DNA of 64,000 bases, from contig JBEKXF010000013.1 in the NCBI GenBank assembly GCA_049512315.1, positions 1-64,000 of the forward strand, written 5' to 3'. Shown in pieces: positions 1 through 64,000 of this stretch (positions within the stretch are counted from its first letter, which is position 1; each line of letters starts with the position of its first letter). The DNA comes from Candidatus Aminicenantales bacterium (GTDB lineage Bacteria > Acidobacteriota > Aminicenantia > Aminicenantales > Saccharicenantaceae). The notes below the pieces were generated by a model. The model was not told the origin of the DNA. It worked only from the letters and a program-made list of their open reading frames with translations, and did no database searches. The translations under genes and the position numbers were made by a program.

Positions 1-160
1 CATCCTTGGAAGGTTTACAGAGACCGGTTCGCAAGCGAACTACCCGAGAGACCCTAGGTGATGACAAAAGCGGAAAGATTCACGTTGCCCAGGACCGGAA
101 GTATTCACGTTGCCTTGACAGCATCTCCGCCGGGGTTGAATTCACCCCCGCTTTTTCTTT
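1..160 (+). ncRNA. Possible 3' part of a structured non-coding RNA (6S-like?) ending in an intrinsic terminator; truncated by window edge
   Basis: Nested stems CATCCTTGG/CTAGGTGATG, GGTTT/AGACC, GTTCG/CGAAC; direct repeat ATTCACGTTGCC x2; hairpin GGGGTTGAATTCACCCC followed by a T-rich tract at 152-160. Family identity not established. Confidence 0.25.
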
Positions 161-165
161 ATACT
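136..165 (+). promoter_or_regulatory. Putative sigma70 promoter for pta
   Basis: TTGAAT (136-141), 18 bp, TATACT (160-165); SD TAAGGAG ahead of ATG 201. Confidence 0.5.
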
Positions 166-200
166 GCTTCCTCTCAAACTTTCCAGATAAGGAGTCATTA

Positions 201-1178
201 ATGGGAAACACTTTCATCCAGGACATCCGTCATAAAGCCGCCAAAAAACACCTCCGGATCGCCTTTCCCGACGCCGAGGACGTGAGGACCCTCAAGGCGG
301 CCCTGACCCTCAAGGGCCAGAAGATCGCCGAGCCCTGGCTCGTCGGCAACACCGAAGCGATCCTCAAAATCGCCAAGGGCAACGGCCTCTCGCTCGACGG
401 CATCCCGGTCGTCAACCCCCTGACCGACGGGAACAAGGAGGGGCTCGTCCAGCTGCTCTTCGAGAAGAGAAAAGCCAAAGGGTGGACTCTCGAACAGAGC
501 GCCGAAGCGGCCAAGACGTCCCTGTACTACGCGGGCCTGCTGCTCGCGACGGACAAGGTCGGGGCCGTGGTCGGCGGCAACATCTCCTCGACCGGAGACG
601 TCATCCGGGCCGCCATCCACACGGTCGGCACGGCCCCCGGGATCTCGACGGTCTCGAGCTATTTCATCATGGTCTTTCCGGAGAGGCTCCTCTGCTACGC
701 CGATTGCGCCGTCCTCCCCAACCCGACGGACGCCCAGCTCGCCGACATCGCCATCACCTCGGCCAAGAATTTCCAGGCCGTCACGGGCGAGGAGCCGCGC
801 GTCGCCATGCTGTCCTTCTCGACCAAGGGCTCGGCGTCGCACGCGGACGTCGACAAGGTCGTCAGCGCCACGAAGATAGCCAAAGAGAAAGCGCCCCGGC
901 TCCTCCTCGACGGCGAAATGCAGGCCGACGCGGCCCTGGTTGTCACGGTGGGCGAGCGGAAGTGCAAGGGCAGCCCGGTCGCCGGCAAGGCCAACGTTCT
1001 CGTCTTCCCGGACCTCGACGCGGGAAACATCGGCTACAAGCTGACCGAGCGCCTGGCCGGGGCCGAGGCCGTCGGGCCGATCGTCCAGGGCCTGAACAAG
1101 CCGTACTGCGACCTGAGCCGCGGCTGTTCCCCCGACGACATGGTCAACGTCGCTGCCATCTGCAGCCTCATGGCGTGA
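201..1178 (+). CDS. pta: Phosphate acetyltransferase (short PTA_PTB-only form)
   Basis: Motifs ADCAVLPNP, MLSFSTKGS, DGEMQADAA, VFPDLDAGNIGYK, GPIVQGL, DLSRGC; SD-supported ATG at 201. Confidence 0.93.
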   Translation: MGNTFIQDIRHKAAKKHLRIAFPDAEDVRTLKAALTLKGQKIAEPWLVGNTEAILKIAKGNGLSLDGIPVVNPLTDGNKEGLVQLLFEKRKAKGWTLEQSAEAAKTSLYYAGLLLATDKVGAVVGGNISSTGDVIRAAIHTVGTAPGISTVSSYFIMVFPERLLCYADCAVLPNPTDAQLADIAITSAKNFQAVTGEEPRVAMLSFSTKGSASHADVDKVVSATKIAKEKAPRLLLDGEMQADAALVVTVGERKCKGSPVAGKANVLVFPDLDAGNIGYKLTERLAGAEAVGPIVQGLNKPYCDLSRGCSPDDMVNVAAICSLMA

Positions 1179-1434
1179 GGTACAACGACGAAAAAGCCAC
1201 CCGATCTTTGTCTGCGAGAAAGGAAACGGCTCAAGGTCGTCGACGCCCGGATCGGCAGGGAGCGGAGTCTTCGCAGCGACCCATAAAGGCGACGCGGAGT
1301 GACTCGGAGCGACGCTTTTAGGAAATGTCTTAAAAGAGTCTTGGGCCTTCTGCGCTTCTGATAAATATCCGAAACGAGTCCTAAATTTTTATATGGAATA
1401 CGGTCGGCGAGCGGATTTCGAGAAGGGCTCGTTT

Positions 1435-2307
1435 CTATTTCTTGAAAAGGTTATATTTCTTGACCAAATGATCCGGCTGGTAAGACAGCTTGGCCTTGCG
1501 CAGGCCGGGGACCCCCAGGTCCTGCTCCCGGTTGATGAAGCGGAAGGCGGACCATTCCCGGCGGACAAACTCCCTGTTGATCCACTGGGCCAGGCCGGGG
1601 AAGGCCGGGCTGGCGATCTCGATCTGGATGACGGCCGTGTCGCCGGTCAGGGGCGTCCCGATGGTGAACGCCTCCACCCGGCCGCCGACCTTGACGACGG
1701 CCCCCCTGAGCGGCAATTCGTCGAAATGGGCCAGGGCCTCGAGGATGGCCTCCTTCTCCGCTTTCATGTACGGGTCACCGTTCCCCTTTTCCTCGAACCA
1801 TTGCAGGAGGAGACGCCGGCAGTCGTCCGAGTGCTCCTTACGGAATCTGTCATAGGCGTGATCAAAGCTCGACTCGAATTTCCTGATCCGGTTCCGCTTG
1901 CCGTCGAACTTCTTGCCTTTGAGCTCCGCCAGGTCTTCTCTCAGGTAGACGTAATCGAAATTGTCCCGGTCCTCCTCGACCCTGAACGGCGCGCCGTATT
2001 TTTGGATGAAGTCCTCCGGCAGGCGCGATAATCTCGGCGCCCGGGAAAGACAGGTCTCGATCGTTCTCTCGACCTCGTTCCCGCCGGCCGGGGGCAGGAA
2101 ATAGGCGGGCTCGAAGGTGGGCTCGATAAGGAGGCAGAGGTTCCCGTTGAGGATCGTGTAGCGGGGACGCTCCGAATCCTTCCAGATGAGGATATTCGGG
2201 AAGTTCATTTCGCAGACGGCGACCGGATGCCGGCGAAGATGATCTTCGATGATTGGCCGGTCCTCAGGACCGACAGGTTTGAGCTCGGGGTAAAGAGGAG
2301 GGTTCAT
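1435..2307 (-). CDS. DUF2156 / phosphatidylglycerol lysyltransferase-like domain protein (soluble)
   Basis: Motifs DRDNFDYVY, LKGKKFDGKRN, FINREQDLGVPGLRKAKLSYQP typical of DUF2156; ATG 2307 overlaps stop of upstream GNAT. Confidence 0.8.
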   Translation of the reverse strand: MNPPLYPELKPVGPEDRPIIEDHLRRHPVAVCEMNFPNILIWKDSERPRYTILNGNLCLLIEPTFEPAYFLPPAGGNEVERTIETCLSRAPRLSRLPEDFIQKYGAPFRVEEDRDNFDYVYLREDLAELKGKKFDGKRNRIRKFESSFDHAYDRFRKEHSDDCRRLLLQWFEEKGNGDPYMKAEKEAILEALAHFDELPLRGAVVKVGGRVEAFTIGTPLTGDTAVIQIEIASPAFPGLAQWINREFVRREWSAFRFINREQDLGVPGLRKAKLSYQPDHLVKKYNLFKK

Positions 2308-2717
2308 GATACCTTTCTCACCAGGACGGTGCAGAGCCGCGTGTCGCAGCCTTCGCACCAGGCGGTTCGTCGTTTTTCGGGAAACGTGGCGGGAATGACC
2401 GCGGCCTTTTCGAATCCGCACTTCTCGAAAAATCCGGGGATGACCGTTGCCAGGTGGATGTCGCCCGGGGCCTCGGCCATCAGGGCCGCGACGAGGGCCT
2501 TCGCGACGCCTCTCCCCCGGTGGGCGGCCTCGACGCCCAGGGCGCAGAGCTCCAGGCAATCCGGTTGTTTTTTGAGGGACACGGCCCCGACGATCCGTCG
2601 CTCATCCTCGGCCACCCAGAGATCGTCTTTCTCCATGCCGGGGTAGTCCAGGTCGAGGGACTTGACCAAGCTGACGGCTTGAGGAATGTCTTCGGGGAGG
2701 GCTTTGCGGACGCGCAT
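2304..2717 (-). CDS. GNAT family N-acetyltransferase
   Basis: Acetyl-CoA motif A LGV..AHRGRGVAKALV, FFEKCGF; C-terminal WCEGC....C; 137 aa from ATG 2717. Confidence 0.85.
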   Translation of the reverse strand: MRVRKALPEDIPQAVSLVKSLDLDYPGMEKDDLWVAEDERRIVGAVSLKKQPDCLELCALGVEAAHRGRGVAKALVAALMAEAPGDIHLATVIPGFFEKCGFEKAAVIPATFPEKRRTAWCEGCDTRLCTVLVRKVS

Positions 2718-2795
2718 GAGCCATTCATTATACCACGCCCGCATCTCGCCCCGAAGGGGCCGGGCGAGACGATCAAGGAAATCACCGTCTTCGTC

Positions 2796-2824
2796 TTGAC
2801 AGGACCCCTTCCGGGCAGTAATAT
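2796..2824 (+). promoter_or_regulatory. Putative sigma70 promoter for buk-ptb
   Basis: TTGACA (2796-2801), 17 bp, TAATAT (2819-2824). Confidence 0.55.
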
Positions 2825-2913
2825 TTCCCTGTGCTAGTGGGCAGCGGATATGGTTCCGGATCATGCCCCTCGCTCGCGACCAAAAAAACCCGATTCTTCG
2901 CCCAGGGTGGACC

Positions 2914-3981
2914 ATGTTTCTTTTAATCATCAACCCCGGTTCGACATCGACCAAGATCGCCGTGTACGAGGACGAGCGTGAAGTCTTGTCCGAGAACATC
3001 TCGCATTCCGCCGAAGAGCTGGCTCCGTTCACCAAGATCGTGGACCAGAAGGGCTTTCGAAAGGACATCATCCTCAAGACGCTCAAGGAGAAGAGCGTCG
3101 AGCCGGCGGATCTGGCGGCGGTCATCGGTCGGGGAGGCCTCCTCAATCCTATCCCGAGCGGCGTTTACCGGGTCAACGACAGGATGCTCGAGGACCTTTA
3201 CAATGGGGTCCAGGGAGAGCACGCCTCGAACCTGGGCGGCCTGATCGCCGACGAGATCGCACGTCCCCTGGGCATCCCCGCCTTCATCGTCGACCCCGTC
3301 GTCGTGGACGAATTCGATGATTGGGCCCGGCTGAGCGGCGTCCCGGAGATCCGACGCCGCAGCATCTTTCACGCCCTGAACCACAAGTATTCGGCCCGCC
3401 TGGCCGCCCGGCAGCTCGGCAAAAGCTATGAGTCGGTGAACCTCATCGTCTGCCATCTCGGCGGGGGCATCTCGATCGGCGTCCACAAACAGGGCCGGGT
3501 GGTGGACGTCAACAACGCCCTGAACGGCGAAGGGCCCATCGCCCCGGAACGGGCCGGAACTCTGCCCGCGGGCGATCTGGTCGCCCTGGCCTTCTCGGGT
3601 AAGTACGCGGAGAGAGACCTTAAAAAGATGCTGACGGGCCGGGGCGGGATGGTGGCCCACCTCAAGACGAACGACATGCGAGAGACGCTCAAACGCGTCG
3701 CCCAGGGCGACAAGCAGGCGGAGCTCGTTTTCACGGCCATGGTCATCACCGTGGCCAAGCAGGTCGGGGCGTGCGCCGCGGTCCTCAAGGGCCAAGTGGA
3801 CGGGATCGTCCTGACCGGCGGGCTGGCCTTCTCGACCGAGTTCATCGACAGGATCAAAGAGTCTATCCAATTTCTCGGACCGGTCTTCGTTTTCCCGGGG
3901 GAGAACGAAATGGCGGCACTGGCCCAGGCCGGCCTGCGCGTGATCCGGGGCGAGGATACGGCCCGCACTTATCCGTCTTAA
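2914..3981 (+). CDS. buk: Butyrate kinase (branched-chain carboxylate kinase family)
   Basis: INPGSTSTKIAVY, GRGGLL, HASNLG, DPVVVDE, FHALNHK, HLGGGIS, PGENEM. Confidence 0.95.
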   Translation: MFLLIINPGSTSTKIAVYEDEREVLSENISHSAEELAPFTKIVDQKGFRKDIILKTLKEKSVEPADLAAVIGRGGLLNPIPSGVYRVNDRMLEDLYNGVQGEHASNLGGLIADEIARPLGIPAFIVDPVVVDEFDDWARLSGVPEIRRRSIFHALNHKYSARLAARQLGKSYESVNLIVCHLGGGISIGVHKQGRVVDVNNALNGEGPIAPERAGTLPAGDLVALAFSGKYAERDLKKMLTGRGGMVAHLKTNDMRETLKRVAQGDKQAELVFTAMVITVAKQVGACAAVLKGQVDGIVLTGGLAFSTEFIDRIKESIQFLGPVFVFPGENEMAALAQAGLRVIRGEDTARTYPS

Positions 3982-4007
3982 TTTAAGTAGAACCGAAGGG
4001 AGCCATC

Positions 4008-4907
4008 ATGATCACCACCCTAAAACAGATCGTCGACCGAGTGAAGGGCACCCCACCCAAGCGCCTGGCCATCGCCAGCGGGGAGGACCCCCATACCATC
4101 GAGGCCGTGGGCCGCGCTGTCAAGGAGAAGCTGGTCCAAGCCGTCTTGACCGGGGATAAGAACGCTATCAAAAAAGTCGCCGACGAAAACAAGATCGACA
4201 CTGGTCTTTTCGAGATCGTCCACGAGCCTGACAAGGCCAAGGCTTTGTCCGTGGCCATCGCCAAGGTCCGCTCGGGCGAGGCTGATTTTCTGATGAAAGG
4301 CTTGCTGGATTCTTCCGTCTATATCCGCGGGATCATCGACAAGGAGAAGGGCCTGCTTCCGCCCGGCAAGCTTCTGTCCCATGTGACGGTCATCCAGGTC
4401 CCGACCTGGAAGAAGCTCATCATCTGCGGCGACGTGGCCGTCATTCCCGCCCCGGACCTTGAAGCGAAGATCGCCATTCTGAACTATGCCATCGATGTTG
4501 CCCACAAGCTCGGGATCGATAAGCCCAAGGCCGTCCTCCTTTCGGCGGTCGAGAAAGTGAACCCCAAGATGCCCTCGACGACGGAATCGGCCATCATCTC
4601 CAAGATGGCTGAACGCGGCCAGATCAAGGGCGCCGTGGTCGACGGGCCGCTGGCCCTGGACGTGGCCTTCAGCGAGGAGAGCGCCCAGATCAAGGGCATC
4701 AAGTCGCCGGTGGCCGGAGATGCCGATATCCTGGTCTTTCCCAGCATCGAGGCGGGCAACATCTTTTTTAAAGCGTGCACCTACCTGGCCAAAGGGGAAC
4801 TGGGGGCCATCGTGGCCGGGGCCACCTGCCCATGCATCCTCACCTCGCGCTCGGATTCGGAAGATACCAAGTTCTTCTCGATCGCCCTCGGTTCGCTCCT
4901 GACCTAG
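4008..4907 (+). CDS. ptb: Phosphate butyryltransferase / acyltransferase
   Basis: LMKGLL, LSAVEKVNPKMPST, DGPLALD, EAGNIFFK, LTSRSDS; directly after buk. Confidence 0.88.
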   Translation: MITTLKQIVDRVKGTPPKRLAIASGEDPHTIEAVGRAVKEKLVQAVLTGDKNAIKKVADENKIDTGLFEIVHEPDKAKALSVAIAKVRSGEADFLMKGLLDSSVYIRGIIDKEKGLLPPGKLLSHVTVIQVPTWKKLIICGDVAVIPAPDLEAKIAILNYAIDVAHKLGIDKPKAVLLSAVEKVNPKMPSTTESAIISKMAERGQIKGAVVDGPLALDVAFSEESAQIKGIKSPVAGDADILVFPSIEAGNIFFKACTYLAKGELGAIVAGATCPCILTSRSDSEDTKFFSIALGSLLT

Positions 4908-4956
4908 CCCGCGAACGGCAAGACGGTTTTCACTCATTCAAGCGTCCGGCCAAAAT

Positions 4957-4982
4957 GAGGGGGGCGAGTTCCCCTCTTTTTT
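4957..4982 (+). terminator. Intrinsic terminator after buk-ptb
   Basis: GAGGGGGG-CGAG-TTCCCCTC stem-loop followed by TTTTTT. Confidence 0.65.
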
Positions 4983-5200
4983 CGGAAGACGGGGGGGCCG
5001 CTCCCGGGCGCGATGGGCCGTCCTCTGGTCGTAATCCAGTCCTTTTCGGCTGGCCTGACGGAATTCGTCGAACGATACCGGTTCTTCCTGAACGAGCTCT
5101 CGGGCCGGGCGGACGTGGCCGTTCTCCCCGCCATGAACTGCCGCAGGCCAGTATCAAGAACTCGAAAACGGATGTCAAAGCAGTCTTGCTCTCGGCGTCG

Positions 5201-5230
5201 TTGACAGGGTCCGAATGATTTCATTATAGT
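5201..5230 (+). promoter_or_regulatory. Putative sigma70 promoter
   Basis: TTGACA (5201-5206), 18 bp, TATAGT (5225-5230); SD GGAGG before start at 5262. Confidence 0.55.
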
Positions 5231-5261
5231 GAAGCCTCATGATCCCCAGAGGAGGTCTGTG

Positions 5262-7667
5262 ATGTCTTTTATCCGTAGGCGTTCCGTAAGGAAGTCCATC
5301 TTTCTCGTCGCGGCCGCTCTTCTCGTCCTGGCGGCCATCCCCTACGCCCAACAAGCCAAGAAGACGAACGTTCTTCAATCGACGAACCCCGAGCTGCGCT
5401 TCAAAGGGTTCGAGCAGTACAAAGCCATGCAGCAGGCCTCGAAATTCAAGGACCTCAAGTGGCAGTACATCGGCCCGACGAACATCAGCGGCCGGGTCAC
5501 GGACGTCGCCGTCGTGGCCCCCAAGGGCAAGAATTACACGATTTACATCGCCGCGGCGTCGGGCGGCGTCTGGAAAACGGATAACGAAGGCACGACCTGG
5601 ACGCCGATCTTCGAGCACGAGGTAACGGCGGCGATCGGCGACATCGCCATCGCCCCTTCCAACTCCCAGATCCTCTGGGTCGGGACCGGGGAGCACAACA
5701 TCTTCCGGAGCTCCCAGGCCGGCGTCGGTGTCTATAAATCCACCGACGGCGGCAAGACCTGGTCGCACATGGGGCTCGCCGACACCAGCACGATCGCCCG
5801 GATCGTCGTCCACCCGAAGAACCCGGACGTCGTCTACGTCGCGGCCGGGGGGCACGCATGGACCTCGAACCCGGAGCGAGGCGTCTTCAAGACGGTCGAC
5901 GGCGGCAAGACCTGGGACAAGGTCCTCTTCATTAACGACCAGACCGGCGCCTGCGACCTCGTCATGGACCCCAAGGACAACGATACACTCTATGCGGCGA
6001 CGTGGCAGAGGACGCGGAAGAAATGGAACGACCCGCGGAATTTCGCCGATTACACCGGAAGCGGGATCTACAAGACGACCGACGGTGGCAAGACCTGGAA
6101 TCCGGTCAACGCCGGCCTCCCCGAGGCGAAGTTCCGCGGCCGGATCGGGCTCGACCTCTGCCTGACGAAGCCCAACGTTCTCTATACTCTCGTCGACAAT
6201 TACGACATCTCCCGGAAGCCGACGGCGGAGGAGCAGAGGGATGCCTACGGCGTCCCCTCGAGCGGGATCATCAAGGGGGCCACGGTCTATCGGTCCGACG
6301 ATGACGGCGCTTCCTGGAAGCAGGTGAGCGGCCTCACGCCCGAGCAGCAGAAATTCATGGAGCGCCATTCCGGGACCTACGGCTGGGTCTTCGGCCAGAT
6401 CCGCGTCGACCCCAACGACGAGAATACCGTCTACATCATGGGCGTGCCGTTCAGCGTCTCGACCGACGGCGGCAAGACATTCAGCTCCGTCCGGAGCCCC
6501 GGCGGAGACAACCACGCCCTGTGGATCGACCCCGACAACTCGAACTACCTTATCAAGGGCTTCGACCAGGGCGTCGCCGTGTCCTACGACAAGGGCAAGA
6601 GCTGGCGGTATTTCCAGAAAGAGATCCCCGTCTGCCAGTTCTTCAACCTCAATTATGACATGGCGACCCCGTTCAAGGTGTACGGTTCCATGCAGGACCA
6701 CGGCAGTTTCCGGGCCAAAGTTGATCTCGGCCAAGGGCGGGACAGGATCCCGGCCCAGGAATTCGAGATGGCTCCCGGCGGCGAGGGGTCGAACCACGCC
6801 GTCGACCCGACGAACCCGGACACCGTCTATTCAGCGGGATTCTACGGCACGATTTCGCGGTCCGAATACGGCAAGCCCGGCCCGTTCCCCGGCTATCCCT
6901 ACACCAAGGATCTCCTCCCCGTCCTCTACGAGAACGAACCGCCCCTCCGCGGCCAGTGGCTCGCCCCCTTCATCCTCTCGCCGCACAATCCGAACATTGT
7001 CTACCACGGCATGCAGTACGTTTTCCGATCCCTCGACCGGGGCGATACTTGGGAGAAGATCAGTCCCGACCTGACGACGAACGACCCGGGAACGCGGGGC
7101 GACATCCCCTACCAGACCCTCTTCACGATCTCGGAATCGCCGCTCAAGTACGGCCTCCTCTACGCCGGGACCGACGACGGCCGGCTCTGGGTCACGAAGG
7201 ATGGCGGCAAAGCCTGGCAGGAAATTACGGCCGGACTGGCCCCGGGCAAGTGGATGTCCCGGGTCGTCGCTTCGGCGTACAAGCTGGGCACGGTCTACCT
7301 GACCCAGAACGGCAAGCGGGACGACGATTTCGCACCCTATGTCTGGAAATCGACGGATTACGGCAAGACGTGGACGAGCATCGCCCCGGGCCTCCCGGCC
7401 GGCCCGGTTAACGTCATCCGGGAAGACCCCGTGAACGAGAATATCCTCTATGCCGGGACGGACATGGGCGTCTATGTCACGACGGACGGCGGCAGGACCT
7501 GGATGACCCTGGGCGCGAACCTGCCGACCGCTTACGTCCACGACCTCATCATCCACCCACGGGACAACGTCATCGTCATTGCGACCCACGGCCGCGGCAT
7601 GTGGGGCCTCGACGCCAATCCCGTCAACGAGAAGGACAAGCGGCGGAGATTTTTCTACGAGAACTGA
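5262..7667 (+). CDS. Secreted BNR/Asp-box repeat (VPS10/sortilin-like beta-propeller) protein, putative glycosyl hydrolase
   Basis: Signal peptide; many S/T-x-D-G-G-K-T-W Asp-box repeats; GPTNISGR N-terminus and ATHGRG C-terminus typical of this family. Confidence 0.85.
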   Translation: MSFIRRRSVRKSIFLVAAALLVLAAIPYAQQAKKTNVLQSTNPELRFKGFEQYKAMQQASKFKDLKWQYIGPTNISGRVTDVAVVAPKGKNYTIYIAAASGGVWKTDNEGTTWTPIFEHEVTAAIGDIAIAPSNSQILWVGTGEHNIFRSSQAGVGVYKSTDGGKTWSHMGLADTSTIARIVVHPKNPDVVYVAAGGHAWTSNPERGVFKTVDGGKTWDKVLFINDQTGACDLVMDPKDNDTLYAATWQRTRKKWNDPRNFADYTGSGIYKTTDGGKTWNPVNAGLPEAKFRGRIGLDLCLTKPNVLYTLVDNYDISRKPTAEEQRDAYGVPSSGIIKGATVYRSDDDGASWKQVSGLTPEQQKFMERHSGTYGWVFGQIRVDPNDENTVYIMGVPFSVSTDGGKTFSSVRSPGGDNHALWIDPDNSNYLIKGFDQGVAVSYDKGKSWRYFQKEIPVCQFFNLNYDMATPFKVYGSMQDHGSFRAKVDLGQGRDRIPAQEFEMAPGGEGSNHAVDPTNPDTVYSAGFYGTISRSEYGKPGPFPGYPYTKDLLPVLYENEPPLRGQWLAPFILSPHNPNIVYHGMQYVFRSLDRGDTWEKISPDLTTNDPGTRGDIPYQTLFTISESPLKYGLLYAGTDDGRLWVTKDGGKAWQEITAGLAPGKWMSRVVASAYKLGTVYLTQNGKRDDDFAPYVWKSTDYGKTWTSIAPGLPAGPVNVIREDPVNENILYAGTDMGVYVTTDGGRTWMTLGANLPTAYVHDLIIHPRDNVIVIATHGRGMWGLDANPVNEKDKRRRFFYEN

Positions 7668-8265
7668 GATACTCCGGCCGGCTGGCGGCGCGGTCGAGGA
7701 ACCGGGGAGGACCGTCGTCGTCGACGGCATCGGGTCCGTCCTCGTCACGAAGAGCCGGCGGGCCCGCCACATCGGACTGACGGTCCGCGCCTCCCGGGGC
7801 GTGCGAGTTGCCGTGCCGGCGGGCGTTTCCTTCGAGGAGGCCCGCCGCGTCGCAATCTCCAGGCGGGAATGGATCCGGCGGACGATCGCCCGGATCGAAC
7901 GCGCCCGGGACCGCTGTCGCGAGGCGGTCGTCGCCGCCGAACGTCTCGATCGCCGTCGGGCCCGCGCCGATCTCAGCCAAAGGCTGGCCAAGCTGGCCGC
8001 GGAACACGGGCTCACTTACCGTGCCCTGAGCGTCCGGAGCCAGACAACGCTCTGGGGAAGTGCCTCGCCCTCCGGCCGCATCCAGCTCAACGCCCGGCTG
8101 ACCGTCTTGCCTCCGGACCTTTCGGATTATGTCATCCTCCACGAACTGGTCCACACCCGCGTCAGGGGACACGGCCGGGCGTTTTGGGCGGAGCTCGAGC
8201 GTCATTGTCCCGACGCCCGGCGCCGCCAGACCCGGCTCCGGGAGTATTCTCTCGCACTGTTCTAG
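7657..8265 (+). CDS. M48/SprT-like zinc metallopeptidase domain protein (YgjP/DUF45-like); start uncertain
   Basis: TLWGSAS, YVILHELVH..V.GH...FW motifs; no in-frame ATG/GTG/TTG between TTG 7579 and GTG 7801. Confidence 0.75.
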   Translation, partial: TRTEILRPAGGAVEEPGRTVVVDGIGSVLVTKSRRARHIGLTVRASRGVRVAVPAGVSFEEARRVAISRREWIRRTIARIERARDRCREAVVAAERLDRRRARADLSQRLAKLAAEHGLTYRALSVRSQTTLWGSASPSGRIQLNARLTVLPPDLSDYVILHELVHTRVRGHGRAFWAELERHCPDARRRQTRLREYSLALF

Positions 8266-8377
8266 GGGAAAGAGCCACGTGATAAGGTGGTGACAGAATG
8301 GGTACTCTCGAGCCTCCCCCCTTCCCTTTTGGCCCGGTTTATAATAAAGAATAAGGAAAAAGGAAAGGTGGTTCTTC

Positions 8378-9676
8378 ATGACCAACCATGAACCCGGTCC
8401 CGCTCCCGCCACGGCGCCCGTCCGTCACTACGGGATGGTCGCTCTCATCTTCCTGACCTTCTTCGTCATCTCGCTGGTGACCAATGTCATCAGCGCCATC
8501 AATCCCGACGTCGGCCAGAGTTTTAACCTCAGCCTGACGCTGGTCGGCCTTCTGGCCTTTTCCTTCTTCATCGCGTACGGAGTCATGTCCATCCCGGCCG
8601 GCATGCTCCTCGAGAGATTCCGGGAGAAGCCGGTCATGATCGCCGCGTTCTCGCTGGCCGTCGCCGGGGCCTTGCTGATCTCCCTCATTCCCAGCTACCC
8701 GATCTTTCTGCTCTCGCTGTTCTTGATCGGAGCCGGCATGGCCGCCCTCCAGGTGGCCATCAACCCCCTTCTGCGCGTCTCGGGTGGCGAGGAGCATTTC
8801 GCCTTCAACTCGGTCATGGCCCAGCTCATCTTCGGCAGCGCCTCCTTCCTGAGTCCGTTCATCTACTCCTATTTCGTCCGGAACATCGGCCAGGCCGGCG
8901 GCGAGGGCAAGCCCCTCATCGGACTGATGTCGAAGCTCGTCCCGGCCAACCTGCCCTGGGTTTCCGTCTATTGGGTCTTTGCCGTCATTCTCTTCGCCAT
9001 GGTCGTGGTGTTGGCCGCCGTCAGGTTCCCGCCCGTTATCAAGAAGGAGGAGGAGCGGGCCGGCGCCTGGGCAACCCACAAAGCGCTTTTCAAGAACAAG
9101 GTCGTCCTCCTCTACTTCCTCGGGATCTTCACCTATGTCGGGACGGAGCAAGGCGTTTCGTTCTGGATCTCCAAGTTCCTCAAGATCTACCACGGCTACG
9201 ATCCCCAGACGGTCGGCGCCAAGAGGGTCGCTCTGTTTTGGCTCCTGATGACCGTCGGCGGCGTGCTCGGTCTCGTCCTGCTCAAGCTCTTCGACAGCCG
9301 GAAGGTCCTGGTCGGGTTCGCCGTCGCGGCGATCGTCTTTCTGAGCCTGGCCCTCTTCGGGCCGGGGCCTCTGGCCCTGGTGATGTTCCCTCTCATGGGC
9401 TTCGCCGCCTCGGTCATGTGGCCGATCATTTTCTCCCTCGCCCTGAACTCCGTCTCGAGCCACCACGGCTCCTTCTCCGGGATCCTTTGCACCGGTATCA
9501 TCGGCGGGGCGCTCGTGCCCCTCATCATCGGCCGCTTAGGGGACGCGTTCGGCCTCCGCCAGGGCATGCTCTTCCTCTACCTGACCCTGGGTTACATCCT
9601 GAGCATCGGACTCTGGGCCAAACCGATCATTCTGAACGAGACGATCTTCCGGAAAAAGAAACAGGAGGCCGCATGA
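8378..9676 (+). CDS. MFS sugar transporter, FucP/GluP (fucose/glucose-galactose permease) family
   Basis: About 12 hydrophobic segments; LQVAINP, YVGTEQG, SVMWPIIFSLAL motifs. Confidence 0.85.
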   Translation: MTNHEPGPAPATAPVRHYGMVALIFLTFFVISLVTNVISAINPDVGQSFNLSLTLVGLLAFSFFIAYGVMSIPAGMLLERFREKPVMIAAFSLAVAGALLISLIPSYPIFLLSLFLIGAGMAALQVAINPLLRVSGGEEHFAFNSVMAQLIFGSASFLSPFIYSYFVRNIGQAGGEGKPLIGLMSKLVPANLPWVSVYWVFAVILFAMVVVLAAVRFPPVIKKEEERAGAWATHKALFKNKVVLLYFLGIFTYVGTEQGVSFWISKFLKIYHGYDPQTVGAKRVALFWLLMTVGGVLGLVLLKLFDSRKVLVGFAVAAIVFLSLALFGPGPLALVMFPLMGFAASVMWPIIFSLALNSVSSHHGSFSGILCTGIIGGALVPLIIGRLGDAFGLRQGMLFLYLTLGYILSIGLWAKPIILNETIFRKKKQEAA

Positions 9677-10527
9677 GCCGGGACACCGTCATCGGCGTCG
9701 ACCTCGGCGGGACGAACGTCCGGGCCGGCGTCGTCGAGGGCGGCCGTCTCACCGATGTCCGGTCCGTCCCGGTCCGGAGCCAGGGCTCGGAGAGGGACGT
9801 TCTCGAGGACATCTTCAGCGCCATCGACCCGGTCCTGCGGAAGGACGTCGCGGGGATCGGCGCCGGCGTCCCCTCGGTCATCGACCTTAAAAGCGGGGTC
9901 GTCTACGACGTCCAGAACATCCGCTCCTGGAAGAAGGTCCCGCTCAAGGCCTATCTCGAGGAGCGCTATCATCTTCCCGCCTACGTCAATAACGACGCCA
10001 ACTGCTTCGCCGTCGGCGAAAAGTATTTCGGCAAGGCGAAGCCCTACGATCACGCGGTCGGCCTGATCGTCGGGACCGGGCTGGGGGCCGGGGTCATCGC
10101 CAACGGAAAGCTGTATTCCGGGACGAACTGCGGGGCGGGCGAGTTCGGCATGCTCCCCTACCTCGACCGGAACCTCGAGGCGTATGCGAGCGGTCAGTTC
10201 TTCGAGCGCGTTCACGGCGTCACGGGCCGGGAGCTCGCCGGGCGGGCGGAGCACGGCGACAAGCGGGCCCTCGATATCTTCGCGGAATTCGGGGCCCACC
10301 TCGGGGAGGTCATTAAGGCCATCTGCTACGCCGTCGACCCCGAGGCCATTGTCCTGGGCGGGTCGGTCAGCAAGTCCTTCCGCTTCTTCCGCCAGACAAT
10401 GGGAGCCGCGTTCCAGACCTTCGCCTATGCCATCACCAAGGAACGGCTGAAGGTCGAGGTTTCGGAGACCGAAAACATCGCCATCCTCGGCGCCGCCGCC
10501 CTCTACTACGATGCTTTGGCGAAATAG
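9673..10527 (+). CDS. ROK family sugar kinase (glucokinase-like)
   Basis: GVDLGGT, VNNDANC, GTGLGAG, GEFG, LEAYASG, ILGAA; ATGA overlap with MFS stop. Confidence 0.88.
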   Translation: MSRDTVIGVDLGGTNVRAGVVEGGRLTDVRSVPVRSQGSERDVLEDIFSAIDPVLRKDVAGIGAGVPSVIDLKSGVVYDVQNIRSWKKVPLKAYLEERYHLPAYVNNDANCFAVGEKYFGKAKPYDHAVGLIVGTGLGAGVIANGKLYSGTNCGAGEFGMLPYLDRNLEAYASGQFFERVHGVTGRELAGRAEHGDKRALDIFAEFGAHLGEVIKAICYAVDPEAIVLGGSVSKSFRFFRQTMGAAFQTFAYAITKERLKVEVSETENIAILGAAALYYDALAK

Positions 10528-10617
10528 GGCGTTTCCTTTTTTTGCTTTGTTGACAGCCTTCCGGCGGGCAGGCATCTTATGTCATCCATCATAGCTCTTA
10601 TACAAGGAAAGATGAAC

Positions 10618-11505
10618 ATGATCAGAAATCATAAAAATGTTTATCGGACGGCCGCAGGGGCCGCGACGCTTGGGCTGCTGCCCCTCCTGGCCATGGGACC
10701 GGCCCCCGTCCGCGGCGAGGAAAGCCCAAAAAGGCTCGTCGGCGCCTGGAAGGCCACGGCCGAGCTGAGCTACGTCGTGACCGGAGGCAACACGTCCACC
10801 TCGGCCTTCAGCCTCGGGACCACCTTCAAGCGGAACTGGGAGAAAGACGCCCTGACCATCAAGGGCTTCGCCCTGAGCAGTCATGACACGACCGTGACGA
10901 GATCGGCCGTCGGGACGGAGACGGATTTCAACGTCATCGAGCTGAAAACCAAGCGCCTGGTGGCCGAAAATTTCATCGTCGCGGCCCAGTACGACCACAA
11001 CTTGTCGAAGAAGGTCGTGGCCCAGTTCGGCCTCGGCTGGGACCGCAACCGCTTCGCGGGCGTCGCCAGCCGGGCCATCCTCAGCGCGGGCGCGGGCTAC
11101 GCCTGGGTCGAGACCAAGCGGACCCTGTTCAAGACGGACGGCGGCTTGACATACACCATGCGCAAATACTTCGGCCAGTCGGCGTCCTCGTTCGCCGGCT
11201 TCCGGGGGATCGCCACCTTCGAGCAAAAGATCCTGGAGACGTCCTCATTCGCAAGCCAGTTCATCTTCGACGAAAACCTGAAGAGGACGGTCGATTGGCG
11301 CTACGACTGGACGAATTCCGTGACCGCCTCGATCTCCAAGTCCCTGGCCCTCAAGACGAGCCTGCGGATTCTCTACGCCCATCTGCCGGCCGACGAGGCC
11401 GTGCCGCTCTTCGACCTTGACGGACTCCCGACGGGTCTGACCGTCCCGGTGCCCTTGAATAAGGTTGACACTTTCTTCACGACTTCGATCGTCATCAACT
11501 TTTAA
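10618..11505 (+). CDS. DUF481 family outer-membrane beta-barrel protein
   Basis: Signal-like N-terminus; ELSYVVTGGNT, WDRNRFAG; amphipathic strands; C-terminal Phe. Start could also be 10612. Confidence 0.7.
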   Translation: MIRNHKNVYRTAAGAATLGLLPLLAMGPAPVRGEESPKRLVGAWKATAELSYVVTGGNTSTSAFSLGTTFKRNWEKDALTIKGFALSSHDTTVTRSAVGTETDFNVIELKTKRLVAENFIVAAQYDHNLSKKVVAQFGLGWDRNRFAGVASRAILSAGAGYAWVETKRTLFKTDGGLTYTMRKYFGQSASSFAGFRGIATFEQKILETSSFASQFIFDENLKRTVDWRYDWTNSVTASISKSLALKTSLRILYAHLPADEAVPLFDLDGLPTGLTVPVPLNKVDTFFTTSIVINF

Positions 11506-11510
11506 ATTAA

Positions 11511-11579
11511 CGGTGACACACAACTAAATACCTTAATTAGGGACCCGTGCCTATTTCGGTAATGAGTTGTGTGTCACCG
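11511..11579. repeat. AT-rich long inverted repeat (REP/REPIN- or MITE-like hairpin)
   Basis: CGGTGACACACAACT (11511-11525) is the exact reverse complement of AGTTGTGTGTCACCG (11565-11579); extends to 22 bp with 2 mismatches; inner TAGG/CCTA. Confidence 0.8.
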
Positions 11580-11669
11580 AAATTGACCGGGCCCCATTTT
11601 CCCAGTAGAATAGTCGAGAATGAGACCCGCCGGAATGGGGAATGGCAGCGCCTCGAGGAGGGGATGCCT

Positions 11670-12101
11670 ATGAAAAAGAGATACTGGCGCTGCTTTGTCT
11701 GCAACGACATCCACTACGGGGTCGCCCCGCCTGAGCTCTGCCCGACCTGCAAGGTCCTGAACGCTTACGTGGAGATCACGGCGGAGGAGGCGCGGAAGAT
11801 CCTGGGCGGAGGGCCCGACACCGCTTTCGCGCCGGTCGATTTCCGGCAGGCCATCGAACGTTTCGCCACCGGAAACGAGTTCATGGTCAACCCCGACGGG
11901 GACAAGGTCGAAACCCTGCTCCGGGGGATCTTCGAGAACGAGAAGAACCACGGCTTCAAGTATTGCCCCTGCCGCCTGCGGACGAAGGACTGGGATGAGG
12001 ACTTGAAGCTCGTCTGCCCCTGCAACTTCACGATCCACGAGACGTACCGGGGAGTGAAGGACGGCGAATGCTGGTGCGGACTCTTCGTCAGGAGGAAATA
12101 A
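11670..12101 (+). CDS. Ferredoxin:thioredoxin reductase catalytic subunit with N-terminal rubredoxin-like domain
   Basis: N-terminal WRCFVC...PPELCPTC (CxxC...CxxC); C-terminal YCPCR...VCPC...GECWCGLF, the FTR-c CPC/CPC/CxC pattern. Confidence 0.88.
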   Translation: MKKRYWRCFVCNDIHYGVAPPELCPTCKVLNAYVEITAEEARKILGGGPDTAFAPVDFRQAIERFATGNEFMVNPDGDKVETLLRGIFENEKNHGFKYCPCRLRTKDWDEDLKLVCPCNFTIHETYRGVKDGECWCGLFVRRK

Positions 12102-12382
12102 TGGCAAGACTGCTCATGTTCCACGGGAGGGAATGTCCGCACTGCAAGAAGATGATGCCCGCCGTCGAGAAGCTCGAACAGGAGACCGGCGTCCGTTTCG
12201 AGAAGCACGAGGTTTGGCACGACGAGAAGAGCGCCGACCTGATGCGGTCCTACAAACCCGTCATCACGCCCAAGTGCGGCGGCCAGCTCAGGGTCCCGAC
12301 CTTTCTCAACGCCGAGACAAACGACGTCATCTGCGGTGAGGTCGAGTACGACAAGCTCAAGGCCTGGGTCGAGAAAAAATAA
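12101..12382 (+). CDS. Thioredoxin/glutaredoxin-like protein
   Basis: ECPHC active site, cis-Pro motif VPTF, extra Cys in KCGG and ICGE; TAATG overlap with FTR gene; SD GGAGG. Confidence 0.88.
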   Translation: MARLLMFHGRECPHCKKMMPAVEKLEQETGVRFEKHEVWHDEKSADLMRSYKPVITPKCGGQLRVPTFLNAETNDVICGEVEYDKLKAWVEKK

Positions 12383-12458
12383 CCCGGAGATCTGAGGCCG
12401 GACCCCGAGGGGGTCGCCGGCGGAAATCGAGCGGAGAATCACGGGAGGGGGTAATCCG

Positions 12459-13538
12459 ATGATCGAAAGCTTCGACCCGCTCAAGGGCGAACGGCTCCAG
12501 ATCCTTGACGAGGCGGGCAGGGTCCGGCCGGACCTCGAGCCCGCGATCGATCGCGAATCCCTTCGAAAAATGTATATCCAAATGGCAACGGCCCGGGCCG
12601 CCGACACCAAGGCCCTTAAACTCCAGCGCCAGGGGCGGCTCGGGACTTTCGCCTCCAGCCGGGGTCACGAGGCCTGCCAGGTCGGCGTTGCTTCGGCCAT
12701 GCAAGGTCCGGACTGGCTCTTCCCTTACTTCCGAGACCTGGGGATGTACATCACCCTGGGCTACCCTCTTCAGGACTATTTTCACTACTGGATGGGGAAC
12801 GAAGCCGGGCTCCGGACGCCCGAGGGGCTGAACGTCTATCCCCTTGCCATCCCGGTCGCGTCGCAGATCCTCCACGCCGTCGGCGCCGGGATGGCTGCCA
12901 ACTATCGGAACCTCAAGATCGCCGTGGTCACGACGTTCGGCGACGGGGCGACGTCGGAAGGCGATTTCCACGAGGCCATGAATTTCGCCGGCGTTTTCAA
13001 GACGCCGAACGTCTTTGTCTGCTACAATAATCAGTTTGCGATTTCGGTGCCGCGAAGCCGGCAGACCGCCTCGGCGACGATCGCCCAGAAGGCCTTCGCC
13101 TACGGCTTCCGCGGTGTCCAGGTGGACGGCAACGACATCCTGGCCGTTTACATTGCCACGAAGGAGGCCGCCGAAACCGCGAGGAGCGGCGGGGGGCCGA
13201 CCCTGATCGAGGCCTCTACCTATCGGATGGGCGACCACACGACCTCCGACGACGCCTCCCGATACCGGACCAAGGACGCGGTCCTCGAATGGGAAAAGAA
13301 AGACCCCATCGTCCGGTTCCAGCTCTATTTGAAAAAGAAGGGCTTCTGGAACGAGGCCTACGAAAAAGAGGTCCAGGACCGGGCCTCGGAAGCGGTGGAA
13401 AAGGCCGTGGACGCGGCCGAAGCACGACCGCCCGCCGCCGTCGAGGACCTGTTCGCTTTCGCCTACGCCGCGCTGACCCCGAACCTCAGGGAGCAGTTGG
13501 CCGGCCTCGACGCCTTCCTGAAGGGAGACGCCCGATGA
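12459..13538 (+). CDS. pdhA: 2-oxoacid (pyruvate/branched-chain) dehydrogenase E1 alpha subunit
   Basis: LQRQGRLGT, TPP motif GDGATSEGDFHEAMNFA...NN, YRMGDHTTSDD. Confidence 0.92.
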   Translation: MIESFDPLKGERLQILDEAGRVRPDLEPAIDRESLRKMYIQMATARAADTKALKLQRQGRLGTFASSRGHEACQVGVASAMQGPDWLFPYFRDLGMYITLGYPLQDYFHYWMGNEAGLRTPEGLNVYPLAIPVASQILHAVGAGMAANYRNLKIAVVTTFGDGATSEGDFHEAMNFAGVFKTPNVFVCYNNQFAISVPRSRQTASATIAQKAFAYGFRGVQVDGNDILAVYIATKEAAETARSGGGPTLIEASTYRMGDHTTSDDASRYRTKDAVLEWEKKDPIVRFQLYLKKKGFWNEAYEKEVQDRASEAVEKAVDAAEARPPAAVEDLFAFAYAALTPNLREQLAGLDAFLKGDAR

Positions 13539-14509
13539 TCATGACCATGGTCCAGGCCATCAATCAGGCCCTCGCCCAAGAAATGGCCCGCGATGACCGA
13601 TACCTTATCCTCGGCGAGGACGTCGGCCGCGACGGCGGTGTCTTCCGGGTCACGGAAGGGCTGGTCGACAAGTTCGGACCGGGGCGGGTCATCGACACGC
13701 CCCTCGCCGAATCTGCCGGGGTCGGGGCCGCCATCGGTATGACGGCCCTGGGGTTGAGGCCCATCGTCGAGATCCAATTCATGGGCTTCATCTATCCGGC
13801 CTTCAACCAGATCGTCTCGCATGTCGCCCGCCTCCGGAACCGGACCCGGGGCCGCTTCCCCGTACCGTTGACGATCCGGACGCCCTACGGCGCCGGCGTC
13901 AAGGCCCTCGAGCACCACTCGGAGAGTACGGAAGCGCTGTTCTGCCAGATCCCTGGGCTAACGGTCGTCGTCCCGTCGAACGCTTATGACGCCAAGGGAC
14001 TCCTCATCGCTTCCCTCCGGAGCGAAGACCCCGTCATCTTCCTCGAGCCGACGAAGCTCTACCGGGCCGACAAGCAGGAGGTCCCTGAAGAACCTTATGA
14101 AGTGCCCCTCGGGCAGGCCAAGATCGTCCGGGAGGGCAAGGACCTGACCATCGTCGCCTGGGGAGCGATGGTCCCGGTGGCCCTGAAGGCCGCGGAGAGG
14201 GCGGCGGCGGAAGGGGTGAGCGCGGAGGTCGTCGACCTGCGGACCCTCTCCCCGATGGACCGGGAAACTGTGGTCGCGTCCGTGAAGAAAACCGGCCGGG
14301 CCATCGTCCTTCATGAAGCGCCGAAGACGTGCGGCTTGGGAGCGGAAATTGCAGCTCTGATCGGCGAGCACGCCCTCCTCAGTCTCAGCGCCCCCGTCCT
14401 CCGGGTCACGGCGCCGGACATCACCGTGCCGCTCTCCAAGAGCGAGGACTATTATTACCCGAGCCCGGAGCGGCTGCTCCGCGCGATCCACGAGATCATG
14501 GAGTTCTGA
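13535..14509 (+). CDS. pdhB: 2-oxoacid dehydrogenase E1 beta subunit
   Basis: GEDVGRDGGVFRVT, DTPLAES, EIQFMGF, HHSES, VVDLRTL; ATGA overlap. Confidence 0.92.
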   Translation: MIMTMVQAINQALAQEMARDDRYLILGEDVGRDGGVFRVTEGLVDKFGPGRVIDTPLAESAGVGAAIGMTALGLRPIVEIQFMGFIYPAFNQIVSHVARLRNRTRGRFPVPLTIRTPYGAGVKALEHHSESTEALFCQIPGLTVVVPSNAYDAKGLLIASLRSEDPVIFLEPTKLYRADKQEVPEEPYEVPLGQAKIVREGKDLTIVAWGAMVPVALKAAERAAAEGVSAEVVDLRTLSPMDRETVVASVKKTGRAIVLHEAPKTCGLGAEIAALIGEHALLSLSAPVLRVTAPDITVPLSKSEDYYYPSPERLLRAIHEIMEF

Positions 14510-14511
14510 AC

Positions 14512-15756
14512 ATGGCCAAACAGTTCCGGTTCCCCGACGTCGGGGAGGGCATCACGGAAGGCGAGATCGTCCGCTGGCTGGTGAAAGAGGGAGACGAGGT
14601 CAAGGCGGACCAGGCGCTGGCCGAAGTCGAGACGGACAAGGCCATCGTCGAAATGCCCTCGCCGTACTCGGGGACGATCCTCAAGCTCCATTTCAAGGAA
14701 AAGGACATCGTCAAGGTCGGACAGGTCCTGGTGACGGTCGGTGAAAAGGGCGAGGCCGTGCCCGAGGCGGGGGTGCCGGCCGAAAAGGTGGCCGCCCTGC
14801 AGACCGGAGCGGCTCCCGCGTCGGTTGCGGCAGCAGCTCCGGCCTCGGCCTCCGCCGCGGCGCCGCTGGGAGGCCCAGCCCAGGCCACACCAAAGGTTCG
14901 GAAGTTCGCCCAAGAGCTGGGCATCGCCCTCGCAACGATCCAGGGCACGGGCCCCGGCGGCCGGATCACCGAAGACGACGTGCGGTCGGCCAAGGAGAAG
15001 CCCGCCGAAAAAAAACTCGAGATCAAGGTCAAGGCGAAATACGACCTCTACGGTAACGTGGAACGGATCCCGCTCCGCGGCGTCCGCCGGGCCACGGCCA
15101 GGCACATGCGGGAATCGCTGGACAAGGCCGCCCACGTGACGCATTGCGACGAGGCGGAGGCCGCGAAGCTGGCCGCGCTTCGCGAGAAGATGAAGGCGGA
15201 GGCCGAGGCCAGGGGGATCAAGCTGAGCTATCTCCCCTTCGTCGTCAAAGCCGTCATCGAAGCCCTCAAGCTGCACCCGACCCTCAACTCGATGCTCAAC
15301 GAGGAGGCAGAGGAGATCATCGTCAGGAAATACTACAATATCGGAATCGCGGTCGACATCCCCGACGGCCTGATCGTTCCCGTGCTCAAGATGGCCGACC
15401 AGAAGTCGGTCCTCGAGATCGCCGAGGAGATCCAGAACCTAGCCAGGGCGGCCCGGGAGCGGGCCCTCGACCTGGCCGATCTCAAGGGCGGAACCTTCTC
15501 CATCACCAACGTCGGCGTCATCGGCGGCACCGCCGCGACCCCCATCATCAATTATCCCGAGGTGGCCATCCTGGCCACGATGAAGATCGATGACCGGGCC
15601 AGGGTCGAGAACGGCGTCGTGGTCGTGAAAAAGACGCTGCCCCTATGCCTCTCCTTTGACCACCGGGTCATCGACGGGGCCGAGGCGGCGCGGTTTATGA
15701 AAGACCTCATCCGCTTCCTGGAGGAGCCGGAAAAACTGCCGCTCGCCGGCGAGTGA
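14512..15756 (+). CDS. pdhC: Dihydrolipoamide acyltransferase E2
   Basis: One lipoyl domain (EVETDKA), Ala/Pro-rich linker, peripheral-subunit-binding domain (ATPKVRKFA...GTGPGGRI), catalytic DHRVIDG. Confidence 0.92.
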   Translation: MAKQFRFPDVGEGITEGEIVRWLVKEGDEVKADQALAEVETDKAIVEMPSPYSGTILKLHFKEKDIVKVGQVLVTVGEKGEAVPEAGVPAEKVAALQTGAAPASVAAAAPASASAAAPLGGPAQATPKVRKFAQELGIALATIQGTGPGGRITEDDVRSAKEKPAEKKLEIKVKAKYDLYGNVERIPLRGVRRATARHMRESLDKAAHVTHCDEAEAAKLAALREKMKAEAEARGIKLSYLPFVVKAVIEALKLHPTLNSMLNEEAEEIIVRKYYNIGIAVDIPDGLIVPVLKMADQKSVLEIAEEIQNLARAARERALDLADLKGGTFSITNVGVIGGTAATPIINYPEVAILATMKIDDRARVENGVVVVKKTLPLCLSFDHRVIDGAEAARFMKDLIRFLEEPEKLPLAGE

Positions 15757-15779
15757 TCCGCTGGCCCGCCGGGCGGCCG

Positions 15780-16844
15780 TCAATGATGATGCCGGTGATG
15801 CGTGTCCGGCCAATGGCCGTGGACGTGGTCGGTCGCCTCGTGGACGTGCTCGTGGGCATGAGGCTCGTGGACCGGGCCCTCGTGCGCGTGAAGGTGATGC
15901 AGGTCCCCATGACCGTGCGAATGCGTGTGGACGGTCCGTTCATGCCGGTGGCCGTGAACGTGCCTCTCGGAGACGATCAGGGCAACGGCGATCACCATCA
16001 GCAATCCGGCCGCGGACATCGGCCAGCGGAGAGAGTCCTTTAATAACACAAGAGAGGCCAACGATCCGACGAACGGTCCGAGGCTGAAGAGAGCCCCGGT
16101 CCGGAAGGCCCCGAGCCTCTTGAGGGCCCGGATGAAAAGGACAAGGCTCAGGCCATAACAGAAGGCGCCGATGAGCAAGCCGTAGGCGGCCGCGGGCGCG
16201 GGCCGGAATCCTCGCCCTAAAAGAAAGGCGGCCGAGGTCGAAACGGCCCCGGCGACGAGGCCCTTGATCCTGGCGATCTCAACCGGGTCCTTGTCGGAGA
16301 TCTGGCGGGTCAGGTTGTTGTCGATCCCCCAGCCGATCATGGCCAAGATGACGAGGACCGGCCCCTCGGGCGAGAATCGGCCGCCGCCGGGATTCCAGGA
16401 GAGGATAACCCCGGCGGCCGTCATGAGCGTGAGGGAGAGCCAGACCCTTTTCCCGGCATTTTCCTTGAAAAGGAGAACAGCGATGAGGGCCGTGGCCAAA
16501 CCCTCGAAATTCAAGAGAAGTGAGGCGGAGAAGCCGGTGATGCGGCTCAGCCCGGCCATCAGGCAGATCGGCCCCATTACGCCGCCGGCCAGAATCGCGC
16601 CGGCGAGCCAAGGCAGGTCCCTCTTCTCGAGGCGAGCTTCCCGACAATCTCGAGCGCCCCGCCGGCCGCGCCCTGCCGCCCTCGACGCCCACGCATAAAG
16701 CGTGAGCCCGAGGAAAACCCCGAGGTAAAGAAGACCGGCCAGGGCGACCGGCGGAACCTCCCCGAGGAGCGCTTTGGCCAAGGGCGTGCTGAGCCCGAAG
16801 AGCGCCGCCGCGAGGAGGACGGAAACGACCGGATTCAGGCGCAT
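15780..16844 (-). CDS. DMT/EamA family transporter with His-rich C-terminal tail
   Basis: About 10 TM segments, SLLLNFE, WGIDNNLTR; final 60 aa contain 25 His; SD GGAGG before ATG 16844. Confidence 0.85.
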   Translation of the reverse strand: MRLNPVVSVLLAAALFGLSTPLAKALLGEVPPVALAGLLYLGVFLGLTLYAWASRAAGRGRRGARDCREARLEKRDLPWLAGAILAGGVMGPICLMAGLSRITGFSASLLLNFEGLATALIAVLLFKENAGKRVWLSLTLMTAAGVILSWNPGGGRFSPEGPVLVILAMIGWGIDNNLTRQISDKDPVEIARIKGLVAGAVSTSAAFLLGRGFRPAPAAAYGLLIGAFCYGLSLVLFIRALKRLGAFRTGALFSLGPFVGSLASLVLLKDSLRWPMSAAGLLMVIAVALIVSERHVHGHRHERTVHTHSHGHGDLHHLHAHEGPVHEPHAHEHVHEATDHVHGHWPDTHHRHHH

Positions 16845-16929
16845 GGTCCGCCCTCCGATTATAATTCCGTCCGCTCTCAACGCTCAAGCATAAAAGAGGG
16901 GGCGGCCCCCCGGAACCGGACCGTTCCTC

Positions 16930-16958
16930 TTGAGGCCGGACCGGCTTTCGGGTATAAT
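16930..16958 (+). promoter_or_regulatory. Putative sigma70 promoter for fusA
   Basis: TTGAGG (16930-16935), 17 bp, TATAAT (16953-16958). Confidence 0.55.
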
Positions 16959-17056
16959 AGGCGCTCAATCGCACGACTTGGGTGACATCGTCAGTCTCGA
17001 AGCGGCTCACTCCCGAATTCCCGGACAGACGTGATTTATCGTAAAGGCGAAAGTCT

Positions 17057-19147
17057 ATGAGCACAGAAATCGCGAAGATGCGCAACATCGGCATCAGCGC
17101 CCACATCGATTCCGGCAAGACCACCTTGACGGAGCGGATCCTCTTTTACTGCAAGAAGATCCACAAGATCCACGAGGTCAAGGGCAAGGACGGCGTCGGC
17201 GCGACCATGGACTCCATGGACCTCGAGCGTGAGCGGGGCATCACGATCGCCTCGGCCACGACCAACGTCACGTGGGACGACCATTCCATCAACATCATCG
17301 ACACGCCCGGCCACGTCGACTTCACGATCGAGGTCGAGCGCTCCCTCCGGGTCCTCGACTCGGCCATCCTCGTCCTCTGCTCGGTCGGCGGCGTCCAGTC
17401 CCAGACGATCACGGTCGACCGCCAGCTCCGGCGCTACGACGTCCCCTTCATCGCCTTCATCAACAAGCTCGACCGGGTCGGCGCCAACCCCTTCAAGGTC
17501 CGCGACCAGATCACGGAAAAGCTCGGTCATAACGCCGTCCTCATGCAGGTCCCGGTCGGCCTGGAAGACCGCTTCAAGGGGATCATCGACCTGGTCACGA
17601 TGAAGGCGCTTTATTTCGACGGTCCGGACGGTGAAGTCGTCCGGGCCGAGCCGATCCCGGCGGAGCTCGAGGCCGAGGCGCGAAAAGTGCGGGAGACGAT
17701 GCTCGACGCCGTCTCCATGTTCTCGGACGAACTCATGGAAGCCGCTCTCAACGGACGGGCCACCGAGGCCATGATCCACGCCGCCGTGCGCAAGGGCACG
17801 ATCGCCCGCAAGCTCATGCCCGTCTTTATCGGCTCCGCCTTCAAAAACAAGGGTATCCAACCACTCCTCGACGGCGTCGTCCGCTACCTGCCCAACCCTT
17901 CCGAAGTGGAAAACAAGGCGATCGACCTGGACCAGGAAGGGGTCGAGCATGTCCTCGTGGCGGACCCGGAGGGCAAAACCGTGGCCCTGGCCTTCAAGCT
18001 CGAGGAGGGCCCCTACGGCCAGCTGACCTACATCCGCATCTATCAGGGAAGCGTCCGCCGGGGCGACGAACTCATCAACACCCGGTCCGACCAGAAGATC
18101 AAGGTTGGACGGCTCGTCCGGATGCACGCCGACAACATGGCGGAGATCCAGGGCGCCGAGTGCGGCGACATCGTCGCCCTCTTCGGCGTCGATTGCGCCT
18201 CGGGCGACACCTTCTGCAGCCCGGGCCTGAACCTGGCCATGACGCCCATCTTCGTCCCCGACCCGGTCATCTCCCTGGCCATTACGACCGTGGACAACAG
18301 CGCCGCGGACCGGGTGGCCAAGGCCCTCAACCGGTTCACCAAAGAGGACCCCACGTTCCGGACCCACGTCGACCCCGAATCCAACCAGACCATCATCCAG
18401 GGCATGGGCGAGCTCCATCTCGACATCTACATCGAGCGCATGAAGCGCGAGTACCGGGCCGAGGTCCAGACGGGCATGCCCCAGGTCGCCTACCGCGAGG
18501 CCATCAGCCAGCGCGTCGAGTTCGACTACACCCACAAGAAGCAGACGGGCGGCGCCGGTCAGTACGCCCGGGTCATCGGCTACATCGAGCCCCTCGCCAA
18601 GGCGACCTACGAATTCGTGAACGAGGTCAAGGGCGGCCGCATCCCCCGGGAGTTCATCCCCTCCTGCGACAAGGGGTTCAAGGCCGTCCTTCGGAAGGGC
18701 CCGCTCATCGGCTTTCCCGTAACGGGGATCAAGGTCGTCGTAAACGACGGTCAGTACCACCCGGTGGATTCTTCCGACATCGCCTTCCAGATGGCCGCTC
18801 AAGGCGCGTTCCGGCAGGTCTACATGAAGGCCAAGCCCCAGATCCTCGAGCCCATCATGAAGGTCTCCGTCGAAGGGCCGAGCGAGTTCGCCGGCAACGT
18901 CTTCGCCACGATCAGTCAGAGGCGCGGGATCATCGTCAGCTCGGTCGAGGACGGGATGTTTGCCCGGGTCGACGCCGAGGTCCCGCTCAGCGAGATGTTC
19001 GGCTACTCGTCGGTCCTGCGGTCGCTGACCCAGGGCAAGGCCGAGTTCACCATGGAATTCCTGAAGTACGGCAGGGTCCCGCCGCACGTCGCCGAGCTCC
19101 TGAAGGAGCAGTACCTGGAAAAACAGAGGAAGGCCTCCCAGAAATAA
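17057..19147 (+). CDS. fusA: Translation elongation factor G (stand-alone copy)
   Basis: [59 protein letters not shown]; 696 aa. Confidence 0.96.
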
Positions 19148-19161
19148 CGAGAGGAGATGCC

Positions 19162-19890
19162 ATGACGCTCACGGTGAAAGAAGAACTCATCAAGCGGAGC
19201 CCCCTGAGGCTCCTCGAAAAGTCGATCTCGGGCGGGCTCGGGCACGGCAATATCGGCGTCCTCGCCTCCCGGAAAGGGGTCGGGAAGACGGCCTGCCTGG
19301 TCCACATCGCCGCGGACAAACTCCTCCAGGGAAAGCACATCATCCACGTCTCCTACGCCAGCCGTGTCGACCACATCATCAACTGGTACGAGGATATCTT
19401 CAAGGAGATCGCCAAGAAGCCCGGGATGAAGTCCGCCCTCGAGATGTACGACGAGCTCATCCGCAACCGGGTCATCATGAACTTCAAGCAGGAAGGGACG
19501 AGGACCGAACAGGTCCTGAAGAGCCTGGAGGCCATGATCGTTCACGGCCAGTTCGGGGCCGAGACGGTCATCGTGGACGGCCTCGATTTCAGCCAAGCCG
19601 GGCTGGAAGATCTGCGGAAATTCAAGGACTTCGCCGGCCGCCTCGGCCTCGAGGTCTGGTTCAGCGCCTCCCTCCGGGGGGACGAGCCCCTCTTCGATGA
19701 GCGGGGGATCCCGTTCATGCTCAAGGACCACCTGGGCGCGATCGACGTCCTGATCTCCCTCCAGCATCACGGCGACCACGTCCACTTCAGTCTAGTCAAG
19801 GACCACGACCGGCTGGCCCCCAAGGACATGCGCCTGAAGCTTGACCCGAAGACGCTCCTGATCGTGCGAGACGTCGCCCGCCCGGTGTAA
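19162..19890 (+). CDS. Uncharacterised RecA/KaiC-like P-loop NTPase domain protein
   Basis: GGLGHGNIGVLASRKGVGKT (Walker A-like), VIVDG (Walker B-like); SD GAGGAG; starts 14 bp after fusA stop. Confidence 0.65.
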   Translation: MTLTVKEELIKRSPLRLLEKSISGGLGHGNIGVLASRKGVGKTACLVHIAADKLLQGKHIIHVSYASRVDHIINWYEDIFKEIAKKPGMKSALEMYDELIRNRVIMNFKQEGTRTEQVLKSLEAMIVHGQFGAETVIVDGLDFSQAGLEDLRKFKDFAGRLGLEVWFSASLRGDEPLFDERGIPFMLKDHLGAIDVLISLQHHGDHVHFSLVKDHDRLAPKDMRLKLDPKTLLIVRDVARPV

Positions 19891-20002
19891 GGGCTATTTT
19901 GGGCCCAGAACCCGTCTCCCGTTGAGCCGGGAGCCTTACCAGCGGGGCCGTTTTGTGTTATATCTCCCTTAAGCCCCTTGACGGGGACATCGACAGAGTC
20001 AT

Positions 20003-20656
20003 ATGGAAGCCCAGCGCCTGGCCATCATCGACCTCGACGGCACTCTCCTCAGAAGGAAGAGTTCCGAATACTCGTTCTTCGGCTTCATCGTCCTGCGCGG
20101 GAAGATCGGGCCGCTCCGCCTGGCCTCCTTCCTGCTGACCTTCTTCAGGGACGCGCTGAAGCTCGGGCTGCGCCAGGCCATCGGCTGGAACGCCACATAC
20201 CTCAGGGGAAAAACGCCGGAGACGCTCGAGGCCTGGGCCCGCAGATATGGAAGGGCCTACCTCCGGGAGGCCGTTCCGGAGGGACTTCAGGCGAGGATCC
20301 GCCGGCTCAAGACCGAGGGCTGCCTCATCATCCTTCTCTCGGGCTCTCTCCAGGTCCTGGTCAGCGAGCTCAAGGAGAAGCTCGGAGCCGATATCATCAT
20401 CGGCCGCGAGCTCGAAGTCGTGGGAGGAAAGCTCACCGGCCACCGCAGGGGGATCTATCCCTACGCCCGCCAGAAGGTCGAGGCCCTTTTCCAGAAGGTC
20501 AGCCCGGCCCAGGTCGATTGGCAGGAATGTTGGGCGCTGGCTGACCGTTTGTCGGACCTTCCCGTCCTCGAGCTCGTCGGCCATCCCGTGGCCGTCCACC
20601 CCACCGCCAGACTCCGCCGCCACGCCCGGCAGCATGGCTGGGAGATCATCGACTGA
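20003..20656 (+). CDS. HAD-IB family phosphatase (SerB-like)
   Basis: Motif I DLDGT, motif II LSGS, conserved Lys, ADRLSDLPVLELVGHPVAV. Confidence 0.82.
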   Translation: MEAQRLAIIDLDGTLLRRKSSEYSFFGFIVLRGKIGPLRLASFLLTFFRDALKLGLRQAIGWNATYLRGKTPETLEAWARRYGRAYLREAVPEGLQARIRRLKTEGCLIILLSGSLQVLVSELKEKLGADIIIGRELEVVGGKLTGHRRGIYPYARQKVEALFQKVSPAQVDWQECWALADRLSDLPVLELVGHPVAVHPTARLRRHARQHGWEIID

Positions 20657-20661
20657 GCGAG

Positions 20662-22359
20662 TTAAAAGGAGAATTCCAGGCCGGCGAACGTCCTTTTCTC
20701 CAGCCGGTGGACCCGCACTTCGAGGAGCCTCCCCCACCGCCGGATGCCCTCGAAACTCACGAATAGCTCCAACGGGGCGTGGGGCACCTTCCAGCCGGCG
20801 CCGAGGAGATAGCGGAACCGGTTGTCATCGAGATGGGCGTTGTTCGTGACCTGATTTTTGAACCTGTCCAGGAAATCGGCCGAGCTCCAGGCGCCGAAAC
20901 TAGCCAGAGCGCGGGCCCTGAGACCTTGCCACTCCAGGTTCGTCTGCCCGGAAAAGGTCCCGCCGAAAGCATAGTAGTAGCCGTAATAGAGGATCGTCGT
21001 CTTCATCCCGTCGATGGTATCGTCGGGGAGGGAGTGATGAAGCGCCGAGTACGCGTTGAGGGCGTAGGAATTGACCAGGGCGAAATCGAAATAGGCCTCG
21101 GCCACGGTCCGGAGCTTCAGGCCGCGCCGGAAAACGGTCCAGTCCAGGATCGGCCCGGCGATGTGGAGGATGGCCAACTTGTCGGTGAAATCCCTGGGCC
21201 GCTCGAGGTGGAGGTCGATGCCCTGGTTGACCGGCACGGGGTCGGAGTCGAAGGAGTCGACGGACCTTTTCTTGAAATACTCGAAGAAAGAACCGAGCCC
21301 GACCGTCAAGCTGTAGCCCTGGAGGTCGTCGCCGATCTTCTGCCGGAAATAGCCCCACGGCACGGCGCCCATATAGAGATTCGTTTCGTCGGCGTGCCCG
21401 TTGCGAACGGTATAATCCACGCTGATATCACTCCAATAAGTATCCGTGAGGGTTTCTTGGATGTCCCCGGGTTTGCCGTACTCCGGGATCCCGAGGATCC
21501 GGGTACGAAGGCCGAAATAGGCACCGGTCTCGGCGGCTTGGCCGGCCGTGGAGAGATTCCGTGCTCCGGCGAACAGGCTGAAGTCGTGCCATCCCGGCGG
21601 CACGTAACTTTTCGCGGCTGGGTCTTTGCGGTCCAGCCAGCCGTTGAATTTGACGAGGGGGTTGATGAAACTCAAAGCCTGGAGAAGAAAGCCGGACTGA
21701 TGGCTCAAATAGCGGCCCACATCGTACCACGGCTCGCCCGTGGCGAACGCGCCTATGCCCGTCATGATCTGGTCGTTGACGGAGATGACTTCCTTCCACT
21801 CCACTAAGCCTTCCCAATACGTCGACCCGGCGACGGCCATCAGCCAGGACTGGAGCCAGGACAGGTGGTTCGTCCGGGCGAGCTCATAATAGATCCCACC
21901 CGCCATGCTGTGGGTCCAGTTGAGCTTGAAGTTGTTCGAATCGAAGCGCCAACCCTCGAGCATGAAGAATCTCTTGATCTGGACGTCGAACTTGAGCTGA
22001 AACTGCCAATCCTCCGGGAAAGCGGCCCGGCTCCAATAGCTGATGGTGGAATAGGTCAGGAAGCCGCCCAGTTCAAGCCAGGCGCGCCAGGTTTTTTTCT
22101 TGGGCCCGGTTCCGGCTGCCTGAGAGCCGGACGGATCACCGGATTTCTGCTCACCGGGGATGGCCTGGGAAAATATCCCTGCCCCGAAGGTCCGGCCGGA
22201 CTCCGAAAGCACCGGCTGAAACGGAAGGCGGAAGGAGAAGGGTTCATCGGCCCCCGAAAATGAGGGCCGGGGGATCGCGACGGCAGGGAGCGGAGCTGAG
22301 GAAGCTAGCCAGAGGGCCGCTACGCCTGCCGCCGCCAAGGGCTTTTTATGGCGGGTCAT
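20662..22359 (-). CDS. Putative outer-membrane protein (DUF3943-like N-terminal region)
   Basis: Signal peptide; FDSNNFKLNWTHS.AG..YY..AR...WE...E..SVND...GE pattern; aromatic-rich strands; ends AGLEFSF. Confidence 0.55.
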   Translation of the reverse strand: MTRHKKPLAAAGVAALWLASSAPLPAVAIPRPSFSGADEPFSFRLPFQPVLSESGRTFGAGIFSQAIPGEQKSGDPSGSQAAGTGPKKKTWRAWLELGGFLTYSTISYWSRAAFPEDWQFQLKFDVQIKRFFMLEGWRFDSNNFKLNWTHSMAGGIYYELARTNHLSWLQSWLMAVAGSTYWEGLVEWKEVISVNDQIMTGIGAFATGEPWYDVGRYLSHQSGFLLQALSFINPLVKFNGWLDRKDPAAKSYVPPGWHDFSLFAGARNLSTAGQAAETGAYFGLRTRILGIPEYGKPGDIQETLTDTYWSDISVDYTVRNGHADETNLYMGAVPWGYFRQKIGDDLQGYSLTVGLGSFFEYFKKRSVDSFDSDPVPVNQGIDLHLERPRDFTDKLAILHIAGPILDWTVFRRGLKLRTVAEAYFDFALVNSYALNAYSALHHSLPDDTIDGMKTTILYYGYYYAFGGTFSGQTNLEWQGLRARALASFGAWSSADFLDRFKNQVTNNAHLDDNRFRYLLGAGWKVPHAPLELFVSFEGIRRWGRLLEVRVHRLEKRTFAGLEFSF

Positions 22360-22626
22360 CCGTCCTCATTCCTCTTTCCTAAAGAACGCTAACATAGGCC
22401 TTTCCGGGGGGTTCGTCAAGATTTGAAGAGGCGAGAGCCTAAATTCCGGCTATGCGCCCTGGATGGGAAAAGGATTGCGCAAGGGGGGCCTCATCCCTAT
22501 AATGGGCGCGAGGTCCCCGTAAGCCCTGTGCGCCTCTCGAGCTCGTTTCGTCAAAAAATCGCAGCTTTTGTCTTGCCCGTTCTTGCCACGGCGGGGATCG
22601 CCGCCGCTAGAGAAAAGGAGGTCGCC

Positions 22627-25443
22627 TTGGCCGAACAAAAGCAGAAAGCCGGAATCCGGCAGGCGGCCGTTCACGGCATCCTGTCGCTTCTCCTGTTTTT
22701 CTCCCTGAGGGCGGCGGGCGCGGCCGAGGACCTGCAATACCTCGAACTCGCGACGCGCAACGGCCTGGCCATCCGATCCTATCAGCTCTCGAGCGGCGGA
22801 GCATTCCTCCTTCCCTCTCCCCGGCCGCTCTTTTCGGTCCGGGTCGACGGCATCCTCGTCTCATCGGCCGGGGCCCGGGTCCGCCAGGACCGCGACCTCA
22901 TCGTTGCCGAGCTCACGGAGGGCGTTTCCGGCCGGTTCCGGGTCGGCCACAAGTCCGAGCTCGGCTGGAAGATCGACCTCGTCCTTGAGAACGGCTCCAA
23001 GAAACCCGTCACCCTCGAGAACCTCGTCCCCTTCGGCGAGGACCCCGGGAACGTTTTCATCACCGGCTACGGGCCGCCCGCCCTGGCCCGGGCCGGGCTC
23101 TTCCGCCCCGGAAAGAAACCGGTCAGCGTCATCCTGCCCGACAACGCCTGGGAGCTGGGCTATGGGGCCGTCGAACGGCCCGGCAGCTATTCCCTGTGCG
23201 GTCTGGCCCGCCGCGGCAAGGGCGTCAAGGCCGAGCTCCGGCGCTATCGGACGGTCCTCGAGCCCGGCGGAACGGTCGAATACACGATCCACGCCGACGT
23301 CTATGACGGCGCGTGGCAGGAGGGGCTCCGGGCCATGTTCCACGACCGGCGGCTCTTCGACCTGGAGAGGTTCGACCGGACCCTTTACGACCGCCCCGAC
23401 CTCGCCTGGATCCGAAAGAGCTTCGTCATGGTCCTCCAGACGGCCTGGGACCGGGAGTTCTTCGACCGCGGGGCCGGCCGATACGGATTCGAGAAGTTCC
23501 TCGAGAAGGGCCGGACGCTTCTCGGCGGCTACGACGTCTTCGGGATCTGGCCGACCTGGCCGAGGCTCGGCCTCGACGACAGGAACCAGTGGGACCTCTA
23601 TCGCGACCTTCCCGGCGGCCTGGCGAAGGTCCGCGAGCTCGTCGACGTCGCCCACAAGCAGGGAACGCGGTTCTTCATCGTTTTGAACCCGTGGGACACG
23701 GACACGCGCCGGGAAAAGCCATTGGAGGGCCTGGCCGGGCTCATCCGCGGCCTCGACGCCGACGGGGTCGTCCTCGACACCATGGGCGGCTCCACGAAGG
23801 AGGCCCAGGAGGCGGCCGACGCCGTCAAGGCGGGCGTCATCATGTATAGCGAGGGGATGCCGGTGCCGAAAGACATGCCGGGCATCGTCGCCAGCCGGGT
23901 CCATGACGCGATCCCGCTCTCGCCCGTTCTCAACCTCAACCGTTTGATCGAGCCCGAGTTCACGATTTTCCGAGTGACGCAGCTCGCCGACGGCGACCTC
24001 CACCGGGAGGTCGCCATCGCTTTTTTCAACGGCTACGGCGTCGAGATCAATGCCTTCAAGGCCGGCCGCCCCGACTGGGTCGAGCCCGACCTGCGGACCC
24101 TGGGCCGGGCGGCCATGCTCCTGAGGGCCAACACTTCGGTTCTCAAAACCGCGGCCTGGACGCCGCTCGTCCGGACGCTCAAGGATGGGATCTGGGTCAA
24201 TGAGTGGCCCGGGGACGGCAAAACGCTTTATACCATCTATTCGGATGAACCAGCGGGGTTCCAGGGCCCCCTCTTCGCATCCCGAGCAGATGAAGGCTTT
24301 CGTTTCATCGACCTCTGGAACCACGCCGAGGTCGCGCCCCTGGTCATCGACGGAGAAAGCGTCCTCCCCGCGTCCCTCCCGCCTTTCCCCGCTTCGTCTG
24401 CCGGGTCACGCCGCGAGGGCGCGATCGGCTGCGTCGGCCGGTTCAAGAAGAGCCTGGAGGCGGAGATCGAGGGTGATACCCTCCGGCTGAGATCCACGTC
24501 CGGAGATAAGATTCTGGTCTGGCCGGGAAACCCTTCCTACGATAAAACGCCCACGAAAGTCGCGGTCGGGGAGTCCTCCCGGCCCCTGGCCGGCCTGCTC
24601 GGCTCATACCGCGGAAAAATCGTCGTCCAGCTCTTCGACGGAACGGAGCTCGTGGACGAGCGTGTCCTCTCGGTCGAACCGGGGACGCCCTTCAGGCCGG
24701 GAACCGTCGAAACGACCGGGACGGCGGTCACGGCGCCGCCGGGGATGGTGGAAATCCCGGCGGCCGTTTACGAATTTTCCGTGAATCCGGCCGACACCTT
24801 CATTTCCTTGCCGGATCTCTCGAACCCGCGGAACGTCGGGATCGAGCGGTTCTTCATGGACGCCCGGCCTGTGACCAACCTCGAGTTCAAGAAGTTCGTG
24901 GACGAAACGGGATACAGGCCCGCCGACGCCGCGAACTTCCTCAAGCACTGGACGGACGGAAAATTCCCGGCCGGCCAGGCCGATCATCCCGTCGTCTACG
25001 TGAGCCTGGAGGACGCCAAGGCCTACGCCAAATGGGCCGGGAAGAGGCTGCCCACGGAGATCGAATGGCAATACGCGGCCCAGGGCACGGACGGCCGGAC
25101 CTGGCCGTGGGGAAAAACCTACGTCAGGGGCTTCTGCAACGACAACTCAGGACAGGCGACGTCGGTCACGGCCTTCCCCCGCGGGAAGAGCCCCTTCGGC
25201 GTCCTCGACCTCGTCGGCAACGTCTGGCAGATGACGGCCGACGTCTACGACACGTCGAGCTATTCCTACGTCATCATCCGGGGCGGCAGCTTCTGGAATC
25301 CGACCTCGAGCCAATGGTATCCCAAGGGCGGCCCCCAGCCCCTCGACGAGCACCAGCTGCTCCTCCTCGTGTCCCCCGGGTTCGACCGGAGCCCGAACGT
25401 CGGCTTCCGCTGCGTCAAAGACGCGGCGAAAAAAGAGCGCTGA
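22627..25443 (+). CDS. Secreted multidomain protein with C-terminal formylglycine-generating-enzyme (SUMF1/FGE)-like domain
   Basis: SD AAGGAGG + TTG 22627, then a signal peptide; C-terminal VTNLEF, HPVVYVS, RLPTEIEWQYAA, DLVGNVWQ, RGGS, VGFRC. Confidence 0.75.
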   Translation: MAEQKQKAGIRQAAVHGILSLLLFFSLRAAGAAEDLQYLELATRNGLAIRSYQLSSGGAFLLPSPRPLFSVRVDGILVSSAGARVRQDRDLIVAELTEGVSGRFRVGHKSELGWKIDLVLENGSKKPVTLENLVPFGEDPGNVFITGYGPPALARAGLFRPGKKPVSVILPDNAWELGYGAVERPGSYSLCGLARRGKGVKAELRRYRTVLEPGGTVEYTIHADVYDGAWQEGLRAMFHDRRLFDLERFDRTLYDRPDLAWIRKSFVMVLQTAWDREFFDRGAGRYGFEKFLEKGRTLLGGYDVFGIWPTWPRLGLDDRNQWDLYRDLPGGLAKVRELVDVAHKQGTRFFIVLNPWDTDTRREKPLEGLAGLIRGLDADGVVLDTMGGSTKEAQEAADAVKAGVIMYSEGMPVPKDMPGIVASRVHDAIPLSPVLNLNRLIEPEFTIFRVTQLADGDLHREVAIAFFNGYGVEINAFKAGRPDWVEPDLRTLGRAAMLLRANTSVLKTAAWTPLVRTLKDGIWVNEWPGDGKTLYTIYSDEPAGFQGPLFASRADEGFRFIDLWNHAEVAPLVIDGESVLPASLPPFPASSAGSRREGAIGCVGRFKKSLEAEIEGDTLRLRSTSGDKILVWPGNPSYDKTPTKVAVGESSRPLAGLLGSYRGKIVVQLFDGTELVDERVLSVEPGTPFRPGTVETTGTAVTAPPGMVEIPAAVYEFSVNPADTFISLPDLSNPRNVGIERFFMDARPVTNLEFKKFVDETGYRPADAANFLKHWTDGKFPAGQADHPVVYVSLEDAKAYAKWAGKRLPTEIEWQYAAQGTDGRTWPWGKTYVRGFCNDNSGQATSVTAFPRGKSPFGVLDLVGNVWQMTADVYDTSSYSYVIIRGGSFWNPTSSQWYPKGGPQPLDEHQLLLLVSPGFDRSPNVGFRCVKDAAKKER

Positions 25444-25461
25444 AAAACGGAGATCCAAACC

Positions 25462-26952
25462 ATGAACACAGAAGAGAAAACGCACCGCGCGATCCTGGCG
25501 AACATCGCCGAAAGGGCGATGCGGGAGAGCGGCCTGCTCCCCGACTTCTCGGCGGACACTCTCGCGGAGCTCGCCGGGATCCGCTCCCCCGCCGCAGCCG
25601 GCGCCGATTCCGTCCGCGACCTGCGTGACCTCCTGTGGTCGTCCCTCGACAATGATGATTCCCGCGACCTGGACCAGCTGACCGTCGCCCAGGCGATGCC
25701 GGGAGATGCCGTCAAGGTCCTGGTCGCCGTGGCCGACGTGGACGCGCTCGTCCAAAGCGGTTCGGCCATCGACGGGCACGCCGGCCATAATACGACGTCC
25801 GTGTATACGGCAGCCCGGATCTTCCCCATGCTTCCCGAGAAGCTCTCGACCAATCTGACCTCGCTCAATCCCGGCGTAGACCGGCTGGCCATCGTCGTCG
25901 AAATGATCGTGGGACCGGACGGGTCGCTCGGGGACTCCGGAATTTATCGGGCTCTTGTCCGAAATCGGGCCCAGCTCGCCTACAACGGCGTCGCGGCCTG
26001 GCTCGAGGGCCGGAGCCCCGTGCCGGAAGCCGCGGCGGACGTGGCGGGGCTCGCCGAAAACCTCCGCCTGCAGGTCCAAGCCGCCGGTCGCCTGAAAAAC
26101 TTCCGTCACCTCAACGGAGCTTTGATTCTCGAAACGATCGAAGCGAAACCGGTCTTCGAGGGCGACCGGATCCGGGATCTCGAGACCGAACACAAGAACC
26201 TGGCCAAGGATCTCATCGAGGATTTCATGATCGCGGCCAACGGCACGACCGCCAGATACCTCTCCTCGAGACGGTTCCCGTCCATCCGCCGCGTCGTCCG
26301 GGTGCCGAAGCGATGGCCGCGCATCGTCGAGATCGCCGGGGAGCGCGGCTTCGCGCTTCCGGCGGACCCGGATTCGAAGGCCCTCGAGGAATTCCTCGCC
26401 AAGTCCAAGGCCTCCGACCCGCTCCGGTTTCCCGACCTGTCGCTCTCCGTCATCAAGCTCATGGGAGCCGGTGAATACGTCGCGGAAGCCCCCGGCGGGA
26501 CCGCGCCGGGTCACTTCGGCCTCGCTGTCAGGGACTACTCCCATTCCACGGCCCCCAACCGCCGGTACACCGACCTCGTCACCCAGCGCCTGCTGAAGGC
26601 CGCTCTCTCGGGGCGGGCCGTCCCGTACGGCCCAGACGAATTGGAGGCTCTCGCCCGGCACTGCACGGAGGAAGAGGACGTCGCGAACAAGGTCGAGCGG
26701 CGGGTCGGCAAGTCCGCGGCGGCCCTTCTCCTCGAATCGCGGATCGGAGAACAGTTCGAGACGATCGTCACCGGGGCATCGGACAAGGGCACGTGGGTCC
26801 GTCTCCTCGCCGTGCCCGTCGAGGGACGGCTGGTCCGAGGATTCCAAGGGGTCGATGTCGGCGATCGTGTCCGCGTCCAGCTGCTCTCGGTCGATGTCGA
26901 CCGGGGATTCATCGATTTTGGGAAAGTCGGGGCCTCCGCGGCCGCGTCATAA
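25462..26952 (+). CDS. RNB-domain exoribonuclease (RNase II family, lacking N-terminal cold-shock domains)
   Basis: LDNDDSRDLDQ, VAVADV, LIEDFMIAAN, HFGLA...YSHSTAPNRRYTDL, C-terminal S1-like region. Confidence 0.88.
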   Translation: MNTEEKTHRAILANIAERAMRESGLLPDFSADTLAELAGIRSPAAAGADSVRDLRDLLWSSLDNDDSRDLDQLTVAQAMPGDAVKVLVAVADVDALVQSGSAIDGHAGHNTTSVYTAARIFPMLPEKLSTNLTSLNPGVDRLAIVVEMIVGPDGSLGDSGIYRALVRNRAQLAYNGVAAWLEGRSPVPEAAADVAGLAENLRLQVQAAGRLKNFRHLNGALILETIEAKPVFEGDRIRDLETEHKNLAKDLIEDFMIAANGTTARYLSSRRFPSIRRVVRVPKRWPRIVEIAGERGFALPADPDSKALEEFLAKSKASDPLRFPDLSLSVIKLMGAGEYVAEAPGGTAPGHFGLAVRDYSHSTAPNRRYTDLVTQRLLKAALSGRAVPYGPDELEALARHCTEEEDVANKVERRVGKSAAALLLESRIGEQFETIVTGASDKGTWVRLLAVPVEGRLVRGFQGVDVGDRVRVQLLSVDVDRGFIDFGKVGASAAAS

Positions 26953-26995
26953 GCGGAAATCCCGCCGGGCGTCCGGCCCCCGGAATGCCGTTTCC

Positions 26996-27024
26996 TTGAG
27001 CCCGAACGGACCGCTGAGTATAAT
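26996..27024 (+). promoter_or_regulatory. Putative sigma70 promoter for M16 pair
   Basis: TTGAGC (26996-27001), 17 bp, TATAAT (27019-27024); SD GGAGG before ATG 27054. Confidence 0.55.
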
Positions 27025-27053
27025 GAATGATCATTCTCTCTGGAGGTGACGGC

Positions 27054-28379
27054 ATGAGGAAAAGAACCTGGCTCACGCTCCTCTTCGTGGCGACGTTCGC
27101 CCTCTCGCTTTCGGCGTCGTTCAAGAAAGAGGACGTCAAGGTCCATCAGCTCGAAAACGGGCTCAAGGTCCTGCTCGTCGAGGACCACAATATCCCCAAC
27201 ATCGCCCTCTACACGTTCTTCCGGGTCGGATCGCGCAACGAGCGGGCCGGCCTGACGGGCGTCTCGCACTTCATCGAGCACATGATGTTCAACGGAACGC
27301 CGAAGGTCGGGCCCGGCGAGTTCGACCGGCGCATGGAGTTCCGGGGCGGGTCCAACAACGCCTACACGGCCGACGACATGACGGCCTACACGGACTGGTT
27401 CCCCGCCGCCGCCCTGGAGGCCATGATCGAGATGGAGTCCGACCGGATGCAGGGATTGGCTTTCGTCCCCGAGGTCCTCGAGTCCGAGCGCGGCGTCGTC
27501 GCCTCCGAGCGCCGGGTGTCGGTCGAGAATAACAACGATTCCATCCTCAACGAGAACGTCCGGGCCACGGCCATCATGGCCCACTCTTACCACTGGGACG
27601 TCATCGGCTGGATGAGCGACATCCTGAGCTGGCGCCGGGACGAGATCATGGCGTATTACCGCACCTACTACGCGCCGAACAACGCCATCCTGGTCGTCGT
27701 CGGCGATTTCGAGCCGGCGAGAGCGCTCGACCTCATCAAGAAGTATTACGGGCCGATCAAGGCCTCGACCCCGCCGCCCCCGGTCACCACGACGGAGCCC
27801 CCGCAGATGGGCCCCAAGAGCGTCCTCATCCGGAAGGAAGCCCAGGCGCCGTCGTTCATGGTCGTCTGGCATGCCCCGAACGCCAAGGACGCGGACTTCC
27901 TGCCGCTTTCGATCCTGGCCAAGCCGCTCCTCGAGGGTGAGAGCAGCCGTCTCTATCGCCGCCTGGTCCGCGAAGAGCAGCTCGCGATCTACGTCGGCGG
28001 CGGGCCCCAGGAGACGATCGACCCCTTCCTCTTTACAATCGACGTCAAGCCCAGGCCCGGGGCCGATCTCGACAAGATCGACCGGGTCATCGAGGAGGAG
28101 CTGGCCAAGGTCAAGAGCGAGGGCATCACCCCGACGGAGTTCGAGAAGGCCCTGAACATCATCCGCAATGATTTCTACATGAGCCTTCAGACGATCTCCG
28201 GCATAGCCAACCAGCTCGGCTCGTCCGAGATCCTCTACGGCGATTTCAGCAGGCTCTTCACGGTCATGGACGACTACGTGGCCGTCAGGATCGGGAGGGT
28301 CCAGGAGGTCGCCAGGAAGTATTTTACCGAGAACAACAAGACCACCGGGAAGCTCATCCCCGAGGGAGGTGCCAAGTGA
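27054..28379 (+). CDS. Secreted M16B zinc peptidase, catalytic chain
   Basis: Signal peptide; VGSRNE...GVSHFIEHMMF (HxxEH), NAYT, ERGVVASER, YAPNNA. Confidence 0.9.
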   Translation: MRKRTWLTLLFVATFALSLSASFKKEDVKVHQLENGLKVLLVEDHNIPNIALYTFFRVGSRNERAGLTGVSHFIEHMMFNGTPKVGPGEFDRRMEFRGGSNNAYTADDMTAYTDWFPAAALEAMIEMESDRMQGLAFVPEVLESERGVVASERRVSVENNNDSILNENVRATAIMAHSYHWDVIGWMSDILSWRRDEIMAYYRTYYAPNNAILVVVGDFEPARALDLIKKYYGPIKASTPPPPVTTTEPPQMGPKSVLIRKEAQAPSFMVVWHAPNAKDADFLPLSILAKPLLEGESSRLYRRLVREEQLAIYVGGGPQETIDPFLFTIDVKPRPGADLDKIDRVIEEELAKVKSEGITPTEFEKALNIIRNDFYMSLQTISGIANQLGSSEILYGDFSRLFTVMDDYVAVRIGRVQEVARKYFTENNKTTGKLIPEGGAK

Positions 28380-29776
28380 GGACGCTCGCCCCGAAAATGC
28401 TCGCTTTCGCCTTGATCGCCGCCCTGGCCGCGCCCGCGCTCACGGCCGCGGCCGAACAGCTGCCCGCGCCCGAGAAGATCGTCCTCGGGAACGGGATCAC
28501 GGTCTATTACCTCAGGAACTCCGACCTGCCGATCGTCACTTTCAGGATGGTCATCCGGGGCGCCGGGTCGGCCTTCGAGTCGGCCGGGGCCGACGGAACG
28601 GCCAACCTGGCCGCGGCCTTGTTGATGAAGGGCACCACGAAAATGGACGCCGACGCGGTCGCCGAGGCCCTCGACTTCATGGGCGCGAGCCTGAACGTCT
28701 CGGCGGCCGACGAGTACTCCCAGGTCAGCGGGGATTCCCTTTCCCAGCACTTCCCGCGCCTCATGGAGATCGCCTCCGACTGCCTGACCGCTCCCTCCTT
28801 CAAGGATGAGGAATTCGTCAAGGAACGGGCCAGGAGGATCGACAGCCTCAAGGCCGCCAAGGACAATCCCGGGGCGGCGGTCCGCTACTATTTCCAGAAG
28901 GCCTATTTCGGCGGCCATCCGCTGGGCCACCTGGCCGCGGGCACGGAATCGTCCCTGAAAAAGATGACCGTCCAGGATGTCAAGAATTTCTACGGCCGGC
29001 ATTTCCGGCCCGACCGGTCGATCGCCGCGGTCGTAGGCGACATCGAAAAGGCGAAGCTCATGTCGCTTCTCGAATCGACCGTCGGCCGCTGGACGAATCC
29101 CGCCGGTCCGGCTCCCTCGGACGTTATCCCCGCCCTGCCCAAGCCGAAGGGCAAGAAACTCGTCCTCATCGACAAGCCCGACGCCACCCAGGCCTATTTC
29201 GTCCTGGGCGCAACCGGTTACCCCATGGGCGATAAGCTGACGCCCCAGGCGGCGGTCATGAACACCCTCTGGGGCGGCCGCTTCACGTCCTGGCTGAACA
29301 CCGAGCTCCGGATCAAGCGCGGCCTGACCTACGGCGCCTCGAGCTCGTTCCGGACCTGGGTCGCCGGAGGAATCTTCCAAGCCAGCTCCTACACGAAGAA
29401 CGACAAGATCGCCGAGATGCTCGACATCACCTTCGGCCTGCTCAACAAGGGGGCCAAGGAGGGTTTCGGGGCCGAAGAGATCGAAAGCAGCCGCAACTAC
29501 ATCCAGGGCCAGTTCCCGCCGACCTTGGAGACAAATTCCAGCAAGGCCGGGGCTTACGTCCGCCTGGCCTTCTACAAGCTCGGCTTCGACTATTACGACA
29601 AGTACCTGGCCGAAATCGGGAGCGTTTCAGCCGAGACGGCCAAGGCGGCGGCCGCGGCGCTCCTGCCCGGGAATGATTACGTCCTGGTCGTCGTGGGCAA
29701 GGCGGCGGACATCCGCCCCCTGCTTCAAAAGTACGGGGCCTGGGAGGAAAAGAAGATCACGGACCCCGATTTTTAG
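28376..29776 (+). CDS. Secreted M16B peptidase, non-catalytic partner chain
   Basis: Signal peptide; no HxxEH (GTANLAAALL); R/Y pair ELRIKRGLTYG; GTGA overlap. Confidence 0.85.
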   Translation: MRTLAPKMLAFALIAALAAPALTAAAEQLPAPEKIVLGNGITVYYLRNSDLPIVTFRMVIRGAGSAFESAGADGTANLAAALLMKGTTKMDADAVAEALDFMGASLNVSAADEYSQVSGDSLSQHFPRLMEIASDCLTAPSFKDEEFVKERARRIDSLKAAKDNPGAAVRYYFQKAYFGGHPLGHLAAGTESSLKKMTVQDVKNFYGRHFRPDRSIAAVVGDIEKAKLMSLLESTVGRWTNPAGPAPSDVIPALPKPKGKKLVLIDKPDATQAYFVLGATGYPMGDKLTPQAAVMNTLWGGRFTSWLNTELRIKRGLTYGASSSFRTWVAGGIFQASSYTKNDKIAEMLDITFGLLNKGAKEGFGAEEIESSRNYIQGQFPPTLETNSSKAGAYVRLAFYKLGFDYYDKYLAEIGSVSAETAKAAAAALLPGNDYVLVVVGKAADIRPLLQKYGAWEEKKITDPDF

Positions 29777-29855
29777 GCAGGGCATTTGCCAGGGCGGGAG
29801 TCGGGGCGTAAAATGGATTCCTTAAAGGACTCTCGCTCTTAAGGAGCAGACGCCG

Positions 29856-30716
29856 ATGAACAAGCGTGCCGCCCTGGCTTCGATCCTAGCCCTATTTTTC
29901 TGGACGGCCCTCTCGCCGGCCCAGACTGAAAAGGTCGCGCTCCGCTTCGGTCCTCCGGCGGGGGCGGGCCTGACGTATTCCGTGAGCGGCCAGGTCAGCG
30001 TCAGCGGCAAGGACCTTCTCGGCAAGGACCTGGCCCTGAACGCGGATGCCCAGGGGCAATTCCACTTCAGTTTCATGAATTCGGCCCGCGACACGGTCCA
30101 GGCCGGCCTGACCAGCCCCGGGATCGACGTCCGGGCCCAGCTCCCCGACCGGACGCAGACCCAAACCCTGAGAACGCGCGAGGGGAAGACCCTCGAGGTC
30201 GTGTTCAACCGCACGGGCAAGGTCATGGACATCCGCAACCCCGAAGCCCTGGAGCAGGAGAACGTGCTGAATTTTTCCATCCCCCAGATCCTCCGCGACT
30301 ATTTCCCGGCCTTTCCCGCCGATCCGGTCAGCCCCGGCGACCAATGGCGGGAGAGCCGACGTCTGACCGTCCCGTATCAGGGGCTGGACATCGTGGTCGA
30401 CCTGGCCATCGAATACACCCTGAACGACATCCTCCCATCGTCGGAAGGCCGAAAGGCCATCGTCTCGGCCGTCTACACGGCCACCGTCTCGGGTGCCAAA
30501 AACCTGGGAGAGTCGCTGGGTGTTTTCGAGGGCAAGGGGACGGGCACGGGCTACCTGAACTTCCTGGTCGACCGCGGTTGCTTCACCGAATATCGCCTGG
30601 ATTTCAAGACGGACGCCGCCTTTGTCATGAAGAAAGGGACCAAGCGGCTGTTGGAATGGCCCTTCACCTTCTCTGTCCTGGCCGAGATCAACCTCGTCGC
30701 CACCGACGGGATCTGA
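29856..30716 (+). CDS. Hypothetical secreted beta-rich protein
   Basis: SD TAAGGAG, signal peptide, genome-like codon use; FPADPVSPGDQW motif; no family recognised. Confidence 0.65.
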   Translation: MNKRAALASILALFFWTALSPAQTEKVALRFGPPAGAGLTYSVSGQVSVSGKDLLGKDLALNADAQGQFHFSFMNSARDTVQAGLTSPGIDVRAQLPDRTQTQTLRTREGKTLEVVFNRTGKVMDIRNPEALEQENVLNFSIPQILRDYFPAFPADPVSPGDQWRESRRLTVPYQGLDIVVDLAIEYTLNDILPSSEGRKAIVSAVYTATVSGAKNLGESLGVFEGKGTGTGYLNFLVDRGCFTEYRLDFKTDAAFVMKKGTKRLLEWPFTFSVLAEINLVATDGI

Positions 30717-30755
30717 ATCGGCCGGGCCTGCCGGCGGGAATATTTCCCCCTCCTC

Positions 30756-30784
30756 TTGAATTTTCCGACCGGGGGGCGTATTAT
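30756..30784 (+). promoter_or_regulatory. Putative sigma70 promoter for riboswitch-metK
   Basis: TTGAAT (30756-30761), 17 bp, TATTAT (30779-30784), placing the start site just before the aptamer. Confidence 0.65.
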
Positions 30785-30793
30785 TTTTTTTTG

Positions 30794-30913
30794 ACATCAG
30801 GAGAGGTCCGGTCCTGGCGGATCGGACCCGGCAACCTGGGGCGGACACCCGAGGTGCTCACTCGCCAGCGGCGAGGATGTGGTCGCGAAAGCGAAAGCGG
30901 CAACCAAGTGTCC
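30794..30913 (+). ncRNA. SAM riboswitch, SAM-I/IV-like architecture
   Basis: P1 ACATC/GATGT; core ATC-AGGAG, CGGCAACC and GGTGCT; P2 GGTCCGGTCC/GGATCGGACC; P4 TCGCC/GGCGA; L3 GGACAC (30843-48) complementary to 3' GTGTCC (30908-13); directly upstream of metK. Confidence 0.85.
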
Positions 30914-30924
30914 AACGGCCGAAG

Positions 30925-30960
30925 ACCCGCTCTCCTGGTGAAGGAGGAGCGGGTTTTTTT
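30925..30960 (+). terminator. Intrinsic terminator (riboswitch expression platform)
   Basis: ACCCGCTCTCCT-GGTGA-AGGAGGAGCGGGT followed by T-run. Confidence 0.85.
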
Positions 30961-31039
30961 GTGGCCGGTCTGAAGCCGCGGCCCATTCCTCCCCCCGAGC
31001 GAGCTCCGAGACACCGGGCGTTCCGGAAAGGAGGCTGTG

Positions 31040-32245
31040 ATGGCCAAAGATTTTGTTTTCACTTCTGAGTCCGTGTCCGAAGGCCATCCCGACAAGATGG
31101 CCGATCTCATCTCCGACGCCTTTCTCGACGCGGTCCTCGCCCGGGACCCTTACGGCAAAGTCGCCTGCGAAACCCTCGTCACGAAGAACGTCGCCGTGAT
31201 CGCCGGAGAGTTCCGGACCACCGCGAAATTCGACCCTGTCTCCATCGTCCGTGAAACCGCCCGGGAGATCGGGTACCACGACCCCCTGATCGGCTTCGAT
31301 GCGGACACCTGCGAGGTCCATACCTATCTCGGCCAGCAGTCGGCCGACATCGCCCGCGGCGTCGACCAGGCCAACGGCGAGGTCGGGGCCGGCGACCAGG
31401 GCTTGATGTTCGGCTACGCGACGACCGAAACTCCCGAGCTCATGCCCCTGCCCATCCGCCTCGCCCACCGGCTCGTCCAGAGACAGGCCGAAGTCCGCAA
31501 GAGCGGCCTCCTCTCCTGGCTTCGGCCCGACGCCAAGTCCCAGGTCTCGGTCCGCTACAGGGACAAGCGGCCCGTGGCCGTTGAAAAGGTCGTCCTGTCG
31601 ACGCAGCACGCCCACGACGTCAAGGACAAGACGCTCCGTGAAGGCGTCATCGCCGAGATCATCGAAAAAGTCATCCCGGCCGAGCTCAGGCCTGGGAACA
31701 TCCAATACCTCGTCAACCCGACGGGCCGCTTCGTCATCGGCGGACCCATGGGAGACACGGGCCTGACGGGCCGCAAGATCATCGTCGACACGTACGGCGG
31801 CAGCTGCCCCCACGGCGGCGGGGCCTTCTCGGGCAAGGACCCGACCAAGGTCGACCGCTCGGCGGCGTACACGGCCCGCTACATCGCCAAGAACATCGTC
31901 GCGGCCGGCCTCGCCGACCATTGCACGATCCAGCTGGCCTACGTGATCGGCGTTGTCGAACCCTTCTCGGTCATGGTCAACATCCACAGCGGCGCGAAGG
32001 TGAGCGAGGCGGCCATCGAGAAGGCCGTGCGCTCGATCTTCGACCTCACGCCCGCCGGGATGATCAAGATGCTCGACCTGCGCCGGCCTATCTACAAGAA
32101 GACGGCGGCCTACGGTCACTTCGGACGTGAGCTCCCCGATTTCACCTGGGAGCGGACCGACAAGGTCCGGGAGTTGCGGTCGTATTTCGGCTACGAGAGC
32201 CTGGGGCCCCGCCGGTCAACCGATGCGGACCCACGTCCGGTATGA
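31040..32245 (+). CDS. metK: S-adenosylmethionine synthetase
   Basis: [56 protein letters not shown]. Confidence 0.97.
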
Positions 32246-35200
32246 GGTGAAGTAGAGCCCCGATTCTTTCACCCGCTGACCGGTGATCTTTTCCCAAAAC
32301 CTCCCGTAAAGCTCCACCTGGGGGCGGTAATAATCCACGAGTCCGGCGAACGCTTCCTTCGATCCTCCGCTGCCCCCTCCGGGCACAGAGTCGTCGAGCT
32401 TGTCGGTCTTGTAGTCGGCGATGACCCAGCCGTCGCTCTCGAGGAAGGCCAGGTCGATGGCGCCTGAGAGAAAGAGCGGCGCTCCCTTCGCCGGCGCGAC
32501 GGGCTTTCCCCCGGCCGACGCCAGGAGTCCGGGTCTGGACACGAGGTCCGCGTATTCGGGGTCCCCCGGCCCCGTTTTGACCGTGAACGGAACCTCGAAA
32601 AATCTCCTTTCCGATGCCATGGCCCTGGCCCAGAAATCGGAAGCGAGGATCTCTCGGACGAGGCTCACGAGCTTGTCCTCGTCCGCAGGGGGGATGCCGG
32701 CGGACTCGAGCGCGTTCAGGGCGAGCAGGGCCAGCGTCGCTTCCGGAAATTCCGCTTTCCCGCCATTCTGACCCCCGGAGTCCCCGGCCTTGCCGAGGGC
32801 GCTCAAAAGGGCGTGGACGGCGGTCCCCCACCTCATGCCCAGGCCGCCGGCGGCCCACTCCGGCGATTCCCGGTCCCGCTTGGCCAGGGAGGTCACGCTC
32901 TCGAGCAAGTACGAAGCGACGGAGGCGGTCCCTCTCTTGGCCATGATCTCCAGTCGACCCTTGCGCACCTCTTCCGGCTTCAGGACGAGCTTCCCGCGGG
33001 CCGGGCGGACGGCCCCCGGTGAGGGCCGCTCGAGCTCGGGGAGGTCTCCCATCCCGTCCTCAAGCCCGCCCCAGGCCCGCTTCCCGCCCAGGTCGCCCTC
33101 ATAGGCGCTGATGACGAGCAGGTCCCGGGCCCGGGTCGCCGCGACATACATGAGCCTGTCGTCTTCCGCGGCTTCATATTTTTTCTCTTCGGCCGCCTTC
33201 TCGTCCCAGCCCGCCGGATGGGAGACGGGTGTGCCGTGCCAGGCGGATCTTTTCTCGAAGAGGAAATAGCCGAGCGGGGCCGAAGGGCCGCTCTTGTCGG
33301 GAGACGGGCTCTCCTCTCCCGGCGGTCCGGTCCGGACGATGTGCTTCTCCGGCTCGTGGTCCGGGACTCCGGCGGGGTTGGCCAGGATGACGACCGGCGC
33401 CTCGAGCCCCTTGGCTTTGTGAAGGTTCATAAGACGGACCGCATTCCGGCGGCCCGGAGTCAGGCTCATCTCCTCGACGGCCTGCGCCCCGACCCAGTCC
33501 CTGATGAAATCGGCGACCGCCGCAAACGACGTCAGGCCCTCCGTCTCCAGGTTGCGGACGACCTCGACCAGCTTGAGGACGTTGCCGGCCCGGCTGCTTC
33601 CCATTTCGGACGAAACGAGGTCGTTGAGGAGTCCCGACCTCTCGAGGACCATCTCCAGGACGGCCGACGGCGGGAATTTCATCGTCCACTGACGCCATTC
33701 GTGGAGCGTCCGGAGGGCCCGGCGGACCTTGCCGTCCCCCTCTCCGCCCGGCGCCGCTTCCCCGGCGACCGTGAGCTTGCCGTTCCGGGTCCGCTGGTCC
33801 AGGAGCTCCTGGTCGCTCACCCCGAAGAAAATCCCCCGCAGGACGGCGATGGCGGCCACCGGATTGGCCGGGTCCCTGAGGGCCTGAAGAAGGTTCGCGA
33901 TCTCGCCGATCTCGTCGCTCGACACGAACGCATCGCTCCCGGAGATCTCGAACGGAACGCCGCGGTCCTCGAGCTCCCTGGCGTAGACCTCCATATTCTT
34001 CTTGTAGCGGAAGAGGACCAGAACGTCGCCCGGCCCCGCGGGTCGGTCCCCGTCCCGGCCCGTGGCGATCCTGAGGCCTCCCGAGGACGCCCAGGCGACG
34101 AATTCGGCGAGCCGGCGGGCGTCCAGCCCGGCGATCTCTTTTTCTCTGTGGTATTTCACGGCGGGGACAGTCGCCTTGAACACCCCGGCCGCCGCCCCGG
34201 GGCAGCCTTCGCGCACAACCTCGAGGGGCGCGAAGCGGGCCTGGTAATCGTTGGGACCGGCTGGGAAAACGCCCTTGAAAACGGGGTTCACGCGGTCGGC
34301 GATGCAGGGCAGGGACCGGAAGTTCGCGGTGAGCTCGAGGACTTGGCCGCCTCCCTCCTTGATCCTGTTCTTGACCAGGTTGTAAATATCGATGTCCGCC
34401 CTCCGGAACCGGTAGATCGACTGCTTCGGGTCGCCGACGAGGAAGAGCGAGCCCGGCGCAGGGACGACGGCCGTCCAATCGCGCTCTTCCGGATCCCGCC
34501 CCGTGAGATAGAACAGGATCTCGGCCTGGATCGGGTCGGTATCCTGGAACTCGTCGACCAGGACCCGGCGGTATCGGGCCTGGAAATATCGGCGGACTTC
34601 GGGATTGTCCCGGAGGAGGCGGGACGTGAGCATCAGCTGGTCCGCAAAATTGAGCCGCGATCTCGCCCGGCGGGACGCGGCGTAAAACTCCGCCGCCGGG
34701 CCGAGGAACGCCAGGACCTTCGAGTGCCTGAATTCGCGCCAGGCCCGGAGGGCCGGGACGACGGTTTTCTCCCGAAATTCCTCGAAGGCGGCCGCCATGC
34801 CGTCCGCCTCCTCCTTGGACCGCCAGCGGTTCTTGGTGACCCCGGGAGACCGGTCGAAAAGCTCCACCGTCTCCATGAGGGCCCGATAATCCGAGAACCC
34901 CAAGTTCCTGCGGCGGAGAAGGACGCGGCGGATGAGCATCTGGAGGCCGTCATAGCCTTTCTCCCGCCGGCTGTCGAGGATCTTATCCGCGAGGGCCAGG
35001 AGGTTTCCGGCGGGGAGGGCCGCGACTTTTTGGCAGGCCTCGGCCAGAGCCTCACGGCTCACGCCCGTCCCCGCCAGCGCCGGGAGGGCGTCATCGTCCT
35101 CGAGCTGAACCATGACCAGTGTGTCGCGGGCCCGGTCGAGGAATGCGTTCAGGCTTGAACGCAGGGCCTCGTAATCGGGCGGCTCATCCCGCCCGGGGGC

Positions 35201-35812
35201 CAGCGCAACCTCGGGATAGACTGACAGGCTCTCGAACGCGTCCTTCAGGTCGTCCGGAAGGAGCCCCACCCCGTCCAAGTCGCGCAGGATGTCTTCGTCA
35301 TTGAGCCTGACCTCGAGGAGATACTCCGCCCAGCATTCCTCCCGGAAGAGGCTGTCCTCAAGGTCCTCCATCTCCTCGAATTCGGGGTCGATCCCCGCCT
35401 CGATGGGCCGCTCGCGGAGGAGTCTCGCGCAGAAGGAGTGGATGGTGCCGACAAACCCCTGTTCGAGGTTCCGGAGGGCGTCGCGGAGCCGGCCCCGCTC
35501 CTCGCCGGTCCATGACCCGTCCCCGGCTTGAAGGCCGGACTCGAGGGCGACCTGGAAACGGCCGCGGAGCTCGGCCGCGGCCTTGCGGGTGAAGGTCACG
35601 GCGGCCAGGGTCTGGATGGTCGTCCGGCCCGAGGCGATGAGGGCGACCATCCGCTCGACGAGGCTCTGGGTCTTTCCCGAGCCCGCGCCGGCTTCGACGA
35701 GGAACGTCGTGTCCAGGTCGCCGCGGATCCGGTCCCTGGCGGCCTGGTCGGGGGGAACGCGGGGAGGAGCTCCCCGGCCCGGGGTGGACGCCTGTCCCTT
35801 CTTTTTAGTCAT
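32216..35812 (-). CDS. addA: UvrD-like SF1 helicase-nuclease, AddA-like
   Basis: [59 protein letters not shown]-terminal GAIDL...DYKT..Q..LY nuclease. Confidence 0.85.
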
Positions 35813-38800
35813 AGGACTTCAGCCTGTCGAGGGCCTCGAAGATCTTTCGGTTGGCCTCGGCCTTTCGTTTCATCTCCGCCGGCGCGCCGCCGCAGACGGC
35901 GGCGAAGTCACAGAAGTCGCAGCTCGCCTCGGGCCCGGCGACGAAATAGCCTTTGGCCACGAGGGTCAGGAGGTCGCCGAGGAGGCCGGCGAATCTCCTG
36001 CGGTCGAACTCGTCAACCATGATCTCCCGGCCCTCGCCCCGCCGCGTCGGGAAATAGTAGCCGCTCTGGACGACGCGGGCCGGCCGGCCGGATTTCTCCG
36101 CCGGAAGGAACTTCTCGGCCGCAATGGCGTAGAGGGCATGCTGAATGACTTTCCCGCGTCCGAAGGCCACGAATTTTTCGTAGGCCGTGGAACCCCCGGT
36201 CTTGTAATCCACGATCCTGTAGGCCCCGGGGCCCGTCCGGTCGATCCTGTCGATGAAGCCGCGAAGGACAAAAAATGAACGGCGTCCCGGCTGGCTCCCG
36301 AGATCGATCTCGATGCCTTCGAAGCGCTTCTCGAACTCGAGGGGCTCGACGTTCCCGGGCCGCTTGGCCTCGACTTCGAGGAAAATCGCCAGGGATTCCA
36401 TCATGTCCCGCATTTCCTTCTCGAAGATCCCCTCGGACGGCGGCGGGATCTCGCGCTTCATGTCCAGGATCAGGCGGGACGCGATGTCCTTCATCAGCGA
36501 GGCGTGACGGGCCGGGTCGACCCGCTCCCTTTTCTCGGTGACCGCGGTCATGAAGCTGAAGAGGATCTCGTGGAGAAGACTGCCGCGGGCCATCGGGTCG
36601 AGCCACCGGGACGGGTCGCGCTCGAGCTCGTCGGGAGGCTCGATGCCCAAAATGTACCGGAGGAAATAGCCGTAGGGGCACTTGGCGAGACTCTCCAGGC
36701 GCGAAGCCGACAGACTGAGCGCGTGGTTCACGAGCGGGTCGTAACGTTGCCTGTCGACGGACACGATCCCCTCGAAAGCGGTCAGGGTGTCGCTCTCGCG
36801 GGCTTCGACGGCCGTGATCCCGTTCGCCAGGTCCGGAAAATTGGCCCGGACAGCGGCCAGCCCGTCGAGGAGCTTGCCGTTGTGGGAGAGGCGGCCGAGC
36901 CACCAGTCCATCTCGTCGAAGACTTTGTCCAAGCCGTCGGGAAGGAATCCGGCGGCCTCGGGGAGGGCCGCCTCGAGGTTCGAATAATCGAGCTCCGCGT
37001 CCCCCCGGATGAGGCGGTGGACCTGGAGAACAAGAGAGGACGGGAAAGAGGCCCGCTCCTCGATGATGTTATAGGAGGGGTAGCTGAAGATCACCCGGCC
37101 GCGGAGCGAGGCGAGCAGGGCGGCCATGGAATAGAGGCTCTCCCGGAGGGCGTCCGCGGTGGTCGGGAGCGAGGGCGACAGGCGCTCGCGTTCGGCGTCG
37201 AGGAGGACCGGGTCCTGGAGGCCGTGTCCCGGGAAATCGGTGTCCTCGAGCCCCACGAGGAAGGTCACGGGACGGCCCGAGTATCCGCCCGAATGATGAT
37301 CCGACAAGTGCAAGTGTCCGGGGAGTGGCGAGGAGGCGCCGACCGTGAGTGAAGAGCCGAGCGTGCGCAGTCTTTCGATCGCCTCTTCCAGCACGATGGG
37401 CCCGGCCGGGGGAGCATCGTCGCCGGTGCTGATGCGCCGGAGCTCTTCGGCGATGGCGTCGAGGGCTTCCCGGTCGAACTCGGGGCCGGCCCGGCGGACG
37501 GAGGGAAGGCGGACGGAGCTCCGGATCGCGGCCAGGAGCCCCTCGCAGAAACCCCGGAAATCCACGGCTTCCTTCGGCCTGATATCCGGGATGAGGGCCA
37601 GGAATTCGCCAACGCTTGCCACGAGTCCGTCGATCTCCGCGATGCTCCGGCGGAACGTTTCGGCCTTCGCCTCCGTCTCCTCGGCTTCCTCGCCGTGAGG
37701 AGCGGCGCTGAGCCTGGTTTCGAACGTCTCCCGGAGGGTCCGGAGCCGGTCGATATACCGCTCCCGCCCCCAGCCGATCCCGGAGGCTTTCAAATAGCCG
37801 CTGACCGTCAGGGGCGCCGGAGACTTGTCTTCGCGGCCGCCCGGGAACTCGAAATCCCCGGCTTCGATCAAGCGGCAAAGGTCAGAAACGAGGAAGCTCC
37901 TCTCGATCCAGTCGAGAAGGCCGAAATAGACGCGGCCGGGCGCCGTGAACGCGAGCGGGATCCCGCCGGCAAGCGTCACGGGGAGCCCGGTCCGGGCCGC
38001 CAGGACGTGGAAGACCGCCGAGTGGGGAGCGCCGGGCGGATGGATGATCTCGACCCGGTCGTAAGCGATTTTTTCCGCCATGATCCGGCGCAGGACCTCC
38101 CGGCACTCGTTGGTGTGGCCGACCGCCCGGAAGATCTCGACCGAGCCGTCGCCGACCGGAGGCGGGGCGGCCTGGGGGGCGAAAAGCCAGGGCAGCCGCT
38201 CGACGTCCGAGGCCGGGGCCGCGGGCGGCGTTGTGTTCGGAGAATCCTGCCCCCATGGGCGGCTCGGCGGCTCGAGACCCACGACCGGGTCGCGCGGGAC
38301 GCGGACCACCCTCAGGCCGGCCCGAGCCTGGACAAGCTCCCGCTCGAGCCGGCTCAGGGAATGGTCTTCGAGGCAGAGGACCCAGGCCGGGGCGGGATCT
38401 TGCATCCTCCCGAGGGCGAAGAGGTAGAGGCCCGGGAGGTCGAGGGCGTTCGTCGACTCGAGCAGCTCCTCGTACCGTCCGAGCAGCCGGGCCATGTCCC
38501 GGCCCTTGGCCGCGACAACGAAGCTCCCTGACTCGAGGGCGGAGCTTGAGATCTTGGCCAGTCTCAGCGACTCGATGGCCCGGTAAACGGCCCGGACGAC
38601 GCCCGGCTTGGGGCTCAGCATGTTGAAATACTCCAGCCGTCCGCCTGACAGGAACTCACGGAACAAGCCGTCGACATGAACGAGGAGCTCTGTCGCGGAG
38701 AGCTGTTTTTTCCCGGCCCGGGCGAGCTCGACGGCCGCGGCATCGTGGGCCAGTGAAGGAAGGGTTACGAACCGGAGGTTAGCCCAGGCCTCGCCCGCGC

Positions 38801-38915
38801 CGGCCAGGGCTTCTCCGACCTGCCGCCCGATGGAAAAGGAGGGGACGACGAAGATCTTTTCGTCAAGCCGATGCCCCCGGCAGAAGTCCGAGAGAAAGCG
38901 GATCATCGCGTTCAA
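35805..38915 (-). CDS. addB: AddB-like PD-(D/E)XK nuclease with Fe-S staple cysteines
   Basis: KCPYGYFL, RGSLLHEIL, GFIDRID, IVDYKTG, CDFCDFAAVC; overlaps the addA start; start TTG 38915 or ATG 38906. Confidence 0.78.
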   Translation of the reverse strand: MNAMIRFLSDFCRGHRLDEKIFVVPSFSIGRQVGEALAGAGEAWANLRFVTLPSLAHDAAAVELARAGKKQLSATELLVHVDGLFREFLSGGRLEYFNMLSPKPGVVRAVYRAIESLRLAKISSSALESGSFVVAAKGRDMARLLGRYEELLESTNALDLPGLYLFALGRMQDPAPAWVLCLEDHSLSRLERELVQARAGLRVVRVPRDPVVGLEPPSRPWGQDSPNTTPPAAPASDVERLPWLFAPQAAPPPVGDGSVEIFRAVGHTNECREVLRRIMAEKIAYDRVEIIHPPGAPHSAVFHVLAARTGLPVTLAGGIPLAFTAPGRVYFGLLDWIERSFLVSDLCRLIEAGDFEFPGGREDKSPAPLTVSGYLKASGIGWGRERYIDRLRTLRETFETRLSAAPHGEEAEETEAKAETFRRSIAEIDGLVASVGEFLALIPDIRPKEAVDFRGFCEGLLAAIRSSVRLPSVRRAGPEFDREALDAIAEELRRISTGDDAPPAGPIVLEEAIERLRTLGSSLTVGASSPLPGHLHLSDHHSGGYSGRPVTFLVGLEDTDFPGHGLQDPVLLDAERERLSPSLPTTADALRESLYSMAALLASLRGRVIFSYPSYNIIEERASFPSSLVLQVHRLIRGDAELDYSNLEAALPEAAGFLPDGLDKVFDEMDWWLGRLSHNGKLLDGLAAVRANFPDLANGITAVEARESDTLTAFEGIVSVDRQRYDPLVNHALSLSASRLESLAKCPYGYFLRYILGIEPPDELERDPSRWLDPMARGSLLHEILFSFMTAVTEKRERVDPARHASLMKDIASRLILDMKREIPPPSEGIFEKEMRDMMESLAIFLEVEAKRPGNVEPLEFEKRFEGIEIDLGSQPGRRSFFVLRGFIDRIDRTGPGAYRIVDYKTGGSTAYEKFVAFGRGKVIQHALYAIAAEKFLPAEKSGRPARVVQSGYYFPTRRGEGREIMVDEFDRRRFAGLLGDLLTLVAKGYFVAGPEASCDFCDFAAVCGGAPAEMKRKAEANRKIFEALDRLKSYD

Positions 38916-39820
38916 TGGGGGCCGCCTGTGATCCGATAGAGGTATATTTTGTGTGACCGTCCGTTTTCATCAGGCACGACATCCTGGGCGGCGATCCGGT
39001 CGTCCCAGCCCGGCATCCGATAATTGTGAGAGACGATGCGTGTCCCCGGCCTGAGCTCCTTTTCGAAAAGCGGCTCCAGGACCTCAAGCGACTCGGGCAG
39101 AAGATAGAGGACGAGGACCGTCGCGTCGGCGATGTGGGCCTTGGTCGCGTCCATGCACAAGAAACGGGTGATCCCCTCCACCCCTTCCCTCCTAGCATTG
39201 GCCTTGCACTCCTCGACGAGTTTCGGCTCGATCTCGATGCCGACCCCCCGGGCCAAATAGGTCTTTGCCGCCGCGATGACCATCCGGCCGTCGCCGCAGC
39301 CGATGTCATAGACGACATCGTCCCGGCCGACCCCGGCGAGAGTGAGCATCCTCTCGACGACCGGGGCGGGCGTTGGGACATAAGGCGCGAGGTCGGCGGC
39401 GTCCTCCCGTCCATGGGAGCCGGGGTAGATCTTGACCAGGCCGTTCTCGTCGTAACGGAACGAATAGGGCTTGCCGGGGAAGACGGTGTAGGAGGCCTTC
39501 CGCGACCCGCTGTCGAACGCGATCTCGAGGGGGACATCGGTCGGGATCCGGTCCACGGCGCCGACCTTGAGCGCCCGCGTCTTCGGCCGGCGCATGTAGG
39601 GATTGGGTTGGATCGTGTAGGACAGGTCCTTCTTCGTGACGTTCCGGAGCGTGGCCTCCTCCCTGAGAGCGGCGGCCGCCGGACGCCGCTCGTCCAGCAC
39701 GACCCTGTTTTCGACTTTCGAGGGCGGCTTGAGAAGGACAAAGGCCAGGGCCGCCATGGCCACCAGCCCGGCGGCCTGCGGGAGGTATTTTCTCAATCGC
39801 AGCACAAACGAATGCCCCAT
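38912..39820 (-). CDS. Class I SAM-dependent methyltransferase with N-terminal membrane anchor and extra domain
   Basis: APYVPTP..VV..ML, YDIGCGDGR, GIEIE, VLYLLP, LRPGTRIVSHNY; hydrophobic N-terminal segment. Confidence 0.85.
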   Translation of the reverse strand: MGHSFVLRLRKYLPQAAGLVAMAALAFVLLKPPSKVENRVVLDERRPAAAALREEATLRNVTKKDLSYTIQPNPYMRRPKTRALKVGAVDRIPTDVPLEIAFDSGSRKASYTVFPGKPYSFRYDENGLVKIYPGSHGREDAADLAPYVPTPAPVVERMLTLAGVGRDDVVYDIGCGDGRMVIAAAKTYLARGVGIEIEPKLVEECKANARREGVEGITRFLCMDATKAHIADATVLVLYLLPESLEVLEPLFEKELRPGTRIVSHNYRMPGWDDRIAAQDVVPDENGRSHKIYLYRITGGPH

Positions 39821-39828
39821 GGACCCCG

Positions 39829-41385
39829 CTACTTCTCTTGGGCCGTTTCTTTGACCGGGCTGAGCCGCAGGAGCACGGCGCCGTGGCGGTTGACCTTCTG
39901 AGTGAACCAGCCTTCGAAGGCCCCCCAGTCATACTGGCGCCAGGCATCGCGGACCTTCCATTTCCCACTGATCCCCAGGTCCTCCCAGCGGGCCGTGACC
40001 GTCGTCACGGTCTTGCCGCGGTTGAAGAGCCCGACCGCCTTGGAGCCATCCTCCATGTCCTTGGCCCAGACTTCACAATCGTTGGCCCGGGAAACCGGAA
40101 CGGCCTGCTTGCCGAGGGCGTCCTGGTTGACCTCGATGACCTCGTCGTTCCCGAGGAGGCCCATGGTGAAATCGTCGAGCTGGGTGATATCCCCGCCGAA
40201 GACGAGGGGCGAGGCCAGGAGCGCCCAGAGGCTCATGTAGGTATATTGCTCGTCGGGCGTGAGGGGCGCGGGCACGAGCTTGGCGTCCCAGAGGATGGAC
40301 CCGACCAGGATATTGTCGGGGTCGTTCCAGCCGCCGGGGCCGGCGAACTTCTCCTTGCCGGCCTGGCCGAAGCCGATCCGGGACATGGATGTCCAGAGGC
40401 TCTTGTCTTCCGGCGGGTTGCCCAGGTCGCCGGTCGTCCGCCAATAGTTTCCGCCGACCTCTCTCCCCCACTCCCAGACGTCGCCCATCCCGTACTGGCA
40501 AAGATTATAGACCATATCGCGACCGACCTTATCCAGGGCCGACCGCATCAGACGATAGGGTTTCCTGAGCGAGTCGAGGCTCTTATCGGGGGCAACTTCC
40601 CCGTAGGAACACCAGTCGTACTTCAGGAAATCGAAACCCCACGCGGCGAACTGCCGGGCATCCTGTTCTTCGTGGCCGTAGCTTCCGGCGTAGCCGGCGC
40701 AGGTCGAGGGCCCCGGCGAAATGTAGATCCCGATCTTGAGGCCGAGCTTATGGATCGCGTCGCAGAGGGCCGCCATGTCCGGGAAATTCCCGTTCGGCCG
40801 GAGGTTGCCTGCCGCGTCCCGGGGCGCGCCGCCGATCACGGGGTCTTTCGAATCGGGCTTGATGTTCCAGCCGTCGTCGATGTTGATGTAGGAATAGCCG
40901 TGGTCGACGAGTCCCGAGGAGACCATGGCCTCGGCCTGAGCCCGGATCATCTTGTCGCTGATATTCGTGTAGGCCATGTACCAGCTCGACCAGCCCATCG
41001 GAGGGGTCAGGGCGATCGTGTCGCCGCAGACGATGCGGAACGACCTCTCGGCAACACCGAGGGCGTTCTTCACCCGGAGCGTGACGGCATACGTGCCCTT
41101 CCGGGCGAGGGTCCCCGTGATCCGGCCGGTCTTCGCGTCAAGCGTCAGGCCGGCGGGAAGGCCCGCCGCCGAGAACTCCATCGGGCGCTCGCCCGTCGCC
41201 GGGACCGCGTAGGCGAACGGCGACCCCGGGCGGCAGCCGTAGATCGTCGGCCCGTTGATCCGGGGAGCCGGGGACGACTTGGGGGTCAGGCTGCGGGGCT
41301 GGGCGGCCAGGGGGACGACCGTCCATGCGAGGCACAGGCAGGAAACCATCGCGACGAGGATTTTCTTGTGAAGAGGGGCGGTCAT
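39829..41385 (-). CDS. GH27 alpha-galactosidase with N-terminal putative Ig (He_PIG-like) domain
   Basis: Signal peptide; GLPAGLTLDAKTGRITG; TPPMGWSSW, NIDDGW, LKYDWC, WRTTGD, WNDPD. Confidence 0.9.
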   Translation of the reverse strand: MTAPLHKKILVAMVSCLCLAWTVVPLAAQPRSLTPKSSPAPRINGPTIYGCRPGSPFAYAVPATGERPMEFSAAGLPAGLTLDAKTGRITGTLARKGTYAVTLRVKNALGVAERSFRIVCGDTIALTPPMGWSSWYMAYTNISDKMIRAQAEAMVSSGLVDHGYSYINIDDGWNIKPDSKDPVIGGAPRDAAGNLRPNGNFPDMAALCDAIHKLGLKIGIYISPGPSTCAGYAGSYGHEEQDARQFAAWGFDFLKYDWCSYGEVAPDKSLDSLRKPYRLMRSALDKVGRDMVYNLCQYGMGDVWEWGREVGGNYWRTTGDLGNPPEDKSLWTSMSRIGFGQAGKEKFAGPGGWNDPDNILVGSILWDAKLVPAPLTPDEQYTYMSLWALLASPLVFGGDITQLDDFTMGLLGNDEVIEVNQDALGKQAVPVSRANDCEVWAKDMEDGSKAVGLFNRGKTVTTVTARWEDLGISGKWKVRDAWRQYDWGAFEGWFTQKVNRHGAVLLRLSPVKETAQEK

Positions 41386-41540
41386 GGGACACCTTCTTTC
41401 GTTGGCTTCAAGTTAAATCAGGTCGGCGGGAGAGTCAAGGGACCGCTCAGCGCGGATGGGACTTGACTCGGCCGAGTCCGCTTCGGGCGGGGGGCCGCCC
41501 CAAATTGACTTTTCCGGGGCCGCGGCTATACTTGTGCCTG

Positions 41541-42131
41541 ATGTCCGTGAAGCGCCCGGCCGGCCTGGCCATCATCCTCATTTCTCTTTTAGGCCTAGCC
41601 CTCGCATCCGGATCGCAGGAAGCTCCGGGGCAGCCCGCAGGAACCATTCGGGCCTTCTTCACGGCCCGCTCGGCCAAGGCCGACGATACGCTGCCCGAAG
41701 AGGCCCGCAAGGAGTTCGAGGACGATGACGGACGGCCTCTCAGGGCCGTGGCCATCGATCTCAACGGCGACGGCAAAGATGAAAAATTCTTCCTGAGCGG
41801 GGTCCCCTCAAAATCGGGCGGAATTCAGTGGCTCGTCTGGGACTCGGCCGCGAACGCAGTCCGCGGCCTCATCGTCGGCAGCATCATCTTCGTCGGGCGG
41901 GAAACCGATGAGGGTTTCCCCCGGCTCGAAACCTATTGGAAGCAGGGCGGGGACATGTCGGTCGTTTTCAATTACACCTTCGGCCGGGGAAAATACGCCC
42001 GGGTCAATTCCCGCTCGCTGACGGTTCCCGAGATCAACGAGTATTTCCGGACCAAGCCTCCGATCGACCTCGACAAGGAGCTGGCCGAGATCAAAACGGA
42101 CCATGACGCTCTCCAAAAGCCGGTCCATTAG
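41541..42131 (+). CDS. Hypothetical secreted protein
   Basis: Signal peptide; DLNGDGKDE (FG-GAP/EF-hand-like Ca-binding loop); overlaps next gene. Confidence 0.65.
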   Translation: MSVKRPAGLAIILISLLGLALASGSQEAPGQPAGTIRAFFTARSAKADDTLPEEARKEFEDDDGRPLRAVAIDLNGDGKDEKFFLSGVPSKSGGIQWLVWDSAANAVRGLIVGSIIFVGRETDEGFPRLETYWKQGGDMSVVFNYTFGRGKYARVNSRSLTVPEINEYFRTKPPIDLDKELAEIKTDHDALQKPVH

Positions 42132-43134
42132 CCTCTCCGTGCGTCTCACCTGGACCGCCGTTTTGACGCTCGGCTTGTTCACGACCGCCGCCTGCCGGGG
42201 ATCGGGCCCGCCCGCCGGCCGAAGCGGAAAAACGCTCACCGTCGCCGTCGTTCCCATGGGCACGACCCACGAGTTCTGGAAGTCCGTCCACGCCGGCGCC
42301 CTGACCGCGGCGCGCGAGCTCGGCGTCCGCCTCATCTGGAAGGGCCCGCTCAAGGAAACAGACCGGAACGAACAGGTCCAGATCGTCGAAACCCTGACGG
42401 GCTCGGGCATCGACGCCCTGGTCCTTTCTCCCCTGGACGACAGGGCCCTCGTCCGTCCGGTCCTCGAGGCCGCCGCCCTCGGCATCCCGACGGTCACGTT
42501 CAATACGGCGCTCGCGGGGAGCGGCTCCGTCGCCCTGATCGCGACCGATAATTTCAAGGGCGGGGTCATCGCCGCGGGGCGGGTCGGCCGGCTGACAGGA
42601 GGCCGCGGCCGGCTCATCCTCCTCCGGGTGACCGAGGGCGTCGAGGGGACGAGGCTCCGCGAGGAAGGGTTCCTCGAAACTGTCCGGCGGGATTTCCCCG
42701 GACTCACGATCCTTTCCGAGAACCAGTACGGCGGGGCGTCCACGGAGACCGCCTACCAGACCATGGAAAACCTCCTGGCCAGGTTCCCGGCCGTGGACAC
42801 CATTTTCACCCCCAACGAATCCACGACCTTCGGCGCCCTGAGGGCCCTCCAGGACCATGGCCTGGCGGGGAAGGTCGTCCACATCGGCTTTGACTCGTCG
42901 GCCAAGCTCGTCGAGGCCCTCGGTAAAAAAGAGATCCTCGGACTCGTCCTTCAGGACCCGTTCGAGATGGGCTCCCGGAGCGTGAGAACGGCCGTCGCGC
43001 ATCTCAGGGGCGAGCCCTACGAAAAGAATGTGGCGACGGGGGTCGTCCTGGCCACGCCGGACAACATGAACGAGCCTTCCATCCGGAGGCTCCTCGCGCC
43101 CGACCTTTCCATCCTCAGCAAGGACGCACGGTGA
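42103..43134 (+). CDS. Sugar-binding periplasmic (lipo)protein, RbsB/Peripla_BP_4 family
   Basis: Lipobox-like TAAC; THEFWKSVHAGA, IATDN..GG, REEGF, NES, IGFD, LQDPF.MG. Confidence 0.88.
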   Translation: MTLSKSRSISLSVRLTWTAVLTLGLFTTAACRGSGPPAGRSGKTLTVAVVPMGTTHEFWKSVHAGALTAARELGVRLIWKGPLKETDRNEQVQIVETLTGSGIDALVLSPLDDRALVRPVLEAAALGIPTVTFNTALAGSGSVALIATDNFKGGVIAAGRVGRLTGGRGRLILLRVTEGVEGTRLREEGFLETVRRDFPGLTILSENQYGGASTETAYQTMENLLARFPAVDTIFTPNESTTFGALRALQDHGLAGKVVHIGFDSSAKLVEALGKKEILGLVLQDPFEMGSRSVRTAVAHLRGEPYEKNVATGVVLATPDNMNEPSIRRLLAPDLSILSKDAR

Positions 43135-43174
43135 CGGAGGCCGAGTGGCATATCGGAAAAATGAGGAGACGCCC

Positions 43175-45871
43175 ATGAAGCAAGCCGGGAAGAGACGTCT
43201 GCCCGTCCTCTTGACCGCGGTCCTCGGAGCCGCGATCGTCCTTTCTGGATCAGCCCTGGAAAAAGGGAGCCCGGACGTGAAAACCGCCAAAGAAACAGGA
43301 TCGAAAACTTCCCCGCCCGCGGCGGGAGGCCTGTCCATCATCTCGTCCAGCCACCAGGATATCGCCTGGATGGATTCGCCCGAGAAATGCGTCGAGTTCC
43401 GGGACAGGAATGTCATCACCCCTGCTCTGGCCATGCTGGGCAAGAACGGCGCATACGCTTTCACCATGGAGAACATGCTCAACCTCATGGAGTACCTGGA
43501 GCGCCATCCCGAGCGGAAGGAGGAGATCGCCCGCTACACCCGGGAGGGCCGGATGGAATGGGGGGCGTCGTTCAACCAGCCCTACGAATCCCTCCTCAGC
43601 GGCGAGCAGCTCATCCGGGAAGCCTATCTCGGCCGGTGCTGGATCAAGAAGAATTTTCCCGGCTGCGACGCCCGCGTCTACTTCAACCCCGACGTGCCCG
43701 GCAGGTCCATGCAGATGCCCCAGATCCTGGCCAAGGCGGGCATCCCCTATATGGTCATGAGCCGTTACCATGAGGGCTTCTACCGCTGGGCGAGCCCGGA
43801 CGGGAGCTCCGTCCTGGCCTATTCGCCGGGCCATTATGGAAACGCGTCCGCCTATCTCAACGCCGCGCCGGAAGAAGCCGCCCAGGCCATCGCCGGGAAG
43901 GTCGCCGAGTGGAAAGAATATTACGCCGCCCGCAACCTCCCGCCCCGATTTCCGCTCCTCAATTCCGTCGATTTCTCCCGGCCGACCGACTTCGGCGCCC
44001 TGATCAAGAATTGGAACGAAAGCGGGCGGACGGCCGGGGCCGTCCCCCTGACCATGGAATATTCCTCGGCCCGCCGGTTTTTCGAGGCGATCGACGTCAA
44101 GGCCGCGAAGCTTCCGAAGATCACGGGCGAACGGCCCAACCTCTGGCTCTACATCCACGGGCCGACTCATCATTGGGCCGTTTCCGCGGGACGCGAGGCC
44201 GGGCAGCTCCTCCCCGCGGCCGAGACCTTCAGCGCGGTCCGGGCGGTCATTGAGCGCGACTTCAGCGTCTATCCGGCCCGCCGGCTCGAGGAGGCCTGGC
44301 AGGCTGCGATCTATCCCGACCACGGCTGGGGCGGGAAAGAGGGGCAGGTCACGGACCGTCTCTTCCGGAAAAAGTACGAATTCGCCCGGGACGAGGGCCG
44401 CGACATGCTCTACACGGCCCTGGCCGGCATCGCCTCTCACATCACGACCCAGTCCAACCGGGGCGTTCCCCTCATCGTTTTCAACACCCTTTCCTGGAAG
44501 CGGACGGACCCCGTCGTCTGCCTGGTCTCGCCGAAAAGCAGGGATTTCCTCCTCCGGGACGGTGACGGAAAGGAGACCGCGTATCAACGGCTTCCCGCCC
44601 TCCCCGGCCAGGCTGCGGGCGCGGTCAGGATCGAATTCACCGCGGGGGACGTCCCCGCCCTGGGTTATAAGACCTGGTACCTGGCCGAAGGTCGGCCGGC
44701 AGGCGTCGCAAATCCCGCTTCGACCCGGACGAACTTCTTCGAGAACACTTTTTACAGGATCGAGCTCGCCCCGGGCGGGGTCAAGAGCATCTTCGACAAG
44801 GAGCTCGGCCGGGAGGTCCTGGCTGCCGGGAAATTCCTCGGCTTCGAGGTTTTCACCATGCAGTCTGTCGGTAACGGCGCCGGCGAGTTCGGCCGGGTCC
44901 AGCAGCCGACCATGGAGGGCTTCGACCGGCTCAGCCTGCACGGCCCGGCCTGGAAATATGATGGGACCGAATCCGGCCCGATGAAGACGGTCTTCAGCTT
45001 GGAGCAGCCGCTCAAGAATTGCACGGTCTGGCAGAAGCTTATTCTCCGGAACGACGTCAAGCGGATCGACTGCGAGGTCGATCTCCTGGGATGGGACGGC
45101 GACCCGTACAGGGAATTCCGGATGGCCCTCCCGGTCAACGCCGAAAACGGCCGGGTGGCTTACGAAGTCCCCCTGGGCGTCGTCGAGGTCGGATCGGGCG
45201 AGATCAAGGGCACGGGCGGCCCGGCCTACGGGAATCTCGTCTATGATGAAGAGTGCTCGGACATCCGGCCGCGCGAAGTCCAGGGCTTCCTCAGCGCCGG
45301 CGACGACACCCTCGGGGTCACCTTGAGCACGAGCGTCGCCGTCTGCGATTTTAAAGACCCGACGACCTCACCCGTCGCCTATCCCGTCCTCCAGCCCGTC
45401 CTCCTCGCGTCGCGGCGGAGCTGCCACGGTGAAGGGAATTGGTACCTCCAGGAAGGAGACCACCATTACCGCTTCTCAATGTTTTCGCACCGGCGGGGCT
45501 GGCGCAACGGCTGGCGGGCCGGGATCCAGGCCGGAAGCCCCCTCCTCGTGATCGCGAACCCGGCCACCGCGGCCGTGGCCTCCCTGCCCGACGAGATGGA
45601 TTTCGTCTCGACCTCGGCGGGGAACGTCATCGTCAGCACGCTCAAGAAGGCGGAGGACGACGCGAGCCTCATCCTCCGGGTCTACGACATCGAGGGACGG
45701 GACGCCGAGGCACATCTCAACCTCTTCTTTCCGCTGAGGTCACTGGAAACCGTCAACATCATCGAGGAGGCTCCGAAGGCGCTGAAGCCGGGGAAAGACG
45801 GTTTCGTCCTGAAGGTCGGCCACCACGCCGTCGAGACGTTCCGGCTCGTCCCGGAGGGGAAGCGGAAGTAG
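43175..45871 (+). CDS. GH38 alpha-mannosidase-like glycoside hydrolase
   Basis: Signal peptide; SSHQDIAW, GEQLIR, NPDVPG...QMPQIL, W.SPDGS, VFNTLSWKR, LKKAEDD.SLILR.Y; SD GAGGAG before ATG 43175. Confidence 0.82.
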   Translation: MKQAGKRRLPVLLTAVLGAAIVLSGSALEKGSPDVKTAKETGSKTSPPAAGGLSIISSSHQDIAWMDSPEKCVEFRDRNVITPALAMLGKNGAYAFTMENMLNLMEYLERHPERKEEIARYTREGRMEWGASFNQPYESLLSGEQLIREAYLGRCWIKKNFPGCDARVYFNPDVPGRSMQMPQILAKAGIPYMVMSRYHEGFYRWASPDGSSVLAYSPGHYGNASAYLNAAPEEAAQAIAGKVAEWKEYYAARNLPPRFPLLNSVDFSRPTDFGALIKNWNESGRTAGAVPLTMEYSSARRFFEAIDVKAAKLPKITGERPNLWLYIHGPTHHWAVSAGREAGQLLPAAETFSAVRAVIERDFSVYPARRLEEAWQAAIYPDHGWGGKEGQVTDRLFRKKYEFARDEGRDMLYTALAGIASHITTQSNRGVPLIVFNTLSWKRTDPVVCLVSPKSRDFLLRDGDGKETAYQRLPALPGQAAGAVRIEFTAGDVPALGYKTWYLAEGRPAGVANPASTRTNFFENTFYRIELAPGGVKSIFDKELGREVLAAGKFLGFEVFTMQSVGNGAGEFGRVQQPTMEGFDRLSLHGPAWKYDGTESGPMKTVFSLEQPLKNCTVWQKLILRNDVKRIDCEVDLLGWDGDPYREFRMALPVNAENGRVAYEVPLGVVEVGSGEIKGTGGPAYGNLVYDEECSDIRPREVQGFLSAGDDTLGVTLSTSVAVCDFKDPTTSPVAYPVLQPVLLASRRSCHGEGNWYLQEGDHHYRFSMFSHRRGWRNGWRAGIQAGSPLLVIANPATAAVASLPDEMDFVSTSAGNVIVSTLKKAEDDASLILRVYDIEGRDAEAHLNLFFPLRSLETVNIIEEAPKALKPGKDGFVLKVGHHAVETFRLVPEGKRK

Positions 45872-45961
45872 CCGGAAACGCCGGCAGAGATCATCCCGTC
45901 TGAGAATCCAGGGCCTCCCCGGACCGTCTATATCCTTGGAAATTCGATCCAGGAGGTCCGG

Positions 45962-46258
45962 ATGAAAGCCAAGATCGGGCGCGAGGAATTCGTGCGTCTG
46001 GCCATTTCGAAGCTGCGGCTGGCCAACTACAAAGGGATCCACTCGGTCTACAGCGGGTTCAACGAGGCCTTCAAGGCTTACTTCGAGGGGGCTAATCCCA
46101 TCGAAGCGACCGGGGAGCTGACCAAGGAGGGGAAGATCACCCTACGGCCGGTCAAGGGCGGGGTGATGCTCTACCTGCCCGAGGACGGTCCAGTGATGAG
46201 CCGCGGCGACGCGGCCCTTCTGAAAATGGGACTCCTTGAGAAGCCCAAGGACCACTGA
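45962..46258 (+). CDS. Small hypothetical protein
   Basis: SD AGGAGG, genome-like codons; GIHSVYSGFNEAF and RPVKGGVMLYLP segments look like a conserved small domain. Confidence 0.75.
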   Translation: MKAKIGREEFVRLAISKLRLANYKGIHSVYSGFNEAFKAYFEGANPIEATGELTKEGKITLRPVKGGVMLYLPEDGPVMSRGDAALLKMGLLEKPKDH

Positions 46259-46267
46259 GCCCGCCGC

Positions 46268-47173
46268 TTATTTTTTCATCAGCCCGGCGACGACCGCCGC
46301 GACGTGGCGGTTGAACTCCTCCGGCCGCTCGAGCATCGGGTAATGGCCCATGTGTTTCATGACGATCACGTCGAAATCCGGCTTGACCTTCCTGACGCCG
46401 GCCAAATCCGTCGGATAGAGGTCGCCGTTGATGGCCCGGAGCGGAACGGTCAGCTTTCGGGCCGAAGCCGCTGGGTCATATCCGGCCAGGCCCAGGAACA
46501 TGGCATAGGCCGCTTCGGGTGAGGTCCTGGCCATGCGCCGTCCGGCCTCGGCCATGATCGCAGGATCGGCGTCGGGATGAAAGAGGGCCTTGGTCATCGC
46601 CTTGACGCTGCCTGCGAAATCCTTCCGGAAGGCCTCGGCCCTCTGGCGGGCTTCGTCCGGCGTAATCTTGTAATCGAGGCTCTGGAAGGTATCGATGCCG
46701 ACGACGCCGACGACCCGGCCCGGCATGAGCAGGGCCGCTTCGATAGCCACCGGCCCGCCGAGCGAGTTGCCGAAGAGGATCATGCGCTTGAGCCTTTCGG
46801 CATCGGCGACGGCCTTGACGTCCGCGCCGAACTCGGGCAGGCCCCATTTCGTCCGGTTCGTCCCCGATTCCCCGTGTCCGGCGAGGTCGAGGGCGATGAC
46901 CCGGTGGCTCGCCCCGAACGCCTTGAGCTCCGGGTCCCAGAAACCGCGGTCCGCCAGCCCGCCGTGGATGAAGACCAGGGCCGGCTCCCCTGCCCCGCAT
47001 ACCGAATAGACGATCGCGACCCCATCAAACGCCTGACAAGTCTTTCTTTCGATCCCTGCGGTCATTGGACCTCTCCCTTGAACATCGGCTGCCGCAGTCG
47101 TCAATCCGGCTGCGGCAGCCGGGATGACGACTGCGAGCGTTCCTAGGATAAGCAGATACTTTTGAATATTCAT
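46268..47173 (-). CDS. Secreted alpha/beta hydrolase
   Basis: Signal peptide; FIHGG, DLAGHGES, GNSLGG nucleophile elbow, GHYPMLERP. Confidence 0.88.
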   Translation of the reverse strand: MNIQKYLLILGTLAVVIPAAAAGLTTAAADVQGRGPMTAGIERKTCQAFDGVAIVYSVCGAGEPALVFIHGGLADRGFWDPELKAFGASHRVIALDLAGHGESGTNRTKWGLPEFGADVKAVADAERLKRMILFGNSLGGPVAIEAALLMPGRVVGVVGIDTFQSLDYKITPDEARQRAEAFRKDFAGSVKAMTKALFHPDADPAIMAEAGRRMARTSPEAAYAMFLGLAGYDPAASARKLTVPLRAINGDLYPTDLAGVRKVKPDFDVIVMKHMGHYPMLERPEEFNRHVAAVVAGLMKK

Positions 47174-47376
47174 GTCGGATCCCCTTTCCATGATTATAGA
47201 GCGCCGCCGACGGGAAGTCCATCCGTCCCAGGGGCAAACGGGACCCCGTCGGCTGGGCAGGACCGGGGTCCCGGGCTTCCCGCAGCCGCTAGAAACCCGG
47301 AGCCTTTTTGCCCGTATTATTGTATGATAAAAGGGCGCTTCGCGCGCACCCTATCAACATTCGCGGAGGTCAACAC

Positions 47377-50142
47377 ATGCGTAGATCAGCTTCCGGACTG
47401 GCCGCCCTGGCGGTCGCTCTCGTCATCCTCATCGCCTTCTGGGCCGCTCCCCTTCCCGCGGCCGGGCAAGACAAGATCGACATCCCCTACCAGAAGTTCG
47501 TCCTCGATAACGGCCTGACCCTGATCGTCCACGAGGACCACAAGGCGCCCATCGTTGCCTTCAACGTTTGGTACCACGTCGGCTCGAAGAACGAGAAACC
47601 CGGCAAGACCGGCTTCGCCCACTTGTTCGAGCACCTGATGTTCAACGGCAGCGAGAACTACAACGACGATTACTTCAAGCCCATGCAGAAGGTCGGGGCG
47701 ACCGACCTCAACGGCACCACGAACGAAGACCGTACCAACTACTTCGAGAACGTCCCGACCTCGGCCCTCGACCTCGTCCTCTGGATGGAGTCGGACCGGA
47801 TGGGCCATCTCAAGGGCGCCATCAGCCAGGCCAAGCTCGACGAGCAGCGCGGGGTCGTCCAGAACGAACTCCGCCAGGGCTATAACGAGCCCTTCGGCCA
47901 GACCGAGGACCTCATCGTCAAGGGGACCTATCCGCCCGGGCATCCCTATTCCTGGTCGGTCGGCGGCTCGATCGACGACCTCAACGGGGCCAAGATCGAG
48001 GACTTCCAGCAGTGGTTCGCCACCTACTACGGCCCGAACAACGCCGTGGTCGCCGTCGCCGGCGACGTCGACGCCAAGACGGCCCTTGAAAAGGTCAAGA
48101 GGTATTTCGGCGACATCCCGCCCTCGCCGCCCGTCTCCCGTCACACGGCCTGGATCGCCAAGAGGACGGGCTCGCACCGGGAGAGCATGCAGGACCGCGT
48201 CTCCGAGGCCAGGATCTATAAGATCTGGAACGTCCCGGGATGGGGCACGGCCTGCGCCGATAACCTTGATCTGGCCAGCTCGGTCCTCGCCGACGGCAAG
48301 ACTTCGCGCCTCTATAAGCGTCTTGTCTACGACGACCAGCTCGCGACCTCCGTCTCCGCCTCTATCGACGCCCGGGAGATCGCCGGACTGTTCACCGTCC
48401 AGGCCGATGCCAAGCCGGGCGTCGAACTGGGCAAGGTCGAGAAGGCCATCGACGAAGAGCTGGCCAGGTTCCTGGCCGAGGGCCCGACCGCCAAGGAGCT
48501 CGAGCGGGTCAAGGTCCAATCCCGGTCCCGCTTCATTCAGGGGGTCGAGCGCATCGGCGGCTTCGGCGGCAAGTCGGACATCCTGGCGACGAGCCAGGTC
48601 TTCGGAGGGAGCCCCGACGCCTACAAGGCGAGCCTGAAACATGTGGACGAGGCGACGCCGCAGAGCGTCAAGGAGACCGCCGTCCGCTGGCTCTCCGACG
48701 GCGTCTACATTCTCGAAGTCCATCCCTATCCGCAGCTCGCGGCCGAGAAGAGCGGCGTGGACCGCAAGACCATGCCGGCCGTCGGGCCCTCGCCCCAAGT
48801 GAGGTTTCCGACCGTGGAGCGGGCGACGCTCTCCAACGGCCTGAAGCTGATGCTCGCCGAACGCCATTCCATTCCCGTTGTGCATTTCTCCCTCATGGTT
48901 GATGCCGGCTACGCAGCCGACCAGTTCGCCCTGCCCGGAACGGCCAACCTGACGATGAGCATGATCGACGAAGGGACGGCGAAGCGCAGCTCTCTCCAGA
49001 TCAGCGAAGAGCTGGCCATGCTAGGCGCGAGCCTCGGCGCCGGCTCGAACCTGGACACCTCTTCCGTTTCGCTGACGGCCCTCAAAGACAAGCTCGACGC
49101 CGCTCTCGACATCTATGCCGATGTCATCCTCAATCCCGCCTTCCCCGAGGCGGATTTCCAGAGGATCCAGAAGATGCAGATCGCCCGCATCGCCCGGGAA
49201 AAAGACTCCCCCTTCGGAATGGCGCTCCGTGTCTTCCCCAAGCTCATCTACGGCAGCGGCCATCCCTACGGAATCCCGTTCACGGGTTCAGGATACGAGA
49301 AGACCATCGCCAAACTGTCGCGGGCCGATTTGGTCAAGTTCCACCAGACCTGGTTCAAGCCGGGCAGCGCCACCCTGATCGTGGTCGGCGATACGACCAT
49401 GGCCGAGGTCAAGCCCAAGCTCGAAGCCCTCTTCCGGGGCTGGCGGGGCGGCAAGGCCCCGGAAAAGAAAGTCGCGGCCGTTCCCCTGGCGGCGAAATCG
49501 GTTGTCTATATCATGGACAAGCCGGACGCGCCCCAGTCCCTGGTCATCTGCGGCTCCCCAGCCCCCTCTTCGGCGGACCCGGAGAACGTCGCCATCGAGA
49601 CCATGAACCAAATCCTGGGCGGCGAATTCGTCTCCCGCATCAACATGAACATCCGTGAGGACAAGCACTGGAGCTACGGCGCCCAATCGGCCCTGATCGG
49701 GGCGAAGGGACAGAGACCATTCCTGGTCATCGCTCCGGTCCAATCCGACAAAACGAAAGAGACCATGGTTGAGATCAAGGGCGAGCTGGAGGGTATTCTG
49801 GGCAAAAAGCCCATCACCAACGACGAGTTTGTGAATGCCAAGAACGGCCGTATCCTGGGTCTGCCGGGGCGCTGGGAGACCATGGGCACGGTCCTGGGGT
49901 CGCTCGAAGAGGTCGTCCAGTACGGGCTCCCCGATGACTTTTATCAGAAGTACCCTGGCCTCGTCCAGAAGCTGGCGATCGGCGACTTGAACAAAGCGGC
50001 GGCGAAGACCATCCATCCCGAAAGCATGATCTGGATCGTCGTCGGTGACCGGGCTAAGATCGAGCCCAAAATCAGGGAACTTGGCATGAGCGAGATCCAC
50101 CTGATTGACGGCGACGGGAACATTCTGCCGCCGAAGAAATAG
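47377..50142 (+). CDS. Secreted M16 zinc peptidase (fused two-half, pitrilysin/PqqL-like)
   Basis: Signal peptide; GFAHLFEHLMF (HxxEH), NGTT, second half NIREDKHWSYG; SD GGAGG before ATG 47377. Confidence 0.92.
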   Translation: MRRSASGLAALAVALVILIAFWAAPLPAAGQDKIDIPYQKFVLDNGLTLIVHEDHKAPIVAFNVWYHVGSKNEKPGKTGFAHLFEHLMFNGSENYNDDYFKPMQKVGATDLNGTTNEDRTNYFENVPTSALDLVLWMESDRMGHLKGAISQAKLDEQRGVVQNELRQGYNEPFGQTEDLIVKGTYPPGHPYSWSVGGSIDDLNGAKIEDFQQWFATYYGPNNAVVAVAGDVDAKTALEKVKRYFGDIPPSPPVSRHTAWIAKRTGSHRESMQDRVSEARIYKIWNVPGWGTACADNLDLASSVLADGKTSRLYKRLVYDDQLATSVSASIDAREIAGLFTVQADAKPGVELGKVEKAIDEELARFLAEGPTAKELERVKVQSRSRFIQGVERIGGFGGKSDILATSQVFGGSPDAYKASLKHVDEATPQSVKETAVRWLSDGVYILEVHPYPQLAAEKSGVDRKTMPAVGPSPQVRFPTVERATLSNGLKLMLAERHSIPVVHFSLMVDAGYAADQFALPGTANLTMSMIDEGTAKRSSLQISEELAMLGASLGAGSNLDTSSVSLTALKDKLDAALDIYADVILNPAFPEADFQRIQKMQIARIAREKDSPFGMALRVFPKLIYGSGHPYGIPFTGSGYEKTIAKLSRADLVKFHQTWFKPGSATLIVVGDTTMAEVKPKLEALFRGWRGGKAPEKKVAAVPLAAKSVVYIMDKPDAPQSLVICGSPAPSSADPENVAIETMNQILGGEFVSRINMNIREDKHWSYGAQSALIGAKGQRPFLVIAPVQSDKTKETMVEIKGELEGILGKKPITNDEFVNAKNGRILGLPGRWETMGTVLGSLEEVVQYGLPDDFYQKYPGLVQKLAIGDLNKAAAKTIHPESMIWIVVGDRAKIEPKIRELGMSEIHLIDGDGNILPPKK

Positions 50143-50265
50143 CGGTTCCCGGCGGCGGGGGCGGGAGCAGAGGATCGACGTCTCCGTGGGCGTGGCCTTT
50201 GCTCCGGCCGGAAGGGCTTTCCGTTCGGGATCCCGGGCTCGGATGAAGGCCCGCTGACGGGCTGA

Positions 50266-52119
50266 TCAGGCCCCGCCGAATTCCGGCGGCTTGAAGCCTG
50301 GATCCGAGGCGTTGACGCGTTTTCCCAGGACCGTGTATTGCCCCTTGGCCAGGACCCTGTACGCCCGGCGCCCGGACTCGACGAGGATGACGACCGAGCA
50401 GAGCATGATCACGACGGTTAGGGTGACGTTGACGATGCCCAGCGCCCGCTGACCCGGCGCCGAGATGCTCGGGAGAAAATTCTCGAAGATGTTCAGCCAG
50501 CCCGCGTAGAAGGTCGTCACGGCCACGAACGCCAGGGGCACCAGGCTGACCCAGACATAACGCACCTTGCCCGCGTTGATGATCGCCACCGTCACGATCG
50601 CCAGGGCCACGCCCGCCAGGAGCTGGTTGGCCGTGCCGAACATCGGCCAGACGTTGCTGATGTTCCCGGTCCAGATGAAGAAGGCCCAGGCGAAAACGAC
50701 GAAGAAGGTGGCGGCGAAGGCCCCGGGAAGCCAGTTGGTCCGCTCCATGGGCTTCCAAACCCGGCCGGCGAACTCCTGGACGCAGAACCGGGCGATTCGC
50801 GTGCCCGCGTCGATCGTCGTCAGGATGAACAGGGCCTCGAACATGATGGCGAAGTGATAAAAGTAGGACATGGCCCCGCGCAGGCCCGGGATGGCCGAGA
50901 GAATCTGGGTGAACCCGGCGGCCAGGGAGACGGCCCCGCCCGGCCGGCCCGCGATGTTCTCCCCCACTTCGCGGGACAGCTCGGCCAGGTTGACCGGCGA
51001 GAGGCCCAGGCTCGCGAATTTGGCCGGGCTGAGGTTGATAGCGTAGTAATCCGCGGGAAAAAGGGAACAGGCGGCGATGAGAGCGACGACGCTGACTACA
51101 GCTTCGACCAGCATGGCGCCGTAGCCGATCATCCTCGTTTCCGATTCCTTGCAGATCATCTTCGGGGTCGTCCCCGACGAGACGAGGGCGTGGAAACCCG
51201 AAATGGCCCCGCAGGCGATCGTGATGAACAGGAACGGGAAGAGCTTGCCGGGAATGATCGGCCCGTTGCCATGGATGTACTGGGTGAAGGCCGGCATCTT
51301 CAGGTTCGGATGGACGACGAAGACGCTGACGAGCAGGGCCAGGATCGTGCCGATCTTGAGATAGGAGCTCAGGTAATCCCGCGGCGCCAGGAGAAGCCAG
51401 ACCGGGAGGACCGAGGCGAAGAATCCGTAGACGGCGAGGGCCACGATGATGCCTTCCCGTGAAAGGATGAAGATGTGGGCCAGGGACGAATGGGCGATGG
51501 TGTTGCCGAAGATGACCGCGGCGAACACGGCGACGACGCCGATGACGGTGGCCTCGCCGATCTTGCCCGGGCGAAGCTTGTTCATCCAAAGGCCGACGAA
51601 AAGAGCGATCGGGATGGTCATGGCGATGGTGAACGTGCCCCAGGCGCTCTCACGGAGGGCGTTGACCACAGCCAGGCCCAATCCGGACAAGGCCACGACG
51701 ATGATGATGAGGATGGCCAGGGAAGCCACCGCTCCGGCCAGCGGGCTGACCTCGCGCCGGGCGATCTCGGCCAGCGATTTGCCCTTGTGCCTGACGGAGG
51801 CCACCAGGACGAGGAAATCGTGGACGCCGCCGGCGATGACGGCGCCGAGCAGCATCCAGAGGAGTCCGGGAGCGAAGCCGAACTGGGCCGCGAGGACCGG
51901 CCCGATGAGCGGGCCCGCGCCGGCGATGGCCGCGAAATGGTGGCCGAACAGGACCCACTTGTTCGTGGGATGGTAGTTGGCCCCGTCGTTGAGGGCGTAG
52001 GCCGGGGTCTCGCGGCTGTCGTTGAGCGCCAGGACCTTGGCGGCGATGAAAGCGCTGTAATAACGGTAGGCCAGGGCGACAAAAAGCAGGGATCCGATGA
52101 CGATGGGGACGGCGTTCAT
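50266..52119 (-). CDS. cstA: Carbon starvation protein A family peptide/pyruvate transporter
   Basis: [58 protein letters not shown]. Confidence 0.93.
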
Positions 52120-52196
52120 GGTCGATCCAAAGATAGAGATTATACTCTATCTCACAAGAAAAGTGGGGCCTAAGACGCCGGCGTCCGCGATGGTCC

Positions 52197-54026
52197 CTAA
52201 GAAACCGCTTTGTTCGCTTCCGGCGCGACCGGGTTTTTGGCCCAGAGCCTGTTGATGACGCGCAGGAGGACGGTCCCGCTGACGGCGAAAATCCCCAGAA
52301 GCACGAGGGCGTAGGTCGTCCGGCCGTAGAGGAAGTTCCCGACCGAGAACAGGGCCGACCAGATCGTGAGCGACCCGGACACCCAGCCGACGAGGGCCAC
52401 GGGGAAGTTGTCGCTGGTCGATTTGGCCTCGGCCTTGGAGATCCCGGCCTCTTTTCGGACGGGCTCCCACCCGGGTCCGAAGGGCCGGACCTTCCTATAG
52501 AACTTGACGAGCGTCTGCATCTCGGTCCTGGGCCCGAAGAACGCCGTCAGCACCCAGACGACCGTGGTCGCCAGGACGGTCAGGATGAGCGCGTAGTGGG
52601 TGGGGATGACGACCCCGACCTTCCGGAGGATGAGCAGCAGCACGGAGAAGCCGAAGCTGCTGAGCATGGCGTTGACCTCGCACCAGGCGTTGACCCGCCA
52701 CCAGAACCAGCGGACAAGGTAGAGGAGGCCGGTCCCCGCGCCGACCTGGAGGATGATATCGAAGCTGTCCTTGGCCGTGTCCAGGACGAAGACCAGGCTG
52801 CCCGCGGCAACGAACAGGACGATTGTGGCCAGCCGTCCGACCATGACGTAGTGCTTTTCCGTGGCGTCCTTTTTCAGGAAGCGCCGGTAGAAATCATGGA
52901 CAAGATAGGACGCCCCCCAGTTGAGGTGGGTCAGGTTGGTCGAGGAGTTGGCCGCGATGAGGCCGCCGACCATCAGCCCGATGAACCCCACCGGCAGGAA
53001 CTTGAGCATGGCCGGGTAGGCGATGTCGTGGCCGAGGAGCCGTGGGTCGAGGTGCGGGAAAGCCTTCTGGATATCCGCGAGCTGGGGATAAACGATGAGA
53101 GAGCACAGCCCGACCAGGATCCACGGCCAGGGGCGGAGGACATAGTGGGCGACGTTGAAGAAGAGGACCGCCCCGAGGGAGTCCTTCTCGGACTTCGAGG
53201 CCAGCATCCGCTGGGCGATGTAGCTGCCGCCGCCCGGCTCCGCTCCCGGATACCAGACGGCCCACCACTGGACGGCGAGCGGCATGATGAAGATGGCGAT
53301 GGCCAGGTCCCAATTGCTCTTGAAGTCGGGCAGGATATTGAGGAAGTGGACGCCGTTCGGCCCCGTCGTGGCGGAGAGCTTCGATACCAGGACGCCCATC
53401 CCGCCGACGTACTTGACGGCGAAGTAGGCGGCGGCGATGACGGCCGTCATCTTGATGAAGAACTGGATCATGTCGATGACCAGGACGCCCCAAAGCCCGG
53501 TGAAGGTGGCGAAGATGACGTTGAGAATGCCGACGAGGAGGAGAGTCTGCCAGCGTTCCAGCCCGAACAGGATGGCGGCGATCTTGCAGGCCGCCAGGTT
53601 GACGGTGGCCATGATGATGCAGTTGAAGAGGAAGCCCAAATACACGGACCGGAACCCGCGGACGACCCCGGCCGCCTTCCCGGAGTAGCGGATCTCATAA
53701 AACTCGAGGTCGGTCATGACCTCGGAGCGCCGCCACATCCGGGCGTAGAAAAATACCGTGGCGACCCCGGTCAGAGTGAAGGCCCACCAGACCCAGTTGC
53801 CCGCGACGCCGTTCCGGCGGACGATGTCGGTGACGAGGTTCGGCGTGTCGCTCGAGAACGTCGTGGCCACCATCGACAGGCCGGCCAGCCACCAGGGCAC
53901 CGCGCGGCCGGAGGCGAAAAACTCCGAGGTGTTCTTGCCGGCCCGCTTGCCGAAGAACAGGGCGGGGACGAAACAGACGCACAGGGTGGCGAAGACGATG
54001 ACCCAGTCGATGGTCTGAAGGTGCAT
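52197..54026 (-). CDS. Sodium:solute symporter family protein
   Basis: FFASGRAVPWW.AG.S.VATTF, EPGGGSYIAQR, THLNWGASY; many TM segments. Confidence 0.88.
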   Translation of the reverse strand: MHLQTIDWVIVFATLCVCFVPALFFGKRAGKNTSEFFASGRAVPWWLAGLSMVATTFSSDTPNLVTDIVRRNGVAGNWVWWAFTLTGVATVFFYARMWRRSEVMTDLEFYEIRYSGKAAGVVRGFRSVYLGFLFNCIIMATVNLAACKIAAILFGLERWQTLLLVGILNVIFATFTGLWGVLVIDMIQFFIKMTAVIAAAYFAVKYVGGMGVLVSKLSATTGPNGVHFLNILPDFKSNWDLAIAIFIMPLAVQWWAVWYPGAEPGGGSYIAQRMLASKSEKDSLGAVLFFNVAHYVLRPWPWILVGLCSLIVYPQLADIQKAFPHLDPRLLGHDIAYPAMLKFLPVGFIGLMVGGLIAANSSTNLTHLNWGASYLVHDFYRRFLKKDATEKHYVMVGRLATIVLFVAAGSLVFVLDTAKDSFDIILQVGAGTGLLYLVRWFWWRVNAWCEVNAMLSSFGFSVLLLILRKVGVVIPTHYALILTVLATTVVWVLTAFFGPRTEMQTLVKFYRKVRPFGPGWEPVRKEAGISKAEAKSTSDNFPVALVGWVSGSLTIWSALFSVGNFLYGRTTYALVLLGIFAVSGTVLLRVINRLWAKNPVAPEANKAVS

Positions 54027-54174
54027 GGTTATCTTCCTTTCGTCAGGAGGGGCGCAAGGCGCATGATTGCAATATTATATAAAGAATTCCCGGCCCGATG
54101 TAAATAGAATTCAAGGTCGGAAGCCCGCAGCCGCAAGAAGACCGCGGGAAATAGGCGGGCGGAATCGGTTCGGC

Positions 54175-54861
54175 CTATTCCTGTCCCAGGATCCATTTCC
54201 AGACGACGGCCGCCAGGATCCCGCCGATCACGGGAGCGAGTACGAAAAGCCAAACTTGAGACAGGGCGTCCCCCCCGACCATCAAGGCGGGTCCGAGGCT
54301 TCTCGCCGGGTTGACCGATGTTCCCGTGATAGGGATCCCGACGATATGGATCAGGGTGAGCGAAAGACCGATGGCCAGGCCGGCAAAGCCCTGCGGCGCG
54401 TTCTTGCTCGTCGCCCCGAAAATGACGAAAAGAAAGAGCGCCGTCAGGATGATCTCAGCCGCCAAGCAGCCCGCGAGCGAGTAGCCCATCGGGGAATGGA
54501 GGCCATAGCCGTTCTGGCCGAGCCCGTTGGCGGCCAGCGAATAGCCGAGACGTCTCTCGACGACCTGGAGGAGAACGGCCGCGCCGAGGATCCCGCCGAG
54601 GCCTTGAGCCACGATATAGGCGACGGCGTCCATGGCCTTGATCTTTCCGGCCGTCAGCATGGCGATCGTGATGGCCGGGTTGATATGGCAGCCCGAGATC
54701 GGACCGATCGCGTAGACCATCACCAGGACGGACAGGCCGAAGGCCAGGGCGATCCCCAGGAACCCGACCTTTTCGCCGGCGATGACGGCGCTTCCGCAAC
54801 CCATGAAGACCAGGGTCGCCGTGCCGATGAATTCCGCCGCGTACTTTTTCCAAGAGCTCAT
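54175..54861 (-). CDS. aqpZ: Aquaporin Z
   Basis: AEFIGT, SGCHINPA and TSVNPARS (two NPA motifs), NGYG. Confidence 0.9.
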   Translation of the reverse strand: MSSWKKYAAEFIGTATLVFMGCGSAVIAGEKVGFLGIALAFGLSVLVMVYAIGPISGCHINPAITIAMLTAGKIKAMDAVAYIVAQGLGGILGAAVLLQVVERRLGYSLAANGLGQNGYGLHSPMGYSLAGCLAAEIILTALFLFVIFGATSKNAPQGFAGLAIGLSLTLIHIVGIPITGTSVNPARSLGPALMVGGDALSQVWLFVLAPVIGGILAAVVWKWILGQE

Positions 54862-54924
54862 GGATTCCCTCCTTTTAGGCCTCTAAATCACCACCAAGAC
54901 GCGCGCTAAACAGCATGACGGGAT

Positions 54925-56456
54925 TCACCTTCGAGGAGTGCCGGGCGGGGCCGTGGTCCGCACGGGATCGAGATACAGGCCGAATTCAGAGATCGCGGCC
55001 GGCGCCCGGGCCTTCAGGATGCGGAGACGGACCTTTCCGGATTTGACCCCAGGAAAGCGGAGCAACCGTTTGTAGCCGACCGTCGCGCCGCGCGCGATTT
55101 CCTTCCACTCTTTCCCGTCCCAGGCGTCGAGGGCGAAGGATTCGACCCGCTGCCCCGAGCGGATGTCTTCCTGGAGCATGGCGACATTGAATGTTTTCGA
55201 TTGACCGAGATCGTACACGACCGCAGTCCTCGTCACCTCGTTTCCGCTCATCCAGGCGGTTTTGGGGATGCCGTCGATCGTTTTCTCCGGGCCCTGTTCT
55301 GGCGCCGCGCTCCCGAACCGGGCGGAATGTTGAGCAGGAGCTGAGCGTTTCCGCCGACGGCTCCATAGTAGATGTCCAGAAGATGGTCGGGCGTCTTGAC
55401 CTTCATGTCCTCGGCGGGGTGGTAGAACCAGCCCGGCCGGATGGAGACGTCGACTTGGGCCGGATACCAGATGAGGCGGCCGCCTTTCTTCGCGGTCTCC
55501 TCGATGACCGTGAGCGAGCCGAGGTCCGGCGCCATGGCGTCGAGCCCGGCGATCCCGCCGGGGTCCTTTGCGGCGGGCCGGTCGTCCGCTTGAGCGACTG
55601 GGATGACGCTCCACTCGCTCTCCCGGCTGACGCCGGCTTCATTGCCGATCCAGCGGACGTCGGGGCCCATGATGGAGATGACCGCGCCCGGCTGGAGCTC
55701 GCGGATGAGGCTCCAGTAGCCTTCCCAGTCGTAGACCTGCCGTTTCCCGTTCGGCCCCTCGGCGCAGGCGCCGTCGAACCAGACCTCCGAGATCCCGCCG
55801 TATCCCGTCAGGAGCTCGCGGAGCTGGTTCTTGAAATGCTCGTTGTAGCGGGGCGAGTCGCCGTAGCTCGGCTCGTGGCGGTCCCAGGGAGAGAGGTAGA
55901 TGCCGAATTTCAGCCCGGCTTTGCGGCAGGCGTCGGCTACCTCGCGGACGACATCGCCTTTGCCGTTTTTCCACGGGCTCGCCTTGACGGAATGAGCGGT
56001 GAAGCGGCTCGGCCAGAGGCAGAACCCGTCGTGATGCTTCGCGGTGACGATGACGCCCTTGATCCCTGCCGCTTTGGCCGCCTCGACCCACTGGCCCGCG
56101 TCGAGATCGGCCGGGTTGAAGAGCTTGGGGTCTTCCTTACCCCGCCCCCATTCCCGGTCCGTGAAGGTGTCCATGCCGAAATGGAAGAAGGCCTGGAACT
56201 CGAGCGATTGCCAGGCGATCTGGCGCTCTGACGGAACGACGCGGGCCGCCTTTTCCACAAGTTGCGCCGGTGTATCCGTCGGCAGGATCCTGATGCCGCT
56301 GGACGCATAAGCTTTTTTTTGGCCGGCAGGAGCGCCGGTGATGTCCTCTCCTCGAAGCGAGGAAATAGCGGAAAGCGTGAGAAGCAGAAAAAACGGAAAA
56401 AGAACGGGGCGTCCCCAGACCTGACATTCCTTAGTGGCTCTGGCAAAATACCTCAA
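54925..56456 (-). pseudogene. GH29 alpha-L-fucosidase with C-terminal F5/8 type C-like domain, split by frameshift/deletion near 55320
   Basis: Frame 1 (SD AAGGAG + TTG 56456): TAKHHDGFCLW, YLSPWD, WFDGA, GNEAG, SIRPGWFYH, LLLNIPP, then non-homologous. A second frame carries KTIDG...LQEDIRSGQRVE...TVGYKRLLRF. Confidence 0.85.
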
Positions 56457-56628
56457 GAACGCTCCTTCATGGCAGCCGGGTTCGGTCTTTCAATCCAGCC
56501 AGACATACAATTAATATAGAATTGGGATTTCATGTCAACGTCTTAAAAAATCTCATCGCGAGGAGCGAAGCGGGTTGAAAGGGTGCCAGCATCCGGGCTG
56601 GCTGAGGATGTATTTCCCTTGCCTCGGC

Positions 56629-56657
56629 TTGACGCTTTTTTCGGCTTAGCGTAAGAT
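56629..56657 (+). promoter_or_regulatory. Putative sigma70 promoter for ABC exporter operon
   Basis: TTGACG (56629-56634), 17 bp, TAAGAT (56652-56657). Confidence 0.55.
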
Positions 56658-56698
56658 GGCGCGCGTCGGCGGAGAGGGCCACGACGAGGAGCGAACTT

Positions 56699-57931
56699 AT
56701 GGACGACGAGCGAAGAACGGACGGCCCTGACCTCACAGGGTTGAAGATCGACGATAGCTCAAGGAACGACCGGCACGGACGCCGCGGGGTCCGCGCGGTC
56801 CTGTTCGCGGCGCTCGCCTTCCTGGTCATCGTGGCCGCGGTCCTGACCCTCCGCGGCCGGACGGCTGTGGTCGAGGTCACGGCGGCGCGGCCCGCGGGCG
56901 AGGCCGGGAGCGCCACCCTGCTGAACGCCAGTGGCTACGTCACCCCCCGGCGTCGGGCGACTATAGCGGCTAAGATCACCGCCCGGGTCCTGGACGTCCT
57001 GGTGGATGAAGGAATGAACGTCGCCGAGGGGCAGGTGCTCGCCCGGCTCGACGACTCCGATGCCCAGCGGCGCCTGCTCGCGGCGCGCACGGCCCGCAAC
57101 GCGACCGCAGCGCTCATTGCCAACCTCGACGTCAATCTCGCCAACGCCGAGCGGGAGCTCAAGCGCCAGCGGGAGCTCGAGCAGAGCGGCTTCGCCGCCG
57201 TCCAGGCGCGCGAACTGGCCGAGACGACGGTCGATGGCCTCCGGGCCCAGATCCAGGCGGCCCGCGAGCAGGTCAAGGCCGCCGACGCCGAGATCGGAGT
57301 GGCCCAACAGGACGTCGACAACTGCACGGTCCAGGCCCCCTTCGTCGGGGTCGTCGTGTCCAAGGACGCCCAGGTCGGCGAAATGGTGTCGCCGATCTCG
57401 GCGGGAGGCGGCTTCACCCGGACGGGCATCGCCACGATCGTGGACATGGCCTCGCTCGAGATCGAGGTGGACGTCAACGAGTCCTACATCGCCCGGGTCA
57501 AGCCGGACCAAAAAGTTGATGCCGTCCTCGACGCCTATCCCGACTGGCACATCCCCTCGAAGGTCCGGACCGTCATCCCCACCGCGGACCGACAGAAGGC
57601 CACGGTCAAAGTCCGCATTTCCTTCGACAAGCTCGACCCCCGGATCCTGCCGGACATGGGGGTTAAAGTGGCCTTTCTGGCCGAGGAATCCGCCGGGGCG
57701 GGGAAGGCCGCGGCACCCCGGGCCCTCATCCCCCAGTCAGCCGTGCGGGACCTCGACGGCAAAAAGATCGTTTTCGTGGTCCGTGAAAACCGGCTGGAGC
57801 GCCGGGCCGTGGCTCTCGGGGAAAACCGGGGGACCGATATCGAAGTCGTGGCCGGCGTCAACCAAGGCGAGACCGTCCTCGTGAAGGGGCCGGAGGGCCT
57901 GCACGACGGTCAGCGCGTCAAGATCAAGTGA
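56699..57931 (+). CDS. Periplasmic adaptor (membrane fusion protein, MacA-like)
   Basis: N-terminal TM, ASGYV, V.EG..V..GQVLARLD, coiled coil, APF.G, EVDVNE, PDMGVKV. Confidence 0.9.
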   Translation: MDDERRTDGPDLTGLKIDDSSRNDRHGRRGVRAVLFAALAFLVIVAAVLTLRGRTAVVEVTAARPAGEAGSATLLNASGYVTPRRRATIAAKITARVLDVLVDEGMNVAEGQVLARLDDSDAQRRLLAARTARNATAALIANLDVNLANAERELKRQRELEQSGFAAVQARELAETTVDGLRAQIQAAREQVKAADAEIGVAQQDVDNCTVQAPFVGVVVSKDAQVGEMVSPISAGGGFTRTGIATIVDMASLEIEVDVNESYIARVKPDQKVDAVLDAYPDWHIPSKVRTVIPTADRQKATVKVRISFDKLDPRILPDMGVKVAFLAEESAGAGKAAAPRALIPQSAVRDLDGKKIVFVVRENRLERRAVALGENRGTDIEVVAGVNQGETVLVKGPEGLHDGQRVKIK

Positions 57932-57938
57932 GGAAGCC

Positions 57939-58658
57939 ATGGTCAGAATCGACGGGATCTCGAACGGAAAGAGCCTGATCCAGGTCCGGAACCTGGGCAA
58001 GACGTATCACCGGGGAGGCGAGGACCTGCGCGTCCTCCAGGGGCTGAACCTCGACATCGAGCAGGGGGAGTTCGTGGCCTTCATGGGTCCCTCCGGCTCG
58101 GGCAAGACGACGCTCCTGAACCTGCTCGGCGGGCTCGACCTGCCGACCACGGGCAGCGTCGCGGTGTCCGGGGAGGAGATCACGGCCCTTTCGGCCCACA
58201 AGCTCACGGCCTGGCGCGCCCGCCACGTGGGTTTCGTCTTCCAGATGTACAACCTGATCCCGGTCCTGACTGCGTTCCAGAACATCGAGCTGCCGCTGCT
58301 GCTCACCAAACTCTCGAGATCCGAACGGCGGAAGCATGTCGAAACGGTCCTGGGGCTCGTGGGGCTGACCGCGCGGGCCGGCCATTTTCCGCGCCAGCTC
58401 TCCGGAGGCGAGGAACAGCGGGTGGCCATCGCCCGGGCCGTCGTCACCGACCCCACGTTTCTTCTCTGCGACGAGCCCACCGGCGACCTCGATCGGAAGA
58501 GCGCCGACGAGATCATGGAGCTCATCGACCGCCTGGTCCACGAGCACGGCAAGACGGTGCTCATGGTGACGCACGACCCACGGGCGGCCGAACGGGCCCA
58601 TGCCGTTCTCCACCTGGACAAGGGCACTCTCATCGAAGGGGCGAGGACGCCGAAATGA
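57939..58658 (+). CDS. ABC transporter ATP-binding protein (MacB/LolD-like)
   Basis: GPSGSGKT, GFVFQ, LSGGEEQR, LLCDEPTG, VTHD. Confidence 0.93.
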   Translation: MVRIDGISNGKSLIQVRNLGKTYHRGGEDLRVLQGLNLDIEQGEFVAFMGPSGSGKTTLLNLLGGLDLPTTGSVAVSGEEITALSAHKLTAWRARHVGFVFQMYNLIPVLTAFQNIELPLLLTKLSRSERRKHVETVLGLVGLTARAGHFPRQLSGGEEQRVAIARAVVTDPTFLLCDEPTGDLDRKSADEIMELIDRLVHEHGKTVLMVTHDPRAAERAHAVLHLDKGTLIEGARTPK

Positions 58659-59794
58659 AGTATCTGGCTCTTGTCATCGCCAATCTCAGGCGGAAGAAGG
58701 TCCGCACGACGCTCACCATAGGCTCGTTCGCCGCGGCCCTCTTCCTCTTCGGCCTGCTCATTGCCGTCCGCAGCTCGTTCAACCAGGGCGTCCAGGTCGC
58801 GGGCGCTGACCGGCTTATCGTCATCAACAGGGTTTCGCTCATGCAGCCCCTGCCCATCGCCTACCGCGACCGAATCCTCCAGGTTCCCGGGGTGAAGGCC
58901 GTGACCTACGCCACCTGGTTCGGGGGCGTCTACCAGGACGAACGGAACTTCTTCCCGCAGATCGTCATCGACCCCGGCACCTGGCGCGAAATGTACCCTG
59001 AGTTCCTGATCGGCGACGCCGAGTGGAACGCGTTCCTGAAGGACAGGCAGGCAGGCCTAGCCGGCGAGGCGACGGCCAAGCGCTTCGGCTGGAAGGTCGG
59101 CGACCGCATCCCGATCAGGGGCACCTACATCCCGGGCGTGTGGCAGTTCAACCTCTGCGGCATCTACAAGGGCGCGCGGCCGGACGACGACACGACCCAG
59201 TTCTGGCTCCGCCGCGATTACCTTGAGGAAAACGGGCCGGCCTATTGGAAGGGGCTCGTCGGCTGGTACATCGTCAAGGTCGCGAACCCGGACGACGCTC
59301 CCGGGATCGTAGCCGCCGTCGACGAGCGCTTCACCAATTCCCCGTGGGAGACGAAGACCGAAACCGAAAAGGCCTTCGCCGCCTCCTTCGTGAAACAGAT
59401 CGGCAATATCGAGTTCCTCATCCTGACGATCGGGGCCGTCGTTTTCTTCACGCTTCTCCTCGTCACCGGAAACACGATGGCCATCGCGGTCCGCGAGCGC
59501 ACCGGCGAGCTGGCCGTGCTCAAGACCGTCGGGTTCGGGGATGTCCTGATTCTCTGGCTCGTGTTGGGCGAGTCGCTTTTCCTGGCCTTCATCGGGGGGG
59601 CGTTGGGAGTTGTGACGGCCAAGGCCGTCGCCCCGCAGTTGTCCAGTTTCATGTACGGGGCCAAGGTTTACCTGCCGGGTTCGGACCTGGCCTTCGGCGT
59701 CGTCCTGGCGGTCATCGCCGGGGCGCTGGCCGGAGCGTTGCCGGCCCTTTCGGCAATGCGGCTCAAGGTCGTCGACGCGCTCCGGAGGGTTTGA
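58655..59794 (+). CDS. ABC transporter permease (MacB/FtsX-like)
   Basis: N-terminal TM, large periplasmic domain, RERTGELAVLKTVGF, C-terminal VVDALRR. Confidence 0.88.
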   Translation: MKYLALVIANLRRKKVRTTLTIGSFAAALFLFGLLIAVRSSFNQGVQVAGADRLIVINRVSLMQPLPIAYRDRILQVPGVKAVTYATWFGGVYQDERNFFPQIVIDPGTWREMYPEFLIGDAEWNAFLKDRQAGLAGEATAKRFGWKVGDRIPIRGTYIPGVWQFNLCGIYKGARPDDDTTQFWLRRDYLEENGPAYWKGLVGWYIVKVANPDDAPGIVAAVDERFTNSPWETKTETEKAFAASFVKQIGNIEFLILTIGAVVFFTLLLVTGNTMAIAVRERTGELAVLKTVGFGDVLILWLVLGESLFLAFIGGALGVVTAKAVAPQLSSFMYGAKVYLPGSDLAFGVVLAVIAGALAGALPALSAMRLKVVDALRRV

Positions 59795-59796
59795 CC

Positions 59797-60966
59797 ATGC
59801 CGATTCCAGTCATCTATAACATCCGCAGCGTCCGCCAGCGCTGGACGTCCGGCATCGTCGCGGTCCTCGGCATCGCCGGCGCGGTCGGGGTATTCGTGGC
59901 CATGCTTTCGATGGCCCGCGGCTTCAAGGCCACCCTCGTGGCCTCGGGTTCGCCTGGGAATGCCATCGCCCTGAGGGCCGGCGCGGCCTCCGAGATGATC
60001 AGCATCATCTCGCTCGACCAAGTCCAAGCCATCCAGAACGCCACCGGGGTCGCCCGCGGGCCGGAGGGTCCGCTGGTCAGCCCCGAGGTCGTGGTCATCG
60101 CCGCCTTTCCGCTCAAAAAAACCGGGACAGATGCCAACGTCCAGATCCGCGGGACGTCTCCTCGGGTCCTCGAGGTCCGAGAAAACGTGAAGGTCGTCAA
60201 GGGGCGCATGTTCAAGACCGGGCTGAACGAGCTCATCGCCGGGCGCAACGTGGCCGGCACTTACGCCGGCCTCGATCTGGGCCGTACGGTGAGGTTCGGA
60301 GGCGGCACGTGGATCATCGTCGGGATTTTCGACGCGGGGGGCAGTGCGTTCGACTCGGAGCTTTGGTGTGACGCCCTCGTCCTGAACCAGGTCTACAAGC
60401 GGCCCCAGAACATCTTCCAATCCATAACGGTCCACCTGACGTCGCCCGACGCATTCCAGGGGTTCAAGGACGCCCTGACCTCCGATCCCCGGCTCTCCGT
60501 CGAGACCGAGCGCGAGCGGGCGTATTACGAGAAGAACTCCCGGCAGCTGACGAACATGATCACCGTCCTCGGGACGCTGGTCGCCTTCGTCATGGGCATC
60601 GGGGCGGTGTTCGGGGCGCTCAATACGATGTATTCGGCCATCTCGGAGCGGACACGCGAGATCGCCACCATGAGGGCCCTCGGCTTCGGCGGCGCGAGTG
60701 TCGTGGCCTCGTTCGTTTTGGAGTCGCTCTTTATCGCCGGCCTGGGAGGCGTCCTCGGGTGCGTCGCGGTCCTCCCGGTCAACGGCTGGACCACGGGGAC
60801 GATCAACTTCCAGACTTTTTCACACTTGGCCTTCGCGTTCCGGATCACCCCGGATTTGCTCGTCATCGGCGTCGGCTTCGCCCTTCTCATGGGCCTCGTA
60901 GGAGGTCTCCCTCCCGCGATCCGGGCGGTCCGGCGTCCCGTGGCCTCGGCGCTCCGCGAGCTGTGA
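59797..60966 (+). CDS. ABC transporter permease (MacB/FtsX-like), second subunit
   Basis: Same topology; ERTREIATMRALGF, PVASALRE. Confidence 0.88.
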   Translation: MPIPVIYNIRSVRQRWTSGIVAVLGIAGAVGVFVAMLSMARGFKATLVASGSPGNAIALRAGAASEMISIISLDQVQAIQNATGVARGPEGPLVSPEVVVIAAFPLKKTGTDANVQIRGTSPRVLEVRENVKVVKGRMFKTGLNELIAGRNVAGTYAGLDLGRTVRFGGGTWIIVGIFDAGGSAFDSELWCDALVLNQVYKRPQNIFQSITVHLTSPDAFQGFKDALTSDPRLSVETERERAYYEKNSRQLTNMITVLGTLVAFVMGIGAVFGALNTMYSAISERTREIATMRALGFGGASVVASFVLESLFIAGLGGVLGCVAVLPVNGWTTGTINFQTFSHLAFAFRITPDLLVIGVGFALLMGLVGGLPPAIRAVRRPVASALREL

Positions 60967-60972
60967 TCCCGG

Positions 60973-62802
60973 CTATTTCCGTGGGAAAACGGTCACTCCC
61001 GAAGGATCGATCTGCCTGAGGGCCTTGACCTGGCCGTTCTCGACGGCAAACTCGAAAATCACGTCGGAAAAATCCTTGATCCTGAACTTGAAGCCCTTAT
61101 AAGGAATCAGCTTCTCCTCGGACTGTCCCGGGAACACCAGGGAAAGGGTACTGTCCGCCTTGAGGACGACCTGGAACTTGACCCCGGTCGGGGTCTCATA
61201 GGTCCCGGCCAACTGGCCAAGGGCCTTCGCGTCGAGGACCTCGGCCTTGCGGGTGAACACGGCTTCGGCCTCGTCCAGGGACATGACGCCCTTGTCGATA
61301 TCCCCTTGGGGATTGGTCTGGAAATTGACCGACCACTTGCCGTATTCCTCGTCGTCGGGAGTGTCAAAACGGTCGTAATGGAAGTGCGTCAGGGGCAGCA
61401 CGGCCTTGTGGAAATCGAAGAGCAGCGCCCCGTCCTTCATCCTGATCTTCAGGAGGCCGTAGGCGGGATGCTCGTATTCTCCGACGAAATCGGCCAAGGC
61501 ATGGGAGGGCTTCGTCCCCGGGACAAGGTCCGCGCCGGCCTTCGACCTGGCCTCCGTGCCTGCCTTTTTTCCCTTCAGTCTCGTCTCCAGCTGGCGGGCG
61601 CTCCAGGGCGTCTGGTCGAGGCCGAGCAGCCGCTCGTAGACGTTATAGCTGATCGTATTGTACAGGCTGGCGCAGTGGTCGCCGATCACGAAGACGAGCA
61701 CTCCGATCCGCTCGCGGGGCATGAAGGACACCTGGGAATGGAAACCGGGCAGGTCCCCGCCGTGGTAGCCGACGAGGCGGCCGCGATAGGAGGCGGTCCA
61801 GCGGCCCATTCCGTAGACGGAATTCAGGAGTTCCCAATAGCCGCGCGACTCCGCCCCCGTGTTGGGGAGCGCGATGGTCGGCTCGAGCGTGGCCTTGAGG
61901 ACGCCCGCGGGAAGGACCTGGGCGCCCTCGTACGTCCCGCCGTTCATCAAGGCGATGAGCCAATGGGACATGTCCTGGATGTTGGAGACGATGGCGCCGC
62001 AGGGGGCGACCCCGGCGATGTCCTCGTAATAGGGGAGCTTATAGAGCTCGAAGGAATCACGTCGTTCGGTGTAAGGCACCCCGAAATCGGGCTGTTTGAG
62101 CATGTCCGAAACGGAAAACGACGTGCTGGTCATCTTGAGGGGCCCGAAGATCCGTTCGCGGACGAACTCCTCCCATGTCTTGCCGGACTGGAGCTCGATG
62201 AGATAACCCACGGCGGCGTACATCAGGTTGTTGTAGAGGAATGTCTGCCGGAGAGGCGAGCTGGGCTCGAGGTACTTGATCCGATCGAAGAGCTCTTTCC
62301 GGGTGAAGTCCGATTTGTACCAGATCGTGTCATGACGGGTGATCCCTGTCCGATGGGCCAGCATGTCGCGCAGCGTGACCGTCGTGTTAAGCTGGTCGTT
62401 ATAAAATTGGATGGTCGGCACGGATTCCCTGACAGGCTTGTCCCACGTCAGTTTCCCCGCGTCCACGAGAATGCCGGCCGCCACGGCGGTGAAAAGCTTG
62501 GTGTTCGAGGCGATCTGGTGCAACGTCGTCGGAGTGTAGGGCAGCTTCTTCCCGTAATCCCGGTAGCCGTACCCCTTGGCGAAAACGAGCTTGTCCCCAA
62601 CCACGATGCCGACTCCGATGCCCGGAGCGTTCCAGTCTTTGAGGATCCCGGCCATGTAGGTGTCGAATCCCTGAAGTTTCTTGGCAATATCCTTATCCTG
62701 GTCGTGGGCCTTGAGGCCTGGAGCTCCGGCCATTAGGAACAGGCCGATGATCGTCAAGCTTAAGAATGCGTTCAGCCGCTCAGTTCTGTGACCGATTTTC
62801 AT
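60973..62802 (-). CDS. Serine hydrolase, beta-lactamase/penicillin-binding family with DUF3471-like C-terminal domains
   Basis: Signal peptide; SxxK (ASNTK), YNN, HGG; GEYEHPAYG. Confidence 0.87.
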   Translation of the reverse strand: MKIGHRTERLNAFLSLTIIGLFLMAGAPGLKAHDQDKDIAKKLQGFDTYMAGILKDWNAPGIGVGIVVGDKLVFAKGYGYRDYGKKLPYTPTTLHQIASNTKLFTAVAAGILVDAGKLTWDKPVRESVPTIQFYNDQLNTTVTLRDMLAHRTGITRHDTIWYKSDFTRKELFDRIKYLEPSSPLRQTFLYNNLMYAAVGYLIELQSGKTWEEFVRERIFGPLKMTSTSFSVSDMLKQPDFGVPYTERRDSFELYKLPYYEDIAGVAPCGAIVSNIQDMSHWLIALMNGGTYEGAQVLPAGVLKATLEPTIALPNTGAESRGYWELLNSVYGMGRWTASYRGRLVGYHGGDLPGFHSQVSFMPRERIGVLVFVIGDHCASLYNTISYNVYERLLGLDQTPWSARQLETRLKGKKAGTEARSKAGADLVPGTKPSHALADFVGEYEHPAYGLLKIRMKDGALLFDFHKAVLPLTHFHYDRFDTPDDEEYGKWSVNFQTNPQGDIDKGVMSLDEAEAVFTRKAEVLDAKALGQLAGTYETPTGVKFQVVLKADSTLSLVFPGQSEEKLIPYKGFKFRIKDFSDVIFEFAVENGQVKALRQIDPSGVTVFPRK

Positions 62803-62837
62803 GGTGATGTCTCCTTGAAGGTTCCGATTCGAAAAGT

Positions 62838-64000
62838 TCAGGGCGTGATCCTGACCATGACGACGCCGTGGCCCGCGACAGTTGCCGAGTAGCTGCCCCT
62901 GAACGTCCCCAAATCCTTATGCTGCCAGAGGTCCCGGACTTTGGCGCCGAGCGTCTTGGGGTAGCCGATCTCCGTCCAATTCACCGTGATCTGAGCTTCC
63001 GTCTTGCCCCGGTTGAGGAGAACGACGGCGCGGCTGCCGTCTGCGAGCGGCCGGGTCCAGACCTCCTGATCCCCGTCGTCCCTGACCTTGCTTCCTTGCC
63101 TGCCGAGCGGGTCCTGGTCGACGGCGATGACCTCCTTATTCGTCAGGATCTCTCGCGTCTCGGGCGTCATGGTCCGCATGTCGTTCCCGGCCATGAGCGG
63201 CGCCGCGAGCAGGCACCAGAAGCTGAAGTGGGTCTGGTACTCCGTGCTGGTCATGCCGCCGTTCCCGACCTCGAGCATATCGGGGTCGTTCCAGTGGCCG
63301 GGGCCGGAGAAGGCCTCGAGCCCGACCTGAAGGTCGATGATCTGGATGACGCCCAGCCCACCCCCCTCTTTATTGCCCTCCCACATGTCCTGGATGTCGC
63401 CGGTCGTCCGCCAGAGGTTGCCGATGTCCTTGGCCCAGAGCCAGGGTTTGGTTTCCCCCCACTCGCAGATGCTGAAAACGATGGGCCGGCCGGACGCCAG
63501 GAGGGCGTCGCGCATCCGGGAGTACGCGGCCTCGGAATTCTGGCCGCCGTTGTCGCACCAGTCGTATTTCAGGTAATCCACGCCCCACTCGGCGTACTGG
63601 CGGGCGTCCTGGAACTCGTACCCCCAGCTCCCGGGCCGGCCGGCGCAGGTCTTGGTCCCGGCGTCCGAGTAGATCCCGAACTTGAGGCCCTTGGAATGGA
63701 CGTAATCGGCCAGGACCTTGATCCCGGAGGGGAACGCTTTTCCGTCGACAATGATGTTGCCCTTGCTGTCGCGGTCGATCTGCCAGCAGTCGTCGATCAC
63801 GATATATTGATAGCCAGCATCGCGCATCCCGCACGCGATCATGGCATCGGCGATTTCACGGACGGCCTTCTCATTGATCTTGCAGCCGAACTTGTTCCAG
63901 GAATTCCATCCCATGGGCGGGGTCAGGGCCAGGCCGTTGTTGAGGGCCCGGATCTCGGGGCGGCCGGGGCCGAAGAACAAGGCCGTGAAGACGATAAGCG
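62838..64000 (-). CDS. GH27 alpha-galactosidase (5' end beyond window edge)
   Basis: NGLALTPPMGWNSWN, IDDCWQ, LKYDWC, WRTTGDI, WNDPDMLEVGN; frame open to the window end. Confidence 0.92.
   Translation of the reverse strand, partial: LIVFTALFFGPGRPEIRALNNGLALTPPMGWNSWNKFGCKINEKAVREIADAMIACGMRDAGYQYIVIDDCWQIDRDSKGNIIVDGKAFPSGIKVLADYVHSKGLKFGIYSDAGTKTCAGRPGSWGYEFQDARQYAEWGVDYLKYDWCDNGGQNSEAAYSRMRDALLASGRPIVFSICEWGETKPWLWAKDIGNLWRTTGDIQDMWEGNKEGGGLGVIQIIDLQVGLEAFSGPGHWNDPDMLEVGNGGMTSTEYQTHFSFWCLLAAPLMAGNDMRTMTPETREILTNKEVIAVDQDPLGRQGSKVRDDGDQEVWTRPLADGSRAVVLLNRGKTEAQITVNWTEIGYPKTLGAKVRDLWQHKDLGTFRGSYSATVAGHGVVMVRITP

Follow-up and report, generated by a model that had tools for sequence, protein, structure and literature searches.

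The window (the whole stretch of 64 kb of DNA that was analysed) contained five genes on the plus strand in the order rubredoxin-FTR fusion, redoxin, E1a, E1b and E2. The fusion gene (11670..12101; 143 aa) matched Pfam PF21349 at residues 6–29 and PF02943 at residues 59–141. It overlapped through a TAATG with the gene of a 93-aa CPHC redoxin of the thioredoxin fold (12101..12382), which matched PF00085 weakly. After a spacer of 76 bp (12383..12458), the pair was followed by an E1 alpha of the TIGR03181 type (12459..13538; 462.7 bits, cut-off 411.35), an E1 beta assigned by domain profiles (13535..14509) and an E2 acyltransferase (14512..15756) with lipoyl, peripheral-subunit-binding (E3-binding) and catalytic domains. 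The gene after E2, an EamA gene, is convergent. Gene calls and profiles located all five genes where an earlier, sequence-only reading had placed them, and the overlap, the 76-bp gap and the convergent next gene were also as it had described.

A sigma-70-like promoter site, TTGACC-17-TAGAAT (11583..11611, plus strand), preceded the five-gene unit. It was the only such consensus match in 11400–12600, where 0.2 were expected, and a similar promoter-like site was present in 13 of the 17 related loci examined. The hairpin claimed for the gap was at chance level (a folding energy of −29.8 kcal/mol, where shuffled sequences averaged −29.83; z 0.01); the spacer had no significant structure, and no plus-strand terminator was found in the 76-bp gap region. 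The redoxin and E1a genes overlapped in six related loci. The gene spacing, these overlaps, the conserved promoter-like site and the lack of a terminator point to a single predicted transcript that would span all five genes, rather than to the separate transcription that the sequence-only reading had listed as counting against it.

The fusion protein has an N-terminal rubredoxin motif (CxxC-x12-CxxC), and the FTR-catalytic domain that follows carried all three CxC motifs that in the FTR/FDR family provide the [4Fe-4S] ligands and the active-site disulfide (CPC, CPC, and CWC) and scored 55.3 bits with the family profile PF02943 (threshold 22). Its six FTR cysteines were invariant across 29 alignment rows. 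The rubredoxin motif was present in 85 and the three-motif FTR set in all of 86 related ORFs (not dereplicated). In the heterodimeric FTR of plants and cyanobacteria, the variable subunit is a protein of its own and the third motif contains a histidine; the third motif here has a tryptophan, and no separate gene was found between the neighbours of the fusion. The best PDB sequence matches were 4TPU (E 1.3e-13) and then 7PWE; among fold matches of the predicted structure, which was weak around residues 110–121, 7PWE ranked on top and 4TPU also appeared. The former sequence match is the FDR of Methanosarcina acetivorans, which likewise combines an FTR-type catalytic domain, three CxC motifs and a rubredoxin-like domain in one chain. 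However, its rubredoxin is C-terminal and its third motif is CYC; the reversed domain order and the CWC motif excluded a Methanosarcina-type FDR identity. Unlike 4TPU, the fusion also has a four-cysteine redoxin of its own, with which it is coupled in translation, and it is linked to E1/E2. 7PWE, the glutaredoxin-FDR fusion of Desulfotalea psychrophila, also pairs an FDR domain with a small redoxin, but there the redoxin is fused to the FDR, whereas here a separate gene encodes it and a rubredoxin forms the N-terminal domain.

The redoxin was modelled with a pLDDT of 93, and the model matched thioredoxin and glutaredoxin folds. C12, C15, and P66 were invariant, in keeping with a thioredoxin-fold dithiol protein, in which a CxxC is combined with a proline conserved ahead of the second strand pair. 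CPHC occurred in 88 of 88 bacterial redoxin ORFs. Two more cysteines, C59 and C78, were invariant, and all four cysteines were retained in 27 bacterial and archaeal rows, with CVHC in the rows of Bathyarchaeia type. The protein was not a canonical thioredoxin (WCGPC, TrxA): it had ECPHC, scored 20.8 bits with PF00085 (below the 23.5 required) and gave NCBIfam matches far below cut-off. A search of the phylum with the redoxin alignment retrieved 9 of 401 genomes, all of them inside the order Ca. Aminicenantales, and no relative was found on viral contigs.

E1a, E1b, and E2 were intact. The E2, the only one found in the genome, carries one lipoyl domain with the motif TDKA and the lipoyl lysine Lys43, and lipA and a ligase-family gene were present in the genome. 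The substrate may be either pyruvate or a branched-chain 2-oxoacid. The set resembled the Gram-positive/archaeal-type complex (E1a TIGR03181, E1b, E2, E3), because the E1a passed the cut-off, the E2 had the same three domains, and lpdA, lipA and the ligase-family gene were all in the genome. However, that complex has an E3, whereas the linked loci had no E3 in the cluster and contained the rubredoxin-FTR and the redoxin instead.

A tblastn search of the window with the genome's own lpdA gave no match at E 0.01, which agreed with the reported absence of lpdA from the 64 kb. Taken genome-wide, the claim of a missing E3 failed, since an intact canonical lpdA was found elsewhere in the genome (G000:C1:112489-113865; TIGR01350 481.9 bits over 408.8, motifs intact). 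The gene was present in all 35 E2-bearing genomes sampled from Ca. Aminicenantales and in 104 of 108 genomes of the order, of which 35 had an E2. This ruled out an E3-less genome for this bacterium and its order, and the predicted correlation between the linkage and lpdA absence was not seen in bacteria. The sequence-only reading had named as a caveat that the peripheral-subunit-binding domain is retained in E2 and that lpdA often lies elsewhere. That reading had counted a canonical lpdA serving the complex from elsewhere against itself; the gene exists, and possibly serves the complex. From its distribution, however, it need not do so, because it occurs with or without E2 and alongside glycine cleavage (GcvP in 39 of 41 relatives).

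Two other pointers to E3 use were set aside. The E2 binding domain looked ordinary in linked and E3-bearing clusters alike, and an E1 of this kind binds there too, so the domain is uninformative. A cluster without E3 is not evidence by itself, since 8 of 23 outgroup clusters also lacked E3 without any relay. In favour of the link, in the other sampled family of the class (f11) E3 directly followed E2 in 14 of 15 E2 loci, and the three f11 genomes with both FTR and E2 had them on different contigs.

The relatives belonged to Ca. Aminicenantales. In 32 of the 35 E2-bearing genomes of the order, an FTR-family gene lay upstream of E2, no more than 5 kb away and in the same orientation. An FTR match was present in 34, and in G030 the contig ended just upstream of E1b; none of the 35 was shown to be without the pair. 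In the window's family, E1a was kept near FTR in 33 of 40 loci and the ancestral guaB neighbour in one of the 40. Outside this family, guaB was a neighbour in 16 and E1a in 13 of 18 hand-picked loci, and the pair was located in a conserved secA-guaB ... panD block with or without E1/E2. Two genomes (G076 and G184) had unrelated genes between the redoxin and E1a, and two others (G032 and G156) had E1/E2 away from the pair. Of the 73 order genomes without an E2 match, 38 likewise had a member of the FTR family, which in at least two of them was a different FTR type.

In archaea, the pair flanked genes for E1/E2 and lipoate ligase in two further gene orders; the lineages, named for some of these archaeal-type loci, were Methanomassiliicoccales and Bathyarchaeia. 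The pair thus stood beside E1/E2 in three different gene orders, and the adjacency proposed by the sequence-only reading held across the order and two archaeal lineages. Among the 29 archaeal-type loci that extended 2 kb or more downstream (not dereplicated), 27 had E2, 27 lipoate ligase and 15 lipA; no E3 was found in these 29 informative loci within up to 10 kb on each side. Two archaeal loci (L200 and L209) kept the pair without E1/E2 or ligase. These loci and the FTR genes of E2-less order genomes indicate that the pair also serves a purpose other than the E1/E2 complex. The bacterial and archaeal E1a+E1b+E2 sequences formed one clade against 23 outgroup rows (FastTree support 1.0; outgroups without Firmicutes, Thermoplasmatales, DPANN, and Chloroflexota). 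Identities between bacteria and archaea were 48–49% versus 53–63%, the relay and dehydrogenase genes having diverged to a similar degree. The cross-domain link probably arose from one origin followed by transfers rather than from independent recurrences. A "pyruvate dehydrogenase complex" has been reported in two Methanomassiliicoccales MAGs, with its subunits unnamed (PMC7824343).

The pair and the dehydrogenase genes are a linked and co-inherited module. Because in anaerobic bacteria and two archaeal groups the pair is co-inherited with E1/E2 in place of the usual third gene, it may recycle the complex without NAD. E1 and lipoyl-E2 convert a 2-oxoacid and CoA to acyl-CoA and CO2, leaving dihydrolipoyl-E2. 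To our knowledge, 2-oxoacid dehydrogenase complexes are considered to require E3. We speculated, as the leading reading and a quite possible though on balance not probable function, that the redoxin and the rubredoxin-FTR let electrons leave the dihydrolipoyl group independently of NAD, in addition to lpdA in this bacterium. The five genes would be transcribed together; the dihydrolipoyl-E2 left after acyl-CoA formation would pass its dithiol from the lipoyl arm to the four-cysteine redoxin, which would hand it on to the active-site disulfide of the rubredoxin-FTR. The [4Fe-4S] centre of the FTR would then split the pair into single electrons, which would exit via the iron of the rubredoxin to an acceptor, for example rubrerythrin, and the lipoyl arm would be reoxidised independently of NAD and flavin. 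Two rubrerythrin genes were found in the genome. Here the relay would work beside an lpdA shared with glycine cleavage, and in the archaeal cassette it would perhaps be the sole route. A complex prediction for the lipoyl domain and the redoxin reached 0.10 against a mark of 0.32. It is somewhat unlikely, but conceivable, that this is a natural complex in which a redoxin together with a rubredoxin-[4Fe-4S] disulfide enzyme takes the place of the FAD/NAD E3 in the third step, in a cassette passed among anaerobic bacteria, methanogens, and Bathyarchaeia.

The characterised FDR reduces a thioredoxin-like partner, which is opposite to the proposed flow (PMC6262447). The pair might likewise run in this forward direction, the one shown for FDR (PMC6262447, PMC7278568), from ferredoxin through the Fe-S centre and disulfide to the redoxin, while lpdA turns the complex over. 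After contact with oxidants it would then reduce lipoyl groups that had become oxidised, or cysteines in the complex and in the enzymes of lipoylation. The genome had three POR_N-family ferredoxin oxidoreductase matches, a supply of reduced ferredoxin, as well as the intact lpdA; in loci of the Methanomassiliicoccales type, the pair and the lipoate ligase genes ran in the same direction; and the frequency of GcvP and lipA among relatives (each in 39 of 41) would account for a pair kept without E2. However, an NADPH thioredoxin reductase is already present in the genome, and the archaeal cassette with lipA and ligase but no E3 is left unexplained. A rubredoxin iron is also ill suited to passing electrons from ferredoxin to a disulfide of low potential, which counts against this reductive upkeep, and we regarded it as somewhat unlikely.

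The secA-guaB ... panD block, which holds the pair regardless of E1/E2 outside the window's family, would fit a general thiol system to which E1/E2 became a neighbour once, borrowing its promoter and travelling with it in transfers without any biochemical link. A single shared origin would cover all lineages, and two genomes were unlinked and two had inserted genes. The link nevertheless persisted in the window's family after both flanks had been lost, it also withstood an inversion, and it was kept in a third gene order in loci of the Bathyarchaeia type; moreover, no E2 genome of the order was shown to be without the pair, which made such hitchhiking improbable. The redoxin might instead feed the anaerobic ribonucleotide reductase NrdD, with electrons from ferredoxin via the fusion or from dihydrolipoyl-E2. 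Of 29 archaeal loci, 11 had NrdD at a distance of a few genes, the two without E1/E2 among them, and the title of one cited reference names FDR as delivering electrons to the class III RNR of Methanosarcina barkeri. However, 39 of 41 relatives had NrdD, among them genomes in which no fusion was found, and in this genome it lay on another contig. The bacterial and archaeal NrdD were just 27% identical, which placed NrdD outside the shared module, and we considered this role very unlikely.

The proposed relay has partial precedents. Feeney (2011) reportedly found E. coli lpdA suppressors that bypass E3 using glutaredoxin, and the Andreesen group is said to have shown that thioredoxin and its reductase act as lipoamide dehydrogenase in glycine-fermenting clostridia. 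In these bypasses a redoxin likewise reoxidises protein-bound dihydrolipoate, but they are a laboratory mutant or flavin/NADP-linked, without an Fe-S FTR and without gene linkage to E1/E2. Lipoyl proteins are known electron donors to the thiol proteins AhpD, Ohr, and OsmC (PMC8945050). These Lpd/SucB-AhpD-AhpC, Ohr, and OsmC systems, as described there, also pass electrons from a dihydrolipoyl protein to a dithiol protein; however, they draw on NADH via E3 and end in a thiol peroxidase, whereas the sink proposed here is an Fe-S disulfide enzyme with rubredoxin. A search of literature titles and the beginnings of abstracts, with most subscription papers outside it, found no description of the FTR/redoxin-E1/E2 linkage.

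If true, replacement of E3 would mean that acyl-CoA is made with one-electron iron carriers as the sink; for example, pyruvate oxidation could continue and feed peroxide removal while ferredoxin oxidoreductases are damaged by oxidants. An Fe-S/thiol alternative to E3 would also explain E1, E2, and lipoylation genes in methanogens, and would be the first example of an FTR-family enzyme running oxidatively. Under the milder readings too, the locus offers a candidate partner and a candidate target for an FTR type that has an N-terminal rubredoxin and is as yet unstudied. The fusion is carried by a cultured organism, Methanomassiliicoccus luminyensis (WP_019176946.1), and all five proteins are small or standard, which makes in vitro testing feasible.

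All five genes proposed by the sequence-only reading were confirmed: a rubredoxin-FTR fusion (11670-12101), a 93-aa CPHC redoxin (12101-12382), and the 2-oxoacid dehydrogenase subunits E1a (12459-13538), E1b (13535-14509) and E2 (14512-15756), after which came a convergent EamA gene. E1a scored over the TIGR03181 cut-off, which leaves the substrate choice unfixed, and this E2 was the only one found in the genome. The 64-kb window indeed contained no lpdA, the gene for dihydrolipoamide dehydrogenase (E3). The hairpin suggested for the 76-bp spacer between redoxin and E1a did not hold up, as its folding was at shuffle level (z 0.01); no + strand terminator was found in this spacer. A sigma-70-like site (consensus match) was present 5' of the fusion gene, and a similar one at 13 of the 17 related loci inspected. 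The upstream block of MFS transporter, ROK-like gene and DUF481 gene (window 8378-11505) was conserved only in the window's family.

The closest solved relatives of the fusion, by sequence and fold, were the ferredoxin:disulfide reductase (FDR) of M. acetivorans (4TPU) and the glutaredoxin-FDR of D. psychrophila (7PWE). Unlike 4TPU, the window protein has rubredoxin first, and CWC instead of CYC. The redoxin showed a confident thioredoxin fold in the predicted structure and two invariant cysteines in addition to CxHC.

The redoxin followed the fusion in 40/40 related loci, mostly of the window's family; E1a was found at 33 of these loci and E3 at none. In the order Ca. Aminicenantales, the FTR gene was located on the same strand within 5 kb upstream of E2 in 32 of the 35 E2-bearing genomes (non-independent kin included), and the linkage also occurred in archaeal loci, so that FTR/Trx-pdh adjacency is conserved. 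The exceptions were G032 and G156, where the pair was located away from E2, and G030, where the contig ended just 5' of E1b. The Trx and E1a genes overlapped at six loci. Counting against tight coupling, 38 of the 73 order genomes without E2 had an FTR match (some of another FTR type), and unrelated genes intervened in the unit in G076 and G184. The redoxin search of the phylum found 9/401 genomes, all within the order.

Outside the window's family, the pair lay in a secA-guaB ... panD block, with guaB at 16 and E1a at 13 of 18 hand-picked loci; the 40 loci dominated by that family retained E1a and had lost guaB (present in 1/40). At L133, L142-L145 and others (genomes G156, G027, G039, G028, and G179), the relay of fusion and redoxin was flanked by secA-guaB on one side and on the other by convergent pan genes (identified by eye; CoA precursor synthesis); E1/E2 occurred at this spot in some cases and not in others. 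E1a, not linked to the relay in G156, was split there (L132:7062-8127), the E1a end and E1b start were missing in G135 (L130:5456-6300), and the fusion gene was split at L084:8001-8430 and L086:8001-8430; assembly error is possible in each case.

Fusion homologues also carried Methanomassiliicoccales names, including M. luminyensis. A metagenome scan gave 553 confirmed matches, and of the best 80 of these, 62 were archaeal-type by identity. Among the 29 archaeal-type loci from these best 80 with at least 2 kb downstream, near-duplicates included, the redoxin was found at 29, E2 and lipoate ligase at 27 each, lipA at 15, NrdD at 11, and E3 within the locus at none. In the commonest order, fusion-redoxin-ligase genes were convergent with E2-E1b-E1a-lipA; a third order, with the ligase 5' of E1a, occurred at L199 and L202. 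Organism names were obtained for 5 of 10 archaeal-type loci looked up: L202 was Bathyarchaeia, and L163, L177, L200, and L204 or their clusters were Methanomassiliicoccales, by NCBI name. L200 and L209 kept the pair without E1/E2 or ligase. At the Methanomassiliicoccales-type loci L161, L163, L172, L192, L200, L209, and L222, an AIR-synthase-like gene and NrdD were located just past the cassette of relay, E1/E2 and ligase genes, and they adjoined the relay where the rest of the cassette was absent. A pyruvate dehydrogenase complex is mentioned for two MAGs, its subunits unspecified in the portion available (PMC7824343).

In a tree of concatenated E1a+E1b+E2 (17 bacterial and 11 archaeal loci), the bacterial and archaeal sequences formed one clade (FastTree 1.0) against 23 thinly sampled outgroup rows from other Acidobacteriota, a haloarchaeon, Methylocella and Rhodococcus. 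The relay tree gave the same bacterial/archaeal split, and between the groups the relay proteins were 48-49% identical and the E1/E2 proteins 53-63%. Judged from these sequences, this fits a single module having moved between lineages rather than repeated independent pairing; no donor is claimed. The relay-E1/E2 association is wider and older than the sequence-only reading could show. No description of it was found in the literature searched, whose coverage excluded most subscription papers. In another sampled family of the same class (f11), E3 was directly 3' of E2 at 14/15 E2 loci. In f11, 29/72 genomes had an FTR-family gene, of another type that scored higher; in the three that also carried the E3-bearing cluster, the two were unlinked. 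Since 8/23 outgroup clusters lacked both an adjacent E3 and any relay, a missing E3 gene alone is weak evidence.

The association stood, but the E3-free complex proposed with it did not hold for this genome. A whole-genome search (completeness 96.6%) found a single gene over the TIGR01350 cut-off, at C1:112489-113865 (within G000:C1:112474-113874; L010:9475-10878), with redox disulfide, NAD-binding and His-Glu motifs all intact, so the complex is not E3-less in this bacterium. Nor did the linkage correlate with lpdA absence in the bacteria: lpdA was present in 40/41 relatives (the sole miss being a 62% complete genome) and in 104/108 order genomes of the class-wide sample, including 35/35 with E2. 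GcvP of glycine cleavage was found in 39/41 relatives, and two GcvH in this genome. Because lpdA and glycine cleavage occur regardless of E2, the presence of lpdA indicates availability, not use by E2. This lpdA was directly upstream of the nuoA/complex I operon, and lpdA immediately preceded nuoA in 14/30 loci from two families. A distant second E1a/E1b pair without E2 was located at G000:C29:35457-37383 (L016:7443-9387), among apparent sugar-nucleotide or polysaccharide genes.

The archaeal cassette encodes everything for making and using lipoyl-E2 except a re-oxidant, together with a dithiol redoxin and a rubredoxin-bearing Fe-S disulfide enzyme. Electrons of dihydrolipoyl-E2 might pass to the CPHC redoxin and then to rubredoxin iron, a route that would be overall downhill by redox potentials given an oxidant; two rubrerythrins are encoded in the window's genome. 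Bypass of E3 reportedly has precedents in E. coli and clostridia. We tentatively favor such an oxidative exit, beside lpdA in this bacterium, at somewhat below even chances, and regard a true E3-replacing complex as rather unlikely. Ferredoxin-driven upkeep of the complex, similarly doubtful, matches the known direction of FDR and the ferredoxin oxidoreductases of this genome, which however also encodes thioredoxin reductase. A thioredoxin is reportedly reduced by FDR (PMC6262447, PMC7278568), and lipoyl proteins reportedly reduce AhpD, Ohr and OsmC (PMC8945050). Hitchhiking of E1/E2 with the pair seems improbable, and supply of NrdD by the relay very improbable, because nearly all members of the order have NrdD, which the bacterial and archaeal modules do not share.

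Further FTR architectures comprised two rubredoxins-FTR, rubredoxin-glutaredoxin-FTR, FTR-Rieske, CoA-binding-FTR, glutaredoxin-FTR-DUF3422 and SLOG-FTR (proteins P0245, P0289, P0307, P0337, P0365, P0375, P0391, P0393, and P0302).
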